Of a stretch of DNA of 64,000 bases, positions 1 to 64,000 are shown one piece after another. Numbering within the stretch: the stretch's first letter is position 1; each line of letters starts with the position of its first letter. The translations under genes and the position numbers were made by a program. Source of the DNA: Bdellovibrionales bacterium (GTDB lineage Bacteria > Bdellovibrionota > Bdellovibrionia > Bdellovibrionales > UBA1609); assembly GCA_016714165.1 (NCBI GenBank), contig JADJNU010000004.1:44944-108943 (forward strand), written 5' to 3'. Below the pieces are notes generated by a model. That model saw only the letters and a list, made by a program, of their open reading frames with translations, was not told the origin of the DNA and made no database searches.

Positions 1-998
1 AGTTCCTCGGACAGTCGCCTTGAAATGATCTCCATATCCTCCTGGGTTGAGCCTGCGGGCCAACGCCTTGTAACAGACTTGATTACCTCGGCAACATGTT
101 CTCCGGAAGTTTTACCGTCAGAGCAATTTGATCCAAATTTTGCAACAAGCATAAAGGAGAATGAATTGTCTTCGCCGTTCAACAGCCTCGGAAAAAGGGC
201 CGTTGCTGCATCGATATGTTTTCCCTGCGCCGTAAGAAGGAGATTTTCTATTCTCTTAATATGATCCCTCTGTGTCTGACTTTCAAAAGATAAGGAAGTT
301 GAAGAGAGGTGTTCAACGAATTTCAAAATAAAACGAGTTTGAATCCTCATCAACTTGATCACAACTGGTGGCGTAATAATGGACGAGAAATGGTAGGAGA
401 AATCGTGGACGAGGGAATTAAACTCACCGGAGATCGGCAGAGATCCGGAATCGGAAAACAAAGTGAGATAGGGAACAATATCTTGCAGGCCCACGTTGGG
501 AGGCAATTGATAAAATTGGATGGGCAAGGGATCGAGGTTCATCTTGATCATTTGTTGATTTAAAGTAGTGACGACATTTCTTGCTCTTTCGCCATCAAAA
601 ATTGTCATTGTACGCTCGCCCAACTGGCGGACTCCCATCCATTCAGCGGCCTCCAATCCAAAGGCAAATAAGATCCACTGAGGGTTGCCCATCATATCCT
701 GTGCCCCTGGAGACCGATGGTTGGAGCCCCACCCCCACCTGTGGATTCTTGCGATCTCAATGAGGCCATGCTGATCCCTTGAAGACTCGACAACTGTGGG
801 TTTATCTGGATATTCAGTTTGTCTGATCTTAAATAAGCCGCGAAAACCGGAGTCTTTTCGTGGCGGTTGCAAAAGGGTGGAGAGGCAGGGACTCACTTGA
901 GAGGCACTTGCTTCCGGGATACTTCCTATGTTCAGAGTCAGGACTGCGAAGACTGAGGCTAAAAAATGAATCCGAACTTTCAGTTTTCTACAAGACAT
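1..998 (-). CDS. hypothetical secreted protein (partial; C-terminus lies beyond the left edge)
   Basis: Not in the ORF track because there is no stop in the window. Hand translation of the minus strand from ATG at 998-996 stays open to position 3 (MSCRKLKVRIHFLASVFAVLTLNIGSIPEASASQ...). The N-terminus looks like a cleavable signal peptide. No family recognised. Confidence 0.5.
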   Translation of the reverse strand, partial: MSCRKLKVRIHFLASVFAVLTLNIGSIPEASASQVSPCLSTLLQPPRKDSGFRGLFKIRQTEYPDKPTVVESSRDQHGLIEIARIHRWGWGSNHRSPGAQDMMGNPQWILFAFGLEAAEWMGVRQLGERTMTIFDGERARNVVTTLNQQMIKMNLDPLPIQFYQLPPNVGLQDIVPYLTLFSDSGSLPISGEFNSLVHDFSYHFSSIITPPVVIKLMRIQTRFILKFVEHLSSTSLSFESQTQRDHIKRIENLLLTAQGKHIDAATALFPRLLNGEDNSFSFMLVAKFGSNCSDGKTSGEHVAEVIKSVTRRWPAGSTQEDMEIISRRLSEE

Positions 999-1229
999 TA
1001 AGATCACCAACTTGATGAAAGCGTTACCTGATAAACTACAGCCGCAAACACACAAATCAGGGTGGAGAGGTATAGGTGCAATTTCTGTACCTCCGAGAGC
1101 TGTGCATAAGAGGGATGGACCTTACCGCCGGTGTGGTTAATGGAGAGGAATGCTAGACTCGCAGAAATTCAAGTCGCGGAAGAAAACGGAATGAAACTTG
1201 TGGGTAATTGAAGGTCTACTGGACAGGCA

Positions 1230-1703
1230 TTATGGATTTCTTTGTTGTTGCTCAAATAGGTTTGTTCCTGGATTTGGAATGCAAGTGCAGGACCTGCAAC
1301 CACTCGAATTGTATGTGCACTCTTTCCTTGCACCTAGAAATGCGCAATACGGTTCATAGTCGGAGCAATTCGAGCCCGGCCGCTCCCTAAATACTGAACA
1401 ACCAATAAGCGAAATATATAAGAAAAAAACAGAAAACCACCCGAGCACTAAGTAAGCAATGGACGGACGTTTCCGCCCAATGCTCCTCTGATAATCGGAC
1501 AGACGTGACTTATGCATCCTGCTCTTAGATAGGTGTTTCAACTCAGCTCCAAAATTACTGGTGACGTCATTTAATTCACAATCAAATGCGGTTATTGGAA
1601 ATAGCATAGGGTCACATATCGTGCGGCAGATACGACGATCGCCAGCAAAAATCATGGCTTTTAAGGCCGAGAAATTTTGAAGTTTACTTTGAAAGTCTTT
1701 CAT
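1230..1703 (-). CDS. small membrane protein with Cys-rich C-terminal tail (hypothetical)
   Basis: ORF 1230..1751. Preferred start is ATG 1703, preceded by GGAGGG. One hydrophobic helix (LVLGWFSVFFLYISLIG) is followed by NCSDYEPYCAFLGARKECTYNSSGCRSCTC (6 Cys). It overlaps the stop of the upstream M48 gene by 20 nt on the same strand. The helix plus NCSDYEPY block has a paralogous copy at 20080-20184 with synonymous or conservative codon differences. Confidence 0.5.
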   Translation of the reverse strand: MKDFQSKLQNFSALKAMIFAGDRRICRTICDPMLFPITAFDCELNDVTSNFGAELKHLSKSRMHKSRLSDYQRSIGRKRPSIAYLVLGWFSVFFLYISLIGCSVFRERPGSNCSDYEPYCAFLGARKECTYNSSGCRSCTCIPNPGTNLFEQQQRNP

Positions 1704-2925
1704 GATCTTTTCCCTCCAATTTGATTCTCTGCAAGCGATTGTTGGTTTCATGAATATTTACTTTTTCACCAAATGACCAACCCTCTTGCCTTAAATATTC
1801 AATCTCTTTCGCCAATCTCCAAGCCCTCCAGCAGTGGGTTGGATGACTCTGTTCGATAAGGAGTTTATTTCTAATCTTGAGAGGGTAAAGTACGGCTGGG
1901 GCTTTGTCCAGTGGCACAGGCCGGTTACAAGTTATTCCCGTCAACCATGACGCTGAATTTTCTCTTTTCACCCAGAGATCTAGCAAAGCATTTGGGTCAA
2001 AGCCCGCTCGTGAATAATATCGAAGCCCAACAAGATCAGCTTCTATTTCCATCCAATATTTGAATTCGGTATCGCCAATAAGTCTCTTCAACCTGGAAAT
2101 ATAATTTGAGAGAGCATTATTTAATTTACTTTCATCCAGTTGTCGAATTTGATCGGCATAATTGTGGTAAACAAGAGAATCAAGTTGACCAAGAAAAAAC
2201 TCAGTATCCGCTGAATAAGAAGGGCGATCCCAATCATTTTTGGCGGAGTCAACTGCAACTCCAATCTGAGTGTCGGCCATTAGCTTCAAATTCGAAAAAA
2301 CATCTCTATGTTTCCGCGCAGATTGCTTGAGCGTTTCCGGCAGATTCTGATGTGACGCAAGCTTTGTAAGAATCGACAGGTATTCCGTTGAGAATTTTGA
2401 CAGTTCCTTAAAATAAATCTTTTGTAGATTTGCAATCTCTTGATCGTTTACTCCAGGATGAAGAAAGGGAGTCCCAAGATAATGTTGCAGAGTTACATGA
2501 GCCAACTCATGGGCAATGACTGCCGCAACTTCGGCGTCACTCTCAAATTCATCAACAAAATTTGAAAACTTGAGAGTTCCATTTCCCATGTTTCCCGCGG
2601 ATGCCATGCTTCCCCTAGCGGCTTCGCCCTTGAGCACGAATAGACAAAATTCGCTTTTCGCGTATTCCGACCTAAATACGTCAGGGTTTGCATCCATAAC
2701 GAGTTCAACTACATCACCTAGGTATCTTTTAGTTTCTATCAATCTATCATCGCTCTGTTCGTCATCCTTACATTCCCATAGTTTATAGTTGTTATAGACA
2801 CGTCTCTCAGTTAGTTGCACCTTTTCGCCAGACAAAAGCGACTGATATTTGGCCCAGACTGAATTGGTATTGGCTAAGGTAGAAACAAAAATTGGTATAA
2901 CTACAAGTGCTCGTCTGATACCCAT
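1684..2925 (-). CDS. M48-family zinc metallopeptidase, secreted/periplasmic
   Basis: HExxH motif (AVIAHELAHVTLQH) plus a downstream WMEIEADLVGLRYYSRAGFDP block typical of M48 (BepA/Oma1-like) peptidases. ATG 2925 behind AGGAAGGG gives the signal peptide MGIRRALVVIPIFVSTLANTNSVWA. Confidence 0.8.
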   Translation of the reverse strand: MGIRRALVVIPIFVSTLANTNSVWAKYQSLLSGEKVQLTERRVYNNYKLWECKDDEQSDDRLIETKRYLGDVVELVMDANPDVFRSEYAKSEFCLFVLKGEAARGSMASAGNMGNGTLKFSNFVDEFESDAEVAAVIAHELAHVTLQHYLGTPFLHPGVNDQEIANLQKIYFKELSKFSTEYLSILTKLASHQNLPETLKQSARKHRDVFSNLKLMADTQIGVAVDSAKNDWDRPSYSADTEFFLGQLDSLVYHNYADQIRQLDESKLNNALSNYISRLKRLIGDTEFKYWMEIEADLVGLRYYSRAGFDPNALLDLWVKRENSASWLTGITCNRPVPLDKAPAVLYPLKIRNKLLIEQSHPTHCWRAWRLAKEIEYLRQEGWSFGEKVNIHETNNRLQRIKLEGKDHERLSK

Positions 2926-3557
2926 TTTTTCCCTTCCTCTGGAAGTGTATCGCAACGAGACCTTTGCAATTCATAGGCCACAGTTTGAGGTATAATTCTG
3001 CGCCACTATTTGAGTTCCTGTGCATTAGACACCCAAAAAATGGGCGATCAAAAACCCTGATTGGTTTTTTATTAGGTTCGCCTATCGTTCGGGTCTCAAC
3101 CCATAACGCCGATGATGACCTTCACTACAAAAAAGATGACCGCACACGCTGCAAGAAGGCTCGCTGAGTTTATTTTAGTCATTGTTCGAACTCCCTAAGT
3201 CCTGTGTCGGCAGAATTGACAAAACCTTTAGCTTTTTTCATTCCGTTAATAATGATCTATGCGGATGCTGCCAAATGCAAGATTCTGGGGGCTCAGGTGA
3301 CTCTGGAACTAAAGTCAGCTTTCAGTCAGACTTCGAAGTTTTCTATGCCATTGTAAATAGAGGGGTTTCACAGAAATTGACAATTTATGTCTGGACACCG
3401 TCTGTTTGACACTTCTTCATGGTGTCTACCAATGTGCTCAAATTGAGTATTTATATAATAATTTCAAGCAGTTAAGCATATTTGTCTCACTTGGGCACGG
3501 GCCTGGCACTAACTGGTTGTTAGAAACGAGCCTGGTTTGTAGGGCTTCACAGAGGTT

Positions 3558-4343
3558 GTGATTATGATGCGAAGAAAAAACATTCTGGTAGCTTTCGTTG
3601 GTCTGGCGGTACTAGCTGGCTGTGCGAAGGAAAAGAAGAAAGAGACTCCTCCAGATGCTGCACCTCCTGTTGTTGAGGTCCCGCAAGGGCCGTATGTTCC
3701 TCCTGGAAACGGTCCGGGACAAGGTCCAGGATCCAATTGGGAGTGGGGAGGATCAGCAGAACTTAAGATCAATGGTGCTGATCAGAGAGCAAAAAATAAG
3801 CTCATGGGAGAGTACACTGGCCGTCCAATGAACAGCCCAAAAGACATTCGCCTGAATGTGAATCTGACCAAAGCTGGCAATGGGTACGGTGGCGTTGTCA
3901 CTATCAGCTACGTTGATAATGGGTACCAAGAAGAAGGTTACTTCACTTCAGGATCTAGCGAGAAGGAAGTTCAATTTAATATTTGGCAACATAAGGATAA
4001 CAAGTACGCCTACCATGGCTTCTTCGAAGATTTTCTTGGAGGAATTATTGTTGTTATGGATGAGTGGATTGATCTTGGTGATGGAAAAGGTCCTGAAGAC
4101 CTTGTGGGTGGGAAAGTCTATTTTAAGAATTTCGGTTTGACTTATGCTCCTCATCCCCCCACCCGATGTTGGTTTGTCTCTCTTGGACCATATGATTGTC
4201 GGGCATGGAAAACAGATCGTTCAGTAGAAACGACTCGGAGTATTTATCCAGACGGTGGTTATGTTGAGCTCGGCAGTTTTGCTGGAATGATCTTAGATGA
4301 GGCCTTTAATGGCGAGGTTACGGAAATATTGGATAACTATTGA
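3558..4343 (+). CDS. hypothetical lipoprotein
   Basis: 261-aa ORF with GAGG upstream. Signal peptide with lipobox (VLAGC), followed by a Pro/Gly-rich linker. No family recognised. Confidence 0.7.
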   Translation: MIMMRRKNILVAFVGLAVLAGCAKEKKKETPPDAAPPVVEVPQGPYVPPGNGPGQGPGSNWEWGGSAELKINGADQRAKNKLMGEYTGRPMNSPKDIRLNVNLTKAGNGYGGVVTISYVDNGYQEEGYFTSGSSEKEVQFNIWQHKDNKYAYHGFFEDFLGGIIVVMDEWIDLGDGKGPEDLVGGKVYFKNFGLTYAPHPPTRCWFVSLGPYDCRAWKTDRSVETTRSIYPDGGYVELGSFAGMILDEAFNGEVTEILDNY

Positions 4344-4376
4344 CAGTTAAATGATTGAACAATTTGCGATTTTTTT

Positions 4377-4416
4377 AAACAGGTAAACAGGTAAACAGGT
4401 AAACAGGAAAACAGGA
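4377..4416. repeat. 8-bp tandem repeat (AAACAGGW)x5 in the 5' region of the lipoprotein gene at 4430
   Basis: Read directly: aaacaggt x3 then aaacagga x2, followed by a degenerate aaatagg. It ends 13 nt before the ATG at 4430. Confidence 0.9.
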
Positions 4417-4429
4417 AATAGGTAGTAAT

Positions 4430-5065
4430 ATGAAGAATCAAAAATACCAAATAAAGAACTTTGTTGTCTGGAGTTTCTTTGCCTTTCTGATGGTTTCATT
4501 GGCCATGATGACCACCGCTTGCGGCAAGAAAGATGGCAAGACGGCGACAACTCCCGGGAATACATACAATCCAAGTTGTCCTGGTTGCGTTGCTGATGGG
4601 ACCCTGCTAGGAGCGGCACTCGGATTCAATGGAGGTACGCTGGCCAATTACCGTCTCGAGCTAGGCCTTACATTTTCTGGATCGGCTGGTGCCTCGGGAT
4701 TCTCCGGTTACAGTGGTCCGGTTTCAGCTGTTGGAATAATGTCGGTGCGAGTTTCCTCTCAGTATTGTCCCATGCCCATCGGGGCCTATCAGGTTGCCAC
4801 AACGGCAAATGGTCAGTGGGATGCATCGCTGGGTGGATTTCGTGGCCTTTCACTAGAGGCTCGTCATACCGATGGAACGATCGTTCGCTTGCGCTTTGAT
4901 TATGGAATAATACGAGGTGTTCAGCCAAACCTCATTGATGATGGAAGTCGCGTTTATCCTTATGGTCTCATGGCTGACGTTATCGTTGATTCGGTTAATA
5001 GCGTTGTCTGTGTGGCCGGGTACCCGGGTCTTCCGCCTTTAAATAAATTTTTCTTTACCTATTAG
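4430..5065 (+). CDS. hypothetical lipoprotein
   Basis: 211-aa ORF. Hydrophobic leader ending in the lipobox MTTAC-GKKDG. Confidence 0.7.
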   Translation: MKNQKYQIKNFVVWSFFAFLMVSLAMMTTACGKKDGKTATTPGNTYNPSCPGCVADGTLLGAALGFNGGTLANYRLELGLTFSGSAGASGFSGYSGPVSAVGIMSVRVSSQYCPMPIGAYQVATTANGQWDASLGGFRGLSLEARHTDGTIVRLRFDYGIIRGVQPNLIDDGSRVYPYGLMADVIVDSVNSVVCVAGYPGLPPLNKFFFTY

Positions 5066-5184
5066 ATCTATTAAATGGATCTGTTTAAATGCATGAGGAA
5101 ATAGATCTAGGAGATATAGACCTACGATAAATAGATCTTCGAGAGATTTGATGGCCGAGTAAAGTGAAATAGTTGAGGAAGAAA

Positions 5185-5841
5185 ATGAAAAATGTGAAAG
5201 CGAAATGGACATTACTAGGTGGATTGTTAATCGCAATTTTTGCTTCCGGATGCTCCTATCAGTGGCGAGAAGCGGATCCTGGAATTGACGACAAAATTCT
5301 TATGGATATGATAGACGAATTTGGACAGAGCTCTGGCGCAGGAGGTATGTCTTCGTTCCTATCTTTGGCGGGACGTGAAAACGCTGTCCTCTATTTTGCG
5401 GAAGGCTGGTCCGACCAGCAAGGGACGATGGGCCCCCCTGCCAGCGTTTTGGCTATTTTGGACTTCAGCTTTATGGGACAATCGAGTGACTTGTCACCCC
5501 TGGACATGGATAACGCAAGGGCCATTTTTGTAGATTTAAAAAATGAGTCTGGAGAGCACGAGAATGCTCTTCTCATTGATTTTGTGCTTAAGGGAAAGAC
5601 AGCGCATGTGACAAAGGTATTTGTCAGCCAAAGTGGAAATGGCATTGTGAATGGTGAGGAATTTGAAGTGGAGATGTCTGACGGCAGTGGCAAGCCTATT
5701 TTGGTCAGGAGCTATGATCTTGTTGACGGAACTGATGATTTAAAGGGAACAATTCAACTGAGTCTTTGGGATTTTGATGCGAACAACAACGAAGATTTTC
5801 TCGGAAAAATTTCAACTTTAGTTGGTTTCGAAGGCGAGTGA
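5185..5841 (+). CDS. hypothetical lipoprotein
   Basis: ORF 5173..5841. Preferred start is ATG 5185 behind GAGGA. Leader MKNVKAKWTLLGGLLIAIFASGC carries a lipobox. Confidence 0.7.
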   Translation: MKNVKAKWTLLGGLLIAIFASGCSYQWREADPGIDDKILMDMIDEFGQSSGAGGMSSFLSLAGRENAVLYFAEGWSDQQGTMGPPASVLAILDFSFMGQSSDLSPLDMDNARAIFVDLKNESGEHENALLIDFVLKGKTAHVTKVFVSQSGNGIVNGEEFEVEMSDGSGKPILVRSYDLVDGTDDLKGTIQLSLWDFDANNNEDFLGKISTLVGFEGE

Positions 5842-5957
5842 GCATTGGTGAGTATTTCTGGAACTAGAAAAAAATAGAAGAGACCAGAGCAGGGATGACA
5901 AGGATCCAGAAAAGTCTTTGGTGTTAAAGGTGATTTCTGATATAGTGCGCATTCTTT

Positions 5958-6830
5958 ATGGCACTAAAGTACTGGGTTGAGTTCTTCGATGATTTGCAGC
6001 ATGTACGAGGACGGTCGCTTAATACCGTTATGGCATACCGTCGTGACTTGGAGCTATTTGAAGAATTTCGAAATAAACATTCCGATATTTCCAGACTTTA
6101 TGAATTTTTGAGTCAGCGAGGCTTGAGTGTAAGGTCTCAGGCAAGGGTGGTCAGCAGCCTGCGAACCTTTTTTCGCTTTTGTGAAAAGCAGGGAGTGACA
6201 GTTCCGGAGTTGAGGCAATTGCGTCCTCCGAAAGTCAATGTCACTCTCCCTCGAGGGCTCACTGCGGACGAGTTTCATCGTCTTATTCAGGCCTGTGAAG
6301 TGGAAAATTCCTATCGAACAGCACGCAATCAGATCACGCTCTTGTTGCTTTTTGGCCTTGGTTGTCGGGTCAGTGAACTCGTGGGACTTGATTTGTCTGA
6401 CATCAATGAAACCGAAGCATGGATTAAGGTTCTTGGCAAAGGTGGCAAGGAAAGATTAATCCCCTTAACGGTCAAGCTCATGCGCGAGCTAAGGGATTAC
6501 TTGGTGGAAGTGAGGCCTCATCTTGTGAAGGGCGAGAATTCGGCGGTTTTGCTCAATGATCGAGGTCATCGCCCTTCTCGGGTCGACATTTGGCGCTGGT
6601 TGTCAGCTTGGTCTATCAAGGCAGGTTTCGACGAACCGATGGGGCCTCACCGATTTCGGCATGGTTGCGCAACGGCACTCCTTGAATCGGGAGCTGACCT
6701 CAGATCGATTCAGGTACTTCTTGGACATTCGAGCATTCAAACAACTCAGGTTTATACAACAGTGTCGGCAAAAAAAATTCGAGAAGAGATCGATCGACAT
6801 CATCCTTTGTCTGAGCCTCCAGAAAAATAA
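5958..6830 (+). CDS. xerD: tyrosine site-specific recombinase XerD
   Basis: 290 aa. N-terminal SLNTVMAYRRDLELF and C-terminal HRFRHGCATALLESGADLRSIQVLLGHSSIQTTQVYT carry the R..HxxR..Y catalytic signature of the Xer family. AYRRDL is XerD-like. Confidence 0.8.
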   Translation: MALKYWVEFFDDLQHVRGRSLNTVMAYRRDLELFEEFRNKHSDISRLYEFLSQRGLSVRSQARVVSSLRTFFRFCEKQGVTVPELRQLRPPKVNVTLPRGLTADEFHRLIQACEVENSYRTARNQITLLLLFGLGCRVSELVGLDLSDINETEAWIKVLGKGGKERLIPLTVKLMRELRDYLVEVRPHLVKGENSAVLLNDRGHRPSRVDIWRWLSAWSIKAGFDEPMGPHRFRHGCATALLESGADLRSIQVLLGHSSIQTTQVYTTVSAKKIREEIDRHHPLSEPPEK

Positions 6831-6957
6831 AGGCGAAATCTTAATTTTATCCTTGGGGTTTGGGTTTGTCCGCTCCAATTCGGGCCCTGGACGAGAGTCA
6901 AGCCATCACAGAAATAAAGGACTTCTCGCTTCCACCTCCTTTGCATGACTGGAATCC

Positions 6958-8443
6958 ATGAGAATTTATTCATTTGTACGAAAAGGAATGGAATTAGTTT
7001 CTATTGAGGTTGAACTGAATCTGCTCCCAGGGGCGAATCAGCTTCAGATTATGGGCTTGCCAGATACGGCGATACGCGAAAGTGGACTTAAGATTAAATC
7101 GGCCCTCAAGACTCAGGGGTTTAAGTGGCCGGCCGGGCAACAGATTCTTATTAATTTAAGACCCTCACACTGGAGAAAATCAAGTCGGGGATTGGAGCTC
7201 GCAATTGCCTGTGCCTACCTCTGGAAATCGGGCCAGATGAGGCCGCCAGAGGGGCTTGGTGAGGACATTTATGTCTACGGAGAGCTCGGACTAGATGGGA
7301 AAGTCTATGCACCTGGTGACCTGGACTCATTGTTTAATCACCCCACTCAGGCTCCGATTTTTACTGGGAATCATGATCAACAGCTTCCGTGGTCGTTCCT
7401 CATGATCAAGGACCTTAAGGGCTTGCGATGTCCAGAAAAATTGGAGGCCAAACCCCTTTGTGATTTTAAGTTCGAGGCGACTCCTTTGCCTCAGTTGGAT
7501 TTTCCGACCGAAGCGGCTAAACTTTTGAAAATAGTTTCACTCGGAGAGCATGCGACATTGGTTGCAGGTCCCGCAGGTTCCGGCAAAACGACTCTTGCAA
7601 GAGGACTGCATGCTCTTCTTGGGCCTCCTCCCTCTCACTTGTGGCCCGAGATGGCGCGGGTCAAACGTTGGTTTAGCGATTCAACGCCCTATCGGCCATT
7701 TGTGTCGCCTCACCACAGTGTGACTCCAAGTTCGATGATTGGCGGGGGATTCCCGGTATTTCCAGGTGAAATTACTCGGGCGCACGGAGGCCTGCTTCTT
7801 TTGGATGAGTTTTTAGAATTTCCGGCTCAAGTAAAGGAATCCTTGCGTGAACCACTTGAAAGTGGAGAGATTATCATTTCTCGCCGAGGTCAAAATCAGA
7901 CTTTACCGGCCAGATTTCTCTTATTGGCCACGACCAACCTTTGTCATTGTGGGCGTTTGGTTCCAGAACGCAGAGCCCCGTGCCGATTTAGTCTGACTCG
8001 CTGTCGATCCTATTTAGAGAGAATGAGTGGTCCCATGTTGGATCGATTTGATGTTTTGGCTTTTAGCAGCGATTGGGCAAGATCGGGGCAAGCTCATTCC
8101 AAAAATGATAGAATGGAATCCATGCAAAGCATTTTTTGAACATGTCGAAAGAGCCCGTTTGTTTCAGCGAAATCGTCAGACGACAGAAATTCAAGAAAAT
8201 GGTTCTTTCGAAGTTAACGGCAGGACGGATGAGACAAGGATCTCCCAGACTCTGCCTCCCTTTGTAAGAGAAAATCTTTTACCCACGATGGGGGATTCTC
8301 GGCGCCGCATGCGAGCTCTGATGCGGGTGGCTAGAACATTGGCCGACTTGGATGAAAACCTATCCATCCAACTACCTCATCTCAATGAGGCATCACAGTG
8401 GGCGTGGAGAAACTTCGAGAACCTCAATCAGATTTTCGCGTGA
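6958..8443 (+). CDS. comM: ComM/YifB Mg-chelatase-like AAA+ protein, apparent frameshift near 8070-8125
   Basis: ORF 6958..8139 has a Lon-like N-domain, Walker A (GPAGSGKTTLARGL), Walker B (LLLLDEF) and MSGPMLDRFDV. ORF 8027..8443, in another frame, supplies the family C-terminus (RRRMRALMRVARTLADLDENLSI..HLNEA). The two pieces together make a normal-length protein. Confidence 0.8.
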
Positions 8444-8523
8444 GCAACTTATCCGATCCATTGAATAGGACTTGAGTTTTGGAGGCGAATTTGATTTTAT
8501 CCAACTTTCGTATTGCCTGGTGA

Positions 8524-8597
8524 GGTGGCGTAGCCAAGTGGCTAGGCACCGGACTGCAAATCCGTGAACGCCGGTTCGAATCCGGCCGCCACCTCCA
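8524..8597 (+). tRNA. tRNA-Cys (anticodon GCA), CCA encoded
   Basis: Hand-folded cloverleaf. Acceptor stem GGTGGCG/CGCCACC, anticodon loop CTGCAAA, T-arm GCCGG-TTCGAAT-CCGGC, discriminator T then CCA. Close to the layout of E. coli tRNA-Cys. Confidence 0.9.
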
Positions 8598-8847
8598 AAT
8601 TAACCTGATCTGAAGATTCCGATCCATTCCAAATGTCAGAAGCGTCGTGACAAAGCCTTCCAAAAAAGAAAGGAAGGCGTGCATGAAAAGGAAAAGAATT
8701 ACGATAGGAGATCACTTTAGTCGTGAGAGTGTTGCCGTAGATGTCGGGAAATCACTGCGAGCATCCCACTGCCAACCGTGGAGAACCGAAATTGCTTGGC
8801 TTTACCGACGCGGTTCGCTTGAGTTAAGTCCAAATCACTGATGCGTC

Positions 8848-9888
8848 TTATTGTCGATTGTAGAGTCTCTTTAGAAGAGCAACAGCTTGTTCGCGCGCCC
8901 ATTCCCGAGTAACCGGCTGTACTTTATAGCGTTGTATTAGAGGCTCCAGGTCGCTCGTCATTTGATCGAACTGTTTAGGACTGCGGTACCGCAAACGTTC
9001 ATTTAGGGAGCTGTCTTCCATGCCTGGCTGCAGAATCGCATCGATCTCAAGCAATAGTTTCGTGAGCCCGAAGATGCTTTCCTCCTCCGGGTAGGCGGCT
9101 CTTTCATGCTCGGCAATGAACTTTCCGAGCCTGCCTGTGGCTCTATCCCAAAGATACCCAATTCCGCGGTGGCCTATTATCAATCCTTGAAAGCTTCGGA
9201 ACATGTCATTATCAATTAAGTTGTGAGCAGACTTCAAGGCGAGCCAAGCCTGCTCAAAGTGGGTATAGTGAACCGCTTTGTCAAAAAAAATTCGGGGCAT
9301 TAATAGCGTACCGACCAGGTGCTCCTCCAGTCGATCATGAAAAAGTAGATCGCCCCTTACTGCCGTGAGTACAAATCCTCGTTTGACGGCACTAATAAAA
9401 GCGATCTCAGAAAATGTCTGACTGCCGAAGTAAGGCACGCCCAGAAACTGGATTCCATCTTTATTCAGAATGTTTAACCGATCAATGTCTGGCATCACAA
9501 TAGTTTGGTTATCGGCATAAAAATCAAATTTTGCAAAGTACTCAGGAAAGGTCCTAATGGCCTGCCATAAAGATGGCAAATAATTGACCGGCGTTGCGGA
9601 TCTCTTGCTTTCCAGTCTGGTAGCAACAATTAAATGGCCAACTCCGTCCTTGGGTTTAAAAGTGCGGAAACGAAGTGGAAAAGAATCACCGTTATAGCGA
9701 TATGGAGAATATCGCAGGAACTGACCGTCAACTTGGAAATTCCCCACCTTTACGATGGTCTGGTCAGAGCTTAGAAAGAGACCACAAATAGAAAGAAAAT
9801 CTGTTCTCGCAGCCCAAGTCTCTCGGCCAACTAAGGTCATTAAAAGGAACGGCAAGAGGATGGGATAATGGCGAAATAGATAAGGCAT
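8848..9888 (-). CDS. hypothetical secreted protein
   Basis: 346-aa ORF. Hydrophobic leader (YPILLPFLLMTLVGRETWAA). No family recognised. Confidence 0.6.
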   Translation of the reverse strand: MPYLFRHYPILLPFLLMTLVGRETWAARTDFLSICGLFLSSDQTIVKVGNFQVDGQFLRYSPYRYNGDSFPLRFRTFKPKDGVGHLIVATRLESKRSATPVNYLPSLWQAIRTFPEYFAKFDFYADNQTIVMPDIDRLNILNKDGIQFLGVPYFGSQTFSEIAFISAVKRGFVLTAVRGDLLFHDRLEEHLVGTLLMPRIFFDKAVHYTHFEQAWLALKSAHNLIDNDMFRSFQGLIIGHRGIGYLWDRATGRLGKFIAEHERAAYPEEESIFGLTKLLLEIDAILQPGMEDSSLNERLRYRSPKQFDQMTSDLEPLIQRYKVQPVTREWAREQAVALLKRLYNRQ

Positions 9889-10398
9889 TTAGAATCACCT
9901 TGCAATTGTTATACCAAGCCTTGCTCAATGAGCGCCCCACAGTGGCTCCCGGCGAGTGGTGAATGAATGCTTGAAGTTTCAGCGGGTTCGATTGCGCGAT
10001 CGTGACGGCGGAAGAATCCAGTGTCCGGTGACAGTACCTAATCTGGTCGCTTAGTCGCGAGATTTTACAATTTTCTTCTTGTAAGAAATCGATCCCCGGT
10101 CGTCGTGATCGGTCAGTTTCATAAATGCAATTCTAATATAAACTAATTCTATTTGTCACGATGCCCTTTTTGAAGCACCCGACTCACAAATGCAGAGCCC
10201 TTTAGTCTCAAGGCACAAGGGCCTGATTGGCCTTATTTTGTCGCTCTGCTGTCTGGCCTAGGCGCTATTCTCCGCACCTTAGGTTCTCAAACAAACTGAG
10301 ACTCAATAATTTGGTCGGTCTGGATTGAGCGCTCCATAAACCCTATTTCCCTGACTTGAATTTTTCCCATAAATTACTCCGCATCCAAGGAGGCTTGA

Positions 10399-10701
10399 GT
10401 GAAAAATTCTGAGCAAAGATTAAAAACTAAGGAATATTGGCAGACCAAAATCAGGGAGGCAGAGAGTTTTTCTGGCCCCGAGACCGAGTTCTGTCGGCAA
10501 GAGGGGCTGAACAACACAGCTTTCAAGAATTGGAAGTATCGACTATCGAGGGGAAGCAAGAGCGGGGGTAATCGACGTCGAAGGTCCTTGAGCTCAACTT
10601 TTGTGCCAGTGGAAGTTAAGACACCAAGAGCAGCTCATTCACTTCCTGACGCGCAGTGGGTGGCCGAGCTGATTTTTTATCTGCAGGGAGGTACCCGATG
10701 A
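10399..10701 (+). CDS. IS66-family accessory protein (orf1/TnpA-like), element A
   Basis: GTG start behind AAGGAGG. 100 aa. Helix-turn-helix-like ...FCRQEGLNNTAFKNWKYRL. Its stop overlaps the tnpB start (ATGA). Confidence 0.75.
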   Translation: MKNSEQRLKTKEYWQTKIREAESFSGPETEFCRQEGLNNTAFKNWKYRLSRGSKSGGNRRRRSLSSTFVPVEVKTPRAAHSLPDAQWVAELIFYLQGGTR

Positions 10702-11054
10702 AATCTCCCAGCCAATTTGAGGGAGTGTTTCTGCATCGGGATCCTGTGGATTTACGCCGTGGGATTCCGGGGTTGAGTCAGATTGTGGAGAGTGCCCAAA
10801 TGGGAAAGTTGAGTGGGAAAAATCTTTTCGTGTTCTGTGGTCGACGACGGCACACGATCAAGATTCTGTATTTTGATCGAAGTGGGTTCTGTCTATGGCA
10901 AAAGCAGTTGGATGTGGAAAAGTTCCCATGGCCGAAGAAATCTGTGGAGGAAGTCGTCCATATATCCACAGAGCAATTGAGTTGGCTTCTGGAAGGTTAT
11001 GATGTTTGGAAAATGAGGCCATTTTCAGAAATAAATTTTGAAAGAGTCTGTTGA
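10698..11054 (+). CDS. tnpB: IS66-family TnpB (orf2), element A
   Basis: 118 aa from ATG 10698. The sequence DPVDLRRGIPGLSQIV...LFVFCGRRRHTIKILYFDRSGFCLWQKQLDVEKFPWP matches the IS66 Orf2 pattern. Confidence 0.8.
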   Translation: MKSPSQFEGVFLHRDPVDLRRGIPGLSQIVESAQMGKLSGKNLFVFCGRRRHTIKILYFDRSGFCLWQKQLDVEKFPWPKKSVEEVVHISTEQLSWLLEGYDVWKMRPFSEINFERVC

Positions 11055-11489
11055 TCTTTCAAAGAAAATGTTGAAGAGTCCCTCGCATGCAAGCGCAGGA
11101 GTTATTTTCAAAACAAGAACAGTTGTCCTCGGAAAATGAAGGACTGAGAGCGCGTGTTCGTCTTGATGAAGAGAAGATCAAGTTCTTGCAAAGTGAAGTC
11201 ACTTGGCTGCATGAGCAGATCCGTTCTCTTAAGCGGGCGCAGTTTGGGAAAAAGTCGGAGACTTGGGTGTCGCCCGAGCAGAAGATTCTCTTCAACGAAG
11301 TGGAACTTGAAGCCTCCAAAGGGACACCTGAAGAGGATGAGGCACAGATCGAAGTCACGGTTCCTGCGCATAAAAGGAAGCGGGGTCATCGTCGTCCAAT
11401 ACCCGAGAGCCTGTAACCCATCAACTTGCCCCACATTTTTATATATAAATAATCTGGTAAATTGAATCCACGAACACAGGAGGTGTCGA

Positions 11490-11870
11490 GTGGATTTAGA
11501 GGTTTTGAAGAAGCGAATGAGTTGCTATCGAACGCCAAAGGGGAAGTTGACGCGAGTTCCAGATGAGCTCTTGATAGATATTTTAATGGCATGGGAGCAA
11601 TGGACAGGCCCGGCCAGCGGATTTCATGCTGCGCTGGGGGCTGACTACAGGAAAATGGCAGGCCTTATTGGACGAGCAAAGAAGTTAAAACGAGAGGGTC
11701 ACTTTCCAGAAGAGGCCTTCAAGGAGATTAAGTTGCAGGAATCTCCATCGAGTTCAACCTTTTTAGTCAGTGGCCCCTGTCAGGGGGTTGAGATTGTATG
11801 GGACAATGGGAAATTGATCAGGTTTAGCCAAGTGGAGCGGTTGGTGGATTTCTTAAAGAGAGTCGCCTAA
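11490..11870 (+). CDS. IS66-family accessory protein (orf1), element B
   Basis: GTG start behind AGGAGG. 126 aa. First gene of the element, immediately upstream of tnpB. Confidence 0.7.
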   Translation: MDLEVLKKRMSCYRTPKGKLTRVPDELLIDILMAWEQWTGPASGFHAALGADYRKMAGLIGRAKKLKREGHFPEEAFKEIKLQESPSSSTFLVSGPCQGVEIVWDNGKLIRFSQVERLVDFLKRVA

Positions 11871-11879
11871 AGGGAGTAA

Positions 11880-12326
11880 ATGTTAAATTTTAATCGACGA
11901 ACAAAGATTTTTGTCTCCAAGGAGCCTGCAGATATGCGGGCTTCCTATGACACTTTGTTTTCGAAAGTCCGAGATATTTTAAGTGAGGATCCATTTAGTG
12001 GCCATTTGTTTGTATTTATTAATTCCAGAAGATCGGCGATCAAATGTCTGTACTACGACGGCACGGGATTGGTGTTATTATGTAAGCGTTTGGAAAAGAG
12101 CACGTTTTCCAAGATCAATCCGATGTTCAGAGGTAAAATTGTACTGACGGCTGCGGAGTTTGCATTATTTTTTGAAGGTGCGAACCTTGAGAAGAGATTT
12201 ATTGAAAGCCCTCGGGAAATAAATAAAAAAATTCCCAATGAGTCAAGAGTTGCAACAGGCCTCGATGTAGTTCAATTTATTTTATGTGAAGCAAGATCAA
12301 ATTTTCGAATCCATTCCATGCCATAA
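11880..12326 (+). CDS. tnpB: IS66-family TnpB (orf2), element B
   Basis: KEPADMRASYDTLFSKV...GHLFVFINSRRSAIKCLYYDGTGLVLLCKRLEKSTF matches the IS66 Orf2 pattern. Confidence 0.8.
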   Translation: MLNFNRRTKIFVSKEPADMRASYDTLFSKVRDILSEDPFSGHLFVFINSRRSAIKCLYYDGTGLVLLCKRLEKSTFSKINPMFRGKIVLTAAEFALFFEGANLEKRFIESPREINKKIPNESRVATGLDVVQFILCEARSNFRIHSMP

Positions 12327-13836
12327 ATTCGAGTCTCTGACGAAGTTAGAGCTGATCGAGTTTAACGAGGCCCAGGCCCGGGTGATAAAACAGTTTGAAA
12401 AAGAAGTGGCTCGTCTGCAGGCAGAGAAAGCCGGGCAGCAGAGTTTGTTGATTGATGATAAATATATCTTCTTAAAAAAGAAGTTTTTTGGTCGCAGTTC
12501 GGAAAAGGAACTCCCCTCTGAGTTGGATCTACAGATCCCAGAATATCCTCAAAAGACTCCAAAGACCCGGGTCCTTCTTCCCAGCCAAAGATATCCACAT
12601 TTAGCAATAGAGGTTGAGGATTTGGAGCTGAAGACGCTGCCAGTCTGTAGTTGTTGTGGTTCAGAGACAATGGACTCTGGAATGTATGAAGTGAGTGAAT
12701 GTTTAACATTGGATCCGCGGGAGTTTTTTGTACGCAGAACTCGTCGTAAAAAGTATCGATGTGGCAAATGCCATGGATCGATGGTCACTACGCCCACATT
12801 GCCACGAATAATGCCTGGTGGAAGTTATTCTGATGAGCTGATGATTGATGTGGCAATGAGCAAGTACTGTGACTTGGTTCCGATTGAGAGATACGTTTCT
12901 ATCGCTGGCCGCGAGGGTCTGGAAGACCTGCCTCAGAATAGTTTGATTGAGACGACACATCAACTTGCGGATTTTGCCGAGCCGGCAGTTGATAGGATTT
13001 TAGACAAAGAGATTAAGCCGAGTCATGTTTTGCATGTCGACGATACAAGACATCGAATGCTGAAGAAGCCTAATCAGGCCCATTACCTGTGGGGTTTTTC
13101 AAATAAAATCGCCAGTTATTTTGAAGTTCATGGGACCAGATCTGGTGAGGTGATCAGCGAGCTATTGAAAGACTCAAAATGTGAGTATTTGGTGAGTGAT
13201 GCATTTAGTGGCAATAACAAATCAGTGAAGGATACGAACGATTATCGATTGCAAAATAAATTGAGTCTTATTCAGCAGGTCTATTGCAATGCTCACGCAC
13301 GGAGGAAATTTAAAGAGGCCAGGGAGAAGATGATCGATGCCCAGGTGTATATAGATCTATATAAAAAAATTTACTATCTCGAAGGCCAAGCTAAAGAAAA
13401 GCCGCCAGATGAGATTTTGGCTTTGCGCAGCCAGATGAAGCCATTATTTGATAGAATTAAATCGTTCTGTGTGCAGAATACAGATAGTTACTCTTCAAAA
13501 AGCTCAATCGTTGAGGCGATGAACTATTTTACAAAAAACTATGAGGCATTGACTCGGTTTTTAGACAATCCGGATCTTCCGATTGATAACAATCCGCAGG
13601 AAAGACTTCTTCGAAATCCTGTGATTGGCAGAAAGACTTGGTACGGAACCCAGACCGACCGAGGCGCAAAGACAAATGCGATCATGTTCACGATCGTGGA
13701 GAGCTGCAAACTCAACAAAATAAGTCCCAGGGAATATTTGAAAAATCTGGTCGTTAGTATCCTTCATAACAAAGAAGTTATAACTCCCAATGAATACAGG
13801 ATTTTGAAGGAATCAAAGACTCAATCGACGAGGTAA
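12286..13836 (+). CDS. tnpC: IS66-family DDE transposase TnpC, element B
   Basis: 516 aa. Zinc-finger CxxC..CxxC (CSCCGSE...YRCGKCHG), SKYCDLVPIER, HVDDTRHRML, CNAHARRKF, IDNNPQERLLRNPVIGRKTWYG. The stop lies inside the right inverted repeat. The exact start (GTG 12286) is uncertain. Confidence 0.85.
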   Translation: MKQDQIFESIPCHKFESLTKLELIEFNEAQARVIKQFEKEVARLQAEKAGQQSLLIDDKYIFLKKKFFGRSSEKELPSELDLQIPEYPQKTPKTRVLLPSQRYPHLAIEVEDLELKTLPVCSCCGSETMDSGMYEVSECLTLDPREFFVRRTRRKKYRCGKCHGSMVTTPTLPRIMPGGSYSDELMIDVAMSKYCDLVPIERYVSIAGREGLEDLPQNSLIETTHQLADFAEPAVDRILDKEIKPSHVLHVDDTRHRMLKKPNQAHYLWGFSNKIASYFEVHGTRSGEVISELLKDSKCEYLVSDAFSGNNKSVKDTNDYRLQNKLSLIQQVYCNAHARRKFKEAREKMIDAQVYIDLYKKIYYLEGQAKEKPPDEILALRSQMKPLFDRIKSFCVQNTDSYSSKSSIVEAMNYFTKNYEALTRFLDNPDLPIDNNPQERLLRNPVIGRKTWYGTQTDRGAKTNAIMFTIVESCKLNKISPREYLKNLVVSILHNKEVITPNEYRILKESKTQSTR

Positions 13837-15109
13837 GTTGATGGGTTACGAGAACCTTGAGCGAGAAGTGGTGAAGATCGAGCTTCCAGAAAATGAGCGT
13901 TTTTCTGAGGAGGGACAACCTCTCAAGGTGATTGGTTGGGAATTTTCGGAGAAGCTCAAGTATGAGCCAGCTAAAGTCAGTGTGATCCGCTATGAGAGGG
14001 CCAAGTATGGAGTGGACAGCGGGGACTATGTGAAGACCGCTCCGCCTGTGCCTTCTGTGATCCCTAAGGGGATTGCCACTCCCGAGTTACTTGCCTTCAT
14101 TATGACATCCAAATATTGCGATGGACTTCCGCTGTACCGGATTGAGGAGATCATGGATCGTCAGGGAGTTGATCTTCCCCGCAGCACGATGGCCCGCTGG
14201 GTGGTGCAAGTGGCGCAGGCTCTTGTGCCTGTCTGGAAAGTTCTTTCAGACCGGTTACTCGCCTCTTTTTATGTGGCCGTGGATGAGACGCAAGTGCAGG
14301 TTCTCAAAGAGAATGGCAGGAAGGCCGAAGACAAATCATGGATGTGGGTGAGGAGTACGCCCTACGGGGACAAGAAGATTGTTCTGTTTGATTATCGCAT
14401 CTCCCGGAGCCAGGAAACGGCCAGGCAGCTTCTGGACGGGATTACAGGATATCTGCAATGTGACGGATTGAATACCTACGATGTGTTGGAGAAACAAGAG
14501 GAGTGATCCGCATAGGATGTGGGATGCACTCCCGCAGGAAGTTTGAATCCGCCACAGTGGATGGGGCTAAGTCCGGCCGAAGTCTTGGAGAAACAGGCCT
14601 TGGTTACTTTAAAAAACTCTACGATCTGGAAGAGAAGATCGGCGAGAAGTCTTCTGATGAGCGGTATCGCCTGAGGTTGGAAATAGCTGAGCCCATCTGG
14701 AAAGAAATGAAGGAGTGGGCTGAAAGACATCAGCCCAAGGTTCCAGCCAAAAGCAAGATTGGAGGGGCCTTCCGCTACTTCTTGAATGAGTATAAGTACC
14801 TGACAGGCTACCTCAAGGATGGGCGTCTGGAGGCGGACAATGGCTTTACGGAGAGAGCGATCCGCAAGTATGCCATCGGAAGGAATGCGTGGCTGTTTTC
14901 CGACACCCCCGCGGGGGCCGAGGCCAGCAGTCTCATGTACAGCTTCACTGTAACAGCCAAAATCAATGGGGTGAATCCTTACACAGCCATGGTTCGACTG
15001 CTTACTGAGCTACCACTGGCCAAATCCCTCGAAGACTTCGAGCGCCTCGCTGAGATCATTTTATCACCTGATTCTCAAGCCTGAAAAATACGGGTTTTGA
15101 ATCGCTTAC

Positions 15110-15926
15110 TTCGGAACTCGCATTTTCGTACATCATCAAAGACATTGTTTGCATATTCAGCCAGGTGGAATCTATCAATGCAGATTCTAGCGTTGGGGCA
15201 CATTTTGCGAACGGCCTTGATAAATGGCTCGTGCATATCAAGGGAAAAATACTTTATCTTTGCAAGTTGTTCAGGTGATAGCTGATTTAAACAAGTGAGG
15301 AGGGATCTTTCCGATCGCCCAGGAGCGTTTGCTAAAACCTTTGACTGATCATAACAAACAAGATTGGTGACATACTTGATCTCAGGTCGATCAAGGCTAT
15401 TCTCCTTCGGCATCGTTCGAAAGTGAACCTCATCTCCACTCATTTTTTCCAAATCTATATTTTCTGGCAATCTCAGGAGTGGTTTCAGATTGACCATCCG
15501 ATTTTGATCCAGTGACCAAAGCGTTTTTGACGATGCATTTAAAAATCTGGCTACGGCCTCGCAGGGCATTTCCTCCATAAGTCGACCTGCAAACTCACAG
15601 AAGGAATAAGTCAAAGTGTCGAAGTCTGGATATAGAAAGGGAATGTGAGCCGACCTAATCCTATCGTCACACCCTAAACAGTACCCTCTCAGCTGAAAGA
15701 GAATCACCTCCACATACAAAAAGGCCCCAAACGGCGGGGCACGCAAAGATCTCTCTTTCCACTCATGTACATAGCCTATCTGATTGCCGCATTGATGGCA
15801 GAGACAGGAGGCTCGATCTTGCCTCACGAATACTTTTAAGCTCAACTCTGACCGGTCAAATTCAAATTTTTCGATAGTCACACCTTGTAAACCAAGGGCC
15901 GTCGTGATGAGATAAGAGAAGTCCAT
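15110..15926 (-). pseudogene. ISL3-family transposase, N-terminal ~270 aa only (truncated by IS66-A)
   Basis: ORF 15075..15956. ATG 15926 sits behind GGAGGT. ISL3 zinc-finger region (CLCHQCGN...GYCLGCD) and DDE region up to ICIDRFHLAEYANNVFDDVRKCEF. The reading frame then runs into the IS66-A right terminus at 15109. Confidence 0.75.
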
Positions 15927-16327
15927 CCTTGTACCTCCGCGAGTTTTTTTCTGCAAATTAAAGCTTATGCGAAAGGTCTTGTTTGATGGACTTTTTTATT
16001 TCAGCGACAATGCTCGACTTAGGTATTAACAAAATGAGTCACCTTCTATAATTCGGAGAGCCCAGAAGCTTAAAATTAAAGTGAACTGCTGCAGTGAAAA
16101 ATACCTTACCTGAATTAGAGAGTTAATTTTATACATGAACAAATGTGTTTGCAAATTTTGAACCAATTCGTATCCGGTCCAGTGGGCCAAAATCAAGAAC
16201 CTTACGTAGAAGATTAGATGTAAGTGGGCTATCGGTCCCATTTTTTTCCAAAAAATAGGAATGGCACCCTATAGCCCGCTGGCAATTAGACCCAATAAAT
16301 CTCTAGATCTGGTGAATCCTCAAATTC

Positions 16328-16462
16328 TAAACAGAGGCATCGGTGCTCTCAAAGCTGTGTAACCTAAGATTTCCTGGAGAAACATTGGGATTAGGCTCGG
16401 GTGGGGCGGCCAGGAATACTTTTGAATCGGGCCTAAATCGCATTTGAAATCCTTAGCCGTCT
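16328..16462. repeat. 135-bp direct repeat, copy 1 (identical to 17174-17308)
   Basis: Compared base by base by eye; all 135 nt are identical. Confidence 0.9.
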
Positions 16463-16471
16463 ACCCGATCG

Positions 16472-17140
16472 TTAGGGCCGACGAAAGAAATGATCATGTT
16501 TGCGGTCAGCAGTTGGAAATCCGCTGAATTCCAATTTTTTGAGGATATTTCTTGAAGCAGCGTTTTTCTTTAGGACAGAAGCATGGACACCGGTGGCATT
16601 CAAGTGATCAAACGCAAATTGAAGAACCCGATCCACCACTTGAGTACCGTAACCTCGCCCCCAAACTTCAGGCATCAGGGAATAACCGATGGAGAACCAA
16701 GTTTCACTCGGGCGACCAATTTCATAGTCATAGATGGCTTGAAGGTCCGCTCGAACTAACTGAATAGATCCAACAAGTTCGTTGTCAACTTCAATCACGA
16801 AATCGATCGCAAGATCTCTGACGGATAAGGCGGAGGCGAGAGTTCTTTGGCCACGACGAAATATAACCTTTACCCTATCGGCATCCAACCGATCCCCACT
16901 CATCCTTCTGACCTTTGGGTTTCCGAATAACTTGATCATAAAATTTAAGTCTGAGTCAGGATCTACCGGTCTTAACTGACAACACGCGGTCGCTAATTTA
17001 AGTTGCTCTATATTTTCAGACCGGGAAAGATTGAGTGCACCCCCCAGTTGAACATGGCAGATTTCTGCTCCAAGTGAGTCACTAGGTAAGACCAAAGATG
17101 TCACAAAAAACCAAATCAGAACAATGAAAAGATCTAACAT
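16472..17140 (-). CDS. GNAT-family N-acetyltransferase (RimJ/RimL-like) with hydrophobic N-terminal leader
   Basis: 222 aa. VGSIQLVRAD...FSIGYSLMPEVWGRGYGTQVVDRVLQFAFDHLNATGVHASVLKKNAASRNILKKLEF carries GNAT motif A and B. The N-terminus MLDLFIVLIWFFVTSLVLPSDSLGA is signal- or TM-like. Confidence 0.8.
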   Translation of the reverse strand: MLDLFIVLIWFFVTSLVLPSDSLGAEICHVQLGGALNLSRSENIEQLKLATACCQLRPVDPDSDLNFMIKLFGNPKVRRMSGDRLDADRVKVIFRRGQRTLASALSVRDLAIDFVIEVDNELVGSIQLVRADLQAIYDYEIGRPSETWFSIGYSLMPEVWGRGYGTQVVDRVLQFAFDHLNATGVHASVLKKNAASRNILKKLEFSGFPTADRKHDHFFRRP

Positions 17141-17173
17141 ATCTCCAGATCAAGCAAATTTCGTACCATTGTG

Positions 17174-17308
17174 TAAACAGAGGCATCGGTGCTCTCAAAG
17201 CTGTGTAACCTAAGATTTCCTGGAGAAACATTGGGATTAGGCTCGGGTGGGGCGGCCAGGAATACTTTTGAATCGGGCCTAAATCGCATTTGAAATCCTT
17301 AGCCGTCT
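17174..17308. repeat. 135-bp direct repeat, copy 2
   Basis: Identical to 16328-16462. It continues directly into the IS256-type transposase tail. Confidence 0.9.
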
Positions 17309-17536
17309 GCTCTACCTGGCAGTGAAGGATGCGACAGTGAAATGGACTACTCCAAAATGGAACTGGGGACAGGTCATTGCACAGCTCTCAATCCATTTTG
17401 GGGATCGAGTTGAACTGGACCTCATTTAAAGCTTTTGGGGGCTAGGAGAGTTACCCCTAGCCTCTTCAAGGTGTAAAAAATTTATGGTTTGAAAGGGTCG
17501 CTTTGAAGTCAGAGCTTATCATTGTAGATTCCGTTA

Positions 17537-18694
17537 ATGCAAAAAACATGTTTTTTACTATTTACGCTGCTCACATCGGTATCTTTTGCGACCGCGAATA
17601 CCGAAGGCTTTTTTAATCCCGGTTATCTGCCTCATTTTCCACTTTCTTCGGTTGAAAATAGTGTCTTCAAAATTGAAATTGCTCCCAAAATGCATGGGAC
17701 GGCATTTGCAATTTCAAATGAAGTGATGGTTACTAATGTTCATAATGTTACCCAATGCCTAAGAGACTATGGCTATGTAGATACTGGTTACGATGGCTCA
17801 CGTGGACCTCTAAATTGTAAATCTCTTGCACTAATCCTCCCCGATAGCAGCAAAGCTAAAGGCATCAAATTACTCGGCTCCAATTCTCGTCATGGCAATG
17901 GTGGTTGGGACTTTGCAATAATAAAATTATCTGGCCTCAATGCAGTTCCTATCAGCTTAGGCAAATCTGGGCCTGTTGCCGGTGAATCTCTTTTTGTAGC
18001 AGGCTTCCCCGGGGCAACATATCGAGGTAAGGAAGCTATTCTTGAGAAGATAGAAAAGTTTGTAGATCTCTTTGAAGCGATTTTCGAAACCCAATCAAAG
18101 TTAGGTTCGATTGATACCAATAAAAAGTCTTCGGAAGAGATTTTTCAGCTTTTTCTTAAAGACGGTTTTACGAAACTTCAACCACATACTACTTGGTCTG
18201 AATTCTTGTCTGGGTCTCTTATTGGGAGGTCTTGGAATCCCCTGCTTGCCTGGCAAAATGAATCCTCGGCAACATATTACCAAAACCTCATTAGGCACAT
18301 TGAGCTATTTAAAAAGGACTCTTTTATCCTACTTAGTATGGTTCAAAAAGGCTCCTACATTGCCATCACAGGTTATCCTGATGCGGATGGCTCTCTCAAG
18401 GTAAGTAAGGCCGAACTTCATAGGGATGCTGAGCCGGGTGTTAAAATACTACATGGAGACGCAACTCCCGGCTCGTCAGGAAGCCTTGTTGTAAATGAAG
18501 CTGGGGTGGCTGTAGGAATTCTGTTTCAAATTAGAGGGCTAGATCCAGACTCAAATGAACTTTGCTCGTTGGATGCAATTATGACTGATTTTGAGTCGAT
18601 TAATTTCAATTACTGTCCTGCACTGGGACCAACTATTGTTTCAAGTGATATTATTTTGAAAAAGCTCGCTGAATGGGATGTCGAACTCCCGTAG
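17537..18694 (+). CDS. secreted trypsin-like (S1 family) serine protease with a long insert
   Basis: Signal peptide MQKTCFLLFTLLTSVSFATA. Catalytic triad contexts are VMVTNVHNV (His), WDFAIIKL (Asp) and GDATPGSSGSLVV (Ser). About 185 aa separate the Asp and Ser contexts. Confidence 0.75.
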   Translation: MQKTCFLLFTLLTSVSFATANTEGFFNPGYLPHFPLSSVENSVFKIEIAPKMHGTAFAISNEVMVTNVHNVTQCLRDYGYVDTGYDGSRGPLNCKSLALILPDSSKAKGIKLLGSNSRHGNGGWDFAIIKLSGLNAVPISLGKSGPVAGESLFVAGFPGATYRGKEAILEKIEKFVDLFEAIFETQSKLGSIDTNKKSSEEIFQLFLKDGFTKLQPHTTWSEFLSGSLIGRSWNPLLAWQNESSATYYQNLIRHIELFKKDSFILLSMVQKGSYIAITGYPDADGSLKVSKAELHRDAEPGVKILHGDATPGSSGSLVVNEAGVAVGILFQIRGLDPDSNELCSLDAIMTDFESINFNYCPALGPTIVSSDIILKKLAEWDVELP

Positions 18695-18953
18695 AATTTT
18701 AAGCTTTAAATTTCTTTTGCTCTACTCAAATTGAAAGACCACCAGGGAAGATCAAGGCGAGAAATGTCTTGCCCAAATAAGAAAATTTGGCTAGACACTG
18801 TGAGTGCAAGAAGTGATGCCGCTCACTCATACACAAAATTTCTTACAGTCTCACTCCAAGCCTTCGAGCCCAAGATTGACCTTCCCAGAACTTAACCTTT
18901 TTTGTTTACCCATACATAAAAATCGCGCAATAAAATATCAGAGATCCAATCAG

Positions 18954-19318
18954 CTACTACTGCACATATAGCGTCTTATAACTTTCGCTGGGATCTTATG
19001 GTTGTGTGCTCATCTCACAATTTGTGGCGTTCAGCTCGAGATTTCTGGTCTTCATGTTTAAACTCAAGTATCCGTAGCAATTCTCATGCGGTGCTCTTCG
19101 TCCTTGAGAGCCTTGACCCCGGATCCCATCCACTCTCTTTGCCTGAGCGAGCATTGGTATATTTCACTGTCCACTTTTTGATTTATGGCAAAATCGGGGG
19201 AAAATTGTTAGTAAATTATCGAGCGCGAATAAAATATCCATGTCCATTTGATCCATCCAATATTATCTTGAGATGTTTTTGATTTTTTTTGCCTAAACGC
19301 ATGGGTAAATCATTATTA
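18954..19318 (+). repeat. left arm of a long imperfect inverted repeat (non-coding conservation)
   Basis: Aligns with the reverse complement of 20179-20503 in four blocks, including a 44-nt perfect core (19072-19115). Confidence 0.8.
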
Positions 19319-19345
19319 ACAAGACTTTTCTTACATCAAATCAGC

Positions 19346-19375
19346 TTGACTCAGTGAATTAAATTCTGCTAGATT
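19346..19375 (+). promoter_or_regulatory. putative sigma70-type promoter for the 19557 ORF
   Basis: TTGACT (19346-19351), an 18-nt spacer, then TAGATT (19370-19375). Prediction from consensus only. Confidence 0.3.
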
Positions 19376-19556
19376 CAGCGACCCTGATTTTGATGCCTCC
19401 TCTTAAAGATGGCGACGAATAAGAAGATTTAGGAGAAGTTGTCTTTTTCGGGCCTCATAATGGGGGCAAATCGGTGTCGTCTTTGAGAGTATTGGTTTTT
19501 TTTCTGCTACGATCATTCCGGTTTTTTTAGGAAGTTGGTTTGAAGGGAATTGTTTT

Positions 19557-20042
19557 ATGCTTGTCAAATTTTTTGGATGTTTAATTACTTTGAGTTTCTC
19601 TCTGAGCGCATTTGCCACCAGCAACCTTGAGAAGTCTGAATGCGTTAAAATACTTAAGCGAGAACAGATTGTTTGGAGCTTCGAATCAAATGAAGTCGTG
19701 AACGAAAAGGTGTTGGGGGATTACTTGGATCTGTTGTCGGTCTTCGCAGAACCGTCGCCAAAGACTCTAAAATTGTCTTTGTTCGAATATGAAAGATACA
19801 TCACGCATTTACTCTCGGTTGAGAGGCTTGAGGGTCCATGGGTGACAGATGAATTATTGCCCAATCTTTTGGTTGCGCATCCTGAGTTAGAGGTCTCCCA
19901 GATTCCACCTAACAGTTGGCATAACCTTCAAGGTCCACCTCCTAGAAAATTGTATTTAGCTAAAAACCGAGTCAAGGGAACAGCGGCATATTTTGCCATT
20001 TTTTCCCGTCAAGGAAAGATCATAGTCTGGCCTCTTGATTAA
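19557..20042 (+). CDS. hypothetical secreted protein
   Basis: 161-aa ORF. Leader MLVKFFGCLITLSFSLSAFA. No family recognised. Confidence 0.55.
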   Translation: MLVKFFGCLITLSFSLSAFATSNLEKSECVKILKREQIVWSFESNEVVNEKVLGDYLDLLSVFAEPSPKTLKLSLFEYERYITHLLSVERLEGPWVTDELLPNLLVAHPELEVSQIPPNSWHNLQGPPPRKLYLAKNRVKGTAAYFAIFSRQGKIIVWPLD

Positions 20043-20079
20043 TGAACCTTGGTCCGATGATGAAAGTTAGGATTTGGTA

Positions 20080-20184
20080 ATGTTCGGATGGTTCTCTGCG
20101 TTTTTCCTTTTTTTTTCGCTTGTTGGCTTTTCAGGCTTTAAGAAGCAGCCAAGCCCAAATTGCTCCGACTATGAACCGTATTAG
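20080..20184 (+). CDS. 34-aa hydrophobic micro-ORF, or gene fragment paralogous to the C-terminal part of 1230..1703
   Basis: MFGWFSAFFLFFSLVGFSGFKKQPSPNCSDYEPY*. It aligns codon for codon with GWFSVFFLYISLIGCSVFRERPGSNCSDYEPY, with no indels and several synonymous changes. The upstream in-frame continuation has a stop (..WSDDES*), so it may be a remnant. The RBS is weak. Confidence 0.3.
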   Translation: MFGWFSAFFLFFSLVGFSGFKKQPSPNCSDYEPY

Positions 20185-20503
20185 TGATTTACCCGTGTTT
20201 TCGGCAAAAAAACGCCATAGCTCCCATTGAGAGCCAATTATTGAGTATTCTTGAGTCGAGACTATGGTAGCATAATTACGTGGACGGTGAAATATACCAA
20301 TGCCGATGCTTAAGGCAAAAGAGAGAGGACGGGGGCCGGGGCCAAGGCTCTCAAGGACGAAGAGCACCGCATGAGAATTGCTACGGCTACTCAAGTTTAA
20401 ACACGAAGGCCAGAGAAGACTTGAGCCGAACGCCACACAAGTGAGATGAGCACACACCATAGGGCCGGGCGAAAGTGATCAGTCGCTATATGCGCAGTAG
20501 TAG
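20179..20503 (-). repeat. right arm of the long imperfect inverted repeat
   Basis: Its reverse complement aligns with 18954-19318. The perfect 44-nt core is at 20343-20386. Confidence 0.8.
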
Positions 20504-20662
20504 TTTGGGTGCCCATGAGATTTTTGAGTCATGAATTTAAATACGGGTAGCCCTACTGCTCTTCGCTAAATCTTTTCCTCTTCATCTTCGCCTCTCACTT
20601 TTTTGGTTTATGATACAGAGAGACTCATCTTTCAACTGGTTCGGTTTTCGGTGGAAAGGTCA

Positions 20663-20819
20663 TCGGGGCCAGAAAAATTCTCTGCCTCCTTGATTTTGGT
20701 CTGCCAATATTCTCTGGTCTTAAATGTTTTCTCAGAATTTTTCACTCATACCTCCTTGGGTATGGAGTAATCTATGAGAAAAATTCACATCACAAAAATA
20801 GGGTGTATGGAGCGCTCAC
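20663..20819 (-). mobile_element. solo left-end remnant of an IS66-family element (inverted relative to IS66-A)
   Basis: The reverse complement reads GTGAGCGCTCCATACACCCTATTTTTG...AAGGAGGTATGA GTG AAA AAT TCT GAG. This is homologous to 10325-10480. The orf1 reading frame ends after about 35 codons and homology is lost. Confidence 0.75.
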
Positions 20820-21073
20820 GGTCTGGATTAAAAACGCAGCCGTGCCAGTCTGAAAGTGGACGTGTTTTATCATTAAACCGTCAAGAAAATGTTGGGCCTC
20901 ATCCTGCACCTTGAAGTTCATCCGAAGTTATCCTTTCCTATCAAAAGTCAATTAACTGATCGGGATCGAAACGGCCTCAACAGCGGGTGTGTCAAAATAG
21001 TCAATTTGATTTACACACCCTGGCACACTCGATAAGAATTAATGCGAGAATCTCCACAGTTTAGGTTGAAAAA

Positions 21074-22045
21074 ATGAATATGGTTGTAAATTGTGTTGCC
21101 TACAATAAAGGACAACATCTTAGTGATGTGACCATCGATGACATCAGTGAGGTTGTCAAAGAACCTGACGCTTTCATTTGGCTTGGTCTGCATGAGCCTG
21201 ACGTGCAAATGTTATCAAAGATCAGAGAGGAATTTGGTCTCCATGAGCTCGCTATCGATGATGCGCTCAATGCCCATCAGCGGCCCAAGATCGAGACGTA
21301 CGGCGAATCTCTTTTTATTGTGGTAAAGACGGCTCAGCTTGTGAATCAGAAGGTTTCCTATGTAGAAACCCATTTATTTATTGGCTCAAATTTCTTAATA
21401 TCAATTCGGCATGGGGCTTCGGCGAGCTATAAACAAGTCCGTGAATACTGTGAAAGAAATAGCAAGATGCTGAGCAAGGGCCCGGGATTTGCGCTCTACG
21501 CGCTGCTCGACTTTGTCGTCGACAACTACCAACCGATTGTCGTTGATTTTGAAAATACATTTAACGCCTTAGAAGTGGATATTTTCAAAGGCCAATTTGA
21601 CAGGTTAGTTATAGAACGAATCTATGAACTCAAGCGCGAATTGCTGGAGCTAAGAAATGCGGCCCTCCCGATCAGCGATATTTGCAGTGAACTGATGAGA
21701 TTCCATGATGAAATTATTCCAAAGGAGCTACGACCTTTCTTTCGCGATGTTCAAGACCATGTTGCACGCCTGGTCAGCGCACTTGATAACATGCGAGAAA
21801 TGTTGACCACCGCAATGCAAGTAAACCTAGCGCTGGTAGGTGTGGGACAGAATGAGGTCGTCAAGCAGCTGGCAGGTTGGGGCGCGATTCTCGCATTTCC
21901 CACGGTCATATTCAGTCTGTATGGGATGAATTTCGAAGTCATTCCAGAATTAAAATGGCGCTTTGGATATCCAATGACTTTGGGTATTACTGCATTGGGC
22001 TGTTTTCTTTTATACCGGAGACTTAAAAAGGCAGGCTGGGTCTAA
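21074..22045 (+). CDS. corA: CorA-family Mg2+/Co2+ transporter
   Basis: 323 aa. C-terminal two TM helices with the signature YGMNF (FSLYGMNFEVIPELKW). Confidence 0.9.
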   Translation: MNMVVNCVAYNKGQHLSDVTIDDISEVVKEPDAFIWLGLHEPDVQMLSKIREEFGLHELAIDDALNAHQRPKIETYGESLFIVVKTAQLVNQKVSYVETHLFIGSNFLISIRHGASASYKQVREYCERNSKMLSKGPGFALYALLDFVVDNYQPIVVDFENTFNALEVDIFKGQFDRLVIERIYELKRELLELRNAALPISDICSELMRFHDEIIPKELRPFFRDVQDHVARLVSALDNMREMLTTAMQVNLALVGVGQNEVVKQLAGWGAILAFPTVIFSLYGMNFEVIPELKWRFGYPMTLGITALGCFLLYRRLKKAGWV

Positions 22046-22081
22046 TTGGCCATTGGCCTCTCAGTCCATTTTTGGTAGTTC

Positions 22082-23383
22082 TCACGGAACAGGGTTCTTT
22101 GAGACCAAGCTCTCGATTTCAGCTTGAGTGGAGTAAAAGTCTCGATAGTATTCGGTGCGCTTATCGCGAAATTCAAAGTATTTCTGAGCGGCTTCAAGTA
22201 AATCGGGTCCATTTTTAACTCCGCGATTATATTCATTCTCGGTTAACCTCAAAAAGCTTTCTGCAACCTGAACATCTTGATCTGCTGTTTTGATGAGCTC
22301 GCCAAGGCTGCTCAAATCATGTTTCAAGTCATGAGCCAAGGCCCTGCCCTCACGAATGGCATGGGTGGCTCGTTTTCTGAAAGACGCAGATTCTGCCTGT
22401 CTTGCAAGGGCTTCCTTTCGATCTTCAAAACCCTGCCCCAGATCAATGGTCATTCGAACACCTGCCGTCCACTCTTTATTTTTTCTCATAGCCCGGTCAT
22501 AGTCATTGGAGAGTGAAGGAAGGCCGTATCCGGTATAAAGATCGAGCTTTGGTTTCCACCAATTAGCAGATTGATCGGCTTTTAGCTGCTCAATGGTTTC
22601 AAGATCATTTTGAACCTTGGCAGCGAGGTGTTGATCCGAAGAAGCTTCGGTGTCTTGAAAGTCCTTATCCGTCACCCTTGGAAATTCAGAACTTAACTCA
22701 ATATCTTCGTGCTCATCCAGTGCAAGTGCGACTGCGAGTTGATTGAGGCCAAGGTCCTTTTCGAGCTTCATTTTTGTGATCTCTCTTTCAAGAGAGATTC
22801 GATTGAGCTCAAATTGTTTAGCATCGGCAGTCGTGGTCAGTCCAGCCCCAGCTCGCTTTTTTGCTGATTTAAGATTGGACTCATTTATTTTGAGTGCTTC
22901 ATTGCGATCTTCGATTTGTTTCGTGAGTGCTGTGATTTTCCAATAGGCCAGCCTGGCCTCCTTTAGCTCCCTTTGATATTCCAGTGACAAAAGCGTTTGA
23001 GACAAATTCAGGCTAGAGTCCCGAATCCTGTCTTCAAGTTTGTCGCGACCACCTTTATAAAGATTAACTGTCGCTTCGAGTTTCCAGTAGTCTTGATTTG
23101 TCGTGTCTCCAGTGCCAGTTTTGAATTGTTCCTGTCCAGCCACAGCCGAAACTTGAGGGAGGAAAGATCGCAACTTTCGTCCCGTTCGATTCTTTTGTCC
23201 CTTCATATGGAGCCTCGCGGCTTCAACATTTTCATTTTTTTCAAGAACAAGATTGGACAAATCATCAAATCTGATTTTTCGCATGCTGGAATCACCCGTT
23301 TGAGAACTGGAAGCCCAAGTGGGAGCTGTAAAATGAATAAATAAGCTAATTAAGAGACCACTCGATGCCATCCAATCTTTCAT
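22082..23383 (-). CDS. TolC/OEP-family outer-membrane efflux protein (CzcC/CusC-like)
   Basis: 433 aa. Signal peptide. Two-fold repeated coiled-coil/beta layout typical of outer membrane factor proteins. Last gene of the RND operon. Confidence 0.75.
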   Translation of the reverse strand: MKDWMASSGLLISLFIHFTAPTWASSSQTGDSSMRKIRFDDLSNLVLEKNENVEAARLHMKGQKNRTGRKLRSFLPQVSAVAGQEQFKTGTGDTTNQDYWKLEATVNLYKGGRDKLEDRIRDSSLNLSQTLLSLEYQRELKEARLAYWKITALTKQIEDRNEALKINESNLKSAKKRAGAGLTTTADAKQFELNRISLEREITKMKLEKDLGLNQLAVALALDEHEDIELSSEFPRVTDKDFQDTEASSDQHLAAKVQNDLETIEQLKADQSANWWKPKLDLYTGYGLPSLSNDYDRAMRKNKEWTAGVRMTIDLGQGFEDRKEALARQAESASFRKRATHAIREGRALAHDLKHDLSSLGELIKTADQDVQVAESFLRLTENEYNRGVKNGPDLLEAAQKYFEFRDKRTEYYRDFYSTQAEIESLVSKNPVP

Positions 23384-23391
23384 AGAAACTC

Positions 23392-23844
23392 CTAGTCGAG
23401 GTTGTCAAATGCTGAAAGTAGTTCTTTGCCGCCTTGCTTTAATGATATGTCAATGTCGTAGGGTTTAGTCTCAGTCTTCGGCATTTTTCCGACAAACAAT
23501 CCATCTTTTTGCTCAAGACTGAACTCCGTGGTCTTCCATTTTCCCCTGACCTTGGTTTTAAGGCTCGCTGAGGCCTTTAAATCGAAACCCTTGATTTCCA
23601 GTGGTTTCATCGTCGTGTCGTAGAGGTAAACGCGAGTGGTTCCATCAGTTGACCTAACGAGCTCAGCTTTGTGAATAAGTGCAGCTTCGGCTCCCTTTTT
23701 TGCGTCAGACTTTAGAACGACAGCTGAAACAAGCCCACCGTACTTTCCTGTGTCCGTCAGTTTTGGTCCATGTCCCCCGTCGTGTGCCTGAACCCCAGTT
23801 GAAAAGTAAATTGCTAAGCTAATAAAAAGTGCATTCATTTCCAA
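23392..23844 (-). CDS. small periplasmic protein with AHDGGHGP N-terminus (hypothetical; sits where the RND adaptor gene normally is)
   Basis: 150 aa. Signal peptide ...STGVQA, then HDGGHGPKL. Beta-rich sequence. Overlaps the cusA-like stop by 10 nt and ends 8 nt before the OMF gene. Confidence 0.6.
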   Translation of the reverse strand: MEMNALFISLAIYFSTGVQAHDGGHGPKLTDTGKYGGLVSAVVLKSDAKKGAEAALIHKAELVRSTDGTTRVYLYDTTMKPLEIKGFDLKASASLKTKVRGKWKTTEFSLEQKDGLFVGKMPKTETKPYDIDISLKQGGKELLSAFDNLD

Positions 23845-26800
23845 TCTCCTTGATGGTGTTGTTGACTCTGAAATAAATATTTTCGAATGGCATTTTTTCC
23901 AAATTTGAGAAATACAGTTGGTGTTACGACGAGATCTAAAATCGTCGATGAAATGAGCCCACCCACTATAACGACTGCCACTGGGTAAAGAATTTCCTTT
24001 CCAGGTTCATCTTTGGACAAGAGCAGAGGAACCAAAGCAAGTGCCGCTGTTGATGCTGTCATGAGAACAGGAACAAGCCTTTCAAGGGATCCCCGAATAA
24101 CCATTCTAGCGTCAAAGTTTTCGCCTTCATCTTTCATTAAGTGCAAATAATGACTGATCAACAGTATTCCATTTCTCGTCGATATTCCGCACAAAGTGAT
24201 AAATGCGACAAGAGTTGCAACTGAAAGCGTTCTCTCAGTGAAATAAACAGCAAGAATACTACCGATTAAAGCGAGCGGTACGTTCATCATGACTTGGAAA
24301 CTTAACATGAACGACTTGAAGTGAATAAAGAGGACAAGAAATATTCCCAATAGAGAGAGGAGGCCCAACCAAAGGATGCGCTGTGAAGCCGCTTGCTGGC
24401 TCTCAAATTGTCCGCCGAGTTTTAGAAAATAGCCTTCTGAAAGCTTGATTTTTTCATCGAGTGCCTTTTTGATTTCGTCGATAACACTTCCAAGATCACG
24501 ACCGTGAGTGTTTGCCGAAACGACGATGCGACGCTGCATTTCTTCCCGATTAATCATATTGGGCCCGGTCCCTTGGTAGATATTTGCAATATCACCAAGT
24601 CTGACTCCTTGTCCCGTTGGAAGAAACTTAACCAAGGTTTCTGATATTTTATCTGGTGTGCTTTTTGAGTGATCATCAAGTCGCATAAAGACGTCAAATA
24701 TTTTTTGATTATCCAAAAGACTCGCAACAGTTTCACCGTTGAGCGCAATTTTTAAATCCTCAGCAAGAGTTCCACTTCGGAGTCCATATTTTCCACTTGC
24801 TTCACGATCGATGGCAATTTTCAGTTGTGGAATCAAGACCAGGGGTTCAGTCTGTAAATCTACAATGCCTTTGATATTCTGAAGAGCATCAAGGATTTCT
24901 CCACCGAGTCGTCTTAGTTCGCCGAGGTCAGGGCCAAAGACCTTCACAGCAATCTGGGCGCGAACGCCAGAAAGCAAATGGTCAATGCGATGACTGATAG
25001 GTTGTCCTAGGTTGACGTAAACCTCCCCGACCTTTTCGATTCGCTCTCGAATTTCCTGGAGAACTATTTGACGTGGCCTTCCTTTTGGTTTGAAATCCAC
25101 ATCAATCTCGTGCCAGTGAACTCCTTCAGCATGTTCGTCCATCTCGGCTCTACCGGTGCGCCTCACTGTGGATTTTACTTCGGGTACCGACAAAATCGCT
25201 TCTTCGATCCTTATTCCTAGGCGATCAGATGCCGCAAGAGAGATACCTGGGGTCCCGGCAATACCGATTGTTGCAGTTCCCTCATTGAATTCTGGCAAAA
25301 AGTTTTTTCCCATAAGTGGGAGGAGTAAGATACTTCCAATCAAAAGGAGAGCCGATGCAAGTAAAACAAGTTTAGGTCTTGGTAGGGTTAGATTTAAGAT
25401 TGTCAAGGCAAGTGCCTTAAGACGGCTCACCAAGGGTCCATCCTGTTTTCGGTGGACTGCTTTGGAATGAGGAAGAAGGTACGAGCACAATATAGGAGTA
25501 ACCGTCAGAGAGACCACGAGAGAGGCGATGATCGAAATGATATAAGCGATTCCGAGCGGAACAAAAAGTTGGCCTTCGATGCCGCCAAGTGCGAAAAGCG
25601 GGATAAAGACGAGGACCACAATGATCGTTGAAAGGACAATGGAGTTTCGGACTTCACTAGATGCCTCATAAATCACCCTGAGATTGCCTTTTGGTGAACC
25701 GCTGAGACGGTTTTCACGAAGTCTTCTAAAAACATTTTCGACGTCAACAATGGCGTCGTCGACAAGTTCGCCGATAGCAATTGCAAGCCCGCCCAATGTC
25801 ATGGTGTTAATACTGATATCGAGAATGTGAAACACGATGGCTGTAATCAGCAAACTGAGAGGAATTGCCACTAACGTGATTAAAGTGGTTTGAAAATTCA
25901 TGAGGAATAGAAATAAAATGATCATGACCATGATAATTCCATCCCGCAGTGCTTCCTCTACGTTCCCGATGGATGATTCAATAAAATGAGATTGCTTAAA
26001 TAAATCCGTCTCGAGCTTTACGCCTTCAGGTAGAGATTTCTCCATTTCTTTGAGCTCGCGGTCGATAGCCCGAGTCAGATCTATGGTACTTGCATTGGGC
26101 TGCTTTTGGACTGTCATGATGACAGAGTGTTTTGCGTTAATGCCTCCTTCGCCGCGTTTGATTTTGGCGCCAATTCTAACGTCAGCCACATCTTTGACAA
26201 AAACAGGCTGACCAAAGTGTATAGCTACAAGCGAGTTCTCGATCTCCTCAATGCTAGATGCGCGACCCAATGGACGAATGAGAAACTCTTTGTCGTTGAT
26301 ATCAATGAATCCGCCGGTCGTATTTTCACTGATTTCAGAAAGTGCATGTTTTAAATCTTCCAGGGAGACTGCTTTACGTTGAAGCTTTTCGCTCGACACA
26401 TGAATTTGGTATTGTTTGACTTCACCGCCCATGACCACGACTTGACTGATTCCAGGGATGGCCATCAAGCGTGGTCTTAAGTTCCAGTCGGCTAATGTGC
26501 GTAAATCCATAGGGGGAACTTTGCCTTCAGGACTTGTTACTCCAACAAACTGAATTTCTCCCATGATCGATGTCACAGGTACCATCACGGGCTTTATTCC
26601 GGATGGAAGCTTGCCTTCTAGAAGTTGCAAACGTTCTGCAACCAATTGTCTGTTGTGGAAAATTGCGGTTCCCCAGTCAAACTCAACATAGACAATAGAA
26701 ATACCTATGCCGCTACTGGAGCGAAGACGAAGAACTCCAGGGGTTCCATTGAGAATCGTCTCAATCTGGAGAGTGACGAGGGTCTCGACCTCTTCAGGGG

Positions 26801-26969
26801 CAAGCCCATGAGCCTCTGTCAACACAGTGACGGTTGGACGATTAAGATTAGGAAACACATCCACGGGAAGGCTTCGAAGCAGCCATGCGCCATAGACACA
26901 GATAGCGAGTGTCATGAGGCCGACAAGTTGTCGCTTCTTCAGCGAGAATTGAATTAAGTGGTTCAGCAT
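23835..26969 (-). CDS. CusA/CzcA-family heavy-metal efflux RND permease
   Basis: 1044 aa. N-terminus ...LPVDVFPNLNRPTVTVLTEAHGLAPEEVETLVT... and overall 12-TM RND layout resemble HME-RND pumps. Confidence 0.85.
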   Translation of the reverse strand: MLNHLIQFSLKKRQLVGLMTLAICVYGAWLLRSLPVDVFPNLNRPTVTVLTEAHGLAPEEVETLVTLQIETILNGTPGVLRLRSSSGIGISIVYVEFDWGTAIFHNRQLVAERLQLLEGKLPSGIKPVMVPVTSIMGEIQFVGVTSPEGKVPPMDLRTLADWNLRPRLMAIPGISQVVVMGGEVKQYQIHVSSEKLQRKAVSLEDLKHALSEISENTTGGFIDINDKEFLIRPLGRASSIEEIENSLVAIHFGQPVFVKDVADVRIGAKIKRGEGGINAKHSVIMTVQKQPNASTIDLTRAIDRELKEMEKSLPEGVKLETDLFKQSHFIESSIGNVEEALRDGIIMVMIILFLFLMNFQTTLITLVAIPLSLLITAIVFHILDISINTMTLGGLAIAIGELVDDAIVDVENVFRRLRENRLSGSPKGNLRVIYEASSEVRNSIVLSTIIVVLVFIPLFALGGIEGQLFVPLGIAYIISIIASLVVSLTVTPILCSYLLPHSKAVHRKQDGPLVSRLKALALTILNLTLPRPKLVLLASALLLIGSILLLPLMGKNFLPEFNEGTATIGIAGTPGISLAASDRLGIRIEEAILSVPEVKSTVRRTGRAEMDEHAEGVHWHEIDVDFKPKGRPRQIVLQEIRERIEKVGEVYVNLGQPISHRIDHLLSGVRAQIAVKVFGPDLGELRRLGGEILDALQNIKGIVDLQTEPLVLIPQLKIAIDREASGKYGLRSGTLAEDLKIALNGETVASLLDNQKIFDVFMRLDDHSKSTPDKISETLVKFLPTGQGVRLGDIANIYQGTGPNMINREEMQRRIVVSANTHGRDLGSVIDEIKKALDEKIKLSEGYFLKLGGQFESQQAASQRILWLGLLSLLGIFLVLFIHFKSFMLSFQVMMNVPLALIGSILAVYFTERTLSVATLVAFITLCGISTRNGILLISHYLHLMKDEGENFDARMVIRGSLERLVPVLMTASTAALALVPLLLSKDEPGKEILYPVAVVIVGGLISSTILDLVVTPTVFLKFGKNAIRKYLFQSQQHHQGDWK

Positions 26970-27116
26970 AAAGTCCTTTCCAAGATTTTCAAATGTTAGG
27001 ACAATTTAGCTTAACAGAACCTGTTGTGAACAACGAAGGCGAGATTCAATTCTCCTCAAATAATTTTGAAAGTTGCTGCGTCAGATCAAGAATCATCCAC
27101 TTGGATTAGAAGCGTT

Positions 27117-28169
27117 TCATTTCTCAACAGGAATCACTCGAGACTTTATTTTGGCTGCGTAAACTTTTTGAACCCGTCCGTCATCATCTTCGTCGAAAAT
27201 GTCTCCAACAACTTCCTCTAAGATGTCTTCAATAGTCACTATACCGAGGCGCTCCCCTTGTTGATTTAGAACAATTGCCATGTGATTCTTCTTTGCTTGC
27301 AAAAGCTTCATGACTCCGAGTGCAGAATCGGTCGCGTGAATCTTGACGACTGGCCGAACAATAGACTGCCAGTTTGTATCTCCCAATTCTCGAAGTGCAA
27401 TGAATTCCTTTGTGTGAAGAACTCCCACTATTTTTCCGCTATTTTTTACAGGCAATCTTGTGTGACCTGAATGAATCACGAGCTGAAAGACTTCATCCAT
27501 GGTCGCTGAGAGCTCAACCACGACAACTTGCAGCCATGGAAGCATGATGTCTTTGATCTGTTTCCTTTCAATATCCGCCATGTTGAGCATAATTCTCTGA
27601 TGAACGGGTGAAAAACTATCGATTTCGATAGTGGTATCTTCAGTCGACATCTTTGCTTTTGATCTTGGAAAAAAAACCCTCAAAATTTTTTGTGTCGACC
27701 ACTCCAGAACTGTGATGACTGGTGAAAAAAATTGGTCGGCCCTAAAGAGCGCGGGTGCACCAAGCAGAACGATGCGTGCAGGATTACGAAGGGCTAAAGT
27801 TTTAGGTACAAGCTCGCCGACAACGACACTCAGATATGTAATAGGGAGCACGACCAAGAAAAGCGAAAGGGCTTCCGCAGACCCTTCACTCAGTGAAAAA
27901 TTCCGAATAAAATAGGGTTCAAGGCTATCTCCCGCTCCCGCGCCGCCGACCGCAGCTGCGATGGCTCCAACCATAGTGATCCCGATTTGAATAATCGATA
28001 GCGTACGTTCAGGAACCTCGCGGAAATTAATTAGAATTTTGGCGTGCTTATTTCCTGATTTTGAAAGAGCGCGAAGCTCGGCCCTTGGGATTGAAACGAA
28101 GGCCATTTCGTAAGCCGCAAGGAGAGCGTTGATTGCAAGACATAGCAAGATAATTATTACTTCATTCAT
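27117..28169 (-). CDS. CNNM/CorC (HlyC/CorC family) transporter: DUF21 TM domain plus CBS pair
   Basis: 350 aa. N-terminal 4-TM DUF21-like region, then a CBS pair (IMLPW..VVVVE.., GHTRLPV.., IVLNQQGERLGIVTIEDILEEVVGDI). The C-terminal CorC_HlyC domain appears to be absent. Confidence 0.75.
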   Translation of the reverse strand: MNEVIIILLCLAINALLAAYEMAFVSIPRAELRALSKSGNKHAKILINFREVPERTLSIIQIGITMVGAIAAAVGGAGAGDSLEPYFIRNFSLSEGSAEALSLFLVVLPITYLSVVVGELVPKTLALRNPARIVLLGAPALFRADQFFSPVITVLEWSTQKILRVFFPRSKAKMSTEDTTIEIDSFSPVHQRIMLNMADIERKQIKDIMLPWLQVVVVELSATMDEVFQLVIHSGHTRLPVKNSGKIVGVLHTKEFIALRELGDTNWQSIVRPVVKIHATDSALGVMKLLQAKKNHMAIVLNQQGERLGIVTIEDILEEVVGDIFDEDDDGRVQKVYAAKIKSRVIPVEK

Positions 28170-28326
28170 TTAAAATTCCTGATCATTGTATTTTGAGAGA
28201 GGTTGGTTGAAATATGCCCACCGAGACTGATGCTAAGAGCAATGACTGCCGAAATTGTAGAATATTCAGAATGTGAAATAGGCGCGCGACAAATAAGCCA
28301 CCACCAGGGTCGTCATCCATTCGTGA

Positions 28327-28355
28327 AGAATAGCGAGCTATCTAGAGTCTGTCAA
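28327..28355 (-). promoter_or_regulatory. putative sigma70-type promoter giving a leader of about 150-160 nt for the CNNM/CorC gene
   Basis: On the minus strand: TTGACA, a 17-nt spacer, then TATTCT. Consensus match only. Confidence 0.3.
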
Positions 28356-28614
28356 TTTTCTATTGTTCGCACGCAGTCTAGCGGCTTGGTTGCAATTGGA
28401 CGAAGTCTGGCTGCTTTGCGCAGCGAATCCGAAGGGAATCAATTTTATTTTTCCTAAGTGGATTTCTGTTTTGGTGAGTAGAGCAAGGCCAGATCCACTC
28501 TTATGGTGTTCTGATTTTCTCTTGAACAACATTCCTACGAGTTCGGAAGGTGGCTTCTTCCTGCATCATTCAGATGACGAATATGTATAGAGTTCCCCAA
28601 TAATAGTGGACAGT

Positions 28615-30348
28615 TTAGTCTAGATCGACGTTCGAGTCTCCTAATTTTATAAATCCCGGATGGGTCATAGGAAACGACGCGGAGCTAGTTTCCGACTGAC
28701 TCACGAAATCTAAAAATTGGCGCTTAGCGGACATTCCACGCAAGGTGAGAACCCATGGCTGGTTTTTCCGTTCGCCACGATCGAGAAGATCGCCCTCATC
28801 GAACTGTTGATTGATATGATAGTAATGTTCGATGGCACTTACTTGCTTGTTCTCTGCAAGTTCTGAACACAAGATGAGCCCTCTCTCCAATGTTTTTAAT
28901 TGGCTAGTAGAAATATTCGCAAGTGACAAAACCGACATTTCATTTAGAACACCGGGCTTCGCTCGAATGACTGTACAACTCTGCCCGTATTCAATCTGCA
29001 ATGCGAACGAAGCCTCTTGAAGAATCAGGTACTTGCCTACGATATATTGCCTGTCAAAGGCAGTGGCTTTGATTTCCTCCGTTGTCCAATGTAATTGGAT
29101 GGTAACGCCCATCGTATCCCTGAATAACCCCATGATTAAACCAAGTGGATTGAGGTTCAATCCTCGTACATACTTCTGGCTAGTTGAAACCGATGTTTTT
29201 GACCCCTTCATCGTATGAATATTCATGGTTCTGCCCCCAATGAATTCAGCTGATTTAATGTCGTTAATATTGGCGATTTTTGAAACATCGAACATAGAAT
29301 ACTGAGGATCGGCAAAAGCCCGACTAGAGCATTGATTTAGAAAGAAATCAAAATCAACCTTGATCGGAAGTAAGAATTTAGTGAGCCAGAAGTAACAAAT
29401 TCTCATCCCGAAATCACCCCTGACGGTTCCATTTTCATAAAGCTCATGCAGGTCTGCGATGGAAGCTGGCGCGACCTTTAACTTTGGATTCACGCGCGCA
29501 AGATCGGAGATGGCCGACCGAGCTATTGCTGAGCCGCCTTTTTCAAGATAAGGCTTGTTGAGTACGGCGAGAAAGGAATTTAACTGGTCCCCGTCTTCCA
29601 TATTGAATTCATCGAGATGCATGGCGCGGGCAAGCGAGCGTGAATTCGCAATCCGTTCCATTTGAATCACGTAGTTGGAGTGGTAGTCCCGTTTCATTGC
29701 AATTAAGGATTCAAAACTGTTGAGCGGGGTTTGTTCTGTGCTCAGAATCACGCCGGTTGAATTTTCAGATGGAATCCAAAGTCCCGAGGTCAATGCAGGA
29801 TGAATTTCGAGCGGACGATTCGAACAACCACTTTCACATCCGGTAAAGTGCTTAGTACGGCCATTGCCCCCGAGAGCAACATACAGTCTATTTCTCATGC
29901 GAAGGACTTTCAAATCACGATAACCAAACTCCACCTCAGTCGTCAGAATACCGCCATGGCTCTGTACAATGCCTTCAAGATATTCGATGGGTTCGATTTG
30001 AGTCTGGTCCTCGGTTCGACCATCAAGTGCCAATTTAAATTGGTAGTCTCCATTAGGGAGGGGAATATAAGTCCGGACTAATTTTGAACCGGAAAATTCT
30101 GGCAATGACAATCTTGCGTTGAACCGCACACGCACCTTCTGTTTCAAAGTCAAATTCAGAAAACGATCAACTTCATAACGTATTTGCAAGGCGTCCAATT
30201 TAACTTCATCCAAAGAAATGACCGCCTCGCCGCCGTCACGATAGGACTCGGAGGGCCGGCCCCCTTTGTCAGAGGAGCAACAAATTTGAAAGCTCGCAAA
30301 TATAATTCCCATACCCATTCGGAGAGAACTAAATTTTAGACTTCTCAT
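28615..30348 (-). CDS. hypothetical lipoprotein (577 aa)
   Basis: Long ORF. Leader MRSLKFSSLRMGMGIIFASFQICC has a lipobox-like QIC-C. No family recognised. Confidence 0.65.
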   Translation of the reverse strand: MRSLKFSSLRMGMGIIFASFQICCSSDKGGRPSESYRDGGEAVISLDEVKLDALQIRYEVDRFLNLTLKQKVRVRFNARLSLPEFSGSKLVRTYIPLPNGDYQFKLALDGRTEDQTQIEPIEYLEGIVQSHGGILTTEVEFGYRDLKVLRMRNRLYVALGGNGRTKHFTGCESGCSNRPLEIHPALTSGLWIPSENSTGVILSTEQTPLNSFESLIAMKRDYHSNYVIQMERIANSRSLARAMHLDEFNMEDGDQLNSFLAVLNKPYLEKGGSAIARSAISDLARVNPKLKVAPASIADLHELYENGTVRGDFGMRICYFWLTKFLLPIKVDFDFFLNQCSSRAFADPQYSMFDVSKIANINDIKSAEFIGGRTMNIHTMKGSKTSVSTSQKYVRGLNLNPLGLIMGLFRDTMGVTIQLHWTTEEIKATAFDRQYIVGKYLILQEASFALQIEYGQSCTVIRAKPGVLNEMSVLSLANISTSQLKTLERGLILCSELAENKQVSAIEHYYHINQQFDEGDLLDRGERKNQPWVLTLRGMSAKRQFLDFVSQSETSSASFPMTHPGFIKLGDSNVDLD

Positions 30349-30614
30349 GCCGGATACATACCACTGAGAAAATCGTAGCGAGCGTAAAATCGGTGTAAAG
30401 AGTGAGGTTGTTTTCTATCGTGCTTTCCGGAGAATTTGGCGTTCACTTATTCTTTTGCTTCAACTATAATGAGATCCGACGATTGTTTGATAGACGTGAG
30501 AATGAGCCTATTCATTCAATATTTACGTTATTTTTACGCGCCAGATTCACGCAAACGAATTATAGTTAGAGTTCGAACTCAATTGAAGCATCCATTTAGA
30601 TTTAGCTAGAGGAG

Positions 30615-31789
30615 GTGAATATGTTATTCAAAAAGGTTGTTCTCAGCGCTCTGATTTTTGCAACAATTTGCTGTAAAAGCCAGTTTGTGATTGCCGAGGA
30701 AAAGACCTCGTCGCCATTTGAATTCAACGGTTATATGGACATTACTATCAAAATAGCCCACAAGCCCACGCTCCTGTCGCGCCTGCAATGGGACCGTCCT
30801 ATCTAGAGGGCCGGGTATTTGACAACCAACACAATGTGATGACCCTGAACATGGTCGAAGTCTCGGCTAAGCGCAAAGTTGGCGAAGTGTCTTTCCGGAT
30901 AGATTTAGCCTTCGGTCAAATGGTGGATGGCTTGGCCGGCAGTGGAAGCTTGGCCAATGGTCAACCGGCCACTGCGAACTCCACAGAGCCCACGCGCAAT
31001 GTGACCCAGGCAACAATTGGATACTCACCTTCCCAAATTCCTAAGCTTACGATCACGGTCGGCAAGTTCTATTCCATGATTGGCTATGAAACAACTAAGG
31101 CCAAAGACAATATGCAATATTCGCGCAGCCTTTCGTTTAACTATGCAATTCCCTATTGGCATGAGGGGGCGAGCTTTTCGTATGGAGTTGTTCCCGACAA
31201 GTTCAATGCGACGGTCCAGGTTCTCAACTCCTGGGACGGGCGTATTTCTGCGGAAAACAACATGTCTCCCACGCTGGCTCTTGGTCTCAACACAACTCCC
31301 GCATCGGGTTTTGCAGCCAACTACAATTTTATGACCGGCAAGGAATCCAGTGATCCTGATGCCACTCGGCAGTTGCACGAATTGAATCTGACTTATGCGA
31401 TCATCCCTGAGGTCTCGGTTGCAGCTGATTACGTTTTGGCCCTGCAAAAGCACGCCATTGCAACGGACAGTAGTTCCGCCGAGTGGAAGACTCTTGCACT
31501 CTATGTCAAATACACACCCGTGAGCTGGTATACCTTGAGCCCACGTTATGAGATTTTTGATGACTCCGACAAAGGCTTTGCGCTGAGTGGATTCAGTGGT
31601 GCGGGTGGAATTCAGCAGAAAATCACATCCTTCACTGTCGCCAACAATTTCGCGATTTCTGAAGGCCTTGAGGGTCGCTTAGAATATCGCTCGGACAAGT
31701 CGAATAAGGATGGTTATTACAAAGACAGCAATGGTAATAGTACGGACCAACAGGACTCTTACACTGTTTCATTATTGGCCAGTTTTTAG
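30615..31789 (+). CDS. putative outer-membrane porin upstream of kdp, apparent frameshift near 30742
   Basis: ORF 30615..30806 supplies the signal peptide and first strand (..EFNGYMD). ORF 30788..31789 supplies the barrel (alternating pattern, C-terminal ..LLASF). One extra T in GACATTACTAT would join them as GYMDIYYQNSPQ. Confidence 0.65.
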
Positions 31790-31888
31790 TGAAAAGAGTC
31801 CGTAACTACGGATTTTTGCGCTTTTTTTACGGGTGAATTTATAGCATTTTTATGCGCCTTGGGCGTAGATTGAAATGCAGGAGGATTT

Positions 31889-31972
31889 ATGGATTTTGTA
31901 ATTGTGGGTTTTGTTGGGTTAGGTGTTCTGATTTACCTGGGTATAGCTTTGTTTAACCCTGAAAGGTTTTGA
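31889..31972 (+). CDS. kdpF: K+-transporting ATPase subunit F
   Basis: 27-aa hydrophobic peptide MDFVIVGFVGLGVLIYLGIALFNPERF. RBS GGAGGA. Immediately upstream of kdpA. The ..PERF ending is typical of KdpF. Confidence 0.7.
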   Translation: MDFVIVGFVGLGVLIYLGIALFNPERF

Positions 31973-31983
31973 GAGGTGGTCCT

Positions 31984-33675
31984 ATGAAGTTCACCGATGT
32001 GACACAAATCATTTTTTATTCGGTTACATTGATTGTCCTGACTCCTCCGCTTGGGGTCTTCATGCACAAGGTCTTTGAAGGTCAAAGGACTTTTTTGACT
32101 CCGGTACTTGGGTGGCTCGAAACGCTCACATATAGAATCGCGGGCGTAAACGAAAATGAGGACATGAATTGGAAGGACTATGTGAAGGCTCTTCTGTGGT
32201 TCAATTTTTTTGGCTTTCTGGCGGTGTTCCTGCTGCAGATGTTTCAGCAGACTTTGCCACTTAATCCGCAAGGCCTATCGAACCCGACTTGGCACTCTTC
32301 GTTCAATACGGCGGTGAGCTTTATGACCAACACCAATTGGCAGGGTTATGGTGGTGAAGTCACAATGTCGTATTTCACGCAAATGCTCGGCCTTGGTGTG
32401 CAAAACTTCGTGAGTGCCGCAACTGGTGCCGCTGTATTTTTGGCTTTGGCGCGCGGAATCTTAAGAAAATCTGGAAGTACCATTGGAAATTTCTGGATCG
32501 ATTTAACTCGCACGACGGTTTACGTTCTTCTGCCGCTCTCTTTTGTGTTGGCACTGGTCCTCATCAGTCAGGGCGTTGTGCAAAGCTTCGGTTCTTATAA
32601 AGACGTGGTCACGATGGAAGGAGCCAAGCAGACGATTCCTCTGGGACCTGCTGCTTCGCAAGTCGCGATTAAACAGCTCGGCACCAACGGCGGCGGATTT
32701 TTCAATGCCAACAGTTCCGTTCCCATGGAGAATCCAACACCATTCTCCAATTTTCTTCAAATGCTGGCACTCTTGTTGATTCCAGCGGCGCTGACATACA
32801 CCTACGGGCGAATGGTAAAATCGCAGCGGCAGGGTTGGGCTATTTTCGCCGTTATGTTCTTTGTTTGGTTCGGCGGGTTGGTGCTCTCCATGTATTCTGA
32901 GTACATCACTAATCCCGCGTTTCAGCAGTCGGGAATCATGGAGGGTAAGGAGACCCGGTTCGGTGTGGTAAACAGCTTGATCTGGTCGACTGCCACCACC
33001 TCGGCCTCTAATGGTTCGGTAAATGCCATGCACTCGAGCCTGTCACCGATTGCGGGTGGGGTGGCATTGTTTAATATCATGCTCGGCGAGGTGATTTTTG
33101 GGGGTGTGGGAGCGGGGATGTACGGTATGCTCCTATTTGTTCTTCTCACTGTTTTTTTATCAGGCCTTATGGTCGGCCGTTCCCCCGAATACCTCGGCAA
33201 AAAGATCGAGGCGCCTGAAATAAAAATGGCGATACTTGGGATTCTCGCACCTTGCGCGGTCATTTTGTTGGGGGCGTCCTTGTCTGCCGTCATTCCGGCC
33301 GGACTATCCAGTTTGGCGAACAAAGGTCCGCATGGTCTTTCGGAAATTCTTTATGCTTTCACCTCAGCAGCCGGCAACAACGGCAGCGCATTTGCGGGGC
33401 TGAACGCAAACACCCCCTATTACAATGTGATGTTGGCGCTTGTGATGTTGGTCGGCCGTTTTGTCGTCATCATTCCGGCACTGGCCATCGCGGGTCAGTT
33501 GGTTAAGAAAAAGAGCTCACCTTTAACAGCTGGCACTTTCGCGACTGACACACCTATTTTCGGCGTGCTGCTCGTGGGCGTGATCGTGATTGTTGGCGCT
33601 CTGACCTTTTTGCCCGCATTGTCTTTGGGTCCGATTGTTGAGCATTTTTTGATGTTAAAGGGACAAACCTTTTAA
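31984..33675 (+). CDS. kdpA: K+-transporting ATPase subunit A
   Basis: 563 aa from ATG 31984 (ORF track 31969). Polytopic, with [21 protein letters not shown] and AAGNNGSAF selectivity-loop motifs. Confidence 0.92.
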
Positions 33676-33685
33676 GGGGAAATTT

Positions 33686-35779
33686 ATGGCTAAAAATACA
33701 AGCAACCAATGGACAAATCCTGAAATTTTGATCCCAGCTCTTAAAGATGCCTTTGTCAAATTGGACCCGCGCGTGCAAATGAGAAATCCTGTCATGTTTG
33801 TCACTGAAATCGGAGCAATGATCACCACTCTTTATGCGGTCTTTGGAATCGGCGGGGGATCGCATCGCTTTGAGTTTCATATCGCAGTGTGGCTGTGGTT
33901 TACAGTCTTATTTGCCAATTTTGCCGAAGCGATAGCAGAAGGAAGGGGAAAGGCCCAGGCGGCGGAATTGCGCAAGACGCGAACCGCGACCCAGGCGCGC
34001 TTGTTGAAAAATGGCAGAGAGCCCGAGTTCAAAGTGAATGCATCGGAACTCAAAAAGGGAGACATCGTGATTTGCGAGGCTGGAAACCTCATTCCCGGTG
34101 ACGGAGAAGTCATTGAAGGAATAGCCAGTGTGGATGAGTCAGCCATTACAGGTGAATCCGCTCCTGTGATTCGGGAGAGCGGGGGAGATCGCAGTGCAGT
34201 GACTGGGGGCACTCGAGTTATCAGCGATCGTATCTTGGTGAAGATTACGGCCGAACAGGGACATGCATTCCTGGATCGAATGATCGCGCTGGTCGAAGGG
34301 GCCAAACGTCAAAAAACTCCAAATGAAATTGCCTTGAGCATTGTTTTGTCTGGACTGACTATTGTTTTTTTGTTGGCAGTTATGACATTGAAGCCATTTG
34401 CAGATTACAGTGGGGCAGCGGCTGGCCAAGATCTTTCTCCTCTTGTGACGGTGCCGGTGTTGATAGCTCTTCTTGTGTGCTTGATCCCGACCACCATCGG
34501 TGGGCTATTGAGCGCCATTGGTATTAGCGGAATGGATCGGTTGATACGGCGGAACGTAATTGCCACGAGCGGTCGAGCGGTCGAGGCGGCAGGCGATATC
34601 GACGTTCTGTTGCTCGACAAGACCGGAACTATCACGCTAGGAAATCGAATGGCTACTGCATTTCTTCCCATGAAAGGAGTGAGTATTGGACGCCTGGCCG
34701 AGGCCGCGCAACTGGCTTCGCTTTCAGACGAGACTCCAGAGGGACGTTCAATCGTTGTTTTGGCCAAAGAAAAATTCTCCTTTAGAGCCGAAGCCCTGCA
34801 GCCTCACGATGCCAAGTTTATTCCCTTTACGGCGCAAACTCGAATGAGTGGAATCGATCTTGAGGAAAACGGAAAACTGCGCTCCATTCGCAAAGGCGCA
34901 GGAGACTCAATCAAAGCTTTGGTTCAGTCGAAGGGTGGCGTGCTTTCCCGGGAACTCGATATCGTGATCGAAGATATCGCTAAGAAAGGCCAGACACCCA
35001 TTGTGGTCTCTGAGGGAAGTGAAGTTCTTGGAGTTGTCCAGCTAAAAGACATTGTCAAAGGTGGAATCAAGGATCGCTTTGCAGAGCTGAGAAAAATGGG
35101 CATTCGCACAGTGATGATTACGGGGGACAACGCGATGACTGCGGCCGCCATCGCCGCCGAGGCCGGCGTTGATGATTTTATGGCTCAGGCTACTCCTGAA
35201 GCAAAGCTAAAGCGCATTCGAGAGGAGCAGGGCAAAGGACATTTGGTGGCCATGACTGGCGACGGCACGAACGATGCTCCCGCCTTGGCACAAGCGGATG
35301 TGGGAGTGGCCATGAACACTGGCACCCAAGCTGCGCGTGAAGCTGGAAATATGGTCGACCTCGACAGCAATCCGACCAAATTGATTGAAATTGTGGAAAT
35401 CGGCAAACAGCTGTTGATGACTCGCGGGTCGCTAACAACTTTTAGTATTGCCAACGACGTCGCCAAGTATTTCGCAATTCTGCCAGCCCTCTTTAGCTCA
35501 CTGTACCTCATGGGCGGTATGAAAGAGGGGCCCCTTGCGGCCTTAAACGTGATGGGTTTAAATTCTCCGGAAAGCGCCATATTGAGTGCTGTGATCTTTA
35601 ACGCACTTATTATCGTGGCTCTCATTCCTTTGGCATTGAAGGGAGTCCAATATCGCGCAATGGGTGCCTCCCTGGTATTGCAGCGAAATCTCTTGATTTA
35701 TGGACTGGGCGGTTTGATTGCTCCATTTGTCGGCATTAAAATCATCGACGTCGTGATCAATGCCATTGGCCTTGTGTGA
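33686..35779 (+). CDS. kdpB: K+-transporting P-type ATPase subunit B
   Basis: 697 aa. DKTGTIT phosphorylation motif, [12 protein letters not shown] hinge, ITGESAPV. Confidence 0.95.
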
Positions 35780-35795
35780 ACGGAAAGGATTTTTT

Positions 35796-36398
35796 ATGAA
35801 ACAAATTATTACTGCAATTCGGATGTTGATCTTTATGACAGTTCTGACCGGCATTGTCTATCCGCTACTCGTCACATTTGTTGGACAAGTTCTATTTGAA
35901 AAACAAGCCAATGGCAGTATGGCGCTCCGTGGAGATCTAACAGTTGGTTCATCGCTTGTGGCGCAGAATTTTGAAGATCCCAAGTATTTTTGGCCAAGGC
36001 CTTCCGGCGCAAACTTCAATCCACTGCCTTCGAGCGGAAGCAACCTGGGTCAAATCAGCGCCAGTTTAAAATTGGCGGTTGACGAGAGAAAAGCAAGGTT
36101 GAAGGCCGCTCATCCTGAAATGGGCGAGCCTCCGCAGGATTTGCTGTTCGCCTCAGGAAGCGGTTTGGACCCTGACATAAGTCCAGAGGCGGCCCGCTAT
36201 CAGCTCTCAAGGGTCGCGAAGGCCAGAGGAATAAATGAGGCCCAAGTTAAGAACCTGATTGACAAAATTCGAAAAGATCGCCAGTTCGGATTTTTTGGGG
36301 AACCGCGCGTGAATGTCTTGGCACTGAACCTGGCCCTTGATGAGAGTCAAGGAATCAAGAATTCGCCGACTGGCGAAACTCCGCCAACTGGAGAATAG
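35796..36398 (+). CDS. kdpC: K+-transporting ATPase subunit C
   Basis: 200 aa from ATG 35796. Single N-terminal TM. SGSNLGQ.., SGSGLDPDISPEAARYQ motifs. Confidence 0.9.
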   Translation: MKQIITAIRMLIFMTVLTGIVYPLLVTFVGQVLFEKQANGSMALRGDLTVGSSLVAQNFEDPKYFWPRPSGANFNPLPSSGSNLGQISASLKLAVDERKARLKAAHPEMGEPPQDLLFASGSGLDPDISPEAARYQLSRVAKARGINEAQVKNLIDKIRKDRQFGFFGEPRVNVLALNLALDESQGIKNSPTGETPPTGE

Positions 36399-36400
36399 AA

Positions 36401-39091
36401 ATGACGAGCGATGGACGTCCTGATCCCGATGCTCTCCTTCGGGCCATAGGTGAGGAAGAGCGGAGAACTAAAACAGCCGGCTTAAGAGTTTTTCTCGGAA
36501 TGTCGCCCGGGGTTGGCAAGACCTACGCGATGTTGCGAGCGGCTCGGGAACGTCTTAAAGAGGGTATCGATGTTGTTATAGGAGTGGTGGAAACCCATGG
36601 CCGCGTTGAGACCATGGCATTAGCGGAGTCTTTGCCGATCATCGCGCGAAAAAATATTGAATATAAGGGAGTCTCACTTCAAGAAATGGACTTAGACGCC
36701 ATTCTTGCCAAAAAACCAAAAATTGTTCTCGTTGATGAACTGGCTCACACCAATGCACCAGGTTCCCGTCACCAAAAACGTTATCAGGATGTTATCGAAC
36801 TCCTCGATGCGGGAATTGATGTCTATACCACCGTGAACGTGCAACATTTGGAAAGCCGCAAGGATCTTGTCGAACAGATCACTGGCGTTCCCATAAGGGA
36901 AACAGTACCGGACTCCATTCTGGAGCGGGCCGCACAAATTGAACTTGTCGACATTACCCCTAATGAACTTTTGCGGCGGTTAAGCGAAGGCAAAGTTTAC
37001 CTGGGCGACAAGAAGGAAAGGGCAGCAAAAAATTTCTTTAGGCCGAATAGCTTGACTGCCCTCCGCGAGATTGCACTTCGGGTCACGGCCGAACGGGTGG
37101 ATCAAGAGCTTCAACAGTTTCAAGGTCTGAAGCAAAATTCAGGTCCCTGGCAAACCAATGAGCGATTGATGGTGGCGGTGAGCCACAGTCCTTATTCAGA
37201 GCGACTCATCCGAACCACGAGGAGGCTCGCCTACAACCTTGAGGCGCCTTGGATCACAGTTCACGTCGACACCGGAGTTCCTTTAAATGATGAAGATCAG
37301 GCCCAATTGGCAAAAAACATTGCACTGGCGCGTGAGCTTAAGGCTGAAGTGGTGACTACGACCGATACCGACGTACCAGCAGCTCTTCGCCGTATCGCGC
37401 GACAAAAAAATGTCACTCAGGTTGTTGTTGGCCGCCCCACAAAAAGATTTTTTCGAGATCTGCTGGAGGGTGGGACACTTCTTGATCGACTGGTACGGGA
37501 AATCGGCGAAATCGACGTGCATGTCATCAGACAAGACGAGATTTCAAACTATAAGCCTCTTTTGATCACAAAAATCGAACACTTCAGCGGCCCCTTCACC
37601 TATTGGAATGCATTTTGGTTTCTGCTCGGAACTTCGTTTCTGAACGGGATCTTAGAACCTCTCATCGGTTATCGCGCCGTTGGTTTTCTATTTTTACTTG
37701 GCGTGCTAGGGGTGGGATTGGTTTCGACTATTGGTCCAACGTTTTTCGTTGCAGCGCTGAGTGCACTAGTATGGAATTACTTTTTTATTCCGCCACGGCT
37801 GACTTTTCAAGTCAATGAGCCAGAAGACGGGGTTTTGATTTTTATCTACTTGGTGGCGGCGCTGGTCACAGGTTATCTCACCAACAGGACTCGGGCTCAC
37901 GAACGAATATTGCGGGAGCGGGAGGACAGAACCAACGCGTTATTCGAGGTGTCGCAAGATATCGCGGGCAGCCGGATTAAGGACGAATTCATAGCTAAAA
38001 TCAATGCGCGCGTTGGCCGACTTTTAGACGGAGAATGCGGAATTTTGCTGGCATCAGATGAAGGTAAACTCGCTGTTAACGGATACAAAAACTATTCGCC
38101 GCGCCCTCAACTCTCCGAGAAAGAACAAGCAGTGGCTGTGTGGGCATTTGAGTCTGGAAAGGTGGCCGGATGGTCCACCGATACTCTGTCTGAATCAAAT
38201 GCGCTCTACGTCCCTTTGAAAGCACCCGACGAAACGGTTGGAGTGTTAGTTTACCAGCCAAGGACAAAACGAAAGCTCAATTTGGAACAGGAGAATATTC
38301 TCCATTCGATAGCCAGCCAATTGGCTGTTTCTTTGCAGCGTCACTTTTTTGAGAAGCGGTTGCGAGAATCGGATCGTCTCAAGGAGTCAGAGAAGATTCA
38401 TGAGACACTTCTGAATTGCATTTCTCATGAGATGCGAACGCCGTTGACTGCAGTTATGGGTACAGCAACTGCCTTGGACGACGAAGTCAATTCAAAAAAT
38501 CCAGAGTATGTGCGTGCGCTCGCGAAAAATCTTCTAGAGGCAAGCGACCGCCTCAACCGGGTTATTGAGAATCTACTGGATATGAGCCGACTCAACTCTG
38601 GCGCCCTGGCTCTTAAGCTGGAATGGCATGATATATCTGATCTTGTAGGTGTGACATTAAATAAACTTGGAAAAAACTTGAATCACAACAAGGTCGAAAT
38701 TGAATTGCCCAAGGATCTTCCGTTGGTGCAAATGGATTTTAGATTGATGGAGCATGCGCTGGCCAACCTCTTGCTGAATGCCGCTACCTATAGTCCGCTT
38801 GGTACATCCATTCGGATTTCGGCCAAAAAAGTGGATTCTACCTTATGCCTTGCAGTTGAAGATCAGGGGCCAGGAGTTCCTGAAAATCTTTTGGACAAAG
38901 TTTTCGAAAGATTTTTTCGAGTACCCGGCACGCCGACAGGCGGAGTGGGACTCGGACTTTCCATAGTTAAAAATATTGCTGAATTTCATAAAGGGAGGGT
39001 CGGTGTGGAGAATTGCCCTCAGGGAGGTGCTCGGTTTACAATCGAGTTGCCGTTCAAGGAGCCGCCACCTGTTCCGAAGGAGGATTCATGA
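36401..39091 (+). CDS. kdpD: sensor histidine kinase KdpD
   Basis: 896 aa. N-terminal KdpD domain (GMSPGVGKTYAML), Usp-like region, 4 TM helices, GAF-like region, HisKA (CISHEMRTPLT) and HATPase (EDQGPGVP..GGVGLGLSI). Confidence 0.92.
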   Translation: MTSDGRPDPDALLRAIGEEERRTKTAGLRVFLGMSPGVGKTYAMLRAARERLKEGIDVVIGVVETHGRVETMALAESLPIIARKNIEYKGVSLQEMDLDAILAKKPKIVLVDELAHTNAPGSRHQKRYQDVIELLDAGIDVYTTVNVQHLESRKDLVEQITGVPIRETVPDSILERAAQIELVDITPNELLRRLSEGKVYLGDKKERAAKNFFRPNSLTALREIALRVTAERVDQELQQFQGLKQNSGPWQTNERLMVAVSHSPYSERLIRTTRRLAYNLEAPWITVHVDTGVPLNDEDQAQLAKNIALARELKAEVVTTTDTDVPAALRRIARQKNVTQVVVGRPTKRFFRDLLEGGTLLDRLVREIGEIDVHVIRQDEISNYKPLLITKIEHFSGPFTYWNAFWFLLGTSFLNGILEPLIGYRAVGFLFLLGVLGVGLVSTIGPTFFVAALSALVWNYFFIPPRLTFQVNEPEDGVLIFIYLVAALVTGYLTNRTRAHERILREREDRTNALFEVSQDIAGSRIKDEFIAKINARVGRLLDGECGILLASDEGKLAVNGYKNYSPRPQLSEKEQAVAVWAFESGKVAGWSTDTLSESNALYVPLKAPDETVGVLVYQPRTKRKLNLEQENILHSIASQLAVSLQRHFFEKRLRESDRLKESEKIHETLLNCISHEMRTPLTAVMGTATALDDEVNSKNPEYVRALAKNLLEASDRLNRVIENLLDMSRLNSGALALKLEWHDISDLVGVTLNKLGKNLNHNKVEIELPKDLPLVQMDFRLMEHALANLLLNAATYSPLGTSIRISAKKVDSTLCLAVEDQGPGVPENLLDKVFERFFRVPGTPTGGVGLGLSIVKNIAEFHKGRVGVENCPQGGARFTIELPFKEPPPVPKEDS

Positions 39092-39771
39092 CTGAAACAA
39101 AGCCACGAATCTTGGTGGTTGATGATGAGGCCGCCATTCGAAATATCTTACATCTCAGTTTAGCGAATCAAGGTTTTGAAATCGCAGAAGCGGACAGCGG
39201 TAGGAGCGGGCTCGATAAGGCTGCGGAGTTTCATCCGCATCTTGTTATTTTGGATCTCGGGCTACCCGACATCAGTGGATTGGAAGTCCTTAAGTCGCTT
39301 CGAAAATGGACAGCTATCCCGGTGATCATATTGACCGTGACTGACGACGAGTTGACTAAGGTTTTGCTTTTGGATGCGGGAGCGGATGACTATTTAACGA
39401 AGCCTTTTGGAACTCCCGAACTCCTTGCTCGCATCAGAGTGAGCCTGAGGCATCATGACTCAATCGAGGCCACGCCGATTTTTAGGTCTGACGATCTTGA
39501 AGTGGATCTCAATAAACGCCAAGTGAAGGTGGGGCTGGAGATCGTCAAGTTAACAGCTACCGAATATGATCTCTTGAGTGCGCTCATTAGAAATCAAGGT
39601 AAAGTGGTACCGCAAGCTCAGCTTCTTGAGGGGGTGTGGGGCAAAAATGCTGCAGACCAAACTCATTATCTCAGAATCTATATAGCACAGCTCCGTAAAA
39701 AAATAGAGGTTGATACCTCTCATCCAGCCCATATACTAACGGAGCCGGGCATTGGATACAGGATTGTCTAG
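39088..39771 (+). CDS. kdpE: OmpR-family response regulator KdpE
   Basis: 227 aa. The start overlaps the kdpD stop (ATGA). Receiver domain (ILVVDDE..ILDLGLPD..) plus winged-helix domain (LTATEYDLL..GIGYRI). Confidence 0.92.
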   Translation: MTETKPRILVVDDEAAIRNILHLSLANQGFEIAEADSGRSGLDKAAEFHPHLVILDLGLPDISGLEVLKSLRKWTAIPVIILTVTDDELTKVLLLDAGADDYLTKPFGTPELLARIRVSLRHHDSIEATPIFRSDDLEVDLNKRQVKVGLEIVKLTATEYDLLSALIRNQGKVVPQAQLLEGVWGKNAADQTHYLRIYIAQLRKKIEVDTSHPAHILTEPGIGYRIV

Positions 39772-39795
39772 TTGTCTAGTTGTCTAGTTGTCTAG
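39764..39795. repeat. 8-bp tandem repeat (TTGTCTAG)x4 between convergent genes
   Basis: Read directly. It contains the kdpE stop (39769-39771) and the stop of the minus-strand gene (39792-39794). Confidence 0.9.
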
Positions 39796-40960
39796 GGAGA
39801 AGGCCGATTCCTTTCTGCCTCCCTTTTGATTTGTTCCTTCAGCTGCTTGGCAGCCATCGCATAACCCCCATCTCCGCCGTCTATGAAATGGATATGCCCT
39901 CCATCTGCCAGATTTTGCACAAAGCAAGTCATCAATGATGTGTCCGACGAGAACAAACCATAAAATATTTTTCCGTCCACATATTTCTTGTCTAGCAAGA
40001 TCGAGATGTGGTTGGCTTGCTCGTCGGTGCAGTCAACGACCATCCTCACAACCTCATCAAACTTCCTAAAGTCTGAATGACTGCCCAGCTCATCAAGATA
40101 CTCATTTCGAGAAAAGCCGAAAGCCGGAAATCTGAATCGAAATATAAATACTGCAAATATCATAAAGGCCAATCGTTTGAATAAGATCTTGCTAAGTTTT
40201 CTATCAGAATATCTGATCTCATCGCGAAAGCACTTAATCAAGCTCTTGTATTTCATGAGTTTAGTTTCTACAGGATTTGCATTTTCTATTCCTCCACCAA
40301 AGATCCTTTCCATCTCTTTGACAATCGATTTCAGTTCTGAAAAATCTGAATTCTCACGGTTTCGAATGAGTATGGAGAGTATTTTTCCCTTTTGCTCTTG
40401 ATTGGCTGCCATCGACAGGATAATCCATCCAAATCGGCGCTCGAAGCATCACCCTTTAAAAGGTATGAACCATCGCCATCCTTAATGAGTTTCTCAGCTA
40501 GGCTGAAGCCTCCACCTCTAAAGAAGGCGATGCATTTATTTGGATTTATTGCAAATTTCCCAACCAAAAGGACTCCTTTGGAGTTCTTAATGTCCCTCAC
40601 GGGAACTATGCCGATTCGCAATTCCAACCCAAACTCAATTTTCGCCAATTTTTGCAAGCCGATCAGAGATCGAGCGACATCATCGACCCATTTGGAAGGA
40701 ATCAAAATCGATGCACCATCGCCACCGAATGAGTAAGGAAAGGCAAAATTCTTTACCGCATTTTGAACAACAATGATACTGGCGGCGCCGACTGTGTTGA
40801 TGTCGCGATATCTGCCAGACTCGATTGCCCTTGTTGAATCCTTTATGTCAGTGATAACGACGTGCCAATCGTCTGGCGCCTCGAAATAGTGACGTTCGTC
40901 AGTCAAGGATGAAAAATCAGTAAATTGTGGAAGCTTTTCAAAAAAATCATCCGTACTCAT
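39792..40960 (-). CDS. DUF3095-like protein (nucleotide-cyclase-like fold suspected), apparent frameshift near 40385-40410
   Basis: ORF 40331..40960 (..DWHVVITDIKDSTRAIESGRYRDINTVGAASI..PYSFGGDGASIL..GLSCRWQPI) and ORF 39792..40412 (KGKILSILIRNRE...) are colinear with what I recall of DUF3095 proteins. They are joined at T/C homopolymer runs at 40382-40393. Confidence 0.55.
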
Positions 40961-41065
40961 GTGATATCCCTTTTATATAGTCATACGATTTCAGTCAGCG
41001 TGTTTGCTTATGTCAATTAGTGCGTTTGCTCAGGTCCCGTATTTTCAAAGTCACATTTTAGCAGA

Positions 41066-42187
41066 CTATTTAGCGCCCGTTTGGCCAGCAACCAATCTGC
41101 TCAAGCTGAGGGGTTTCATGGGAGGAATAGCAAGGCCGATGCTCCCAGAATGAATGGCAATCAGTTCCCCTTTCGCATTGAGAAGGGGTCCCCCCGACAT
41201 TCCATGTTCACCTGAGGCAGAAATGAAGATCACATTTTTTTTCATTAGGTTCATTTCATCTTCGTCGAGACTCAGATTCTTCAGGCTCAGACTGTCGTTG
41301 GAAATGGATTGCGAAAAATCAAGGGATTTCCCTCTGGAGCAATAAAACGAATTTCCGTCAGAATCTAATCCGCCAAAAAATTTCCAACCGCTGGTCTTAC
41401 GAGGAAAGCCAAATTGCCACATATCTTCTCCTGGTATTGGAGGACTCGTTGAAATGTTAATCCCAGGGCCGAGGGCTCGATCTATCTTAAGAGTGACTAA
41501 GTCAAGATGCGGTGGAAAAAGTTTACCCTCTTCCAAGGAACTCTCAGTCCTTTGGACATATTTCTTAAGGGATGCGATGTCTCCCCTGTTAATGTTATCC
41601 ACATGGACAGCCAAATTTTCTGGAGTGCCAACAAGATTTCCTTGACTGTCATAGATGAAGGCCAGCAACTGAATTTGTCGCAACTGTTCCATCCCTTCAT
41701 TGGTTTCTAAGCGCAGACGAGGGATTGATGAAAGGATTGAAAATATTTCCTGTTGAATAACATGAGCAGCTCCAAAGGCTTTTGTGCCATCCTCTATGAG
41801 TACAATTGAGGAGTTTCGATAGGAATCGAAAAGCCTGCATTCTTGAAATTTCTCCCTCAAACATATTTCGAGCTCCCTTATGTTGAGGTCATCTGTGGAA
41901 GGAGGGGGTTCTCTTCGTGCCTTTAATTTAAAAAGTAATCTCTCTCGGATCTCGAAGTTATCGTCACCAAAAACCTCCCTCACACTCTTTCCTCTTTCGC
42001 CAGGAAGAATCATTCGGAAGGTCGACCTTCGTGCGGATTCAGACGAAATCTGACACAATTCGGAAGCAACAGGGTGAAATCCCAGATTGGAAGTTGCATT
42101 GTCTGGCTCTGATGCGGAAGCAAAAGCAGCTTGGATTACAAGTAGAACAAGTGAAAATAAGATGGTCGTTCCAGCAGATGGTGTCAT
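41066..42187 (-). CDS. secreted trypsin-like (S1 family) serine protease
   Basis: 373 aa. Signal peptide ..IQAAFASA. Ser context GEHGMSGGPLLNAKGELIAIHSG. His context GAAHV. Confidence 0.7.
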   Translation of the reverse strand: MTPSAGTTILFSLVLLVIQAAFASASEPDNATSNLGFHPVASELCQISSESARRSTFRMILPGERGKSVREVFGDDNFEIRERLLFKLKARREPPPSTDDLNIRELEICLREKFQECRLFDSYRNSSIVLIEDGTKAFGAAHVIQQEIFSILSSIPRLRLETNEGMEQLRQIQLLAFIYDSQGNLVGTPENLAVHVDNINRGDIASLKKYVQRTESSLEEGKLFPPHLDLVTLKIDRALGPGINISTSPPIPGEDMWQFGFPRKTSGWKFFGGLDSDGNSFYCSRGKSLDFSQSISNDSLSLKNLSLDEDEMNLMKKNVIFISASGEHGMSGGPLLNAKGELIAIHSGSIGLAIPPMKPLSLSRLVAGQTGAK

Positions 42188-42393
42188 GGGCTTCCTTTTA
42201 GTTGCAGGTCCTCGGCAACAATCGCCGCTTCCGGGAGACTACCACACATTTGCTCCTTATAGCGCATTCATACCGTCTATTTTTTTGAAGTGACTGGCGG
42301 AGCTTTGAATGTTGCAAACATAATAGACGGAGATGCTTGTTTTACGAACGAATTATAGATATTTGTGAGAGGGGCTAGATTTCAGGTGAAAAG

Positions 42394-44171
42394 ATGAGGA
42401 GGAGAATTATCGTGAAAACAGATTTTAATCAAATTCAGCTTCCCACACATCTTAAAAAGTATGTTGTGAGTCAAGATTACGGACGTTACACCTCCGAAGA
42501 CCAAGCGGTTTGGCGCTATATCTTGCGCAGACTGACTAACTTTTTGTCTGAAAAGGCTCATCCTTGTTACTTGGAGGGCATGGAGCGATCTGGAATTTCA
42601 GTTGAGTTTATACCGCGAATAGAAGAGATCAATAGCAGGCTCGCTGAATTTGGATGGGGAGCGGTTTCTGTGAGTGGTTTTATCCCTCCGGCGGCCTTTA
42701 TGGAGTTTCAATCGTTAGGTTTACTTCCAATTGCTTGTGACATGAGAACGATCGATCATCTGCTCTACACTCCTGCCCCCGACATTGTTCATGAGGCCGC
42801 TGGACATGCTCCTATGCTCGTGGACCCGGCCTACGCGCGCTACCTGAGGCGATATGCCGAGATTGCAAGCAAGGCAATCATCAGTAAAGAGGACTTGGCT
42901 CAGTACGAGGCCATCCGGATATTGAGTGACTGCAAAGAAAATCCTGATAGTGAACCCAGTGAGATCGCGGAGGCATTGGAAAAGCTGAATGAAGCAAGTC
43001 TTGCGATTTCCTATGTTTCAGAGGCGGCCTACTTGGGACGCATGAATTGGTGGACAGCAGAATATGGACTTATTGGAGATTTAAATGAACCCAAAATATT
43101 TGGAGCCGGGCTTCTTTCATCATTAGGAGAATCACTCACTTGTCTAGATGAGAAAGTACCGAAACTACCCTTAACATTACATTGTCTTGATTATTCTTAC
43201 GATATTACTGAACCTCAGCCACAGCTTTTTGTAACTCCATCTTTTGAAGTCCTTGAGAACGTACTGAGGAAGCTCGGCTCTCAAATGGCATTCAATCAGG
43301 GAGGACTTATTGGTCTAGAGAAAGCTCTCGCGGCAAAAACAGTTAACACGATCGAACTCAATTCAGGCCTTCAGATTTCGGGCATTCTTTCGTCCTATCG
43401 TTCGGCTCAGGTGGCAGGTCTTGTTGAGCCCATTTTTTTCTGTTTCAAAGGGCCGTCACAGCTTTGTTTGCAGGGAAATCAGCTTGATGGACATGGGACT
43501 GACTACCACTCTGAGGGTTTCAGTTCTCCTGTGGGCTTGCTTAGAAATGAAAACAGGTGTCTTTCGGTTATGGACAGCCAGGATTTGCAAAGACTTGGCT
43601 TGGTGGTCGATACGACAGCGACTCTTTGTTTTGCCTCGGGAATCATTTTGACCGGTCTAGTGAGAAAAATTGTTCGGAAAAATGGCAAATTATTCTGATT
43701 AGCTTTGATCAATGTACAATCTCTCTAGGAGATGAATTTCTTTTTAGGCCAGAGTGGGGAGCTTTCGATCTGGGAGTGGGAAGTCTGATTTCTTCTGTTT
43801 TTGGAGGACCTGCAGATCGAATACAACACGGCAAACTTGATGATTTTGTTGCGAAGAGAGTTCAGAATAGAAAGTATTCACCTGAACAAATCGCGGCATT
43901 TTCTCTTTATCAGGAAATTAGAAGCGCACGGTTGAAAATCAATGATTCACTTTCTGAAACTGAAAGTGTGGTGAGGTTGGTGAAGACATATTTCGATTCG
44001 TTTCATGGTCATTGGCTCATGGGGGTGGAGCTACTTGAGTTATGTTTGGCACTGAATTTATCTGAAGCTACGAACCAGCTAGAGGCTCATTTGAAAAATA
44101 ATTTTAATGGATGCTCTTCTGATGTACGTGACTGTATCCAAGTTGGAATCCGTTTGGCTCGAGAGATATGA
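42394..44171 (+). CDS. long-form aromatic amino acid (phenylalanine-4-) hydroxylase-like protein, apparent frameshift near 43687
   Basis: The iron-binding block TPAPDIVHEAAGHAPML corresponds to PDxxHExxGHxP of biopterin-dependent hydroxylases. ORF 43557..44171, in another frame, continues as ..ILISFDQCTISLGDEFLFRPEWGAFDLGVG. The start could also be GTG 42412. Confidence 0.7.
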
Positions 44172-44357
44172 ATATCGGCTCGACTCAAGTCTAGATTGGA
44201 TTAAAAGGCTAAGTGCCTAGTTGCTGGACACGATACCGGCCATTTAACCTGGTCCTGCCAGCTATTCCGTAATTTTCAGATGTGGTTTTCGTCGCGCACT
44301 TCGCGATTGATCCGATTGCAGTACTTTGTAAAAGTAGAGTGATCTGTGGTCAGAGAG

Positions 44358-45101
44358 ATGTCAATGGCCCTTTTATCGGTCCGAGTCAGTTTCATTTTTT
44401 GTTCACTTTTTGTTTTCGTTGCAGCAGCTGAAGAATCGGGAAATTCGGTTCGTCTTGTGCCAAAAGTAACAAGTGTCTTTCCAATATTTTTGGGAGCCGG
44501 ACCTGAGCTGATCTTCAATGAACGCTATCAAATTGGAATTAATTATGGTGTCACTCCACAGCCCTACTACTCAACGATTGGACAAGTGGCAGCTAGTGTC
44601 GGAGGCAATCCCTCCTATAAGGACGTGATCCAGGCTTCATTTCAGAACAATGCGCTTTGGCGAATTGGTTTTCAATACAATTTTAATACGCCAAGATCTG
44701 GATGGTGTTCAGGAATTTCCGTTTCTAGATTAACTTCTACGGGCAAAGCAGGAATTGATGAGGTCCTTCGCGCTGCCACGGGAAACGACTTCACTCAGCT
44801 CAAAAATCTCCTGACGGCCGCCGGACGAAGCACGGATGTCAACTTAGAGGGAAGCTTAGTTATCGGGGAGGTTTCGGGTGGATACTCATGGGGTTTTATG
44901 GAAAATGCCTCAATCACATTGACCGGCGGAGTGGCGAAGGTTGTGAAGACAGATATACGATTAAAGACTGGACTTCCAAATTTTGAAGCAACAAACCTTG
45001 GAAACTCTCTGATGAGGTCCAGCGAAGATGAGCTTGAGTCGATTGTAAACAAATACGGATTATTTCCAGTTGTCGGTGTTGGTGCGGGTTATTATTTTTG
45101 A
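44358..45101 (+). CDS. putative outer-membrane beta-barrel protein
   Basis: Signal peptide (..LFVFVAAA). Gly/aromatic-rich alternating strands. C-terminal ..GVGAGYYF with a terminal Phe. Confidence 0.6.
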   Translation: MSMALLSVRVSFIFCSLFVFVAAAEESGNSVRLVPKVTSVFPIFLGAGPELIFNERYQIGINYGVTPQPYYSTIGQVAASVGGNPSYKDVIQASFQNNALWRIGFQYNFNTPRSGWCSGISVSRLTSTGKAGIDEVLRAATGNDFTQLKNLLTAAGRSTDVNLEGSLVIGEVSGGYSWGFMENASITLTGGVAKVVKTDIRLKTGLPNFEATNLGNSLMRSSEDELESIVNKYGLFPVVGVGAGYYF

Positions 45102-45138
45102 GAGGTTATCGTTTAATTCACAAAAAGGGAGAGGAAAA

Positions 45139-45501
45139 ATGAAAATATTAGTTGTGATGATGGGAATAGCATTTATAAGCGCACATGCTGCAGCTGAGGG
45201 CTCTTGTGCTAAGGACCGGGAATCATTCTGTGCAGGTATTCAACCCGGAGAAGGCCGCATCGTAAAGTGCCTAAAGGATAACGAAGATAAGCTCTCAGCT
45301 GAGTGCAAGTCATCCTTTGAAAAGACTCAGGCCCAGAGAAAGGAAATCAAGCTGGCCTGTCACGACGATGCTGAAACGCTCTGTCCCGGTATGAACAAGA
45401 GGGAATTATTGAAGTGTTTACGGTCGAAGAAGGACGAAGTGTCCGAAAAATGCAGAAGCGAATGGAAGGAACTGAAGGAGATGAGAAAGGGACGAAGATG
45501 A
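45139..45501 (+). CDS. secreted cysteine-rich repeat protein
   Basis: 120 aa from ATG 45139 behind GGGAGAGG. Signal peptide. Two repeats of C..D...FC.G...GEGRIVKCL......LS.EC type. Confidence 0.7.
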   Translation: MKILVVMMGIAFISAHAAAEGSCAKDRESFCAGIQPGEGRIVKCLKDNEDKLSAECKSSFEKTQAQRKEIKLACHDDAETLCPGMNKRELLKCLRSKKDEVSEKCRSEWKELKEMRKGRR

Positions 45502-45633
45502 AGATAGAGGAATAAGTTGAGAGATCAATGCCAAAAGGCCAGGCCTAATCGGCACTGGCTAAAGGGCGAGGGCTAAAAGTTCAGTTTGCCCGAGCTAGAC
45601 TTGGCCCGTTGATGAAAATGCCGATCTATATGT

Positions 45634-46563
45634 GTGATAAATTTCATTTTCTCCTGTCTTTTGATCGCTTTCATATTTGTTAGCACACTTGCCTGTGAAA
45701 AGAAGGAAGGAGCCTTCTTTGTCGGGGCTTTGGGGTTGGACTCTGATCGCATAATTTTGGCGAGCCAATCAGCGACCGTTCTGACGGTCACGTCCTACGA
45801 TTTAAATGGAAATTTAATCGCTACTTTAGCGGACTATTATGCAGAAACAAACGGTCCGCGTGGCTTAGCTATATTTGATAGCCTTCATTTTCTTTTGAGC
45901 TTAGAAGGAAACGATCGAGTGGACCTGGTTCACATGGGTGGAGGCGGACATCTGCCCTATCTCACCAGCTCCTTTTTGACGGGTACGATCGGAAAGCTGA
46001 TTCGTCATCCGACAACCAACGATCTTTTTATTATCGAGGCGGGAACGGCCATTGAGCGGTTTGATCTTTCAGGGACAAGAATCCCACAGACCGGTAATGG
46101 CTTTATTCAGGGCGCATTGGCTCCCTGTGCGGCTCCAGCAACGGCCCGAGCCATGGTTGTGAATAACAACGGCGAGCTTGTGGTGATTCAATCCGGAGCG
46201 ACGGCTGCTTTTCGACTCACAATAGGTCCAACTGTCGCATCCGCCTGTGCCGTTGCGACATTGACGAACGCTGCCAACGATCTCGTGAATCACTCAGATG
46301 GAAATATCTACTATGCCGGAACGAACAGTAGCATCTATCGGGCGAGTCAGACTCTTACGGGATCGACAGTAATCTTCAACAACGCAGCGACGATTGCTGT
46401 GCCGACGGCCATGGCCGAGCTTCCAAACGGGAACCTCATAATTGCCTCCGATACAACCGACTCGGTTGAGGTCATCACGACCAGCGGAACTTACGTTGGC
46501 AGTCTTATTAAGAACATTCACACACAACTGGTTCACAGTATTCTTGTGGTGCGTGGCCAATGA
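45634..46563 (+). CDS. hypothetical lipoprotein, beta-propeller-like
   Basis: 309 aa. GTG start. Lipobox VSTLAC. Repetitive beta-strand-rich sequence. The fold assignment is a guess. Confidence 0.55.
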   Translation: MINFIFSCLLIAFIFVSTLACEKKEGAFFVGALGLDSDRIILASQSATVLTVTSYDLNGNLIATLADYYAETNGPRGLAIFDSLHFLLSLEGNDRVDLVHMGGGGHLPYLTSSFLTGTIGKLIRHPTTNDLFIIEAGTAIERFDLSGTRIPQTGNGFIQGALAPCAAPATARAMVVNNNGELVVIQSGATAAFRLTIGPTVASACAVATLTNAANDLVNHSDGNIYYAGTNSSIYRASQTLTGSTVIFNNAATIAVPTAMAELPNGNLIIASDTTDSVEVITTSGTYVGSLIKNIHTQLVHSILVVRGQ

Positions 46564-47219
46564 CGAAGAAAATAGCTCTTGTCATCCTGCTTCTCTCTTT
46601 AAATGGACAAGCTGGCGCAAAGGCCCCGGCTGCGTCTCCCAAAGCTGGTGGGAGCAAAGCAAGTGCTGGAAAATACTCTTTAGGAGCTGAGGTTCAAATT
46701 GGCTATCCATTTATGAATCTGAAAAATCCCGACGGAGAGAAGGCCTATTACGACGGAGTTGGGATGCGCCTCAATGTCAACATTCCCATTTTAGATCTTG
46801 TCGACACAGACGTCTATCTCGTCGCGGGTGTGAAATATTTTGATCTTGTTAATACGGCAAACAGTGCAAGTCAATATGAGGCGTCCAATCTCATAGGACC
46901 AGGCGCGGGAGTTTCTCTGCGTTACACAAAGGTCATTATCGGCGCCCAGTACTATCAAATGTGGGGTCGGCATTTCGCAACGGGGGCCTTCTCTGATCGC
47001 GTCAGCTATGCTTTTCAGGCCGTTGATTATTTTGGAGGTCTGAATTACCAATTTGGCCGCTTAGGTGTCGGGCTTATCTATTTCACTTCATCGGCAGTGA
47101 TTGACAAGAGTCACACGGGCCTCGAATCCGATACGTCACTTCAAAGTAGCATGATTTCATTGCAGTTCACTTTTAATATGGGCGAGACTTTGTGGCAAAT
47201 TCTCGGGGGCCTCTTTTGA
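46560..47219 (+). CDS. putative outer-membrane beta-barrel protein
   Basis: 219 aa. Signal peptide ..LNGQAGA. Alternating strands. C-terminal ..ILGGLF. The start overlaps the upstream stop (ATGA). Confidence 0.6.
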   Translation: MTKKIALVILLLSLNGQAGAKAPAASPKAGGSKASAGKYSLGAEVQIGYPFMNLKNPDGEKAYYDGVGMRLNVNIPILDLVDTDVYLVAGVKYFDLVNTANSASQYEASNLIGPGAGVSLRYTKVIIGAQYYQMWGRHFATGAFSDRVSYAFQAVDYFGGLNYQFGRLGVGLIYFTSSAVIDKSHTGLESDTSLQSSMISLQFTFNMGETLWQILGGLF

Positions 47220-47278
47220 AGTGGTTCGGAGTGAATTCTCTTTAATGAACGTACCGGAATCGTGGGAGGGGAGAAGAA

Positions 47279-48583
47279 GTGGGTAGAAAGGGGCATGGGT
47301 GGATCATTCCTCTAAAAATCATCACGGCCCTGATCGTTGCTGGTTGGCTTCCTGTGCGTATTGTATTTTTGTCCGATGTTGGCTTTGTCGATCGACTTTT
47401 TGACACTTTTATTTTTGTTTTGGTTTTTGGTCCCTATTTTGTGCGCGCTCAAAAATTACCAGTTCATGGCAAGCAAATTGAGGAGGATTCGTTTTGGCAG
47501 CGCATGGGTTCAGTAACAGTCGATCTAGCCGTAGGCCTTCCCCTTTTTTCAATAGCCGCTGTTATGGGGATTCAATTAGGAATTTTGTGGTGGCTTCCGA
47601 AACTCATTCTTTTGCGTCACATTTCAGGAATTAAGAAGGTTCTCGAGTGCTACGATAGTCTTCATCCCATTTTGCAAAGGCTTCTTCCGCTGGGTTTTGT
47701 TATGCCGACAGTTGTTCACCTGGCGGCATGCGGATGGGTTTGGATGGGAGGCGGTACTGCAGGGATAACGGGTAATGCCGTTGAGGACTATGTGAAATCC
47801 CTCTATTTCATTATGACAACCTTTACCACCGTTGGTTATGGTGACATTTCGGCAAAGACTTTGCCTCAAATGGCTTACGCCATGTTAACTCAAATTGTTG
47901 GGGTTGGCTTTTTTGGATTTGTTGTAAGTAATGTGGCAAGCCTGTTGGCTCGTATGGATGCAGCTCGAGAGAATCATCTGAGTACTCTTGATCGGATTGA
48001 GGCATTTATGGGACACAACGATCTTCCTCATAGCCTCAGAGTTAAAGTCCGTTCCTATTATCGTTATCTTTGGGATACGCGGCATGGCTATGACGATAAA
48101 TCCATTTTAAATGATCTGCCGAACAAACTTCGTAGCGAAGTCTCTCTTTGCCTCAATGCTGAGATCATGCAAAAAGTCCCCCTTTTTAATGGAGCAGACA
48201 CCGACATGTTAGAGGATGTTGTCTTGCAACTGCGCCCTAAGGTAGTTGTGCCAGGTGAAAAGATATTTCACGCGGGAGAGCCTGGTGATTCAATGTACTT
48301 TATACATAAGGGCTCAGTTGAAATCGTAACGAGGGAAGGAGGCGTTTTGGCTACTTTGTTGCCGAGCTCCTTTTTTGGGGAAATGGCCCTTCTGACGAGC
48401 AATCCTCGGAGTGCTAACGCTCGGGCAACTGAATATTGTGACATGTTTGAGCTAAGCCGAGAAGCTTTTGAGAAAGTTCTGGGTCGATATCCACTTTTTG
48501 AAAAGCATATTCGGGACATTGCAGTTGAGCGTGGTATCAAGCCACCAGCACCTTTGAATCCTAAGGAACAGAAGGTTTCCTAG
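47279..48583 (+). CDS. cyclic-nucleotide-binding K+ channel
   Basis: 434 aa. Pore helix and selectivity filter TTFTTVGYGDIS. C-terminal cNMP-binding domain (GDSMYFIHKGSVEI...FFGEMALLTSNPRSANARA). Confidence 0.85.
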   Translation: MGRKGHGWIIPLKIITALIVAGWLPVRIVFLSDVGFVDRLFDTFIFVLVFGPYFVRAQKLPVHGKQIEEDSFWQRMGSVTVDLAVGLPLFSIAAVMGIQLGILWWLPKLILLRHISGIKKVLECYDSLHPILQRLLPLGFVMPTVVHLAACGWVWMGGGTAGITGNAVEDYVKSLYFIMTTFTTVGYGDISAKTLPQMAYAMLTQIVGVGFFGFVVSNVASLLARMDAARENHLSTLDRIEAFMGHNDLPHSLRVKVRSYYRYLWDTRHGYDDKSILNDLPNKLRSEVSLCLNAEIMQKVPLFNGADTDMLEDVVLQLRPKVVVPGEKIFHAGEPGDSMYFIHKGSVEIVTREGGVLATLLPSSFFGEMALLTSNPRSANARATEYCDMFELSREAFEKVLGRYPLFEKHIRDIAVERGIKPPAPLNPKEQKVS

Positions 48584-48635
48584 TGCAGCACAGCTGCAAA
48601 CTGCGCGACAACGAGATTCAAAGCTTTCTTAGTCC

Positions 48636-49793
48636 TCACTGAATTGGCTTTGCATGATTTCTACGGATGGCATTTTCATCGACTTTGACGTAATCCACCC
48701 AAAATTCAGAATTGGGAGCATAGGGTATTTTCAATTTTTCGTTGATGGTCACGGTCAGAGTTCTCGGATTGTAGCTCCATCCGGGGCCTGGTGCGACTTT
48801 AGAATTTCCGTAGTACAAAATCAAGGTTCCTTCCTGTGGGATAGACTGCAGAACTATTTGCAACTTCTTAAATTTTTTCCTAATATCGGATCCAATTCTT
48901 GCTAAATGGCTTCCAAAATTTTCATCGCAGATGGGGAACACTCTGCCTTCAATAGTCCCATGTGCTCGATTGATCGCTTGCAAAATCTTGTCTGGACGAT
49001 GAGCGTAGGATTCTATGTGACATGGATTTATTCCAACAACCGCGTAGAGGTCTGTTCGATTGACCCCCACAAGTCTGTCGATCCCCGCGATAAATGATTC
49101 TACACCGACATGATTACTCGAATCTTCTTCATCTGAAACGATAACAATGACTAATTGAGAATCGGGGCGAATAAAATCTCCATTGATTTTGTTCATTTCG
49201 GGACTTAGTGCTTTGAGGATGGGCGAGAACATCTCTTCGATCTCAGGACCTCCCTCGCTGGTTTTTAGGGTTCCAACTCGAAGGGCGCTCCGCAAAGCCT
49301 CTTTGTCGCCTTCAGAGCGTGTGATAAAAGCCGATCGCAGCTTTCCTTCAGGGTAGCATTCGACGACTTTACCTGATTCATCTACGGAGCCGTTTTTGAG
49401 TCTAACAGGAGTGTTACATAGGCTTTGCTCAAAATGGGAATCGTAAACAGTCAGGACTCCCACTCTGTAATCAATAAAGGCATTTTCTCCGAAGCTGTCT
49501 ACAAATTTATCAATACCTGCGATGAGCAGGTCCTGCTCATTGAGCATGCTCTCGGAGTTATCAATGAGAAAAACAATATCCACTTTGGACTTTAGTTCAA
49601 ATTTTGGTGACTCGCCTCGAGATCTCGCAGCCTGAAATTCTACAGGAGGGGCTGCCAAATAGGCAGAAGGGCTTCCTTGACAGCCAAGGCAGATTGAAGC
49701 AAGAAGGAGAAACATTCCAAGAAGTGAAAAATTTTTTGAATTTTTGCGGAGATCAATCATTATTTGAACAAGATCCAGTGTATTATTTTTCAT
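48636..49793 (-). CDS. von Willebrand factor A-domain lipoprotein (CglB-like adhesin candidate), last gene of the gliding operon
   Basis: Lipobox LLLASICLGC. MIDAS DxSxS motif in VDIVFLIDNSESM. ATG 49793 lies 4 nt after the upstream stop (ORF track start 49814). Confidence 0.75.
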   Translation of the reverse strand: MKNNTLDLVQIMIDLRKNSKNFSLLGMFLLLASICLGCQGSPSAYLAAPPVEFQAARSRGESPKFELKSKVDIVFLIDNSESMLNEQDLLIAGIDKFVDSFGENAFIDYRVGVLTVYDSHFEQSLCNTPVRLKNGSVDESGKVVECYPEGKLRSAFITRSEGDKEALRSALRVGTLKTSEGGPEIEEMFSPILKALSPEMNKINGDFIRPDSQLVIVIVSDEEDSSNHVGVESFIAGIDRLVGVNRTDLYAVVGINPCHIESYAHRPDKILQAINRAHGTIEGRVFPICDENFGSHLARIGSDIRKKFKKLQIVLQSIPQEGTLILYYGNSKVAPGPGWSYNPRTLTVTINEKLKIPYAPNSEFWVDYVKVDENAIRRNHAKPIQ

Positions 49794-49797
49794 ATCT

Positions 49798-50916
49798 TCA
49801 AGCTCCACCTGCATCTTTGGGGCATCCCTTAGATTGAACCTGGTAGGTGTCTAGTTCATCTATCCAGACTTCACCGTTAAATGGGAAAAACAATTGGTCG
49901 TCTTTGGCTTTGAATTGTCCCAAGCTGTTGCGTTTGTTTCCGTTTACCTTTTCAGCTAAATGAATTCGTTGCATCACCTCTGCCTCGACAAGTTGTAACT
50001 TGTTGAGGTTGCTCTTGATGTCACTCAAATCTTCATTGGCTAGTTGAGCGACTCGAGAAAATAGGGCAAAATTATTCATTCCGTTCGGTGATTTCTGGAT
50101 TTGGTCACGAACAGTGAAATCCAGATGAAAGGAGGACGGAAGAAGGTTTGCAATCTTCGCATAGGAAATGCTGTTATAGCCTTTTGATTTTAAATCCTGA
50201 CTTGCAGTTAAAATAAAGCCATCGGCTTTTCCATTTGCTACATTTGTGAGGTCATTGATGCGATTTTTCATTCTCTCCTTAAAGAGATTGAGAGTTTCAA
50301 ATACCTTGCTGTACTGGCACAATCGAAGATAAGTGATGGCAGCTGTAAAGTAGGCCTCGGGACCCAAAACGGGCTCAAAAACGGGAGAAAAGAGTGTTGT
50401 TAAATCAGCAAGTGCTTTCTCGTATTTTCCCGATCGACCTTGGGTGTGAGCTCGCTCTTCGATGGCCACAATCCAGAGATCTGAGGACTGTGGAATTTTT
50501 GAGTAGGTTGCAATCGCACCTGCAAAATTCCTATCTTGATATTGAGCCCGAGCTTGAGTTAGCAGCAGGCGATCTGAAGGCAATCCGGCTCTTTCAAATG
50601 CCGAAGGAGTTGGTAGAATCTTCAATGCCATCTTTGGCTTATTTTGTCTGAGGCTAGCGAGAGCCATTCGATATCGCTCGACGAGAGATTCAGCTGATTT
50701 TCGTTCCTTTCCGAATTTTAAAGCCAGTGCTTTGTTGTACGCTTTTAAAAATGACTTATAATTGCCAAAATTGTCTCGAAGGGACTCGTTGTTAAGTTTG
50801 AATTCATTTGATAAAGGCTTCGTGGCCGCTAGGGCCACAGAATTTGGACTCGCACCAAAAGTGGCGATGCAAAAATAAGTCAATAGAATAAAGTGCGAAG
50901 CCAAGTTTGTTTTCAT
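49798..50916 (-). CDS. periplasmic helical-repeat (TPR-like) protein, GltC/GltE-like candidate
   Basis: 372 aa. Signal peptide. Helical repeat composition. 4-nt overlap with the upstream OMP gene. The assignment rests on position in the cluster. Confidence 0.5.
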   Translation of the reverse strand: MKTNLASHFILLTYFCIATFGASPNSVALAATKPLSNEFKLNNESLRDNFGNYKSFLKAYNKALALKFGKERKSAESLVERYRMALASLRQNKPKMALKILPTPSAFERAGLPSDRLLLTQARAQYQDRNFAGAIATYSKIPQSSDLWIVAIEERAHTQGRSGKYEKALADLTTLFSPVFEPVLGPEAYFTAAITYLRLCQYSKVFETLNLFKERMKNRINDLTNVANGKADGFILTASQDLKSKGYNSISYAKIANLLPSSFHLDFTVRDQIQKSPNGMNNFALFSRVAQLANEDLSDIKSNLNKLQLVEAEVMQRIHLAEKVNGNKRNSLGQFKAKDDQLFFPFNGEVWIDELDTYQVQSKGCPKDAGGA

Positions 50917-51668
50917 AACAAAAATCCAAGCCCAAAGGAAAAGGCGGTAATGGCCTGCTCGCGTGTTCCGGTATTAATGACGTCTTGATATTCCTGGTAG
51001 CGAACTTCAAAACGTGAAGTAAAGTGCTGAGACCACCAAATTCCGACGCCCCCACCAGCTATCCAAGTGGGTGTTTCACCGGACACAAGCTTCATGGTTC
51101 CGTATCCGCCTGTCACAAAGAGATCAAATTGACTGATTCCAAGATTGAAAAAGTTTAATTTTCCATAAAGTGGATAGACTGTGAGAATTCCAATGGAAGA
51201 GGAGAGTGGGGTATCCAAATCGGGTCGAAGTGAATTGTCCCCGTTGGCCCTGCGCTGATTGGCATCAGAAAAAATGCGTTCTCCTTCAGGGGTAAGTTTA
51301 CTGAGAGAATCGTAGTAGCGACCCCCAATTGAAACTTTTGGCGTGATATGGAAGTCAAGTGCGTAACCAAGGTTATTTGTCTTAATATAGGAATCGCCTC
51401 CGGTGACACCATCATAACTGATTCCAAATTCGAACCGAAGATTTCGATCAACGGACCGATTCTGAACAACTCGAACTCGATTTTCACCGTCAATAGCTTT
51501 GGCTCGTTCTGCAATCGCTTTATTGGAGCCCAAGGAATCTAATTCGCTACCAATAGCAACAGAACGACCTTTCTCCCCAGCCAGTGCAGTCGTTAAGGCA
51601 GAGTCTGCCATGAAGGCAGCCCATGTGACGAGAACTGAAAATAAAAATGACATGATTGTGTGATTCAT
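50913..51668 (-). CDS. outer-membrane beta-barrel protein, GltA/GltB-like
   Basis: 251 aa. Signal peptide. ..RFEFGISYDG.., ..GGVGIWW..FTSRFEVRYQEY.. and C-terminal FSFGLGFLL resemble the myxobacterial-type OMP domain found in gliding clusters. Confidence 0.6.
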   Translation of the reverse strand: MNHTIMSFLFSVLVTWAAFMADSALTTALAGEKGRSVAIGSELDSLGSNKAIAERAKAIDGENRVRVVQNRSVDRNLRFEFGISYDGVTGGDSYIKTNNLGYALDFHITPKVSIGGRYYDSLSKLTPEGERIFSDANQRRANGDNSLRPDLDTPLSSSIGILTVYPLYGKLNFFNLGISQFDLFVTGGYGTMKLVSGETPTWIAGGGVGIWWSQHFTSRFEVRYQEYQDVINTGTREQAITAFSFGLGFLL

Positions 51669-52720
51669 TTCTTACCTCTCCCTCTGAAGCTTTTTCCTTT
51701 GACGGGCTTTTGAACTGGTTTGCTTGCAGCAACAGGATTCCCTGCGCCTACAGTCGTCGGAGCAGCGGCGGTGGAGTTGCCGGAAAGTACGGTCACACTC
51801 GAGGCAGGTGATGCTTCAGGTAATGGCCGCACAATCTTTATCACAAGATTTTCGTGTGGTGAAATCAGAGGGGGCTGTTGCTCTTGATTTGAAACTGAGA
51901 AGCGAACAAGCCCGTCAAGGGAGTTTCTAGTCGGATTTCTTTTAAGGAACTCGCTGTTCACCTTCAGGAATTGGACAATAATAGTTTGTAGTATGTCAGG
52001 ATCAATGTCTAATATAAACCGGTATGTATTATTTCCTAATGATAAGGGGTGAGTTCCTTTTATGGCTGGAGCCAAGTTGATCACCGGATTCTCTTTCGAA
52101 ACTGCATTTCCATCAAAATCCCAGTTGAGATCGAGTGCTTGGCTGTCTTTAAGTCCCGTCGCCACAACATCAAGTCTGATCGACGAGGGGCTGGCAGAGG
52201 TTGGATTGATTTTATCGGGAGCGCTGATCTCCTTGATCATTGGCACTTCAGATGTACTCGAGACAACAATTCCCATCTGTGTTTGGCATTGTTCTGTTGC
52301 AATCGATTGGCTATTTGGAACAAGTTCAATTTGGAAGGATTTAAAACTCTTTCCAACCTCAACAGTGCCTCTGGGCGGCGCATATTTTATCACAAACATC
52401 AAACCATTTGGAGTCATGCCACTTTTTACAGGCTGTTCAAATCCGACGGGAGCCTCGTTGATAGAGATGGACTGAGTCGATGTGGCATAGGAGCCACGGA
52501 CAAAGATTTCTGCGCTTGTGAGTTTTTCTTCAACCGCAAACAGGGTGGGTGGAGCTATGATATTAATTCCGCACCCAGACTTGTAGGTCTGGTCCTCCGT
52601 CTTCAGGTTCACGGGCGGGATGTCCGACTTCACATTTGGATATTTCTCGAGAGGATCCTTAGATCCACCACATCCAGTAGTGATAAGACTCGCGAATATA
52701 ATTAAAGAAATATTTTTCAT
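51665..52720 (-). CDS. lipoprotein of the gliding cluster (GltK/GltH-like candidate)
   Basis: 351 aa. Lipobox LITTGC. Basic C-terminal tail. Confidence 0.55.
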   Translation of the reverse strand: MKNISLIIFASLITTGCGGSKDPLEKYPNVKSDIPPVNLKTEDQTYKSGCGINIIAPPTLFAVEEKLTSAEIFVRGSYATSTQSISINEAPVGFEQPVKSGMTPNGLMFVIKYAPPRGTVEVGKSFKSFQIELVPNSQSIATEQCQTQMGIVVSSTSEVPMIKEISAPDKINPTSASPSSIRLDVVATGLKDSQALDLNWDFDGNAVSKENPVINLAPAIKGTHPLSLGNNTYRFILDIDPDILQTIIVQFLKVNSEFLKRNPTRNSLDGLVRFSVSNQEQQPPLISPHENLVIKIVRPLPEASPASSVTVLSGNSTAAAPTTVGAGNPVAASKPVQKPVKGKSFRGRGKK

Positions 52721-52729
52721 ATGAGTCCT

Positions 52730-53944
52730 TTAGCCTTGGTTTAATCGCTTGAGTAAGAACGGATAGGTGACCTTTACAGCAACATTTCCTTTTGGTTTGG
52801 GAAATCTCCAAGCGCGAAGTTTCCCCAGAATACATGATTCCACTTGTATTGCTGAGAGGCTTGTGTGAGCAACTTTTGCGACAGTCACTTGGCCACCAGG
52901 AGAAATCACAAAATTGACTGCAACGCGGCCAGACAGATCTGGCTTTGTCTGTAATCCTCTTTCGTAACAATAAATAACTTGCCCCTGATTCCGGCGAATG
53001 ACCGCATTGATCTGATCGGGGTGGAGTCCGCCTTCAACCGTAGCTTCCTCACTCATTGGGAGGTAATAGCCTCCCGAGCTTCCGGCCATCTTCATGGAGC
53101 CGTAACCAGCTTGTCCCTGTCCCTTCCCCTTGGTTCCATAACCGCCATAGCCGCTTAAGTTTTCGCCACCACCAATACCAGCTTGAACTAATCCATGGCC
53201 CAGAAGCCCCCGTTCGGATCCTCCCCTCGCTCGAGAAGAATCAAATCCATAGCCACCAGACTTCGAGGCGGACTTGGAAAGTCCTCCCGGTCCGTTTGAG
53301 TTCTTATCCATTCCGCCTAGTGCGCTGAGAGCTCCCATTCGATTGAGATCGTTCCCGGCTCGTTCATTACGTGTTTTGACCTTGGTCGGTTGGTTTATGA
53401 CAACCTTCTTGGGTTGTACTTTTGGCGATTTTTTCGGAATAACCTGTGCTTGCTGTGGTACCGGTTTGATTTTCTGAGTACTTGGTTTTACAACCGGCAC
53501 CTTTTTTTCGATCAAGTCTTCCTTCTTAAATACAGTTACCACTTGGGATTCCGGTTGTTCTTGGCGGTGAATCCACCAGCCAATGAGAAGTGTCAGAAGA
53601 AGTAAGCTCACCTGAATTCCAGCTGTCCATTTAATGAAGAAGATGAAATCACGGTTCTGTTCTTTGCGTTCAGAGACATCAGGTGTCACTTGAGCAACTG
53701 ATTGAACGTGCCGAATTTGTCCCCAGGCTCCCTTCATAACAACCTGATCGACAGGACTCGACTTCGCTATATCTCCCAACTTATCAACCTGAATTCCTTC
53801 ATCGGTCAGTTCTTTACTGTCTCGTACAATTTCAATCCGTTTAAGGTCATGACGATAGATAATTTCCAGCTCCTCCCGCGTGAACGGAAGTACGCGAGCT
53901 GTTTCTCCGTGGGAATTCTGCAAAATCAAATAGCTATTTTTCAT
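52730..53944 (-). CDS. AgmX/GltG-like protein with TonB-type C-terminal domain
   Basis: Preferred start is ATG 53944 (ORF track 54037). One TM (WTAGIQVSLLLLTLLIGWWI), a Pro/Lys-rich linker, a Gly-rich stretch, and C-terminal ..INAVIRRNQGQVIYCYERGLQ..GRVAVNFVISPGGQV..CILGKLRAWRFPKP. Confidence 0.7.
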   Translation of the reverse strand: MKNSYLILQNSHGETARVLPFTREELEIIYRHDLKRIEIVRDSKELTDEGIQVDKLGDIAKSSPVDQVVMKGAWGQIRHVQSVAQVTPDVSERKEQNRDFIFFIKWTAGIQVSLLLLTLLIGWWIHRQEQPESQVVTVFKKEDLIEKKVPVVKPSTQKIKPVPQQAQVIPKKSPKVQPKKVVINQPTKVKTRNERAGNDLNRMGALSALGGMDKNSNGPGGLSKSASKSGGYGFDSSRARGGSERGLLGHGLVQAGIGGGENLSGYGGYGTKGKGQGQAGYGSMKMAGSSGGYYLPMSEEATVEGGLHPDQINAVIRRNQGQVIYCYERGLQTKPDLSGRVAVNFVISPGGQVTVAKVAHTSLSAIQVESCILGKLRAWRFPKPKGNVAVKVTYPFLLKRLNQG

Positions 53945-53951
53945 ATCGCCT

Positions 53952-54290
53952 CTACCTTCCTGATGCGGAGCGAACCGCACGATCCTGAAAATCCCATCTG
54001 TAATCAATGAGACGTGGAATATCTTTTTCATTCTCAACGGTTGTTGTCATTCCAAGGGGAGATTGGCGTAAGCCTCGAACAGTCAAATCATTAAAATTAA
54101 TATCCGTGCTCAATTTTGAAACTTCGGCATTATGGTTGGATACCACTTTCTGCTTCTTCATACCCTTATTTGGCCTTCCCGATTTAACTGAGCCGGAAGA
54201 GGATTTGGCTTCGCAAACTGACAGCCTGTCGGTCGTACCGAGAAAAAACAACAGGGTCGCAAGTTCAAGAGTGACAATTAATGGCCTCAT
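53952..54290 (-). CDS. small secreted protein of the gliding cluster (GltF-like position)
   Basis: 112 aa. Signal peptide. Tightly packed between the GltD-like and AgmX-like genes. Confidence 0.5.
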   Translation of the reverse strand: MRPLIVTLELATLLFFLGTTDRLSVCEAKSSSGSVKSGRPNKGMKKQKVVSNHNAEVSKLSTDINFNDLTVRGLRQSPLGMTTTVENEKDIPRLIDYRWDFQDRAVRSASGR

Positions 54291-54293
54291 CTT

Positions 54294-57245
54294 CTATCTC
54301 CGTGTCTCAGATTTAATCTGAGATAATCTTTCATCTAAATATGCAATCAAAGGACCGTTTGCACGTTTTGCTTCTAACTCACGAAGGTCTTCAAGTGTTG
54401 ATGGGTCCAATGGATTTTTCTCGACATTTTGGCGTGCTTTTTCTATTCGTGAAGGATTCACTTTCAAATTTTGAATTTCGCTCTCGAATCGAGAAACCTC
54501 ACTGCTTGGGAGGAATTCCCGGAGGGCCCTGTAATCACTCAGAGCGACAATGCGAGCCACCGGATCTTCGCTACCAATTGAGTTCCTCAGTTTATCAATG
54601 TTCTGCGAGTTAATAGAAAAGAAATTGGACAACAGAGTTTCAGCCTCTTTGGAAGCCAGTTGATAAGGCTGTGCTCGCTCCTGAATCAGCTTACTGTAGG
54701 TTGCTCTTTCCAATTGAGAGAGACCCTTAGGGGTTGGGAGGCCAGTCAGTTGGCGATAAAATCGATTATTTTCTCTGACAATTGTTTTGAGAGCGAGAAC
54801 TTGTAAATAGATATCTCCGTGTTGATTGGCTTCATTGTATTCGTTCTTTAGCTTCTCAAGAAGCTGCATTCTTTCCTTGATTCCTTTTTGGAGACCTCGA
54901 TCTGAGGTTGTTGCAATGCTGTGACGGTGCACCCGATCAGAAAACTGCAGAAAATTCTTTCGGAGCTTTAGATTTGATAGGTAGATTCCTTCTGGTGTGG
55001 CACGCACGCCGGGAACAGAAAGGGCTCTATCAATTTTTGCAGGACGAGGATCTTGTGAGTGAATTTCCAGGGTGATTTGGGCCAATAGATCCGGATTTGA
55101 CTTCAATTGACCTATCATTCTGTCATAGACCGCCCATTTGTAATGACTTCGGCGGATCAGCTTGATGCGAATGAGGTTGGTGTTGCGTGTGGATCGAGCT
55201 GTTCTGAGATAATCATTGAAGTGCTTTTCAGGGTTGAGTCCTGCCAACTCGGCCAGAAGTCCCAGGCGCAAAGACCTTTGTTCTTGAGTTAAATTTTTCA
55301 TTGGCATGTCGCTGGCGACATTATAGGCTTCCATAAATTCCAATTTAAGTTCATGAACCCAGAGCAGACTTTTCTTAGCCAATTCGATGTCAGTCTTTGT
55401 TATGCCTCTCACGGCTAAAAGTTTCTTGCTAGACGAAGAAATTGTTTCGAGATCTTTAAGTTTTTCAGAACTCAAAATCATGGTGCGATAATGAGTTGCC
55501 TGATCAAAAGCAGACAAATGTTTAACTGGATAAGATGTTAGGATTTTTAACTCAGAACGAACCAGTGAATCGTCAATGGGCGTTGATTTCAAAGCTAAGA
55601 CAATCTGGTTGATTGTAACCTTGCGCCCAATTTCATTAAAATGATCGGAGCGATTGGGAAACTTGGGAGCATAAAGTCGGGAAAAATCACGGATCTCGCG
55701 ATCATTTTTGATAAGTTTCAAAGCGTCAAGTGAGAGTTCAGCAGACTGCAAGCGAAGTTTGCTATCCTTGAAATCGCTATCCAGAGCTAAGAGTTTGAAC
55801 GCCTCCGCAGCTTCTGCATACTTGTTGGTCTTGTAGAGAATATAGGCAAGCTGATAGCGAACGGTGTAGGCCAAGGGTCCATTTGAATTAAGTTCGAGAT
55901 ATTTTTTGAGAGCCCTCTCATAAAGCGATTGATTGTGGCTTTCTTCGGCAATCTCAATGGCGATGACCAGAGAGGATTCCAATTCCTTTTTCATTTTCTT
56001 TTTTGCAGAAATAATCGCCGCTTGCTCGTAGAGTTCGTAAGCAGTAATTCTATCATTGCGTTGTTTTGCCACTTGAGCAGCCCAAACGATAACTTCAAAA
56101 TCCTCAGGATTGCAGGAGATATACTTTTGATAAGCCAATGAGAGATTTTTCGTTGGGGCGGTCTTTTCCTTTTTTGTCCAAGTAACTAAAAGGGATTTAA
56201 AATCGTTTTTGACACTCTCACATTTTTTGTCTGAACAGTTCTTTTTTTGAACGAAGACAACAGTCTGATCGAGATGATGGAGAGCTTGAGGATAATTTTC
56301 AAGGTCATAAAAGTTCTGCGCGAGCTTCAATTGGATTTCGGCACTGTCTTGGCTTGAGCTATCTTGTCGCAGCAAAAGGGTCCAGATAAGAAGAGAACCT
56401 TTCTTGTTCCCAAGACGATCAGCTTCTTCGCCAAAAAATTTGAGATTTTCGATTCTATCCTTTTCTGGAGAATGTGCAAGATAGGTATCTACATCCTTGG
56501 ATGTAAAAGGGTTTCGTGCCTGCATGGTTGCATAATCTCGCATGAGATCTTTGTGGAATGCAGTGAGAGAAAGTCTTTCGGCCTGTCTGATGGCCTTTTG
56601 TATTGTTCGTAGCGCTTCATCGTTGCGTCCAAGATTGTAGGCTGTCCACGATTGGCGAAAGACGATGTAGGCCCGGTCTTCAGGCGTGGCTCTTCGAAGT
56701 GCTGAGTCGTAGGAGATCGCAGCTTTACGATAGTCCCCATTTTGGAATAACATTTCTGCTATGCCGAGGTGGGCTTTTGAGTGAATTTTGAACTGTCGAT
56801 TATCCTTAAGTATTTCCTTATAGGTCTTCTCCATACTTTTGCTCTGATTTGTCAACTTGTAAAGATTAGCCAACTGAAGGTTGACCCTTTGAAGATCTTC
56901 AACGTGGTTTAGGATCATTCGTTTTGTTGCCAGGTAGTACGCGATCGCCTTCTCGCGATCCTTTTTTGCGTCTTTGCATTCGGTGCAATTTTTTTCACCA
57001 GCTGCAATGTCTTTAAGGCGGGCGCGCTCAGAATAGAGATCACCAAGCCGAATCTTTATGGTGGTTGCCTGTTCTGAGTTATTCGGCAAACTGGGCAGTA
57101 CAGCTGTGAGTTTTCCAATCAGGGCGTCATGAGTTTGCAGATCCATTCTTGCAACGGCAGACGACTCCGATTCGGAGCTGTAGCTTTGAAGTGACACGAG
57201 GCTTGAAAAAATGAAGGCAAGAGCCATCAGGCTTGAGCGACTCAC
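54294..57245 (-). CDS. large TPR-repeat protein, GltD/AgmU-like
   Basis: 983 aa. GTG start behind GAGGAG. Signal peptide. TPR-like helical repeats throughout. Immediately downstream of the TolQ/TolR-like motor genes. Confidence 0.65.
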   Translation of the reverse strand: MSRSSLMALAFIFSSLVSLQSYSSESESSAVARMDLQTHDALIGKLTAVLPSLPNNSEQATTIKIRLGDLYSERARLKDIAAGEKNCTECKDAKKDREKAIAYYLATKRMILNHVEDLQRVNLQLANLYKLTNQSKSMEKTYKEILKDNRQFKIHSKAHLGIAEMLFQNGDYRKAAISYDSALRRATPEDRAYIVFRQSWTAYNLGRNDEALRTIQKAIRQAERLSLTAFHKDLMRDYATMQARNPFTSKDVDTYLAHSPEKDRIENLKFFGEEADRLGNKKGSLLIWTLLLRQDSSSQDSAEIQLKLAQNFYDLENYPQALHHLDQTVVFVQKKNCSDKKCESVKNDFKSLLVTWTKKEKTAPTKNLSLAYQKYISCNPEDFEVIVWAAQVAKQRNDRITAYELYEQAAIISAKKKMKKELESSLVIAIEIAEESHNQSLYERALKKYLELNSNGPLAYTVRYQLAYILYKTNKYAEAAEAFKLLALDSDFKDSKLRLQSAELSLDALKLIKNDREIRDFSRLYAPKFPNRSDHFNEIGRKVTINQIVLALKSTPIDDSLVRSELKILTSYPVKHLSAFDQATHYRTMILSSEKLKDLETISSSSKKLLAVRGITKTDIELAKKSLLWVHELKLEFMEAYNVASDMPMKNLTQEQRSLRLGLLAELAGLNPEKHFNDYLRTARSTRNTNLIRIKLIRRSHYKWAVYDRMIGQLKSNPDLLAQITLEIHSQDPRPAKIDRALSVPGVRATPEGIYLSNLKLRKNFLQFSDRVHRHSIATTSDRGLQKGIKERMQLLEKLKNEYNEANQHGDIYLQVLALKTIVRENNRFYRQLTGLPTPKGLSQLERATYSKLIQERAQPYQLASKEAETLLSNFFSINSQNIDKLRNSIGSEDPVARIVALSDYRALREFLPSSEVSRFESEIQNLKVNPSRIEKARQNVEKNPLDPSTLEDLRELEAKRANGPLIAYLDERLSQIKSETRR

Positions 57246-57328
57246 ATTTTCTCCTCTTTGATAACTGCAAATTGAACTTCAGAAAAGCCAGATTGCAGAC
57301 CAGCCACAACGACGGGATTAAGCTCACT

Positions 57329-57688
57329 TTAGGTCAGTTGACGGTCAGCTTGAATGACGATGGCCTTTTTGTCGGGGTTGTCGGTTTGTAAGTCTGAGAG
57401 CTTCTTTAACTCTTCTCCCAATTCTTGGAGAGCGATCGTTCTTCCTGAGATTTGGTAGGATTGATTTTTGTTAACAAGAATAACGAGCGAATTCGTCAGG
57501 GCCTGTGCTTGACTGGCCTTTGGAAGGACCATTCCGTTTGGCATATCGAGATCGATTTCGCCAAATGAGGTCGCCAATAGCAAATAAACCAGAATAATGG
57601 CGAAACAATCAACCAATGAGGTCAAGTTGTGTCCGCTGTGTTCTCCAGAGTGGGACTTAGATTTCTTAAACGAATTGGCTTTTCTCAT
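57329..57688 (-). CDS. ExbD/TolR-family protein (AglS/AglQ-like)
   Basis: ATG 57688 behind GTGAGG. N-terminal basic region, then the TM NLTSLVDCFAIILVYLLL typical of ExbD/TolR. Confidence 0.75.
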   Translation of the reverse strand: MRKANSFKKSKSHSGEHSGHNLTSLVDCFAIILVYLLLATSFGEIDLDMPNGMVLPKASQAQALTNSLVILVNKNQSYQISGRTIALQELGEELKKLSDLQTDNPDKKAIVIQADRQLT

Positions 57689-57705
57689 ATATAGGGACCT
57701 CACTG

Positions 57706-58140
57706 TTATAAAGGAGCAATGCCGATGTCGACAAATTCGGCCTTCTTTAAGAAATTCATCGCTTGAATCAGATCTTCGTAACTAGAGTTTGTTTGTGGAA
57801 ATACAATGGCCGTTCGGAGTTCTGGGTTTTCCATCTTTTTGGATCCCGCGTAATCAGCAAGATCGTCAAAAGTGATACGCTTCTTTTTATCATTAACTTT
57901 AAGACCGTGGGTCGAAACTAGAATACTGTCCTTGGATTCCAGTTCCACCCACATTGATTTTGGATTTTCATCTTGAGATTGAGCTTCAGTACCTAAACCC
58001 TGCTTGGAGGACATGACCCCTGCTTGAAGCCAAACAGCAGTGAAGAGCAAAAAGCTGATGCATACAGACAGCAGGTCGATAAACGGGACAAGATTGACTT
58101 CAGCGGAAGCATGAGATTTTTTCTTGTTACGGGAAAACAT
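57706..58140 (-). CDS. ExbD/TolR-family protein (AglQ/AglS-like)
   Basis: 144 aa. AEVNLVPFIDLLSVCISFLLF is the ExbD/TolR signature. Confidence 0.8.
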   Translation of the reverse strand: MFSRNKKKSHASAEVNLVPFIDLLSVCISFLLFTAVWLQAGVMSSKQGLGTEAQSQDENPKSMWVELESKDSILVSTHGLKVNDKKKRITFDDLADYAGSKKMENPELRTAIVFPQTNSSYEDLIQAMNFLKKAEFVDIGIAPL

Positions 58141-58177
58141 TTGTCACGTCCTTATAAATAAATATTAAAACTATTTA

Positions 58178-58846
58178 CTATATAGATTTCCGTTTAGCGC
58201 GCGGTACATTTTCGAAGCTATAGCAAAGCCAGTTGAGAACTTTCGTAGAAGCCTGATTCAAATCCTCTTGTAGCTCATTGGTTCTGTTAGAAAGCACTGA
58301 ATACATGACAAGAGCTGGGATGGCGACGACAAGTCCATAGGCCGTACAGTTCATTGCTTCCGAAATTCCTGTTGAGAGAATTGTCGCCTTTTCAGCTCCA
58401 TTCGCTAAACTCACAGCTGAGAACGATTTGATCATCCCTGTAATTGTACCCAGGAGGCCAATGAGGGTTGATACGTTTCCTATCATCGACAATAAAGATG
58501 TCCTCTTTTCGAGTTTTGCATTTTCTGATGAAAGCACTTCTTCCATCTTTGCATGAATTTCATCTTTTCCGCCCAGGTTGATCGCCGATTGGATTCCTGC
58601 GACGGCCACTGAACCCAATGCATTTGATTGGGAGATGTTTCGAGCCTTGCTTAAGGCTTGATCGATTTGACCTTTTTTGATGTCGTCTTCAAAATGTCGA
58701 GCTAGCTTCTTTTGTCCTGGAGATCTCCTCAGATACAAGAAATAAGCTCTCTCGATAATGATAGCAATGGAAAATATGTGCACGCCCAAAATGGCATACA
58801 TCCAAATTCCGCCATGAGTGAAAGCCTCTGAAATATACGTAAACAT
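58178..58846 (-). CDS. MotA/TolQ/ExbB-family proton channel (AglR-like)
   Basis: 222 aa. Three TM helices. ..GISEAMNCTAYGLVVAIPALVMYSVL.. is the family signature. Confidence 0.85.
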   Translation of the reverse strand: MFTYISEAFTHGGIWMYAILGVHIFSIAIIIERAYFLYLRRSPGQKKLARHFEDDIKKGQIDQALSKARNISQSNALGSVAVAGIQSAINLGGKDEIHAKMEEVLSSENAKLEKRTSLLSMIGNVSTLIGLLGTITGMIKSFSAVSLANGAEKATILSTGISEAMNCTAYGLVVAIPALVMYSVLSNRTNELQEDLNQASTKVLNWLCYSFENVPRAKRKSI

Positions 58847-59042
58847 TTGATACCACCTCTCTCTGGGTTTAGTTCCTCAGTTGTCTATCGCAATGGCGAT
58901 GCCAGGCTAAAGCCACCGTTTAATGGCAATAGAAAGAAAAGAGGCTAAATGAATTTCAAAAGGAGTGACAATTATGGGAAGTTCGTTGCCTAGAATAGGA
59001 TTAGGCCGTTTTGAGGAGATTCAGGTCGAGTGACGCAAAAGT

Positions 59043-59453
59043 TCAATATCTGTATTTTTTGCGGGTCTTTTTGATTTCACCGCGCTGTTTTTTAGATTCA
59101 ATACGTTTTGTTTTTACAGCTTTTGAGGGCTTTGTTTTTATTCTCTTTTTTGGAATAGACAGGGCCTTCTCAATCATTTTCTTCAGTTTTGAAATGCAGA
59201 TTTCTTTGTTCTGTTCTCTGCTTCGATACTCTTCTGAAGTGAAAATAATGTATTCTCCCTTTTTTATGAGGGTTTGAAGCTCAGCGAGAGCTCTGGCCTT
59301 TTGGAATTGGGTCAACGCATGAGTTTTCGCGAGATTCCAACGGACTTCAGCTTTTGACTCAGTTTTATTGACGTGCTGACCGCCGGGACCTGAGCTGCGG
59401 CTATAGCGAAAATCCAGTTCGTCCAAGATTCGTTTCCATGTGAAAGGAGTCAC
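59043..59453 (-). CDS. arfB: ribosome-rescue peptidyl-tRNA hydrolase ArfB (YaeJ)
   Basis: 136 aa. GGQ motif in SSGPGGQHVNKTESKAEVRW. Basic C-terminal tail. Confidence 0.85.
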   Translation of the reverse strand: MTPFTWKRILDELDFRYSRSSGPGGQHVNKTESKAEVRWNLAKTHALTQFQKARALAELQTLIKKGEYIIFTSEEYRSREQNKEICISKLKKMIEKALSIPKKRIKTKPSKAVKTKRIESKKQRGEIKKTRKKYRY

Positions 59454-59525
59454 TTTTACCTCAAGTGCGAAAATGCTCTCTCTTCGAATATAAGCATCGA
59501 GCGCAAATACCCATGAGAATAAATT

Positions 59526-59996
59526 CTATTTCGTAGACGGGCGTTTGGCTACAAATTCTTCTCGGGGTCCGCCAAGGCTCCCTGAAACTCTAAGGATGAG
59601 GCCGTCCTGATAGCATTCGAAAAAATCCGTGGATTTTATTCTTGTCGCAATCTCCTTTTCGTACTTTCGCATCTTGATTTGGTTGCATTCAGGAGATGGA
59701 GTCTCATCCTGTGCAGCGTCTGTTGAGTACCAGCATTCTTCCGAATTTCTCTCGTGGCTTGAAAAGCGAAGAACGGTCGCTGTGCGATCTGATAAGACGG
59801 CATTTCCAAGGCAGACTTCGGTCACAGCACTTCCGGCGACTATGTTGTCCCCGCACCAAATCCAATTCAGGAGAGAGCCCCTCCTCTGCTGGCAGGTGGA
59901 GTTGAGAGTTTTTTGGGCTTGTGTCTTCATCAAGAAGCCACCTTGATCGCATGAAATGGAGAAGAAGATGAAGGGCAGGAAGAGGATGAATCTCAA
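59526..59996 (-). CDS. hypothetical lipoprotein
   Basis: 156 aa. Leader MRFILFLPFIFFSISC has a lipobox. Confidence 0.6.
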   Translation of the reverse strand: MRFILFLPFIFFSISCDQGGFLMKTQAQKTLNSTCQQRRGSLLNWIWCGDNIVAGSAVTEVCLGNAVLSDRTATVLRFSSHERNSEECWYSTDAAQDETPSPECNQIKMRKYEKEIATRIKSTDFFECYQDGLILRVSGSLGGPREEFVAKRPSTK

Positions 59997-60180
59997 AGGG
60001 GCCGCCTGTCGTCTTTGAGCTGAGGAACAAAGGTTAAGTTTGAATTGATGTTGCGGCGAGGGACCTTTTGCATTTTAATCAGGCTACCATCACATGATCC
60101 GTCTGAGCAGGTTTTGATTGTGATTGAGACTTAGGTACAGGAAGGAGAGATTATTGCGTATGATGCTGTATCTGAGCGAC

Positions 60181-60486
60181 CTATAGACCGTTTTGTCTGG
60201 AGCGTGAAGAGTTGTACACAAAAACGTCATTAGGTGAGTTACCTGCCACTATCTTTGATTTAATTTTTTTAACGAGAACCGGACGCAAACTTCGTTTCCT
60301 AAAGTTCTTAGACACAAATTTTCGCTTTGGCCGGGAGTTTTTGTCTGATTTCACTTGAGAGCTGGGCATAAACTGATTCGGTGTTGTTCGTGTAGTCAGT
60401 TGTTCCTGGTTCTTTGCAGTCGTACTTGACACTGGTTTGAGTGGATCTTCTGGAGGGAGAGTAAAGACAAGGCCGGCCGCAGACAA
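60181..60486 (-). CDS. hypothetical basic protein (start uncertain)
   Basis: 101-aa ORF with a TTG start in the track. The frame stays open upstream through a hydrophobic stretch (FQFVLIVLATALSAAGLVF), but I found no good start codon. Confidence 0.3.
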   Translation of the reverse strand: MSAAGLVFTLPPEDPLKPVSSTTAKNQEQLTTRTTPNQFMPSSQVKSDKNSRPKRKFVSKNFRKRSLRPVLVKKIKSKIVAGNSPNDVFVYNSSRSRQNGL

Positions 60487-61083
60487 CGCTGTTGCGAGTA
60501 CAATTAAAACAAACTGAAAGAGTCTGACGTCTTTATGTGCCAGTGTCCTATCCCCTTATTTGTCTCGATTCAAATGCTCCACATTCACTTCAGATAGAAT
60601 TCAAATTCCAGTCCAAGTGAAAAAACATAACCCATTGAAATCAGAATAGAAAATGTCCTGTAATGAAATCGAGATGCAAAACAAGTGAGCATTTATCTGT
60701 TTCACTTCGGGACATGTATTTTTCAAGACCATGGAAATACGGATGATTTTACAAGTCCAATCGATATCGTAAACCGATTCATGGTGTCGAGTTGCTGCAC
60801 GTTCAAAACTGGGACCACATGGGACCTGTCACTTCAGTTTTTTATTATGACCAGGTCATAACTTTCTGGAGACTTGAGGCCTCTCAATTTCACTCAGATT
60901 AGTCAAAATATTGATTCGAATCAGTAAATTAATTTTACTTAACTGAGAATATTGATTTTGATCGAAATACCTAACTCAAGGTTCAGTCTAAGCAGAAATA
61001 TTTTGTTATGAGAGAGAGGAATTCATATCATCATTGGGCAGGGTGCGATCACAAATTTTGCGAATAAATGGAGGTCATAAAAT

Positions 61084-61833
61084 TTGAAAATGGGAAGTGA
61101 CGACAGTGGCGGAGGGAGTGGATCCAAAGGGCTTTTGATGGGTCGGTCAATAGACGGACGGGCTGATCTGGCAAGAGCTTTGGATGAACTGAATCGTGAT
61201 CGAGTAATTTTAAAACTTTCTCCCGGTGAGGTGGTTTCATCTGATGATATGGAAGTTTTGAAGGTGGGATATGTCATGGAAGGATCCATTTCTCGCAAAG
61301 TGAGTAATGGTGGTAACCGATATTTTGTTGCCGCCATCATGGTTTCTGGGGATCTGATCGGGATTGATTGTCTGTTTGAATCACGGCATTCTCAGTGCGT
61401 TTACATTTCCAGGGAAGCGACGAGATTATGTCTTTTTCCAAGTGTCCGTGTGCGGGAGGTGATGGAGATTTCCAGTCAATTAGCGGAATCTTTTCTCGAG
61501 ATGCAGTCGCGCTGTATTCAAGAGTTTCTGAGTCATATGCAAGTCATGTCAAACAAAAGTCTCAGAGCTCGCGTTGCCGCGGGTATTCTTTATTTTAATG
61601 GAAAATTGGGATCGCGTCCTTGGACGAACAAGGAATTGGCAGCATGGGCAGGAGTGACTCAAGAGGGTGTCGGACGTTGCTTTACTGATTTTTTGGCGAA
61701 GGGGGTGGTGAGAAAGACAGGTCGGCGTACCCAAATCCAAAATCGTCAAGTATTAGAAGAAATTGCGAGCGAGTTTAAGGCCGACAAGGCTCCCCATTTG
61801 GTTTCTTACCTGGTTTCGACAAAAGAGGGGTAG
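61084..61833 (+). CDS. Crp/Fnr-family transcriptional regulator
   Basis: 249 aa. cNMP-binding-like beta-roll region, then a C-terminal HTH (TNKELAAWAGVTQEGVGRCFTDFLAKGVV). The start position is uncertain. Confidence 0.7.
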   Translation: MKMGSDDSGGGSGSKGLLMGRSIDGRADLARALDELNRDRVILKLSPGEVVSSDDMEVLKVGYVMEGSISRKVSNGGNRYFVAAIMVSGDLIGIDCLFESRHSQCVYISREATRLCLFPSVRVREVMEISSQLAESFLEMQSRCIQEFLSHMQVMSNKSLRARVAAGILYFNGKLGSRPWTNKELAAWAGVTQEGVGRCFTDFLAKGVVRKTGRRTQIQNRQVLEEIASEFKADKAPHLVSYLVSTKEG

Positions 61834-61916
61834 ATTATTTTTTGACACTGTGAAAGCATTGAACAGTGGATTAAATATTCGGGCTAATTTTTTCCAAATG
61901 AAACTGGGGGGTGACT

Positions 61917-62867
61917 ATGAAAAGGGGATTTTTCTTTCTTCAAGCCGAATTGATTGTGTTATTGACATCTGCTCTTGTTTCGCTTCAGTCAAACGCTCAC
62001 TCTCCTCAGAGCATTTTTGATAAAGATGGAAATCGGCTCCCTGACGATCAGGCTAACTCCAGTCGGGTTGCATGGGAATTGCTGTCTTTTGATCGTTCTC
62101 CAGAATGGGGAAGCATGGGACTTCTCAGTCAAGGATCATTTGGAGGCGGATGTTCAGCCACTTACATTGATGTGGGCGGGGCGGATGATGCACCGGTTTA
62201 TGTTGTTTCCAATGGACACTGTCTGATGGACGGCTTTCCACAGCCGGGAGAATTTTTGGTTGACCGAGCTCCCGCACGTGGATTGAGCTTTACGGCGCGT
62301 TTTTATGAAGATGCCGGAAATCGTAAAATTAAATATTTGGTCGAGAGAATCGAATACGCCACGATGACCGGGACTGATTTGGCCTTGATGAGACTGAGAG
62401 GAAAGAGAGTAGATTTGCGTTCGGTTGGTTTAAATGGCTTTCCGATCGCATCGGATGCCCCAATTTATGGAGAGAAGGTGGCAAATGTGGGAATCCCTCA
62501 AAGTGGCCTTTGGAGTCGTTACTTGAGAAAGAGCGAATGCCAAATTCTTGAAGTTGTTGACTTACTCGAAGGAGATTGGAGATTCGGGGGTTCAATGCGG
62601 AACAAGTGCAGTGTAGTGGGTGGGTCTTCTGGGTCATCTCTTGTTTCTTTGGTCACAGGTAAAATTGTAGCTCTGATCAACACGGGAGTGGATGATAGAG
62701 TGAGAACTCCCTGTCAGGAAAATCATCCCTGCGAAATTGAAAAGACGGGGAAAACATCCTCCCATCCTGAATTTAACTATGCGCAGAGAGTTCAGGAGCT
62801 AGCAACCTGTTTTGACGGACAAGGCGCATTTCGTCTGAACGATCCTCAGTGCCACTTAGTTCACTGA
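61917..62867 (+). CDS. secreted trypsin-like (S1 family) serine protease
   Basis: ATG 61917 (track GTG 61911). Signal peptide. His context VVSNGHCL, Asp context TDLALMRL, Ser context VVGGSSGSSLVS. Confidence 0.75.
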   Translation: MKRGFFFLQAELIVLLTSALVSLQSNAHSPQSIFDKDGNRLPDDQANSSRVAWELLSFDRSPEWGSMGLLSQGSFGGGCSATYIDVGGADDAPVYVVSNGHCLMDGFPQPGEFLVDRAPARGLSFTARFYEDAGNRKIKYLVERIEYATMTGTDLALMRLRGKRVDLRSVGLNGFPIASDAPIYGEKVANVGIPQSGLWSRYLRKSECQILEVVDLLEGDWRFGGSMRNKCSVVGGSSGSSLVSLVTGKIVALINTGVDDRVRTPCQENHPCEIEKTGKTSSHPEFNYAQRVQELATCFDGQGAFRLNDPQCHLVH

Positions 62868-63760
62868 TTGCTCACTGTCTGGAACAACATTGTTCGCTGG
62901 CCCGAGCCCTGTCCAAGACCCTCATGAGGGCGAGGTGGCTTCATCGACTTCGTGTGGGGATAGAGATTTGCGATGGCCATTGCATCGTAGAGAGAACATT
63001 GGGATTCCTCAGGCTTGTAGGACATGACACTTTCGAGTTCGAATTGGTGGTCGAGGGTTAAGAGATGTCCAAATTCGTGCCTGGCGGTTCGAACAAGACT
63101 TTTGATATAACCAAAAAAATCTCCATATTTTTCCCGCTCCTTTGCAAAAATAAAGATGTCGGAATCCTGCATTTGGTTGGTAATGAGATTCGACGTGCCA
63201 ATAGTGATGGCCTCTTTTGCAATTTGGGGATTTTGTTCCACTAAATAGTTGTCAACAATTTGAATACAATGAAAATTCAGGTCAGAAAATGGCGGGTAAA
63301 TATCCACCGCCTCGAGTTTGATTTCAAGGCGGTCGGTGAGTAACTGAGTCCAGCTGGCTACGGCCTCCCGAATGGTTTTTTCAATCTTCCTGGTCTCGGC
63401 TCCGCAAATCTTCACGGGGAGTGGGGATTTGTTGTTCCAGGGAATCTTCACTCCTTTTCCAAAAATGTAATTAAATACCTTTGTGCCAATGGGAATTGGA
63501 GGAGTTGGTTCATTTTTTGTCCAATAAAAAGCAACAAGAGTGGAGCCTGATTTTTGAGTTTCATAACGACCAAGAAAGCTCATCATTTGACAATCCTGAG
63601 AACAGCTAAAGTGAATGGGGGTAATAATAAGCTTCGTATCTTCATTTTTCTGCAGGGCGAAAATCTTAAGTTTTCCATTGGGATCAAAATTCAGTAAAAA
63701 CTTAATTTGACTCGGATCTTGCGATTCAAAACTCCAGACACCATTGGTTTTTTCAATCAT
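62861..63760 (-). CDS. metzincin-type zinc metalloprotease (matrixin/M10-like)
   Basis: ARHEFGHLLTLDH (HExxHxxxxxH) followed by SVMSY (Met-turn). No signal peptide from ATG 63760, so the true N-terminus is uncertain. Confidence 0.7.
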   Translation of the reverse strand: MIEKTNGVWSFESQDPSQIKFLLNFDPNGKLKIFALQKNEDTKLIITPIHFSCSQDCQMMSFLGRYETQKSGSTLVAFYWTKNEPTPPIPIGTKVFNYIFGKGVKIPWNNKSPLPVKICGAETRKIEKTIREAVASWTQLLTDRLEIKLEAVDIYPPFSDLNFHCIQIVDNYLVEQNPQIAKEAITIGTSNLITNQMQDSDIFIFAKEREKYGDFFGYIKSLVRTARHEFGHLLTLDHQFELESVMSYKPEESQCSLYDAMAIANLYPHTKSMKPPRPHEGLGQGSGQRTMLFQTVSNQ

Positions 63761-64000
63761 GTTATAGGTTTGTGAAACCTCAGGTTTCTTCTCCTGGCTT
63801 GGGTCCGTATCATTGGGGGCATTTTCTTTTCTAGATTCCGAATGGGTTTGGGAGGAACAACAACTTCCTTCTCCTTAAACTGGATAATTGATCTTAAAAG
63901 GTAGTTGTTTGTGTTGCGAATCTGATTCCCATCAAAAGGAGTTGAGGGTTCACCAGTGCTTCCGGAAATAAGATTCATGGGATCGCCATTAACAAAATAA
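63757..64000 (-). CDS. hypothetical protein, C-terminal fragment (start beyond the right edge)
   Basis: The minus-strand frame of ORF 63757..63978 remains open up to position 64000 (..YFVNGDPMNLISGSTGEP..). No family recognised. Confidence 0.25.
   Translation of the reverse strand, partial: YFVNGDPMNLISGSTGEPSTPFDGNQIRNTNNYLLRSIIQFKEKEVVVPPKPIRNLEKKMPPMIRTQARRRNLRFHKPIT

Follow-up and report, generated by a model that had tools for sequence, protein, structure and literature searches.

A probable hybrid IS66-family compound transposon of 10.5 kb bounded by two left ends in a Bdellovibrionales genome

Our analysis indicates that a 10.5-kb block of Bdellovibrionales DNA (10325-20819 of the window, that is, of the whole 64,000-nucleotide stretch analysed) is very likely an IS66-family compound transposon that moved as a unit and is now an inactive fossil. 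It is hybrid or hemi-composite rather than a classical transposon with two identical ISs, because its ends come from two IS66 species, one of which is now a 157-bp stub. An earlier note on this DNA had proposed that the block inserted as one unit, and this proposal is supported by the duplication rule of the IS66 clade, by block-free relatives, by the inner flank of the outer IS66 element (IS66-A) and by the occurrence of only three ends of the relevant type. The data support insertion of a unit between outward-facing left ends, with an 8-bp duplication, as the sole simple history that fits them.

Table 1. Features of the block and its borders (window coordinates)
Feature	Position	Strand	Details and evidence
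Target duplication, left copy	10317..10324	+	GGTCTGGA; direct reading; same letters as 20820-20827
Outer IS66-family element (IS66-A)	10325..15109	+	2,340 bp with inner element removed; Pfam and NCBIfam
Outer IS66-A genes	tnpA 10399-10701; tnpB 10656-11054; tnpC pieces 11087-11416, 13838-14506, 14503-15084		
Inner IS66-family element	11413..13849	+	Intact, 2,437 bp; Pfam, NCBIfam, terminal repeats
Inner IS66 genes	tnpA 11490-11870; tnpB 11880-12326; tnpC 12286-13836		tnpC, 516 aa
ISL3-family transposase gene fragment	15110..15956	-	N-terminal ~62%; Pfam DDE_Tnp_ISL3 13-104/240
GNAT acetyltransferase gene (16472-17140) with brackets	16328..17308	-	Pfam Acetyltransf_3, Acetyltransf_1
IS256-family transposase C-terminal fragment	17300..17430	+	~40 aa; translation, tblastn
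Trypsin-like serine protease	17537..18694	+	385 aa; Pfam Trypsin_2, 3.3e-12
Palindromic module	18954..20503	.	Arms 18954-19318 / 20179-20503; repeat search and alignment
159-bp fragment adjoining IS66-B stub	20504..20662	-	Opens TGACCTTTCC; encodes MKRKRFSEEQ*
IS66-B solo left-end stub	20663..20819	-	157 bp; terminus GTGAGCGCTCC, RBS, tnpA codons 1-27
Target duplication, right copy	20820..20827	+	GGTCTGGA; direct reading

Two IS66 left ends and the target duplication

What the earlier note took for a single 4.8-kb IS66-A is actually two nested IS66 elements, the inner one splitting the tnpC gene of the outer. The outer element, for which we retain the name IS66-A, ends in TTGAGCGCTCC... on the left and ...GGGTTTTGAATCGCTTAC on the right; read as a terminal inverted repeat, the right end is GTAAGCGATTC, an IS66 terminus of the GTAAGCG or similar kind. 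Direct reading agreed with the previous description of the left end, which runs from 10325 as TTGAGCGCTCCATAAACCCTATTT, followed by AAGGAGG and a GTG start at 10399. The first base of this terminus is T, where all of at least 10 relatives have G. IS66-A has the three IS66 genes tnpA, tnpB and tnpC, the last with leucine-zipper (LZ), zinc-finger and C-terminal domains: Pfam detected TnpB_IS66 (PF05717), LZ_Tnp_IS66, zf-IS66, DDE_Tnp_IS66 and DDE_Tnp_IS66_C, and NCBIfam detected IS66 TnpA. The element aligns colinearly and over its full length with an intact relative (L089, 5927-8267) at 93% identity, and its TnpC is 57% identical to an IS66 transposase from a Bdellovibrio sp. HAGR004 plasmid and ~40% identical to Pseudomonas transposases. 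The outer tnpC is broken twice, by insertion of the inner IS66 and by a 1-nt deletion near 14501 that shifts the reading frame.

At the opposite border of the block, the inverted left end reported at 20819 was confirmed: its reverse complement reads GTGAGCGCTCCATACACCCTATTT, and the RBS and first codons are shared with IS66-A. Alignment of the two termini (10326-10481 against 20663-20818) gave 86% identity over 156 nt, and MAFFT placed the end of the homology, previously estimated at about 155 bp, at ...CTGGCCCCGA. The stub is a genuine IS66 left end and not a coincidental inverted repeat, in that its 156 nt, with terminus, RBS and 27 tnpA codons, are 83-86% identical to the left ends of three A-type elements, including those of L089 and L090. 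Its N-terminal peptide, VKNSEKTFKTREYWQTKIKEAENFSGP, had no match among the full-length TnpA proteins found, and no full-length B-type copy was present in the collections searched. Since identity between the two ends is only 86%, we assign them to two IS species. The left end of IS66-A (IRL-A, at 10325) and that of IS66-B (IRL-B, at 20819) face outward in inverted orientation with the cargo between them. Over the first 24 nt, IRL-B matches IRL-A at 22 positions, compared with 17 for the right end of IS66-A (IRR-A), and IRL-B would thus be at least equal to the normal partner as a substrate. Because the window holds only these three ends of the A/B type, no alternative pairing is possible. The block does not consist of two copies of one IS with at least one active transposase: its ends are 86% identical, B is a stub and the tnpC of A is disrupted twice. 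As it stands today, the element is thus a non-autonomous hybrid.

The octamer GGTCTGGA directly outside both termini was confirmed as a direct repeat on the + strand, where it occurs three times in the 64 kb (it is absent from the - strand). The probability that a random pair of 8-mers from the window is identical is 2.3e-5, or ~1 in 43,000. Although the 8-mer reported earlier stands, the exact direct identity extends to 11 bp (CGGTCTGGATT, 10316-10326 / 20819-20829). Of the registers possible within these 11 bp, the one of 8 bp alone gives the element symmetric ends, and it agrees with that of aligned relatives, whose elements open with G(T/C)(A/G)AGC and close with CGCTTAC. Judged from the extent of the identity, a duplication of 9-11 bp with a nibbled end may be an alternative. 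As the earlier note had also stated, IS66-A by itself lacks a duplication, with GGTCTGGA on its left versus TTCGGAAC after 15109; it is thus the complete unit, rather than a single IS, that a duplication of IS length surrounds.

Duplication of 8 bp has been published for IS66, ISPpa5a, ISPpa7 and ISDge4 (PMC6778807, PMC3281130, PMC12898284), and this rule, invoked in the earlier note, held both for the clade of the outer element and for the inner IS66. Among P0038-type copies, GAATAAAA precedes the IS in one contig (L095) and follows it in another (L094), and GCTGATAC is paired in the same way (L092 and L096), both duplications being pieced together from flanks on separate contigs and samples. 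No flanking duplication surrounds the related full copies on the long contigs L089 and L090.

Nested elements and cargo

The inner IS66 interrupts the outer tnpC near codon 109. It has an 18-nt terminal inverted repeat, GTAACCCATCAACTT(G/A)CC, and a flanking duplication that matches at 7 of 8 positions (GAGAGCCT, 11405-11412; GAGAACCT, 13850-13857), and uninterrupted relatives carry the site as a single copy, GAGA(A/G)CCT. Its tnpB and tnpC fall into clusters with numerous metagenome members.

The cargo proved to be as first listed, namely ISL3 and IS256 fragments, a GNAT gene, a protease and an inverted-repeat module. The ISL3 gene is cut exactly at the right end of the outer IS66-A: its NCBIfam match (transpos_ISL3, positions 4-229/370) stops at residue 284, at ~nt 15105. 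A repeat search placed the GNAT gene between 135-nt perfect direct repeats (16328-16462 and 17174-17308). The IS256 fragment is too short for a Pfam match, but tblastn aligned it at ~50% identity with the C-terminal ends of transposases annotated as IS256 family in 919 plasmid records. The protease begins with a signal-like sequence, and neither it nor the other cargo proteins had a relative with at least 90% identity among the 15 billion proteins of the collection searched. At the centre of the palindromic module is a 161-aa ORF (19557-20042), also with a signal-like N-terminus; Rfam, Pfam, NCBIfam and PADLOC detected nothing in the module, and no flanking duplication of its own was found. 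The adjoining 159-bp fragment gave no match by Pfam or blastn; it could represent one end, the left, of a further IS, perhaps akin to the IS3 family, by which IS66-B was cut.

Insertion site and alternative explanations

The block occupies the intergenic spacer between a gene for a 346-aa orphan protein and corA. In two related assemblies (L081 and L084) these genes are neighbours, separated by a 721-bp spacer without the block. The spacer is variable and close to a tRNA-Cys gene. Homology of both assemblies to the right flank begins at 20823, inside the right 8-mer (CTGGA/TTAAAAACGC), and the L081 version of the target, ATGCTGGA, matches GGTCTGGA at 5 of 8 positions. L081 and L084 have no homologue of the 221-bp interval that adjoins the block on the left (10096-10316), which limits the empty-site match to its right half; just a 12-nt motif is common to this interval and the two assemblies, with a score reached by 3 of 300 shuffles. 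Identity to L081 is 95.5% left of 10095 and, after the 221 bp without homology, 84.7% rightward from 20823. Exact scans for the empty site, reconstructed from the probable pre-insertion target sequence, gave no match, and neither a second copy of the block nor the donor site was found in the window or in the collections searched.

The block could have transposed in another lineage, and never in this genome, and then have entered by homologous recombination along with the 221 bp on its left and several kb on its right; the mosaic of 95.5%, no homology and 84.7% fits a recombination breakpoint near 10095. We consider such an import unlikely; identity to L081 varies from 83% to 95% over the whole region, so that the mosaic is not block-specific, and transposition of a unit with an 8-bp duplication would still be needed, merely shifted to the donor lineage. 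It is quite improbable, in our judgement, that IS66-A and the IS66-B stub were separate arrivals in an IS graveyard, with indels between them and an 8-mer match due to chance. The interval is indeed crowded with separate IS events (the nested IS66, ISL3 and IS256 fragments, debris), its left flank is unconserved in relatives, and copies of the outer IS type such as those in L089 and L090 are often without duplications. However, the match falls in the exact predicted register, for which P is ~2.3e-5, or at most ~1e-3 if a few registers and lengths are allowed. Separate arrivals predict a duplication of its own, or none, for each element, not one 8-mer common to the outer flanks, and what adjoins IS66-A on its inner side is a truncated ISL3 gene instead of a copy of GGTCTGGA.

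An assembly error, in which a metagenome contig was mis-joined through IS66 repeats and the two junctions belong to separate molecules, strikes us as very improbable. The contig is apparently metagenome-derived, its split genes (ComM and the outer tnpC) are possible sequencing errors, the block contains the 135-nt perfect repeat, and, among related ISs, contigs assembled from short reads are clearly chimeric where they cross the repeat. Nevertheless, ends that are 86% identical are too divergent for collapse or mis-joining, a mis-join would not yield identical 8-mers in the expected register, and the outer flanks are the neighbours expected from relatives. Independent contigs from other samples make a purely chimeric assembly less likely: L085 matches the right flank at 99.5%, and L088 matches part of the cargo at 99.4%.

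Proposed history and relation to known elements

The ends, the duplication, the nesting, the truncations, the block-free arrangement of the relatives and the 8-bp rule of the clade are observed; from them we infer the left-end pairing, the origin of the transposase, the sequence of events and how large the block was at the time of the move, as follows. At the donor site, the outer IS66-A would have inserted into an ISL3 element, with the related IS66-B a few kb away in opposite orientation, so that both left ends faced outward. An IS66 TnpC, probably from the then-intact IS66-A but possibly supplied in trans, would have brought together the left ends of both elements in place of IRL-A and IRR-A and moved the intervening DNA into the spacer between the 346-aa gene and corA, duplicating the 8-bp target GGTCTGGA. 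The far half of ISL3 and the partner of IS66-A's own duplication would have been left behind. Subsequent decay would include insertion of the intact IS66 into the outer tnpC, the 1-nt frameshift there and a change of the left terminal G to T; IS66-B may have been reduced to its 157-bp stub afterwards, or perhaps before the move. At the time of the move the block probably measured no more than ~8.05 kb, given that the transposase gene is interrupted by the inner IS66. The T at the left tip and the 11-bp identity could be traces of imprecise end cleavage or repair during the move. The specific step of IRL-IRL synapsis, in which an IS66 transposase joined its own left end to the orphan left end of another IS66 species and moved at least 8 kb in a Bdellovibrionales-type genome, is a reading that we hold tentatively, as a serious possibility just short of probable.

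To our knowledge, the transposition chemistry of the IS66 family is poorly characterised so far, which is why an IRL-IRL case would be informative. If true, this reading would provide sequence-level evidence that IS66 hybrid hemi-composite transposons arise from solo end remnants. The block is probably a clean natural case of IS66-family ends carrying adjacent DNA as a unit, and the proposed partnership of left ends from different IS species bears on end recognition by IS66 transposases. It also documents layered IS activity, IS66 in IS66 and in ISL3, in a Bdellovibrionales-like lineage that is uncultured. In practical terms little follows: the cargo shows no obvious adaptive or clinical role, and the element is inactivated.

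The block is most likely an ordinary kind of bacterial mobile DNA. Like IS66, IS679, ISPpa5a/ISPpa7 and ISDge4, its IS66 component has the gene order tnpA-tnpB-tnpC, a DDE TnpC with leucine-zipper, zinc-finger and C-terminal domains, termini opening with GTAAGCG or GTGAGCG, and an 8-bp duplication (PMC6778807, PMC3281130, PMC12898284). Unlike these named elements, it belongs to a distant clade, and the mobilised unit ends in two left ends instead of an IRL and an IRR. With Tn10 and Tn5 it shares outward-facing, inverted IS-derived ends with cargo between them, a duplication of IS length around the unit and a complete IS without a duplication at its inner end. Classical composite transposons carry two copies of one IS, whereas the ends of the block come from two IS66 species at 86% identity, with a 157-bp stub lacking transposase on one side; in further contrast to Tn10 and Tn5, the cargo is mostly IS debris plus the GNAT gene, the protease and a small secreted-protein ORF, with no obvious selectable trait. 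If IS66-B was already a stub, the block would resemble ISEcp1, IS1247-type units and mobile insertion cassettes, which are bounded by IS ends without a transposase, in that the transposase of one complete IS would have used a nearby orphan end instead of its own second end and carried neighbouring DNA with it. Those systems rely on alternative right ends that match weakly, or on cassettes built for the purpose, whereas the surrogate here is an authentic left end that belongs to a sister IS and matches closely.

The two outer ends and the flanking 8-mer

Direct reading of the sequence places GGTCTGGA on the + strand at both 10317-10324 and 20820-20827, so that identical direct 8-mers lie outside both termini of the block, as the earlier note had claimed. 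The left end of IS66-A (the left-side IS66, 10325-15109) reads TTGAGCGCTCCATAAACCCTATTT... on the + strand from 10325; AAGGAGG comes next, and then a GTG start codon at 10399. On the - strand from 20819, the left end of IS66-B, a second IS66 species, reads GTGAGCGCTCCATACACCCTATTT... and shares its RBS and initial codons with that of IS66-A, bearing out the inverted recurrence described in that note. The alignment of the two termini that it had proposed found homology: a repeat search of the window recovered 156 nt common to both ends at 86% identity (arms 10326-10481 and 20663-20818), and MAFFT agreed, with homology running out after ...TTTTTCTGGCCCCGA. Base 1 of the IS66-A left end is T; it is G in the B end and in all relatives. 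IRL-A and IRL-B, the two left ends, match at 22/24 of their first nucleotides, compared with 17/24 for IRL-A and IRR-A, the right end of IS66-A, making IRL-B a plausible substrate. The window holds just three ends of this A/B type. Exact direct identity around the block extends to 11 bp (CGGTCTGGATT), within which the 8-bp register alone leaves the two ends symmetric.

Target duplications of 8 bp have been reported for IS66 (PMC6778807), ISPpa5a and ISPpa7 (PMC3281130), and ISDge4 (PMC12898284). Two full A-type relatives on long contigs, L089 and L090, have no flanking duplication, and more copies were therefore inspected, namely ten short contigs with a 91%-identical relative whose flanks were paired across contigs. 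The left flank in L095 (...GAATAAAA, then the IS) pairs with the right flank in L094 (the IS, then GAATAAAA...), and L092 (...GCTGATAC, then the IS) pairs with L096 (the IS, then GCTGATAC...); the element boundaries in both pairs are the aligned positions of window 10325 and 20819. Since the two flanks of each pair lie on separate contigs or in separate samples, these two duplications are reconstructions. Together with the inner IS66 described below, they bring the local cases of correctly registered 8-bp duplication to three, and the 8-bp length cited in the earlier note fits both these and the literature. In L090 (7996-11371), the A-type relative is itself broken between element positions 2070 and 2071, where 3.4 kb of inserted DNA encodes small HTH proteins and a large serine recombinase of 697 aa.

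Nested IS66 elements and cargo

The left end of IS66-A at 10325 stands as the earlier note placed it, whereas its description of IS66-A as a single element does not, since 10325-15109 comprises an inner IS66 nested in an outer one. The inner IS66 has 18-nt terminal repeats (GTAACCCATCAACTT(G/A)CC), encodes its own tnpA, tnpB and an unbroken 516-aa tnpC, and is flanked by GAGAGCCT and GAGAACCT. Because GAGA(A/G)CCT is single-copy at exactly its insertion point in uninterrupted relatives, both the empty site of the inner IS66 and its 8-bp duplication are verified. Subtraction of the inner IS66 and one duplication copy leaves an outer element of 2,340 bp that aligns end to end, at 93% identity, with the intact three-gene copy in L089; the alignment has a single gap, where one nucleotide is deleted near 14501, outside any homopolymer. 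The outer transposase gene has thus been inactivated twice, by the inner insertion and by this deletion.

Features of the block from left to right, with window positions
Feature	Position	Strand	Basis or detail
Outer tnpA	10399-10701		profile matches
Outer tnpB	10656-11054		profile matches
Outer tnpC, three pieces	11087-11416, 13838-14506, 14503-15084		profile matches
Inner IS66	11413-13849		between first two pieces of outer tnpC
ISL3 transposase gene	right of 15109	-	NCBIfam profile positions 4-229 of 370
GNAT gene	right of ISL3 fragment		between 135-nt perfect direct repeats
IS256-family transposase C-terminal fragment	after GNAT gene		~40 aa
Trypsin-like protease	after IS256 fragment		385 aa, signal-like N-terminus
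Palindromic module	18954-20503		around 161-aa ORF; inverted-repeat search
159-bp fragment	20504-20662		between palindromic module and IS66-B stub
IS66-B left-end stub	rightmost part of block		157 bp

The cargo was found as the earlier note had listed it (ISL3 and IS256 fragments, a GNAT gene, a secreted S1 protease and an inverted-repeat module), and an Rfam search of it gave no match. The ISL3 gene is cut exactly at the right end of IS66-A, and its other half is absent. The repeats bracketing the GNAT gene (16328-16462 and 17174-17308; 100% identical, 846 bp apart), the second of which adjoins the IS256 fragment, may have arisen by recent partial tandem duplication or by recombination, or may stem from the assembly. 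PADLOC returned a generic protease-domain match only, and a PDB sequence search with the protease no match.

The palindromic module has inverted arms of roughly 365 bp with a core 90-96% identical, and its ORF begins with a signal-like sequence. For the module itself, neither RNA nor protein families gave a match, and it lacks a flanking duplication of its own. A 105-nt stretch resembles 1346-1450, inverted, at 80% similarity. The independent contig L088 matches 19323-20327 at 99.4% but diverges over the 66 nt further left, and therefore the central part of the module also exists in another context. The 159-bp fragment begins TGACCTTTCC and encodes MKRKRFSEEQ followed by a stop. It resembles an IS3-family left end, which would account for the truncation of IS66-B; neither Pfam nor blastn supported this identity, and the fragment stays unassigned.

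Probable insertion boundary and flanking genes in relatives

The block lies between corA on the right and the gene for a 346-aa orphan protein, with four other members in its 90% cluster, on the left. Exact-protein look-ups for both genes found no match. A CorA scan of species-representative genomes gave a best match of 75%, in Bdellovibrionales MAGs; these relatives (<=75% identity) show no synteny and hence no empty site. No species-representative genome is close to the organism, whose taxonomic assignment draws on the names of cluster-mates together with the similarity of CorA and TnpC. Among the contigs of the 346-aa cluster members, L081 (54.5 kb) and L084 (4.7 kb) have corA next to the 346-aa gene in divergent orientation, with 721 bp between them and no block. 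L081 aligns with the window over 27033-20823 (84.7%) and 10095-8788 (95.5%), where left-side homology ends at 10095. Sensitive alignment of 10096-10316 with its 264-bp counterpart in L081 revealed just a 12-nt motif in common, and this 221-bp left flank was neither repeated nor IS-like in any fetched locus. Right-side homology continues through TTAAAAACGC... and into CTGGA, ending 3 nt short of the tip of IS66-B, so that the right junction behaves exactly as expected of an insertion boundary; the comparison with these relatives verifies the right half of the empty site only. The GGT of the right 8-mer, non-homologous to L081, is the same three bases that end the window-specific left flank, as expected from duplicating a window-type target. 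Because identity to L081 varies in a mosaic fashion (83% to 95%) throughout the region, it is plausible that the spacer diverged or recombined between the two.

The reconstructed empty site has no ORF or notable structure across it, and its exact 26-mer had no match in metagenomes; the shared left-end sequence had no exact match in metagenomes or viral contigs. No close relative with a window-type left flank was found among the relatives compared, nor a second copy of the block or a donor site in the collections searched. Samples such as SRR14932559, SRR14932523 and SRR14932599 contain a strain at 99.5% identity. Near-identical Logan contigs are uninformative on the junctions, as L085 stops 80 bp before the right one and L086 and L087 lie inside genes.

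The 346-aa gene sits in a hotspot that varies on either side of it. Where the window has 180 bp (8608-8787), next to tRNA-Cys (8524-8597), L081 carries a 7.1-kb block (11100-18217), as do L082 and L083, with genes for TonB, FtsX, a chromate transporter, TauE, DUF6691, Sulf_transp, MBL-rhodanese, thioredoxin and an ArsR-type regulator. The relatives have a XerC/D-type integrase gene just past a ComM-like Mg-chelatase gene, which is intact in L081 (484 aa) and split in the window into two overlapping ORFs (6958-8139 and 8027-8443), by a frameshift or else by an error in sequencing. L082 and L083 come from different samples, yet both terminate, at their position 1, on one and the same base of the variable corA/346-aa spacer; this suggests that those populations have a repeat there or are heterogeneous in strain. 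A 39-60-nt intergenic motif with CCCCGGTCGTCGTG at 10075-10134 recurs at L081 14618-14676, inverted and at 87-90% identity, in an unrelated spacer of the relatives, and may be a small repeated intergenic element.

Proposed history of the block and comparison with composite transposons

The block most likely moved as one unit, in a single transposition event using IRL-A and IRL-B. This is the only simple history, because a direct 8-mer lies outside outward-facing left ends and the complete IS lacks a duplication of its own; with the right boundary, these observations lend good support to the unit insertion proposed in the earlier note. A chance match of the 8-mers is very unlikely (P = 2.3e-5 for identity of two random 8-mers from the window). 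Import of an already-inserted block by recombination is somewhat less improbable, yet still needs the same transposition event, in a donor lineage; misassembly of the 160-kb contig is the most improbable of all. By reasoning, inversion or recombination between inverted IS copies swaps flanks while IRL and IRR stay on each element, replicative intramolecular transposition would make the copies identical and invert the 8-mers, and a lone inserted IS could have one end replaced only through a deletion stopping exactly at the tip; all three were rejected, since the 8-mers at the flanks should then differ or be inverted, or one end should be an IRR.

Under the single-transposition history, IS66-A would first have inserted into ISL3 at a donor site, as suggested by the ISL3 gene cut at IRR-A without its other half; that site would be the missing half next to TTCGGAAC. 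Just the DNA between the two left ends would then have moved, a unit of probably about 8.05 kb or less, and later decay would account for the insertion of the inner IS66, for the frameshift and the left-tip T, and perhaps for the truncation of IS66-B.

IS66-flanked gene clusters are mentioned in the literature (10.1101/2025.04.28.651035); a limited search, which is no proof of novelty, found no description of an IRL-IRL IS66 hybrid. Like Tn10/Tn5-type composite transposons, the block has inverted IS copies whose outside ends were used together. It departs from the classical family in one defining feature, in that two distinct IS species supplied its ends and a functional transposase is now encoded on neither side. 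If IS66-B was already a stub when the block moved, the event resembles surrogate-end mobilisation. The block is a composite transposon in function.

Follow-up and report, generated by a model that had tools for sequence, protein, structure and literature searches.

Classical DDE-mobilised MITEs carry target-site duplications, elements of the IS200/IS605 and IS110/IS1111 families are not known to have terminal inverted repeats, and IS91/ISCR elements, which are likewise not known to have them, insert beside a fixed tetranucleotide. To our knowledge, new classes of bacterial RNA that exceed 200 nt and combine multi-helix covariation with a pseudoknot are rare and have often proved to be ribozymes or ribonucleoprotein scaffolds, and the non-coding RNAs of the Bdellovibrionales, which are predatory bacteria, are almost unexplored. 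Well-known bacterial MITEs include the Correia elements of Neisseria, ERIC and RUP (review PMC3184786). The locus analyzed here lies in a window (the whole stretch of DNA that was analyzed) of 64,000 nucleotides from a Bdellovibrionales bacterium, where an earlier note, made from the sequence alone, had pointed to a pair of inverted repeats bracketing a promoter, a secreted ORF and a micro-ORF. Comparison of the two arms with their relatives elsewhere indicates that each is probably one copy of a small, non-autonomous, MITE-like mobile repeat whose core encodes a structured, pseudoknotted non-coding RNA.

The inverted pair and its repeat family

Within the window the arms align by BLASTN from 18954-19174 against 20503-20280 with 83.7% identity over 227 nt (E=2e-58); the inverted repeat is thus real and far above chance. 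The four aligned blocks of the earlier note were all recovered by the repeat search, the 44-nt perfect match that it singled out is present exactly twice (chance expectation 0), and its indels of 1-3 nt were found as indels of 1, 1, 1, 1, 2 and 3 nt; the stretch between the core and the inner ends, which it had called unalignable, likewise gave no alignment here, because the tails of the arms belong to different subfamilies. The pair itself held up, but not the arm limits given in the earlier note (18954-19318 and 20179-20503): leaders of ~50 nt at the 5' ends, with terminal inverted repeats, lay outside them, and the limits were corrected by comparison with other family copies and with metagenome contigs. 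A search of the window with covariance model R1 shows that it holds the two copies only:

18900..19314, + strand: left arm, one complete repeat unit of 415 bp, partly decayed (limits from contig break-points and termini)
20183..20554, - strand: right arm, one complete repeat unit of 372 bp, predicted fold intact (limits from alignment to locus L001, junction and contigs)

For the left arm, metagenome contigs turn to unlike sequence at 18900/18901 and at 19314/19315, and the termini are TTTACCCAT at the 5' end (18905-18913) and CATGGGTAAATCATT at the 3' end (19300-19314). For the right arm, 94.4% identity to L001 spans exactly 20183-20554, contigs have loose ends at 20183 and 20555, and the joint of a nested copy falls at 20554.

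Units of this kind, about 359-470 bp long and bounded by short terminal inverted repeats, form a dispersed family, of which 29-31 copies or fragments were found beyond the window over 21 other loci, in five Bdellovibrionales MAGs and several metagenomes. The search bait was a 20-mer from an invariant hairpin (CCGTAGCAATTCTCATGCGG), which led to 13 loci in five Bdellovibrionales/Bdellovibrionaceae MAGs and to 8 metagenome contigs; two further copies were reached through spurious ORFs. The flanks of the other loci have nothing in common with those in the window. One MAG, JADJOV01, gives 10 matches over 7 contigs, including five full-length copies of 469 bp that are 95-98% identical and have a perfect 15-bp terminal inverted repeat; nested and truncated copies also occur in the family, as does a core-less mini-derivative (L003:3195-3330). 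The repeat had no match in the viral contigs, plasmids and phages searched, the literature searched holds no description of it, and so far the family is confined to the Bdellovibrionales.

Nearly all copies end in the consensus 5' (ga)TTTACCYRT and 3' AYRGGTAAA(tc). No target-site duplication was found at ~15 well-defined insertions, nor any direct repeat at young copies of 95-98% identity, in other subfamilies or at the junction defined by a paralogue (see below). A TA target duplication of the IS630/mariner type was rejected because the paralogue junction and the L001 and X3 boundaries fall 6-8 nt outside the TA. No common target sequence was found at the insertion sites, the flanks of which vary.

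The conserved core

Common to all copies is a conserved core of ~225 nt, to which the following features of the two arms belong or adjoin:

18955..19179, + strand: predicted structured RNA core of the left arm (cmsearch, model R1, 222.5 bits, E=9e-61, full model length)
20275..20502, - strand: predicted structured RNA core of the right arm (cmsearch, model R1, 211.4 bits, E=1e-57, full model length)
19072..19115, + strand: 44-nt perfect match, left, consisting of the invariant hairpin CCGUA-GCAAUUCUCA-UGCGG (19072-19091) and helix 7
20343..20386, - strand: 44-nt perfect match, right-arm partner
20208..20236, - strand: terminator-like hairpin with T-run, 3' of the right-arm core and just inside the 3' terminus (8-bp stem, 3-nt loop, tail TGGCGTTTTT)

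From 21 cores RNAalifold predicts a structure of 31 pairs, and double compensatory changes occur in 18 of these. Covariation was quantified on a model-fitted alignment of 31 copies with 37 pairs, using 500 shuffles and five measures. Pairing is possible in 93.4% of cells; shuffles reach 81.9%, and sliding the partners gives 36-44%. Changes on both sides are seen in 23 of the 37 pairs (12.4±1.8 in shuffles), and for all five measures none of the 500 shuffles matches the observed value. Of the model pairs the left arm keeps 32 and the right arm 36. A variable hairpin folds in nearly every copy despite differing sequences and encloses the 5' strand of helix 5, giving an H-type pseudoknot, while the 20-mer of the invariant hairpin is identical in 28/28 copies spanning it, with the qualification that this 20-mer also served as the search bait. 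The fold is assigned to one strand because of a U·G pair that is invariant in 28/28 copies and because GU/UG exchanges are also seen. Folding energies of single sequences are no better than those of shuffles (z-scores of +0.52 and +1.13). The strong covariation argues for a putative non-coding RNA, structured and pseudoknotted, with a conserved fold read in the 5'->3' sense of the repeat. The wobble covariation, taken as G·T, would fit a fold of single-stranded DNA too. The analysis yielded a 21-core seed alignment, an alignment of 31 hits fitted to the model, and a covariance model that works in searches; they allow further members to be sought, transcription to be tested and the structure to be probed.

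The conservation is not that of a protein, as the earlier note had maintained. No reading frame is conserved across copies; a protein-coding core was rejected on the grounds that landmark phase shifts between subfamilies and that in several copies every one of the six frames contains stops, and P0001 and P0002, listed as proteins in the database, are spurious ORFs running across repeat copies. A cis-regulatory leader was also rejected, since the orientation relative to the downstream gene is the same in 9 cases and opposite in 9. The earlier note could match the repeat to no known RNA family, and a covariance search of Rfam 15 agrees: neither the two arms nor copies taken from eight other loci had a match at E<=1. 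None of the public RNA runs queried holds the sequence, and a search of the leaders gave no convincing candidate for a conserved sigma-70 promoter; a hairpin with T-run comparable to that of the right arm is present in most subfamilies. In a 5-nt core segment, CCYRU, the variant present (CCUGU, CCCGU or CCCAU) agrees with that of both element termini; the correspondence covers three variants, with two exceptions, in a short segment and with few independent events.

Origin of the pair and competing readings

Comparison of the arms with their nearest relatives gives 93% identity between the right arm and L001, 87% between the left arm and L020, and 85% between the two arms; the right arm groups with L001/L002 with a support of 92/100. 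Judged from these alignments, the arms were inserted independently, belong to different sub-lineages and are not sisters. The helix-7 variant UGCUCUUCGUCCUUGAGAGCC is found only in the two arms of the window, the nearest relative of each arm differing there, and helix 7 looks to have been made identical by a short gene-conversion tract between the arms. A fossil local inverted duplication without wider significance, as two nearby copies of ~84% identity might be taken to be, can be put aside as virtually ruled out by the 29 additional copies or fragments present elsewhere, in different genomes and surroundings, by the closer resemblance of each arm to a foreign copy than to its partner, and by unalignable tails that belong to different subfamilies.

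Between and beside the arms lie the following features:

19346..19375, + strand: weak sigma-70-like promoter match, following the left arm and preceding the 161-aa ORF (TTGACT-18-TAGATT, 9/12)
19557..20042, + strand: 161-aa orphan ORF between the arms with a signal-peptide-like N-terminus (ORF listing)
20074..20184, + strand: micro-ORF, a truncated paralogue cut by the 3' terminus of the right arm (paralogue junction)
20658..20818, - strand: solo IS66-type left-end fragment, ~100 bp outside the right arm, not of the repeat family

The secreted 161-aa ORF and the micro-ORF whose stop abuts the right arm are both where the earlier note had placed them. The former belongs to no Pfam or NCBIfam family and finds only itself among 5.8 billion proteins. 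The paralogue of the latter is a small, Cys-rich membrane ORF at 1230-1751(-); 20078-20182 aligns with 1450-1346 at 79%, and at the junction the alignment is perfect up to ...GAACCGTATT and then breaks, at 20181/20182. The promoter that the note had marked is present as a match, but 9/12 matches are no better than chance (4 promoter-like sites were found in the region, 3.4 expected). The IS66-type fragment is 85.7% identical to 10485-10326, where an IS66 orfA/tnpB element begins.

These observations would fit the following course of events. A unit comprises, in order, the terminal repeat (ga)TTTACCYRT, a leader of 45-115 nt, the ~225-nt core, a variable tail of ~100-130 nt ending in the hairpin with T-run, and AYRGGTAAA(tc), and the predicted RNA would run in the direction that leads from the 5' terminal repeat to the 3' one, and would start from a promoter in the leader and end at the tail hairpin; because the left arm reads + and the right arm -, the two predicted RNAs would converge. 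The unit would be moved in trans by an enzyme encoded elsewhere. Two independent insertions ~0.87 kb apart, amid existing mobile-element debris, would have produced the inverted pair, the insertion of the right arm, or a rearrangement at its end, would have truncated the small paralogous gene, and the gene-conversion tract would have equalised helix 7 in both arms later. Our best guess is that the predicted RNA helps to maintain or move the element itself and has no part in a pathway of the host. The repeat leaves no target duplication and would carry nothing but the predicted structured RNA; if the RNA does aid the element's own movement, it would represent a new link between transposition and structured RNA, and if instead it serves the host, an RNA gene spread by hitch-hiking.

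Compatible with the mobile-repeat reading, and on balance unlikely, is that the pair forms a composite MITE-flanked transposon, the two inverted units providing its outer ends and the enclosed 0.87 kb, with the secreted orphan ORF and the micro-ORF, moving as cargo. Of the four close pairs found, every one is inverted and has one or two small, functionally unrelated genes between its units: the secreted orphan in the window, a 119-aa secreted protein in L023, an ArsR-like regulator with a small SRPBCC-like protein in L012, and a RelA/SpoT-like protein in L006. Moreover, a contig of run X1 has 19326-20327 (the interior and part of the right arm) at 99.5%, with the genes flanking the locus in the window uncovered. 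That contig, however, is without the left arm at its left end, breaking 11 nt beyond the arm terminus, and its flank at 19326 has no match in the window; movement of a whole pair together was not seen, nor was an empty site or a second copy of the whole 1.65-kb block found. In addition, the arms come from different sub-lineages, four inverted pairs out of four have a chance probability of ~0.06, and the pair in L006 is head-to-head, not tail-to-tail.

A second reading, which we consider doubtful, is that the fold is used as single-stranded DNA and that the units are non-autonomous elements of the rolling-circle type (HUH/Y2, IS91/ISCR-like), with hairpins that are recognised in single-strand transposition. 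The missing target-site duplication, the strand-specific fold with its G·T-compatible wobble and the hairpin just inside the 3' end are as expected from such elements; remnants of IS91/ISCR-type Y2 transposases are the only recurring neighbour (7 of 21 loci, 4 of 96 sizeable ORFs), and in L013 an IS91/ISCR-type element abuts the 3' terminus of the unit. Against this, the unit termini are inverted repeats and the flanks vary, unlike IS91/ISCR; the Y2 remnants are frameshifted pseudogenes lying at 0 to 5.8 kb in varying orientation; and transposition signals do not usually take the form of a pseudoknotted multi-helix fold of 225 nt with invariant loops. That the IS91/ISCR element is part of the same element was rejected: it merely abuts in L013, and the IS91-like end recurs in L011 in a different context. 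No autonomous IS with the family's ends was found in the 208 kb of loci examined. One candidate parent, L013:272-1232, with a same-ended look and a DDE gene, proved to be an independent IS481/IS3-like rve_3 IS with its own ends (TGTAATGGCAAC..., TIR TGTAATGGCAACTTATTC), lying inside a leader fragment and having no RNA core; the rve_3 IS has an intact 313-aa gene in L024.

Equally speculative is a more specific form of the mobile-repeat reading, in which the unit would belong, without being autonomous, to a mobile system that depends on RNA and has not been described, its pseudoknotted RNA acting as guide, scaffold or decoy cofactor for a recombinase elsewhere and its GGAU-CCYRU-CC recognising the element's own termini. 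This would account for the same variant at the 5' end, at the 3' end and inside the RNA, and for the absent target duplication.

The invertible or foldback segment that the earlier note had also proposed finds no support, and a programmed switch, in which recombination between the arms would flip the segment with promoter and ORF, is very improbable. The inverted arms do enclose a promoter-like site and an ORF, and the 44-nt perfect match with the apparent conversion tract suggests that they have recombined at least once. However, they are independently inserted copies of a mobile family, 370-415 bp long, and not short recombinase sites; no recombinase gene adjoins them, and no invertase or recombinase ORF lies between positions 17 and 23 kb of the window; the promoter match is at chance density; and the strand-switch joints in metagenome contigs derive from diverged copies elsewhere (5-11 mismatches per ~70-100 nt), not from the window locus. 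A same-strain inverted joint was found in none of four metagenome runs, the contigs of which cannot prove absence. The note's two other readings, that of two copies of a dispersed repeat (non-coding, or an sRNA gene) and that of a non-autonomous mobile element, are both supported and describe one thing, a dispersed family bounded by terminal inverted repeats with a covarying core.

Comparison with known systems

Like fimS, hin and the Bacteroides invertons, the pair places inverted repeats around a short segment with a promoter-like site; unlike theirs, which are repeats of 10-30 bp with an adjoining recombinase, the repeats here are whole mobile units, with no recombinase. With IS91/ISCR, the eukaryotic Helitron and the non-autonomous derivatives of these the units share the absence of a target duplication, a hairpin near the 3' end, strand asymmetry and co-resident Y2 genes; they differ from IS91/ISCR in having inverted-repeat termini, no conserved flanking tetranucleotide and no intact Y2 gene at a fixed distance.

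A structured RNA of 150-250 nt within a mobile element is also found in the omega RNAs of IS200/IS605 (TnpB/IscB, HEARO) and in the bridge/seek RNAs of IS110/IS1111, and the CCYRU core segment bears, with two exceptions, the variant of both element termini, as a donor-recognising guide RNA would. Unlike the elements of those RNAs, no unit contains a TnpB, IscB or IS110-type gene, and none of these families is among the matches listed for the 96 neighbouring ORFs (Pfam, 25 listed of 73 matched); the Rfam models for omega and bridge RNAs miss, the insertions have no common target sequence, and the units have terminal inverted repeats.

The resemblance to MITEs extends to small, non-coding, intergenic units bounded by terminal inverted repeats, to many dispersed copies per genome, some near-identical, to nested or truncated copies, and to pairs flanking genes. 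The units differ from MITEs in being without target-site duplication and without a parent IS found to have matching ends, and in that most of the unit is a ~225-nt pseudoknotted, covarying fold, which goes beyond the simple long hairpin usual in MITE transcripts.

Limits of the units and their dispersal

The inverted repeat described in the earlier note is real: BLASTN aligns 18954-19174 with 20503-20280 (83.7% over 227 nt, E=2e-58), the 44-nt perfect match occurs exactly twice where none is expected by chance, and a repeat search of the window recovers every alignment block reported there. Global alignment likewise finds no alignment between the core and the inner end of the arms, and the ORFs between the arms are as described. 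The arm limits proposed at that stage (18954-19318 and 20179-20503) prove too short, as alignment with two other copies adds ~50 nt on the 5' side. Three independent lines of evidence agree on the following units, shown with their cores:

18900-19314 (+), left arm
18955-19179, core of the left arm
20183-20554 (-), right arm
20275-20502, core of the right arm

One line is a copy at another locus, L001, whose 94.4% identity to the right arm spans 20183-20554 exactly. Another is the enclosed micro-ORF (20074-20184), a truncated paralogue of the small, membrane-anchored, Cys-rich ORF 1230-1751(-), of which 20078-20182 is a 79% partial copy; 25 nt match perfectly up to ...GAACCGTATT (20181), the break falls where the terminus AGTGATTTACCCGTG starts, and the missing 3' part was sought beyond the right arm and not found there. 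Finally, activated-sludge metagenome contigs turn into unrelated sequence at 18900/18901, 19314/19315, 20183 and 20555. These junctions exclude a TA duplication. One metagenome contig carries a complete right-arm-type copy nested in a left-arm-type tail.

For the 109-aa ORF called in the right arm, databases list two 'relatives', both on short NCBI and ENA contigs, and the aligned DNA of both is the same repeat unit as the arms, ending alike on the 3' side (...GGGTAAATC). In the public collections, which the analysis covered along with the window, the most conserved 20-mer, CCGTAGCAATTCTCATGCGG, picks out 13 loci from five Bdellovibrionales/Bdellovibrionaceae MAGs together with 8 metagenome contigs, with zero matches in viral contigs, plasmids and phages. 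No flanking sequence common to the window and any other locus was found; the loci are therefore independent insertions. The MAG JADJOV01 has 10 matches on 7 contigs, including five full-length 469-bp copies (95-98% identity) whose 15-bp terminal inverted repeat, AAAGATTTACCTGTG...CACAGGTAAATCTTT, is perfect; a direct repeat flanking these copies was looked for and none was seen. The sequence (ga)TTTACCYRT...AYRGGTAAA(tc) bounds nearly every copy of every subfamily. Dispersed copies and inverted-repeat termini thus bear out the suggestion of a mobile element.

Incomplete copies were also observed. L003:3195-3330 is a 135-bp core-less mini-copy, leader plus tail between two termini, consistent with deletion between the short direct repeat that leader and tail have in common. 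The copy at L019:7545-7726 is cut off ~22 nt past the invariant 20-mer, and ~160 bp beyond it starts the gene for a 1049-aa Bdellovibrio 'mosaic adhesive trimer' fibre (7868-11017; NF053851, Peptidase_S74).

A predicted RNA fold in the conserved core

The ~225-nt core is 70-93% conserved in all copies; leaders and tails vary by subfamily. Many copies have a stop-free sense-strand frame, but the sense strand is only 18.7% A. Because conserved landmarks shift phase from subfamily to subfamily, in several copies every one of the six frames contains stops and the arms differ by 1-3 nt indels, a protein-coding core is ruled out, as the earlier note had argued. The Rfam search it proposed gives zero matches at E<=1 (Rfam 15) for both arms and copies from eight other loci. 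The copies are intergenic, and their orientation relative to the downstream gene (9 same, 9 opposite) rules out a cis-regulatory leader.

RNAalifold on 21 complete cores gives 31 pairs, 18 of which stay paired through changes on both sides. A covariance model (224 positions, 37 pairs) matches the window exactly twice, at 222 and 211 bits, and gives 31 matches over all DNA examined, the window and the other loci together. In the model-fitted alignment 93.4% of cells are standard pairs, compared with 81.9±0.7% in shuffles and 36-44% with slid partners; double changes occur in 23 of the 37 pairs (shuffles, 12.4±1.8), and the covariation score is 0.269 (0.114 shuffled, <=0.056 with slid partners). 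None of 500 shuffles reaches any of the five measures tested. All seven pairs of helix 7 vary, with as many as four pair types. In the hairpin CCGUA-GCAAUUCUCA-UGCGG the 28 copies that span it are identical without exception, an identity partly imposed by the use of its 20 nt as search bait. A further hairpin (right arm GCUCAAGU...ACUUGAGU) differs in register by subfamily and folds in nearly every copy despite different sequences; inside it lies CUGGYC, whose pairing partner is GRCC further downstream (variants GGUC/GACC, GGCC/GGCC, GUUC/GAAC), so that an H-type pseudoknot is predicted.

The fold belongs to the aligned strand: read on the opposite one, the invariant U·G pair and the GU/UG exchanges would become C·A mismatches. 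Single-sequence folding energy of the core is no better than that of shuffles (z-scores +0.52 and +1.13), and the case for the predicted fold rests on covariation. The conserved core is thus a putative structured RNA or, at a minimum, a single-strand fold specific to one strand. The tail closes in most subfamilies with a hairpin and then a T-run just inside the 3' terminus, and the right-arm tail with its hairpin (20236-20218) scores as a predicted terminator on the RNA strand. A promoter-like site directed towards the core lies in the leader of one young copy; a conserved promoter in the leaders could not be demonstrated.

Origin of the two arms and of their arrangement

A maximum-likelihood tree does not place the arms as sisters: L001/L002 join the right arm (support 92/100, identity 93%) and the nearest relative of the left arm is L020 (87%), compared with 85% between the arms, which rules out a local inverted duplication; origin in different sub-lineages explains why the tails fail to align. 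Of the 37 model pairs, 36 are intact in the right arm and 32 in the left, whose terminal hairpin is degraded. The changes that set each arm apart from its nearest relative are concentrated in helix 7, in which the arms are identical to each other and unlike every other copy. Helix 7 and the invariant hairpin, identical between the arms, account for the 44-nt match, and the simplest cause of the helix 7 identity would be a short gene-conversion tract between the arms.

That the arms and the genes they enclose form a composite transposon is, in our estimation, rather unlikely. At three other loci copies likewise lie in close pairs, every pair being inverted and set around one or two unrelated small genes, and a contig of metagenome run X1, a sample without the window's flanking genes, matches the interior and part of the right arm (19326-20327) at 99.5% identity; however, it has no left arm, and its sequence left of 19326, 11 nt past the left-arm terminus, is absent from the window. 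The invertible segment considered in the earlier note finds no support, as there is no recombinase gene near the arms and strand-switching metagenome contigs derive from diverged copies.

Other repeats and pairs were also observed:

20658-20818, matching 10485-10326: left end of an IS66-type element, solo and inverted, ~100 bp beyond the outer end of the right arm
16328-16462 and 17174-17308: perfect 135-bp direct repeats flanking a 222-aa acetyltransferase-like ORF, 16472-17140(-)
L006:3193-4230: 345-aa RelA/SpoT-like gene (small alarmone synthetase-like by eye) between two head-to-head copies

Termini, neighbours and mobilization

Each copy has the same pentamer variant at its 5' terminus, at its 3' terminus (as reverse complement) and in the internal core segment GGAU-CCYRU-CC. 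The left-arm sites, which have equivalents in the right arm, are:

18905-18913, 5' site
19300-19308, 3' site
~19124-19134, core site

CCTGT marks one clade and CCCGT the other; CCCAT occupies all three sites in the left arm only, its nearest relative having CCCGT at all three. L022 and L017 depart from this rule, the latter with a G·U-compatible variant. The core change of the left arm disrupts one predicted pair in helix 8, which is itself weakly supported. The regularity may stem from parallel CpG-type transitions, or the core segment may be either a third site bound by a cognate enzyme or RNA that recognises the termini.

Only one neighbour recurs, an IS91/ISCR-type Y2 transposase; it is fragmentary in every case and varies in distance and orientation. 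A rolling-circle enzyme as mover of the units would fit the strand asymmetry, the hairpin at the 3' end and the lack of a target duplication, but not the inverted-repeat termini or the variable flanks. At L013 an IS91-like end abuts the 3' terminus of the repeat. A DDE gene in a same-ended shell at L013 is rejected as parent, being an unrelated IS481/IS3-like element with its own ends (TGTAATGGCAACTTATTC) and an HTH_32 + rve_3 transposase (313 aa if intact); this ~1.03-kb IS is present in several metagenome contigs and at L013 interrupts a leader fragment of the repeat. Copy neighbourhoods are otherwise typical mobile and defence debris.

Frameshifted IS91/ISCR-type (Y2_Tnp) remnants near copies: L013:2474-3521, L004:7331-7978, L011:4293-4826, and at L008, L006, L018 and L019
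IS481/IS3-like IS: L013:296-1183, L026:2526-3557 and 4534-5561, L025:2797-3798, L024:~80-1128

The arms have turned out to be copies of a previously uncatalogued putative structured RNA on a MITE-like repeat that makes no target duplication; compared with a local inverted duplication, this is the more specific and the more interesting outcome.
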